Virus record (IMG/VR): IMGVR_UViG_2579778899_000010
Span: 1-10,866 of that record
Reading direction: 5' to 3' (one strand)
Length of the DNA stretch: 10,866 bases
Source: a virus
Taxonomy: Duplodnaviria; Heunggongvirae; Uroviricota; Caudoviricetes
How positions within the stretch are numbered: position 1 is the first letter of the stretch; the number at the start of each line of letters is the position of its first letter. The translations under genes and the position numbers were made by a program. Positions 1-10,866 of the stretch are shown in pieces. The notes under the pieces are model-generated. The model saw only the letters and a program-made list of their open reading frames with translations, had not been told where the DNA came from and did not search any database.

Positions 1-115
1 CACGTTCTAAGTTTTGGACGCCTGCTATAGAGATATCGACAGCCTCAGCAACTTCTCGCAACGTCAGCTTCATCTCTAAACGGCGTGCTTTCAGTCGTTC
101 GCCTCGTGTTTTCAT
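1..115 (-). CDS. Phage repressor-like HTH (XRE/cI family) regulator, N-terminal part only; gene continues beyond the window start
   Basis: Reverse complement of 115..1 reads ATG AAA ACA CGA GGC... = MKTRGERLKARRLEMKLTLREVAEAVDISIAGVQNLER, a typical XRE helix-turn-helix. It is divergent from the cro-like gene across operator repeats. A TATGAT hexamer lies 6 nt upstream of the ATG on the minus strand. The C-terminal domain is not visible. Confidence 0.75.
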   Translation of the reverse strand, partial: MKTRGERLKARRLEMKLTLREVAEAVDISIAGVQNLER

Positions 116-138
116 ACTGTAATCATAAATGATCTTCT

Positions 139-178
139 TATAGCTGGCTATAAAATTTATTTATTATAGCTGGCTTTA
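139..178. promoter_or_regulatory. Operator/divergent promoter region: two copies of TATAGCTGGCT(A/T)TA at 139-152 and 165-178 (imperfect 6-2-6 palindromes)
   Basis: Direct reading: TATAGC-TG-GCTATA at 139-152 and TATAGC-TG-GCTTTA at 165-178, centres 26 bp apart, between the divergently transcribed repressor-like and cro-like genes. The layout is that of lambdoid OR-type operators. Confidence 0.5.
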
Positions 179-206
179 ATTGTTGTTTATTGTTTATAAT
201 AACAAC

Positions 207-428
207 ATGAAACCAGAAGAACTTATTCGCCATTTTGGCAGTGTAGAAAAAGCAGCGGCAGGGGTAGGTGTAACACCCGGAGCTGTTTACCAATGGTTAA
301 CCGCTGGAGAGATTCCTTCATTGCGGCAAAGCGATATTGAAGTTCGTACTGCTTATAAGCTGAAGAGTGACTTTACAACTCGGCGGGTAAAGCAGTCGAT
401 TAAGGAGAGTCGTAAGCGTGGAGCTTGA
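207..428 (+). CDS. Cro-like small DNA-binding regulator (73 aa)
   Basis: ATG at 207 gives MKPEELIRHFGSVEKAAAGVGVTPGAVYQWLTAGEIPS..., with an HTH-like GSVEKAAAGVGVTPGAVYQW segment. It is first in the rightward operon, opposite the repressor. There is no SD; TATAAT at 195-200 sits 6 nt upstream of the ATG. The ORF track's 180 start is a TTG inside the operator. Confidence 0.65.
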   Translation: MKPEELIRHFGSVEKAAAGVGVTPGAVYQWLTAGEIPSLRQSDIEVRTAYKLKSDFTTRRVKQSIKESRKRGA

Positions 429-1128
429 GTATATACGCAGCTGCGTCTCTACGGCATTGGCTGATGTTCATTATCGCCAGCGTGGCATTCTGGAGGTCCA
501 GCTTGAGCAGATGCGTCTCGGTAGATCAGGACGGTTTAACAATAAACCAGTCCGGTCAATCAGTGTGGGGGATGATAACTCATACGAAGTGTCCGTTCCT
601 GCTGAGCCGGTTAGATTCCACCAGGGGAAAACATTTAAACAATCATCAATGTTGCTCACTGATATTGATTTTCAGAGCGCCAGCTGGCGCAGGGCTATTG
701 GTCAGTTGAATAACGAGGAATCAGCCTGGCTTTATTATTGCTACGGATGCAAGCCTGATTACAACAATGATGTGATTGTTTGTCAGTGGTTATGGCTTGA
801 TTTTCTGGTTGCTCATTCGGGGGGCGGCTTTAAAAAAATGAAGGCCTCCACGAAAAAAGCCATGCGGAAATTGATTTATTACGCGGCACAACAGGTTAAA
901 TCAGAACTTACGTGTGCTGAGGCAGTTGATGAGAGAGAACAGGACAGGCATCTGAGTTTTCTACTGAATATATCTATTGATAGCTGGAGACAAGATTATA
1001 AAGAACGCTGGCTTTTAATTAAGTCGCGATGTCTGAGCTTAAATCGAACTGCATTATTAAATGCGGCGGAGAAGCGCAGTGAAATCATCAAACGCCATCG
1101 GGCAGGAAGTGCCATTCTGTCTTTGTAA
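418..1128 (+). CDS. Hypothetical early-operon protein (236 aa); function not recognised (position is that of a cII-like or replication-type gene)
   Basis: GTG at 418 is preceded by the strong SD AAGGAGAG (401-408) and overlaps the cro-like stop. It is a long uninterrupted ORF in the operon frame. I cannot assign a family from the sequence alone. Confidence 0.6.
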   Translation: MELEYIRSCVSTALADVHYRQRGILEVQLEQMRLGRSGRFNNKPVRSISVGDDNSYEVSVPAEPVRFHQGKTFKQSSMLLTDIDFQSASWRRAIGQLNNEESAWLYYCYGCKPDYNNDVIVCQWLWLDFLVAHSGGGFKKMKASTKKAMRKLIYYAAQQVKSELTCAEAVDEREQDRHLSFLLNISIDSWRQDYKERWLLIKSRCLSLNRTALLNAAEKRSEIIKRHRAGSAILSL

Positions 1129-1135
1129 ACAAGTT

Positions 1136-1381
1136 ATGTTCAGGAAACCGTCGAAGCCAGAATTAAGGTATTCGGGGGTAAGAAATGAATATGTTATCTG
1201 GTGTCCAACTTGTGGTTACAGGACACGACCAGATAGTAATAAGCAGTCTGTAATTGCCGATTGGTATTTATCAAATCAGCCAGGTAATAAGCATATAGAA
1301 AATCTTTGGATTAAGCGTTACTTGGAAATCAGAGAGGGTGCGACCGTGGTCGCACAAGAAAATGAAAATAACGCCATTTAA
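1136..1381 (+). CDS. Small Cys-containing protein, putative zinc ribbon; start uncertain (1061 or 1136)
   Basis: The ORF contains WCPTCGY, and upstream FCLC if started at 1061. There is no clear SD. Its C-terminal codons (GATVVAQ) read straight through palindrome copy 1. Confidence 0.4.
   Translation: MFRKPSKPELRYSGVRNEYVIWCPTCGYRTRPDSNKQSVIADWYLSNQPGNKHIENLWIKRYLEIREGATVVAQENENNAI
1338..1355. repeat. Palindrome copy 1: GTGCGACC-GT-GGTCGCAC
   Basis: Read directly; 8-bp inverted arms around a central GT. Lies at the 1136/1362 gene junction, 6 nt before ATG 1362. Confidence 0.9.
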
Positions 1382-1565
1382 GCAGGGGCCGATGACGCAT
1401 GATGAAGCAGAGCGTCTTTCAGATACTTATCGGCGGCGTGGTAAGAAAGTTCTGGTTGTTCGTTCTGATTTTTTAGGTGATGGATATTGCGTTTATGTTC
1501 ATTTACCTGAATCAGAAAGAACGCCAAAACCATCCAGAACATATCAACAGAAAATTTGGGTATAG
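1362..1565 (+). CDS. Hypothetical small protein (67 aa); start uncertain (1362 or 1392)
   Basis: ATG at 1362 lies 6 nt after palindrome copy 1 and gives MKITPFKQGPMTHDEAERLSDTYRRRGKKVLVVRSDFLGDGYCVYVHLPESE.... The track's longer 1338 start is a GTG inside the palindrome. Confidence 0.4.
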   Translation: MKITPFKQGPMTHDEAERLSDTYRRRGKKVLVVRSDFLGDGYCVYVHLPESERTPKPSRTYQQKIWV

Positions 1566-1588
1566 ATAAACGTTGAGGAGAATTATTC

Positions 1589-2188
1589 GTGACTAATCAG
1601 ATTATTTACGACAGGAAACGGTCTGATGTAATGATTGACCTTGAAACAATGGGTACTAACACATGTGCTCCAATTGTTTCTATCGGGGCAGTGTTTTTTT
1701 CTCCAGAAAGTGAGGAATTAGGTCCTACTTTTTATGTGCCAGTGAATCTCAGAAGCTCGATGTTGAATGGTGGTATCGCCGATGGTGATACCATTTTATG
1801 GTGGTTGAAACAGAGCAAGGAAGCCAGAGCCGCTATTTGTACTAATGATGCCCTTGATATTAAGGATGCACTTTTTGAATTATCACACTTTATTACTTGC
1901 CATGCATGTAATTTAAAAAAATTGAAAGTATGGGGAAATGGAGCAACGTTCGATAATGTAATTTTACGCGGTGCTTATGAGCGCGTTGGCTTAGCCTGTC
2001 CGTGGGAATATTTTAATGATCAGGATGTTCGAACAATCGTTAATCTTGGTCAGTTTATTGGTTTTAATCCTAAAAAAGATATGCTATTTGATGGCGAACG
2101 ACACAATGCCCTGGCTGATGCTATTCATCAGGCTAAATATGTATCCGCAATTTTCTCCCGTCTTGTAAAAGGGCAAGGAGAATCGTAA
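1589..2188 (+). CDS. DEDDh-type 3'-5' exonuclease (DnaQ-like fold, phage Rv2179c-like family)
   Basis: GTG at 1589 with SD GAGGAG upstream. Motifs: D-x-E in MIDLETMG, a second Asp in GATFDNVIL, and H-x4-D in ERHNALADAIH. The size (199 aa) is typical. Confidence 0.8.
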   Translation: MTNQIIYDRKRSDVMIDLETMGTNTCAPIVSIGAVFFSPESEELGPTFYVPVNLRSSMLNGGIADGDTILWWLKQSKEARAAICTNDALDIKDALFELSHFITCHACNLKKLKVWGNGATFDNVILRGAYERVGLACPWEYFNDQDVRTIVNLGQFIGFNPKKDMLFDGERHNALADAIHQAKYVSAIFSRLVKGQGES

Positions 2189-2607
2189 TGGCAAAGGCTT
2201 TTACACCAGAACAGAGGGAAGAACTGAATAAACAAATTGTGGAACTCGTGCGCCTGAATGGACGAGGAACGGTTAGGCAACTTGCGGATGAAACTGGTAT
2301 TAGCCGGTGTGCTGTTAGTCGTTTATCAAGAGAGCTTGCTGCCAGTGGTGATTTGTATATCTCTGGCTCCGGGATATTTCTGTCTGCACAAGCACGCAAG
2401 GACTGGCAAAACGCCCGTAAAAAACTATCAAGAGTAAAGCCGAAGAAATCGGTAGTGGTTGATCCAGACCTTATCTGGTCATTACCTGACGGAGAAATAC
2501 GTCGTTACGACAGGCGCTTGAACATGATTTGTCACGATTGTCGGAAGAGCGAAGTTATGCAGCGTGTGTTGGCGTTTTATCAGGGAAATTTTCAGGAGGT
2601 GGCGTAG
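2188..2607 (+). CDS. Hypothetical protein with probable winged-helix/HTH segment (139 aa)
   Basis: SD AAGGAGA before ATG 2188, with TAATG overlap with the exonuclease stop. Candidate HTH in GTVRQLADETGISRCAVSRLSRELAASG. Confidence 0.65.
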   Translation: MAKAFTPEQREELNKQIVELVRLNGRGTVRQLADETGISRCAVSRLSRELAASGDLYISGSGIFLSAQARKDWQNARKKLSRVKPKKSVVVDPDLIWSLPDGEIRRYDRRLNMICHDCRKSEVMQRVLAFYQGNFQEVA

Positions 2608-2897
2608 TGAATATCGACACCACGATAACGATCGATACGGCCCTAAATACCGGTCTGGCACTTCTCGGTTGGTTTTACATCATGTTCAGTGCGGGGAAGT
2701 GGGCGGCCTCTGTTTTTCTAAAGCAGTGGGGAAAGCGCCGCAAACAGGAAAAACGCCAGAAAGCGTTGGAGGCGTTCTATGACGCATTTGAACTTAGCCG
2801 CATTGAGCCAGGCACAACAGCCAAGATAGCGACAAAAGGCGACCTGATGATAGTGATGTTCCGACAGGAGAGAGCAGAGAAAGGTGAATCAGCATGA
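2607..2897 (+). CDS. Small membrane protein (96 aa), one hydrophobic helix
   Basis: GTG at 2607 with SD AGGAGG at 2595-2600. Hydrophobic segment LALLGWFYIMFSAGKWAASVF is followed by a basic stretch KQWGKRRKQEKRQK. The track's 2529 start has no SD. Confidence 0.5.
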   Translation: MNIDTTITIDTALNTGLALLGWFYIMFSAGKWAASVFLKQWGKRRKQEKRQKALEAFYDAFELSRIEPGTTAKIATKGDLMIVMFRQERAEKGESA

Positions 2898-3643
2898 AAT
2901 TTTCTAAATTTTCTGAGTTGGTGAATCGTATTTTGTTGAATCGTATTTTGTCCAACAACCACAGCCATCGTCGCGATATGGATGTAACAATCGTTGTTCA
3001 TTCGCCTGGCAGCATTGGTTCAACACCTTCAGTTGAGGTTCAGTCAATTCACGCTGGTTTTGATTGGGATTCCGGGAAAGTGCTTATTTTCCCATCACAG
3101 CCACTGACCACGCTAACACCAGAACAGATTACTGATATCACTGATAGTGTGCGCAAAGGTCAGTCCTGGCACGCATATCAGGAATATAAAAATCATAAAG
3201 AGCAGTTGGAAAAATTGTCGATTGAGTTGGAATCAGCCAAAAATCACATAGCAGAACTGGAAGCCAAACCTGTAAGCCAAACTTACAAGTTAACTTTTGA
3301 GCAATGGCTGGAACAGCAGCATGACAAAATTGATGTTGATTGTGGATGTGTAAGTACTGAAATGCTTATGCACTGGATAAGGGTCGCGTATGAGGCTGGC
3401 AACTATCCGGTAACTCCGGATGGTTGGATAAGCTGTAGTGATCGAATGCCTGAAAAGGGCCAGAACGTGCTTATTTCGGTGAATTTCGATAGCTCTCTGG
3501 TTGAACCGCTAATATGCTCCGCACGCTATACCGGAAGCACCTTTCGGAGCGGAGATGCAACGATTAAGCCGGGTAATGGTATTGAGCAAGCAACTCACTG
3601 GATGCCACTACCAGAACCGCCGCAGGAGTCGAAGAGTGAATAA
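2894..3643 (+). CDS. DUF551-like phage protein (249 aa)
   Basis: ATG at 2894 after AAAGGTGA. The C-terminal portion GWISCSDRMPEKGQNVLIS...HWMPLPEPP matches what I recall of DUF551. An in-frame 15-bp tandem duplication lies near the 5' end. Confidence 0.65.
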   Translation: MKFSKFSELVNRILLNRILSNNHSHRRDMDVTIVVHSPGSIGSTPSVEVQSIHAGFDWDSGKVLIFPSQPLTTLTPEQITDITDSVRKGQSWHAYQEYKNHKEQLEKLSIELESAKNHIAELEAKPVSQTYKLTFEQWLEQQHDKIDVDCGCVSTEMLMHWIRVAYEAGNYPVTPDGWISCSDRMPEKGQNVLISVNFDSSLVEPLICSARYTGSTFRSGDATIKPGNGIEQATHWMPLPEPPQESKSE

Positions 3644-3857
3644 AGCAGAGTTATTTCAGAAAATATCGGCTCTCGCGACTGAATGCCACGCTATAGCATC
3701 TGAGCTTGATGTTGGTGATGAACGAACCGAGATGTTCGAAATATACAGTGTGCTGCGCAATCTCTGTCGGCGTGGCTACGCCACTCAAGTAGGGCGAATG
3801 ACTAACCCACTACTCTCATCCTGTGATGAGGATGACTCAGATGAGGATGACGAATGA
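3636..3857 (+). CDS. Small acidic protein (73 aa)
   Basis: GTG at 3636 with GGAG upstream, overlapping the preceding stop. The product ends in the acidic tail DEDDSDEDDE. The track's longer 3555 start overlaps the previous gene. Confidence 0.45.
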   Translation: MNKAELFQKISALATECHAIASELDVGDERTEMFEIYSVLRNLCRRGYATQVGRMTNPLLSSCDEDDSDEDDE

Positions 3858-4384
3858 TGCATAAATCAGTAGCCGGTGAGTTTCAGAAGGAAGTCGATAA
3901 TACTACCGTTCTATTGGACGATATTTTAAGCATTCTCGCGCTGCTTGAGGCTGGCGATTGGTCAGAACATTGCACTAAAACAGAGCTAGGCGGTCGGCTT
4001 GAAAGAGAGATTACACGACTTATTGGTGATGCGCAGGAAGCCACTGTCACTGGCTATGAGTTAATCGCTGAAGCTTGGCGTTTGATGGATGGACAAGACC
4101 CTAAAACCAGCGATTGGCATAGCAAGGCTTCGAAGTATTTAAATTCCAATATTGTAGAAAAAGTTGATGATGACCGTATTGAGGCCGTTAAGGCTGTGTT
4201 GCGTAGACTGGCTGGCAACTCTCCGGTAACTCCGGATGGTCATATTCAGTTTTCTGTTTCACTTCCTGCAGCGTTTGGTGGAGATAAATATTTTATTGAT
4301 GGTGTATTTCAACCTTTGAGATATGAGCGTGACTGTGAAAGGGCGGTTGTGGCCGCTGGCGGTGTAGTTAATTGGGTTAAGTAA
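3854..4384 (+). CDS. Hypothetical protein (176 aa)
   Basis: ATGA overlap with the upstream gene. It shares the peptide AGN(S/Y)PVTPDG with the DUF551-like protein, encoded by a 29/30-nt identical DNA segment. Confidence 0.65.
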   Translation: MMHKSVAGEFQKEVDNTTVLLDDILSILALLEAGDWSEHCTKTELGGRLEREITRLIGDAQEATVTGYELIAEAWRLMDGQDPKTSDWHSKASKYLNSNIVEKVDDDRIEAVKAVLRRLAGNSPVTPDGHIQFSVSLPAAFGGDKYFIDGVFQPLRYERDCERAVVAAGGVVNWVK

Positions 4385-4399
4385 TTTTCAGGAGGATTT

Positions 4400-4726
4400 A
4401 TGGCGCTGACACCGGCAGAACGGCAAAGGAGACGCAGGGAACGGTTGAAGAAGGAAGGCACATCAAGACGGGACTGGATTCTAGAACCTGACGAGTTACG
4501 TATGTTGGGGGAAATTTGTGTATTGCGTAGACCAGGGCGAGTTCCATATTCGGAGAACGAAGTCATTGGTTTGCTGATCAGGAAAAACTATAAGGAGCTG
4601 CAGAAGCAGCTATCTACTACTTGCCCGCGATGTGGTCAAAAAATGCCTGTTTCAGAATGCATTTTTGATGGCGAAGGGTCATGCCACCTTACAACCACGA
4701 GGCTGAAACTTGCGCTCAAAGCGTGA
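4400..4726 (+). CDS. Arginine-rich-motif protein with C-terminal Cys cluster (108 aa); candidate RNA-binding protein
   Basis: Strong SD CAGGAGG before ATG 4400. N-terminus MALTPAERQRRRRERLKKEG is an ARM-like basic stretch. C-terminus carries CPRCG...C...C. Confidence 0.7.
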   Translation: MALTPAERQRRRRERLKKEGTSRRDWILEPDELRMLGEICVLRRPGRVPYSENEVIGLLIRKNYKELQKQLSTTCPRCGQKMPVSECIFDGEGSCHLTTTRLKLALKA

Positions 4727-4744
4727 CTGGTCACGGAGGGATAA

Positions 4745-4987
4745 ATGGATAAAAAGGCATTGCTTTTTGAAATGATACGAAAACGGAGCGAAAAGAGCTT
4801 TTCTGATGGTGGTGATGGTTTTGTTTTCGCTTCGATGCTTTCTTTTGATGTTGGGTTAAATAGCAGAATTGTTAAAAGGATGCTTGATTCTGCTGTCCGT
4901 ACTGGACTTCTTGAGAAAGTTGATCGTGGCATAGGGAGAGAGCATAAGTATCGGGTCACACAGCAGTTTACGCAGTTAATTCATTGA
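4745..4987 (+). CDS. Hypothetical small protein, possible winged helix (80 aa)
   Basis: SD GGAGGG before ATG 4745. Last gene of the rightward early operon before the AT-rich SOS promoter region. Confidence 0.6.
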   Translation: MDKKALLFEMIRKRSEKSFSDGGDGFVFASMLSFDVGLNSRIVKRMLDSAVRTGLLEKVDRGIGREHKYRVTQQFTQLIH

Positions 4988-5008
4988 AAATTGACCGTAA
5001 AGTTTGAG

Positions 5009-5036
5009 TTTTACCCTGTAATTTTATACAGTATAA
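5009..5036 (+). promoter_or_regulatory. SOS-type promoter: -35 TTTACC (5009-5014), LexA box CTGTAATTTTATACAG (5015-5030), -10 TATAAA (5031-5036)
   Basis: CTGT-N8-ACAG with an AT-rich spacer is the E. coli LexA operator pattern. It exactly fills the 16-bp spacer between the -35-like and -10-like hexamers, 40 bp upstream of ATG 5070. Confidence 0.6.
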
Positions 5037-5069
5037 ATAACCTTTTTTAGTTAAATGGTATGAGATTTA

Positions 5070-5273
5070 ATGTCTGAAGCAGCCGTATCAACTCTTGAAC
5101 AACTCGATTCAAATTTAAGAGATATTGACGCCGTTCTGGATCTGGTTAGCGTCACCCTGGCTTCTCCAGAAGCCAGCCTACATATTGGTGAGGTTTCACG
5201 ACTCATCAACATGTCGCGAGAGATTGCCCAGCATTGTCAGCAAACTATCGCTGTTGAGCGTTCACATCATTGA
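5070..5273 (+). CDS. Small protein (67 aa) under putative LexA control; candidate SOS-induced antirepressor or induction factor
   Basis: ATG at 5070 downstream of the LexA-box promoter gives MSEAAVSTLEQLDSNLRDIDAVLDLVSVTLASPEASLHIGEVSRLINMSREIAQHCQQTIAVERSHH. SD is weak. Function is inferred from context only. Confidence 0.55.
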   Translation: MSEAAVSTLEQLDSNLRDIDAVLDLVSVTLASPEASLHIGEVSRLINMSREIAQHCQQTIAVERSHH

Positions 5274-5315
5274 TGCACACCCCGCCCTTCTGGACGGGGT
5301 AGTAAAAGAGTCTAA

Positions 5316-5603
5316 TTAATAAACAGCGCGAATATCGATGGTTGCGCCGCAGGCATGAGCATATTTAGCCAAAGTTTTCATACTTGCCCCTAAAGGATTG
5401 CTTTCCAGGCGGCTGATGGCTGACGGTCGCAACCCCATTCGTTCAGCCAGAGCTGATTTCGTTAAACCTGCTCTTTCCCTCATTTCGTATAACATTTCGA
5501 CCATCTCCAGCTCTTTGTCGGCCTCTTCATATCCTTTGACGGCTTCTGGAGTGTTGAGGAGTTTTTCTTTTACTTCGTTAAACGGGATGCCTTTCGCTTT
5601 CAT
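5316..5603 (-). CDS. HTH (XRE-family) antitoxin of a HigA-like type II TA pair (95 aa)
   Basis: Minus-strand ATG at 5603-5601 with SD AAGGAGA 7 nt upstream, overlapping the toxin stop by 1 nt. HTH segment LTKSALAERMGLRPSAISRLESN. Confidence 0.8.
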   Translation of the reverse strand: MKAKGIPFNEVKEKLLNTPEAVKGYEEADKELEMVEMLYEMRERAGLTKSALAERMGLRPSAISRLESNPLGASMKTLAKYAHACGATIDIRAVY

Positions 5604-5914
5604 CAGTTCATCTCCTTCAGGCGAGTTCTGGCGATTTCGATAGCCTTCACCGGTGTTTTCTGTGTCTTTTTTACAAATGCATGCAATAGATAAATTTCGT
5701 TACCAGTCGCGTAGGCGTACAGCGTTCTTGCGATGTTTTTATCCCCTACTCGTAGTTCAAAAAGCCCTCCACCTATTACACGGCTATGGGGCATCTTCAG
5801 TTTGTTGCCTTCCTTCTCCAGTCGCTCAATTAATCTGGTCATGCGACCTCGCAAATCATCTGGTAGTTCAAGCAGTTCATCCAGTGCTGCAGGGTGGGTT
5901 ATCACGTTAAACAT
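5603..5914 (-). CDS. RelE/ParE-superfamily toxin, HigB/Gp49-like (103 aa)
   Basis: Minus-strand ATG at 5914-5912 with GGAGG 7 nt upstream. Product MFNVITHPAALDELLELPDDLRGRMTRLIERL...GGLFELRVGDKNIARTLYAYATGNEIYLLHAFVKKTQKTP matches the RelE-fold Gp49/HigB pattern. Toxin-first order with a coupled HTH antitoxin. Confidence 0.8.
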   Translation of the reverse strand: MFNVITHPAALDELLELPDDLRGRMTRLIERLEKEGNKLKMPHSRVIGGGLFELRVGDKNIARTLYAYATGNEIYLLHAFVKKTQKTPVKAIEIARTRLKEMN

Positions 5915-6079
5915 ATTATAGCCTCCATAGCCATAAAATACACCAAAACAAGAAAAAAGCGCAAATTAAAAATTTCACTAAAAAGTTAAAAATAACACTG
6001 GATGTGTTCGTTTGGCAGAGTTACAGTTCGTGTCATTGAGGGGCAATAACCCACTAACTATATGAATTTGGAGGATATT

Positions 6080-6301
6080 ATGAATTATCAAGGTAACGAA
6101 AAAATGCGCGACGACGTTGCGGAGATAGCTAACGAACTGTATGAGTTGTGGCAGAAGGTTGAACGTTTCGAAAAGGAATATGGTTTCAACAGTACCAACC
6201 TGGCAGAACGACTGGCTGGTCGCTTAGTTGGGACTATGGGGCCAAAACTGGCTGAGTTGAACCGCTTTATGGCTGATGTTGATTTCCAGTTTCAAGATTG
6301 A
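6080..6301 (+). CDS. Hypothetical small protein (73 aa)
   Basis: Strong SD GGAGG (6069-6073) 6 nt before ATG 6080. The track's longer 6062 start has no SD. Confidence 0.55.
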   Translation: MNYQGNEKMRDDVAEIANELYELWQKVERFEKEYGFNSTNLAERLAGRLVGTMGPKLAELNRFMADVDFQFQD

Positions 6302-6314
6302 TTAGAGAGGCGTT

Positions 6315-6542
6315 ATGAATATTAATGAAATTCGTGGAAATATGACTGAAGCGGCCCTGAGTGTGGAATGTGTTATGCGTGGATACCCACGCATTTCCCT
6401 GAAAGAGTTAAGCGAAGCCTGTTTTTTGAGTCAAGCTGCCGTTGAATTTATCATCGAACAGATGATCTGTTTTGGGGTTGCAAAGCGTAGCGGGTCTGGT
6501 CGATATTCTTTGACCGATGAATATAAGCAGGCAACTTTCTAA
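6315..6542 (+). CDS. Hypothetical small protein with possible winged-helix DNA-binding fold (75 aa)
   Basis: SD GAGAGG before ATG 6315. Segment RISLKELSEACFLSQAAVEFIIEQMICFGVAKRSGSGRYSLT is wHTH-like. The stop lies 5 nt before palindrome copy 2. Confidence 0.5.
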   Translation: MNINEIRGNMTEAALSVECVMRGYPRISLKELSEACFLSQAAVEFIIEQMICFGVAKRSGSGRYSLTDEYKQATF

Positions 6543-6547
6543 AAACT

Positions 6548-6565
6548 GTGCGACCACGGTCGCAC
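6548..6565. repeat. Palindrome copy 2: GTGCGACC-AC-GGTCGCAC (central dinucleotide inverted relative to the other three; flanking T/A extend it to 20 bp, 6547-6566)
   Basis: Read directly. Immediately after the stop of the 6315..6542 gene and about 85 bp upstream of the intrinsic terminator. Confidence 0.9.
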
Positions 6566-6650
6566 AGCACAAAAACGAAAAAGCTTGGCAAAATTACGGT
6601 TTTTAGTTATTGTTTTGTTAAGTTGGGTTTTTTGTACCCAACATCCAACA

Positions 6651-6676
6651 AGCCGCCTTTATGGCGGTTTTTTTGT
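6651..6676 (+). terminator. Rho-independent terminator (hairpin AGCCGCC / GGCGGTT with 5-nt loop, then a T7 run)
   Basis: Sequence AGCCGCCTTTATGGCGGTTTTTTTGT: GC-rich stem plus a run of seven T, located between the small-gene pair and the methyltransferase. Confidence 0.6.
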
Positions 6677-6764
6677 GCCTGAAAAGTGGGCGCAGGACAA
6701 GTTGCAGCTTGTCCTGCGGTCAACCCATGCCAGAGCTATAGGCTGAACCTAAAGCCCACCCGCG

Positions 6765-7886
6765 ATGCGCATCGCCGGGTTAGCTTACCCAGGCAAAAAA
6801 ATAATAGCTATGTTCAAAACCACTAATATTCATGGCGCGCAACTCGTTTGCGCAGATTCTCTGCAATTTATCAAAACCATCCCTGATAACTCGGTCAATT
6901 TGATTGCAACAGACCCACCATACTTCGGCGTAAAGGCTAACGCATGGGATAACCAGTGGGATAGCGATGCTGACTTTTTGGGGTGGATTGATGAATTTTT
7001 GGCAGAATTTTGGCGGATATTGGCCCCTAATGGCAGCCTGTATATGTTTACCGGCTCTCGCCTTGCGTCAAAAATTGAATTATTAACTCGCGACCGTTTC
7101 AATGTTCTGAACCATATCATTTGGGCTAAACCCAGTGGTATGTGGCGCGGTTGTCATAAAGAAAGTTTAAGGGCTTATTTTCCTGCCACTGAAAGAATAT
7201 TATTTGCAGAGCATTACGGCGCGTCAGGTTATGCTAAAGGTCAGTCAGGTTATGCTTCAAAATGTGCAGATTTAAGAAAAAATATTTTTTCTCCACTAAT
7301 TGATGCTTTTTCGCTGGCTCGCCGTCAGTTAGATATATCAGCCGCAGACATTAATTCAGCAACAGGAAAGCAGATGTGTTCGCACTGGTTTTCTTATTCG
7401 CAGTGGCGGCTTCCATCATTAAGTGATTTTAATAAACTATGCGAATTATTTCGCAGGAAGGCAGATTCACTCGGTGTCCCGTGTCCATATCCTTTTAATG
7501 TTGATTATTCAGAACATGAAAAGCGTTATAGCGATCTGAAATTGCGTTATGAGGAAGTAAAGAAGCAGTATGATGATTTGAAGGCTCAGTATGAAAATTT
7601 GCGCCGCCCATTTCATGTTACTGCTGATGTACCTTATACCGATGTATGGGAGTTTCCTCCTGTGCAATATTATCCTGGCAAGCACCCATGTGAAAAACCT
7701 GCAGCGATGATGGAACATATTATAAAAAGTAGTTCCCGCCCCGGAGATATCGTTGCCGATTTCTTTATGGGATCAGGCTCTACTATTAAAGCCGCGCTGA
7801 AGTTAGGTCGTCAGGCAATCGGTATTGAGATTGAGGGTGAACGTTATCTTCAGACAGTTGATGAAGTGAAAAAGTTATTTGAGTAA
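6765..7886 (+). CDS. Orphan DNA methyltransferase, beta-class N6-adenine/N4-cytosine type (373 aa as drawn; alternative start ATG 6810)
   Basis: Motif IV DPPY in LIATDPPYFG near the N-terminus and motif I FFMGSGST near the C-terminus; this order is the beta-class permutation. A heptad-like insert YSEHEKRYSDLKLRYEEVKKQYDDLKAQYENL lies between them. Neither candidate start has an SD. No restriction endonuclease gene is adjacent. Confidence 0.85.
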   Translation: MRIAGLAYPGKKIIAMFKTTNIHGAQLVCADSLQFIKTIPDNSVNLIATDPPYFGVKANAWDNQWDSDADFLGWIDEFLAEFWRILAPNGSLYMFTGSRLASKIELLTRDRFNVLNHIIWAKPSGMWRGCHKESLRAYFPATERILFAEHYGASGYAKGQSGYASKCADLRKNIFSPLIDAFSLARRQLDISAADINSATGKQMCSHWFSYSQWRLPSLSDFNKLCELFRRKADSLGVPCPYPFNVDYSEHEKRYSDLKLRYEEVKKQYDDLKAQYENLRRPFHVTADVPYTDVWEFPPVQYYPGKHPCEKPAAMMEHIIKSSSRPGDIVADFFMGSGSTIKAALKLGRQAIGIEIEGERYLQTVDEVKKLFE

Positions 7887-7981
7887 CTGAAGAATATATT
7901 CCCCTGCCGTTTTTGATGGGGTTATTTCTCGCCGTATAGTTTCCAAGCCGAAACCTCAGCAACTATTGCGAGGTAAGAGAT

Positions 7982-8254
7982 ATGAAGATGGATGAACGAT
8001 ACAGCAGCGCATCTTATGGTAGTGCTGGTCTTACTGCGTTCTTTGCCAGCCTGTCATTGCAGGATTGGGGCTTCATTATCGGTGTCGCGTTCAGCATTAT
8101 CCTCGGTGTACTTACATACCGGCTCAATAAACGCGAGCAGATGAAGCGCACGAAGATATTGCAGGACATATTGGATAAAACTGATGCCAATAATATTTCC
8201 GCCACGGCGATGGTTATTGGTGAATTGGGAAAGAGAGCACCGAAGGAAATATGA
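7982..8254 (+). CDS. Holin, pinholin-like with two TMDs (90 aa), possible dual-start motif MKM
   Basis: ATG at 7982 and again at 7988. Two hydrophobic segments, [13 protein letters not shown] and [18 protein letters not shown], then a charged tail. Sits immediately upstream of, and overlapping, a SAR endolysin gene. Confidence 0.65.
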
Positions 8255-8817
8255 TGCAGTCATCATTACGCAAAGCTGTCGCAACTGCTATTGGTGGCGG
8301 GGCTATTGCCATAGCATCTGTGCTCATCTCTGGTCCGAGCGGCAACGATGGTCTGGAAGGTGTGAGACATAACCCCTACAAAGACATCGTTGGTGTATGG
8401 ACTGTATGTTACGGGCATACAGGAAAAGACATTATGCTCGGTAAAACGTATACCGAAGCAGAATGCAAAGCTCTCCTGAATAAAGACCTTGCTACTGTCG
8501 CCAGACAAATTAACCCGTACATCAAAGTCGATATACCGGAAACAACGCGTGGTGCTCTTTACTCGTTCGTTTACAACGTGGGTGCAGGCAATTTCAGAAC
8601 ATCGACACTTCTTCGCAAAATCAACCAGGGCGATATCAAAGGTGCATGTGATCAACTACGTCGCTGGACATATGCTGGCGGCAAGCAATGGAAAGGGCTG
8701 ATGACTCGCCGTGAGATTGAGCGTGAAGTCTGTTTGTGGGGCAGCAATGAGCAGAGTAACCGCAATTATCTCCGCACTGGTTATCTGCATCATCGTCTGC
8801 CTGTCGTGGGCTGTTAA
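8251..8817 (+). CDS. SAR-type endolysin (T4-lysozyme-like muramidase, GH24), with an apparently extended C-terminus (188 aa)
   Basis: N-terminal signal-anchor-release segment [26 protein letters not shown]. Catalytic region [25 protein letters not shown] carries the Glu/Asp/Thr arrangement. SD GAAGGAAAT precedes ATG 8251. The last 24 aa are the Rz leader read in another frame. Confidence 0.85.
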
Positions 8818-9208
8818 TCATTACCGTGATAACGCCATCGCCTACAAGGAGCAGCGCGACAAAAACGCCAGAGAGCTGAAGCTGGCGAACGCCACTATCA
8901 AAGACTTGCAGATCCGCCAGCGTGATGCAGCGGCGCTGGATGCCAAATACACGAAGGACTTAGCTGATGCCAAAAAGCAGCTTGATGATTTGCAGCGTTG
9001 TGTTCGCACTGGCAAGTGTGGGCTGCACCTCAACGCCAGATGTTCCGCGAACGGAGCGACCAGCACCGGCGGCCTGGGCGATGTTACCGGCCCCCGACTT
9101 ACTGACTCCGCTGAACGGGATTATTTCACCCTCAGAGAGCGAATCGTCACAGTGACGAAACAGGTTGGATATTTGCAGGAGTACATCAGGACGCAATGCC
9201 TGAATTAA
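8747..9208 (+). CDS. Rz: Rz i-spanin (153 aa)
   Basis: [49 protein letters not shown]... closely matches phage lambda Rz as I recall it: N-terminal TMD then a coiled-coil periplasmic domain, C-terminus ...YIRTQCLN. Confidence 0.85.
8967..9155 (+). CDS. Rz1: Rz1 o-spanin lipoprotein, nested within Rz in the +1 frame (62 aa)
   Basis: SD AAGGA 8 nt before ATG 8967. Signal peptide with lipobox-like ...ALASVGC, then a proline-rich mature part ending ...[11 protein letters not shown], as in lambda Rz1. Confidence 0.75.
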
Positions 9209-9249
9209 TCCATCTGCATCAAAAACGAACTCAATTTGTTGGATAGTGA

Positions 9250-9561
9250 ATGAAAATTTATATTTCCGGGCCAATGACGGGATATGAGAACTCTAATCGT
9301 GACGCCTTTAATAAAGAGGCAGATCGTTTGTCACGACATGGTCACTCTGTCTTGAATCCAGCCACTTTGCCTAATGGTCTGACACAACGTGAATACATGG
9401 ATATTTGCTTTGCAATGCTTCGTTGTGCTGATGCTATTTTGATGCTTCCTGGCTGGAAAGCGTCTGCTGGAGCAACTGCTGAGTATCATTACGCATACAA
9501 GATGGAGATGCCGGTATTCACTACGCTGAATTACCCGCCAGCTTGTTCCTCTGTAGCATAA
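9250..9561 (+). CDS. Small protein with nucleoside 2-deoxyribosyltransferase-like N-terminus (DUF4406-like), 103 aa
   Basis: MKIYISGPMTGYENSNRDAFNKEADRL... resembles the N-terminal signature of NDT-like/DUF4406 proteins. The family assignment is from memory and unverified. First gene after Rz. Confidence 0.55.
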   Translation: MKIYISGPMTGYENSNRDAFNKEADRLSRHGHSVLNPATLPNGLTQREYMDICFAMLRCADAILMLPGWKASAGATAEYHYAYKMEMPVFTTLNYPPACSSVA

Positions 9562-9580
9562 AAATCTCTTTGTTTCTCGT

Positions 9581-9598
9581 GTGCGACCGTGGTCGCAC
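9581..9598. repeat. Palindrome copy 3: GTGCGACC-GT-GGTCGCAC
   Basis: Read directly. 19 nt after the stop of the 9250..9561 gene, preceded by the boxA-like string TCTCTTTG (9564-9571). Confidence 0.9.
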
Positions 9599-9800
9599 AT
9601 TAAATACCGCGCTGCATCGTCGCCGTATTTCCGCATTAACCATGACCGTAGCCCGACGGGGAACTCCTCTGCGCGAGTGTGCGGAAATAATCAAAAACGA
9701 TGCACACCGGGTTTTTACCGCGCTAATGATTCGCGGGTTTGTCCCTCATGCTCGCCAGTCCTGTGCGAGGGTGGAAGAAACAGGGCATGTATTCAGGAGC

Positions 9801-9818
9801 GTGCGACCGTGGTCGCAC
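9801..9818. repeat. Palindrome copy 4: GTGCGACC-GT-GGTCGCAC
   Basis: Read directly. Exactly 220 bp from copy 3 (start to start), 23 nt upstream of ATG 9842. Confidence 0.9.
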
Positions 9819-9841
9819 GGTATCTTTGTCAGGAGGTTTTG

Positions 9842-10702
9842 ATGAAAGAGTTGCAAAAAATTAATTCAATAATGGAAAGATTAAGTGCTCTTGAGCGTAA
9901 GCTGGACGATTGTGGAAAGCTGTGTGTTGAAAAGCAAAATGAGCTTTACCGGGAATTTTTTACAATCGTAAGTGAGCTGATGCCAATTGTTAATAACTGC
10001 CTGATGACATCCAGATTTTTTAATGTCGATGCTACTACATCCAGAAAATTTTCTGTGAAAATTCAAGAAAGAGTTTCTGGTAGTGTGACAAGAGAGATGG
10101 CTGAACAGTTGGTGGCAATGAGCAATAAAACAAAAAGAAAAAAGGCATTGCTTGTAACAGCAAATCAGCTTTCAGGGCGCGTTGACTTTCAGGTCAGACA
10201 GGGTGGGCGTGTACTGGTAAATGATGCGTTCGTTGGACGTAGCTTTAGTCCTTACTCGATAAAATATGATGTTGATGCAGATGATCAGGATATCAGCATT
10301 TCCTGGAAATCTGAGACAGCAGGAATTGTATTAACAGCAGAGTTGTTGAGTGATGATAAAAATGATGTCCAGCATCATTTGGACGAAAAGAATCATATTT
10401 CTGAAATTTGTATGAAGCCACGCAGCGGAATGACTTTATTGTCACGCACTCTTGCTGCTGGCTTTTCTGCACCGGAAAAACGTGTGCTTCTGGTAGTGCC
10501 TGAAGATGCAGATATTCGACCACTGAATGGCTGTGATGTTATTAGTGCAAAAACATTGCATACCCGCGTCATTCCTGTACCGGATGTGGTCATTATTGAT
10601 GATGTTGAGAAATGCAAGTCTGTTTCCTCAACTGCCACAATCAAGCGAATTTTACGTTGTAGCACGTCGGCTGTTGTATTCCGGAAGCAGTTACATAACT
10701 AA
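9842..10702 (+). CDS. Hypothetical protein, 286 aa, AT-rich moron gene of unknown function
   Basis: Strong SD AGGAGG (9831-9836) before ATG 9842. Long clean ORF with no hydrophobic helices noticed and no recognisable motifs. The track's 9581 start is a GTG inside palindrome copy 3. Confidence 0.7.
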   Translation: MKELQKINSIMERLSALERKLDDCGKLCVEKQNELYREFFTIVSELMPIVNNCLMTSRFFNVDATTSRKFSVKIQERVSGSVTREMAEQLVAMSNKTKRKKALLVTANQLSGRVDFQVRQGGRVLVNDAFVGRSFSPYSIKYDVDADDQDISISWKSETAGIVLTAELLSDDKNDVQHHLDEKNHISEICMKPRSGMTLLSRTLAAGFSAPEKRVLLVVPEDADIRPLNGCDVISAKTLHTRVIPVPDVVIIDDVEKCKSVSSTATIKRILRCSTSAVVFRKQLHN

Positions 10703-10825
10703 CCAGTTTTGTTTTGCAGAACATCCTCAACTAAAAGCTTATAGAAAGAGAGCCTGAGATATTTTTTCTGTCTCTCGTAGTTGTTTATTTTTCTCGAACA
10801 GGCTTACAACTTACAGGATATAAAC

Positions 10826-10866
10826 ATGCAAGAAGAAGCAAATAAAATTCTTGTTGATTTATTGAA
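10826..10866 (+). CDS. 5' end of an unknown gene (MQEEANKILVDLL...), truncated by the window end
   Basis: ATG at 10826 preceded by ACAGGATA. Only 13 codons are visible. Confidence 0.3.
   Translation, partial: MQEEANKILVDLL

What the first reader, a model, noticed from the sequence alone, without database searches (positions are those of the whole stretch)
9842..10866. AT-rich moron downstream of the lysis cassette: a 286-aa protein of unknown function
By hand count the first 120 nt of the 9842 gene are about 30-40% G+C, visibly lower than the lysis genes, which suggests horizontal acquisition. It has its own strong SD and is preceded by the paired palindromes. The position after Rz/Rz1 is a recurrent cargo site in lambdoid prophages (bor in lambda; virulence or defence genes in others). 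I recognise no motif and saw no hydrophobic helices, so it is a candidate cytoplasmic effector, defence or anti-defence protein. The following gene at 10826 is also AT-rich.
Basis: partly seen in the sequence, partly recalled or inferred. Interest (0 to 1): 0.6.

Follow-up and report, generated by a model that had tools for sequence, protein, structure and literature searches.

The report
Accessory phage gene of unknown function
A real, selected 286-residue soluble protein gene is optional cargo just before the DNA-packaging site of an N15-like E. coli phage-plasmid; its biochemical role is unknown, and this kind of add-on gene is common in temperate phages.

Summary
ATG 9842 to stop 10702 encodes a 286-aa soluble protein behind an AGGAGG ribosome-binding site. 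G+C is 40.4% (35% in the first 120 nt), against 46-54% for the lysis genes and 57% for the head/tail genes.

The window is the right arm of an N15-like linear phage-plasmid. The gene lies in the late operon between Rz/DUF4406 and cos. A sister plasmid has an "empty site" that differs by one 1,784-bp indel, bounded by direct repeats of a conserved pre-cos segment. The gene is therefore dispensable cargo. It also occurs in integrated lambdoid prophages, always in the Rz-cos slot. dN/dS is about 0.25.

I found no sigma-70 promoter, so the gene is probably a passenger of the late transcript rather than a self-expressed moron.

The protein has three modules:
- an N-terminal helical hairpin with a CxxxC tip;
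- a beta-sandwich shared with unannotated 74-aa proteins encoded directly after Rz in Stx and other lambdoid phages;
- a rare alpha/beta domain with a degenerate Walker A motif (Lys replaced by Met).

Pfam, NCBIfam, PADLOC, PDB sequence searches and three fold searches gave nothing significant. Function is unknown. My best guess, with low confidence, is a non-enzymatic factor acting in the lytic phase. This is an ordinary uncharacterised cargo gene.

The parts
9581..9598 (+). 18-bp hairpin GTGCGACCGTGGTCGCAC, copy just after the DUF4406 stop. It marks the left edge of the first pre-cos copy.
   Evidence: four copies in the window, none expected by chance. RNA dG -13.7 kcal/mol, z -4.8. The same hairpin occurs at intergenic sites in N15, where one copy is annotated as a putative terminator.
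9609..9787 (+). Left copy of the conserved 'pre-cos' segment. In other lambdoid phages it is single-copy and lies directly upstream of cos. Here it is the left direct repeat bracketing the cargo. The right copy lies beyond the window end, at window-equivalent position about 11390.
   Evidence: 93% identity to the right ends of many lambdoid phages; second copy at L001 14076-14368; the empty-site plasmid has a single chimeric copy.
9801..9818 (+). Second hairpin copy, 23 nt before the start codon, with a weak terminator-like tail (GGTATCTTTGT).
   Evidence: It is conserved directly upstream of the gene in L020, L022 and L023.
9831..9836 (+). Shine-Dalgarno sequence AGGAGG, 5-nt spacer to the ATG.
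   Evidence: Sequence.
9842..10702 (+). CDS for a 286-aa soluble basic protein (32 kDa, pI 8.8, 7 Cys). PHROG 2571, WP_021512245-like.
   Evidence: E 6.7e-164; dN/dS 0.24-0.3.
9842..10126 (+). Module 1 (aa 1-95): two long helices forming a hairpin, with invariant C24-x3-C28 at the tip, followed by a poorly predicted linker and a third helix.
   Evidence: AF2 secondary structure in both models. Invariant residues. No homologues outside the family.
10127..10351 (+). Module 2 (aa 96-170): six-stranded beta-sandwich, homologous to stand-alone 74-aa proteins encoded directly after Rz in Stx and other lambdoid prophages.
   Evidence: 68 homologues; context; pLDDT about 81; same PHROG, profile positions 100-172.
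10409..10699 (+). Module 3 (aa 190-286): small alpha/beta domain. It has SGMT where a P-loop would have GK[ST], and VVIIDD at a Walker-B-like strand. Only one distant homologue is known (Citrobacter, 111 aa).
   Evidence: pLDDT about 70; E 0.03 to the cystovirus P4 NTPase; a lead only.
10826..10866 (+). Start of the co-inserted second cargo gene, cut by the window end. In relatives it encodes a 149-aa membrane protein with at least two hydrophobic segments (PHROG 3054).
   Evidence: Homologues sit at the ral/sieB position of the PL operon in Sf6, Oslo and HK633.

Best explanation
**Shown.** The 9842-10702 gene is a genuine protein-coding accessory gene under purifying selection.
- It has been inserted about 100-1,500 bp upstream of cos, inside the Q-dependent late operon of an N15-like phage-plasmid.
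- It is gained and lost as a cassette by homologous recombination between copies of a conserved pre-cos segment.
- It moves between N15-like plasmid prophages and integrated lambdoid prophages that share lambda-type cos and head genes.
- It is not needed for phage or plasmid maintenance.

**Inferred.**
- It has a strong Shine-Dalgarno sequence, no detectable promoter, and the same orientation as the late genes. It also lies on the only transcriptional path from the lysis genes to the head genes. It is therefore probably made late in the lytic cycle as a passenger of the late transcript.
- The protein is soluble and modular: a helical hairpin likely to drive oligomerisation, a beta-sandwich, and a small alpha/beta domain whose P-loop-like motif lacks the catalytic lysine.
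- It shows no catalytic signature. It most likely acts by binding a host or competitor component rather than by enzymology.
- My best guess is a lytic-phase host-takeover or counter-defence factor.

**Confidence by part.** The cargo and late-operon part is well supported (about 0.85). The biochemical role is a guess (about 0.3). The overall figure of 0.45 is for the whole statement taken together.
For: - **Real gene:** dN/dS is 0.24-0.29 against the 80%-identical variant (dS 0.36-0.40), and below 0.35 in every module. The main 90% cluster has 448 member sequences.
- **Cargo:** the empty-site plasmid pZ1323HEC0355-3 has one chimeric pre-cos copy and differs by a 1,784-bp indel. A duplicated pre-cos segment flanks the cassette. 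N15 has different genes in the slot. Truncated and fused variants exist.
- **Mobility:** the same cassette sits in an integrated lambdoid prophage of the MS1657 chromosome. In L020 the gene sits alone between the pre-cos segment and cos.
- **Composition:** the cassette is 38.7% G+C, against 44.7% for the right arm and 56.7% for the structural arm.
- **Late expression:** no sigma-70 promoter was found. The gene has the same strand and lies between Rz and Nu1.
- **Modules and lack of catalytic motifs:**
- **Middle-domain relatives:** they are start-overlapped or closely abutted to Rz, which makes them late genes too.
Against: - No direct expression data exist. Promoter scans by consensus are weak evidence of absence, and many prophage cargo genes are expressed from poor promoters in lysogens.
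- No homology or fold match ties the protein to any host-takeover or anti-defence family.
- The AF2 models are poor overall (pLDDT 45-49). Only one domain per model is usable.
- The non-enzymatic claim rests on missing motifs in a very shallow family.
Confidence: 0.45

Rival explanations
1. Lysogen-expressed defence or superinfection-exclusion gene. It would act alone, or as a Rex-like pair with the downstream 149-aa membrane protein: a cytoplasmic sensor plus a membrane effector that aborts or blocks infection by other phages.
For: - The slot is a known cargo site, and the cassette is AT-rich.
- The sizes and order (286-aa soluble protein, then 149-aa membrane protein) mirror lambda RexA/RexB, about 279 and 144 aa (from my own knowledge).
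- Homologues of the membrane protein sit at the ral/sieB position in Sf6, and next to sieB in phage Oslo.
Against: - No PADLOC hit for the 286-aa protein, and only a non-significant E 0.049 hit for the membrane protein.
- No Pfam hit of any kind for either the 286-aa protein or the membrane protein, so no RexA or RexB model matched, and no PDB sequence hit.
- No promoter was found.
- The two genes occur independently. The target is alone in L020, the membrane gene is alone in chicken E. coli prophages, and the truncated variant lacks the membrane gene.
Confidence: 0.25
2. Lysis-associated accessory protein. The beta-sandwich family is functionally tied to the Rz/Rz1 spanin step or to lysis timing, and this protein is an elaborated version of that family.
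For: - The 74-aa homologues are positionally locked to Rz, with the start codon overlapping or within 24-90 nt of the Rz stop. This holds in E. coli O55:H7, in Stx1/Stx2 phages and in Salmonella prophages.
- The target also always lies downstream of Rz.
Against: - Both the target and the 74-aa proteins lack signal peptides and TM segments, whereas spanins act in the envelope.
- One relative (P0024) sits between Q and the holin instead.
- Most lambdoid phages lyse without any family member. The empty-site plasmid keeps the same lysis genes.
Confidence: 0.12
3. Bacteriocin-like toxin (a 'telocin') with the downstream membrane protein as its immunity protein, as described for Klebsiella telomere phages.
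For: [quoted passage not shown]
- Here a soluble protein gene is followed by a small membrane protein gene.
Against: - No colicin, pyocin or peptidoglycan-hydrolase domain was detected.
- At 286 aa, and with no such domain detected, the protein is small for a colicin-type toxin, which from my own knowledge normally combines translocation, receptor-binding and cytotoxic modules.
- The genes occur separately.
- The membrane protein's homologues are widespread early-operon genes in phages that lack this partner.
Confidence: 0.04
4. A phage structural or packaging component, for example a cos- or terminase-associated factor. This would refute the cargo reading.
For: It lies immediately upstream of cos and Nu1, in the late operon.
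Against: - No similarity to any structural or packaging family.
- It is absent from N15 and from a near-identical plasmid with the same terminase and cos.
- It is truncated in the deposited phage genome YDC107_1 and in several plasmids from different sources.
Confidence: 0.03
5. Functionless hitch-hiker: an ORF kept only by linkage, a decaying remnant.
For: Distribution is very narrow, and truncated and fused variants exist.
Against: - dN/dS is about 0.25 over dS 0.4, in all three modules.
- The reading frame is intact across variants that share only 80% identity and sit in different phage backgrounds.
Confidence: 0.05

Closest known systems
Late-region cargo genes ('morons') of lambdoid phages, e.g. 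lambda bor and lom, Iss
   Same: - It is an extra gene present or absent between otherwise colinear relatives.
- Its base composition differs from its neighbours.
- It lies in the Rz-to-cos slot, where Bor/Iss also sit in relatives.
   Different: - bor and lom are lipoprotein or outer-membrane genes expressed from their own promoters in lysogens (from my own knowledge).
- This gene encodes a soluble protein, has the late-operon orientation, and has no detectable promoter or downstream terminator.
N15 genes 58 (C5 DNA methyltransferase) and 59, the occupants of the same slot in phage N15
   Same: Same position: after the DUF4406 gene (N15 gene 57) and before cos, in the same late operon, with the same 18-bp hairpin at the boundary.
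   Different: No sequence relationship. The target against gp59 gives BLASTP E 2.1 and hhalign probability 0.2%. gp58 has a clear enzymatic identity, and the target has none.
Unannotated 74-aa post-Rz proteins of Stx1/Stx2 and other lambdoid prophages (part of PHROG 2571)
   Same: They are homologous to residues about 98-170 of the target (30-48% identity, E down to 1e-30). They occupy the same genomic slot directly after Rz.
   Different: They are single-domain proteins. The target adds an N-terminal helical module and a C-terminal alpha/beta module that are found almost nowhere else. No member has a known function.
Lambda RexA/RexB exclusion pair
   Same: A soluble protein of about 280 aa is followed on the same strand by a membrane protein of about 145 aa, on a temperate phage (sizes from my own knowledge).
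   Different: - No sequence or profile similarity.
- It sits in the late operon rather than the immunity region.
- The two genes are not obligately linked.
RecA-like / P-loop NTPase cores (weakest lead: cystovirus P4 packaging NTPase)
   Same: - The strand-loop-helix followed by a hydrophobic strand ending in DD aligns to P4 from Walker A to Walker B.
- Low-ranked, non-significant fold hits included FliI, PilT and Upf1.
   Different: - E is only 0.03-0.1.
- The Walker A lysine is Met in every family member, including the distant one.
- The domain is only about 95 aa.
- No P-loop Pfam model matches.

Membership tests
Moron (working definition as quoted in PMC2629481, with the promoter/terminator/composition features of the Hendrix-group usage added from my own knowledge) | [quoted passage not shown] | tested here: met
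   The empty-site plasmid L024 differs from L001 by a 1,784-bp indel with identical flanks. N15 and other relatives carry different genes in the slot. The definition is quoted.
Moron (working definition as quoted in PMC2629481, with the promoter/terminator/composition features of the Hendrix-group usage added from my own knowledge) | Usually independently expressed: own promoter upstream | tested here: not met
   No sigma-70-like site lies upstream on the + strand. The best permissive match is 8 of 12 positions. A consensus scan cannot exclude a weak or non-canonical promoter.
Moron (working definition as quoted in PMC2629481, with the promoter/terminator/composition features of the Hendrix-group usage added from my own knowledge) | Own terminator downstream | tested here: not met
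   The fold of 10700-10790 is no better than its shuffles (z -0.9). The only strong hairpins lie upstream of the gene.
Moron (working definition as quoted in PMC2629481, with the promoter/terminator/composition features of the Hendrix-group usage added from my own knowledge) | Base composition distinct from the surrounding phage genes | tested here: met
   40.4% G+C against 46-54% for the lysis genes and 51-61% for the head genes. The gene falls in the lowest 4-5% of same-size windows. Another accessory region in the window is equally AT-rich.
Moron (working definition as quoted in PMC2629481, with the promoter/terminator/composition features of the Hendrix-group usage added from my own knowledge) | Expressed from the repressed prophage | not testable with these tools
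   This needs transcript data from lysogens.
PHROG 2571 (unknown function) | Full-length match to the family profile | tested here: met
   E 6.7e-164, residues 1-286 aligned to profile positions 1-291.
Known anti-phage defence systems (PADLOC-DB 2.0.0) | Match to any defence-protein model | tested here: not met
   No families matched at E <= 1.
P-loop NTPase | Walker A motif GxxxxGK[ST] | tested here: not met
   The sequence is PRSGMT. Met197 occupies the lysine position and is invariant, including in the distant homologue P0027.
P-loop NTPase | Walker B motif hhhhD[DE] | tested here: inconclusive
   VVIIDD at residues 249-254 fits the pattern, but D253 is Asn in P0027. No significant profile hit supports homology.
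Lambda RexA / RexB | Sequence or profile similarity to RexA (the soluble partner) and RexB (the membrane partner) | tested here: not met
   Neither the 286-aa protein nor the 149-aa protein has any Pfam hit at E <= 10. The 286-aa protein has no PDB-sequence hit at E <= 10.
Phage structural or packaging protein | Homology to a virion or terminase family, and conservation among relatives that share the same virion module | tested here: not met
   No PHROG, Pfam or PDB hit to such a family. The gene is absent from N15 and from L024, which carry the same Nu1/A genes and cos.
N15-like (Ravinvirus-type) phage-plasmid, as the host element of the window | N15 right-arm gene order: cro, Q, RelE/HTH pair, gp50/51, methyltransferase, lysis genes, DUF4406, cos. 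RepA lies next to the immunity region. | tested here: met
   The window is colinear at 97-99.4% with pEC21Z151-46K and phage PhiR46_1. In those records a CyRepA1/primase gene lies just upstream of cI. The gene order parallels N15 genes 48-57. telN, repA and sop lie outside the window itself.

The most novel reading that the evidence does not exclude
The protein founds an undescribed class of phage accessory factor. An oligomeric scaffold (a helical hairpin with a CxxxC tip that could bind metal) would present two modules. One is a beta-sandwich shared with a widespread but unannotated family of post-Rz proteins in Stx and other lambdoid phages. The other is a pseudo-ATPase domain. Together they would neutralise or trigger an immune pathway of the host, as a new anti-defence or abortive-infection mechanism. 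If so, the 74-aa Stx-phage relatives would be a minimal version of the same activity.
Probability: 0.2. Interest if true: 0.6.

Novelty: new member of a known kind. Interest (0 to 1): 0.3.

Why it matters
If the protein proved to be a defence or counter-defence factor, it would add a new fold family to the phage-host arms race. It would also assign a role to the unannotated 74-aa genes that follow Rz in Shiga-toxin phages, which are medically relevant.

As it stands, the practical value is modest:
- It documents the last few hundred bases before cos as a recombination-driven cargo slot shared by N15-like phage-plasmids and integrated lambdoid prophages.
- It identifies natural "with" and "without" plasmids that make a clean genetic test possible.

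Tried and rejected
- **Family libraries and PDB sequences.** Pfam, NCBIfam and PADLOC scans and phmmer against PDB sequences with the whole protein gave no hits.
- **Homologue searches.**
  - A word-indexed search of 5.8 billion proteins found only Escherichia relatives at 80% identity or more, plus fragments.
  - A full HMMER search of 1.84 billion representatives found one full-length cluster. Its few weak hits split the protein into modules.
- **Structure prediction and fold searches.**
  - AF2 with 8 sequences gave pLDDT 45.3.
  - AF2 with 51 sequences gave pLDDT 48.8.
  - Only the C-terminal domain (first model) or the beta-sandwich (second model) is usable.
  - Foldseek against the PDB on both models gave no hit at E <= 0.001, only generic lectin, CBM and FlgD beta-sandwiches.
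- **Domain profiles against PDB sequences.** The only result was a weak P4 NTPase lead at E 0.03.
- **Pfam on all 51 alignment members.** The only hits were insignificant ones to the GpJ FNIII-A domain. I followed this up with a local HMM search of the element's own J gene and all six frames, and found nothing. I rejected it.
- **Homology to N15 gp59,** the occupant of the same slot. Rejected.
- **P0024 C-terminus against the target N-terminus.** Not significant.
- **Scans for distant relatives.**
  - The C-terminal domain found only near-identical copies in IMG/VR.
  - It found none in 185,579 species-representative genomes.
  - The 74-aa protein P0038 also found none in those genomes.
- **Rfam on 9100-10866.** No hits.
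- **Literature.** Searches for the accessions, the PHROG number and the phage name found nothing. The telocin paper does not state where its toxin locus lies.
Full report
**1. The observation**

The ORF runs from ATG 9842 to the stop at 10700-10702 and encodes 286 aa. AGGAGG lies at 9831-9836, five nt before the ATG.
- G+C is 35% over the first 120 nt and 40.4% over the gene (GC3 34.8%).
- In the window, the holin is 46.2% and Rz 53.8%; the lysozyme is 48.0% on the relative's annotated coordinates.
- In the 25.7-kb relative L001, the terminase-to-tail genes are 51-61%.
- Only 4.6% (window) and 3.8% (L001) of 861-nt windows are as AT-rich. A second equally AT-rich stretch exists around 1070-2350.

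The "paired palindromes" are two exact copies of GTGCGACCGTGGTCGCAC, at 9581 and 9801. There is no hydrophobic segment. The next gene starts at 10826 and is 36.4% G+C over its full length in relatives.

**2. Where the window comes from**

The region 9200-10866 is 99.6% identical to the 46-kb E. coli plasmid pEC21Z151-46K and to phage PhiR46_1.

Their annotation shows the following order: a CyRepA1-type replication protein/primase, cI, cro, Q, exonuclease, DUF977, a RelE/ParE-HTH pair, a DNA methyltransferase, holin, lysozyme, Rz, a DUF4406 protein, the target, a 149-aa protein, then Nu1, A, W, portal and the rest of a lambda-type virion module.

This is the gene order of phage N15 genes 48-57. 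The window is therefore the right arm of an N15-like linear phage-plasmid.

The window is colinear with L001 at 97-99.4%, except for two replaced stretches at 3424-4210 and 8974-9176.

**3. The gene is real**

Against the most divergent full-length relative (80% aa identity, locus L020), dN = 0.097 and dS = 0.402, so dN/dS = 0.24. Each of the three modules is below 0.35. The main 90% cluster holds 448 member sequences.

**4. It is dispensable, mobile cargo**

*The flanking repeat.* The stretch 9609-9787 is 92-94% identical to a segment that lies within the last few hundred bases before the right cohesive end in mEp460 and many other lambdoid phages.
- In L001 this pre-cos segment occurs twice: once upstream of the target, and again at 14076-14368, about 70 nt before cosN.
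- The target and the 149-aa gene are therefore bracketed by direct repeats of about 180 bp.

*The empty site.* An N15-like plasmid with otherwise identical flanks (pZ1323HEC0355-3, L024) has DUF4406, hairpin, one pre-cos copy, cos and Nu1.
- The left half of its single copy matches the left repeat, and the right half matches the right repeat.
- This is what recombination between the repeats would leave behind.
- The DUF4406-stop-to-Nu1-start spacers (478 nt in L024; 2,262 nt in L001) give an indel of 1,784 bp.

*Other arrangements.*
- In E. fergusonii the first pre-cos copy is missing, and one hairpin separates DUF4406 from the target.
- In the prophage contig L020 (RusA, Q, HicAB) the target sits alone between the pre-cos segment with its hairpin and cos. 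There is no DUF4406 gene and no 149-aa gene.
- In the MS1657 chromosome the whole cassette sits in a classical lambdoid prophage with cII, a nin region, RusA, Q and a lambda-family holin.
- N15 itself carries gp56, DUF4406, a C5 methyltransferase and gp59 in this slot.
- Other relatives carry Bor/Iss, TonB-family, DUF1398, YlcI/YnfO, Rha or KilA-N genes there.

*Frequency and decay.* 28 of 5,426 complete E. coli genomes hold at least 80% of the cassette region. Truncated forms (208 aa) and a DUF4406-target fusion exist.

The cargo reading is well supported.

**5. Expression signals**

No sigma-70-like site precedes the gene. A permissive scan finds nothing better than 8 of 12 positions.

The hairpin at 9801-9818 (dG about -15 kcal/mol) has a weak U-tail and scores as terminator-like. 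Nothing stable follows the gene.

The same 18-bp hairpin occurs four times in the window, always intergenic (1338, 6548, 9581, 9801; none expected by chance). It also occurs in N15, where one copy is annotated as a putative terminator.

The gene has the late-operon orientation. In the plasmid prophage, where cos is internal (known N15 biology, from my own knowledge), it lies on the path from the lysis genes to Nu1. The simplest reading is co-transcription with the late genes under Q antitermination. This is inference, not measurement.

**6. The protein**

There are no Pfam, NCBIfam, PADLOC or PDB-sequence hits. The only family match is PHROG 2571, function unknown.

The exhaustive HMM search of 1.84 billion representatives found one full-length cluster. 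It also found weak hits that match either residues about 95-203 or residues about 181-257.

- **Module 2 (residues about 98-170).** This part retrieved 68 proteins, mostly 68-80 aa, from E. coli, Salmonella and Providencia.
  - In every context read, the 74-aa gene lies directly after Rz, in some cases overlapping its stop, and upstream of the terminase.
  - tblastn finds it after Rz in Stx1, Stx2a and Stx2c phages and in H-19B, usually unannotated.
  - One 181-aa relative lies between Q and the holin.
  - With this alignment AF2 gives a six-stranded beta-sandwich at pLDDT about 81.
  - Its best PDB matches are generic beta-sandwiches at E >= 0.03.
- **Module 3 (residues about 190-286).** It has only one distant relative, a 111-aa Citrobacter protein. 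None turned up in species-representative genomes.
  - A profile of it hits the cystovirus P4 NTPase from Walker A to Walker B at E 0.03. The target has SGMT where P4 has GGKT, and the Met is invariant.
  - I treat this as a lead for a degenerate, non-catalytic P-loop-like domain and nothing more.
- **Module 1 (residues 1-95).** It is predicted as a long helical hairpin with invariant C24 and C28 at the tip. It has no relatives outside the family.

**7. The neighbouring gene**

The 149-aa product has strong hydrophobic segments.

Its homologues (41-77% identity) are widespread in P22-like and lambdoid phages. There they sit in the early-left operon at the ral/sieB position (Sf6 gene 34; Oslo gp47, next to sieB).

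It also occurs without the target in the post-lysis slot of other E. coli prophages. The two genes are linked here but are not an obligate pair.

**8. Interpretation**

The confident part is the anatomy. This is a selected, soluble, modular protein encoded by a recombination-mobile cargo cassette in the pre-cos slot of the late operon.

The function is not established. I favour a late-expressed, non-enzymatic binding factor that acts during lytic growth (host takeover or counter-defence). The reasons are the transcriptional setting, the late-gene setting of its only relatives, and the absence of catalytic motifs.

The main rival is a lysogen-expressed defence or exclusion function, possibly together with the membrane protein. 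It is weakened by the missing promoter, the lack of defence-model hits and the independent distribution of the two genes.

A lysis-linked role, a bacteriocin/immunity pair, a structural role and a functionless remnant are each less likely. The reasons are given under the rival explanations.

**9. Verdict**

The independent-expression and effector parts are unproven.

The family is already catalogued as a hypothetical protein (PHROG 2571, WP_021512245). The slot is a known cargo site. This is therefore a new member of a known kind, of modest interest.

Noticed in passing
window 1338-1355, 6548-6565, 9581-9598, 9801-9818: An 18-bp hairpin, GTGCGACC(GT/AC)GGTCGCAC, recurs four times, always intergenic and on the + strand (none expected by chance). 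It also sits at intergenic sites in N15, and directly upstream of the target in unrelated prophage backgrounds. It looks like a shared module-boundary or terminator-like element that could also serve as a recombination site.
   Followed up: partly
window 9609-9787 (second copy at L001 14076-14368): A conserved 'pre-cos' segment of about 180-290 bp matches 4,900 of 5,426 complete E. coli genomes, at up to 12 places per genome. It normally lies just upstream of cosN in lambdoid phages. It has internal inverted repeats (9602-9620/9697-9715 and 9626-9635/9680-9689) and no Rfam match. Its function is unknown. It is annotated inconsistently, as small hypothetical ORFs on either strand.
   Followed up: partly
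L006 5001-5225, L010 5001-5225 and Stx phage records: A family of proteins of about 74 aa is encoded immediately after Rz in Stx1, Stx2a and Stx2c phages, H-19B, E. coli O55:H7 and Salmonella prophages. It is left unannotated in most deposited phage genomes. It is homologous to the target's middle domain.
   Followed up: partly
window 10826-10866 (full gene at L001 13625-14074): The co-inserted 149-aa membrane protein (PHROG 3054) has homologues at the ral/sieB position of the PL operon in Sf6 (gene 34), Oslo, HK633 and many P22-like phages. It is a candidate exclusion-type membrane protein that has moved between early and late operons.
   Followed up: partly
window 9250-9561: A DUF4406 protein (nucleoside 2-deoxyribosyltransferase-like; Pfam E 2.7e-34) lies between Rz and the target. 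It is conserved as N15 gene 57. In some genomes a deletion fuses its N-terminus to the target's C-terminal domain (P0093).
   Followed up: no
window 3424-4210 and 8974-9176: Two stretches are not matched by the otherwise 97-99% identical relatives. These are mosaic replacements. The second covers the 3' part of Rz/Rz1 and is unusually G+C-rich (57.7% in 8851-9150).
   Followed up: no
window 5316-5914 (- strand): A RelE/ParE toxin with an HTH antitoxin pair, equivalent to N15 genes 48/49, lies on the opposite strand inside the right arm.
   Followed up: no
L016 5697-6320 (N15 gene 59): N15 gp59, the occupant of the same pre-cos slot in N15, shows PHROG-level similarity to a segment of the central tail fibre J (E 3e-9 to 6e-13). 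It is unrelated to the target.
   Followed up: partly
L019 3641-4237 (phage YDC107_1) and plasmids H72-H75: A 208-aa truncated form of the target, lacking the C-terminal domain and the 149-aa gene, persists at about 99% nucleotide identity in plasmids from human, chicken, cat and wild-bird isolates.
   Followed up: no
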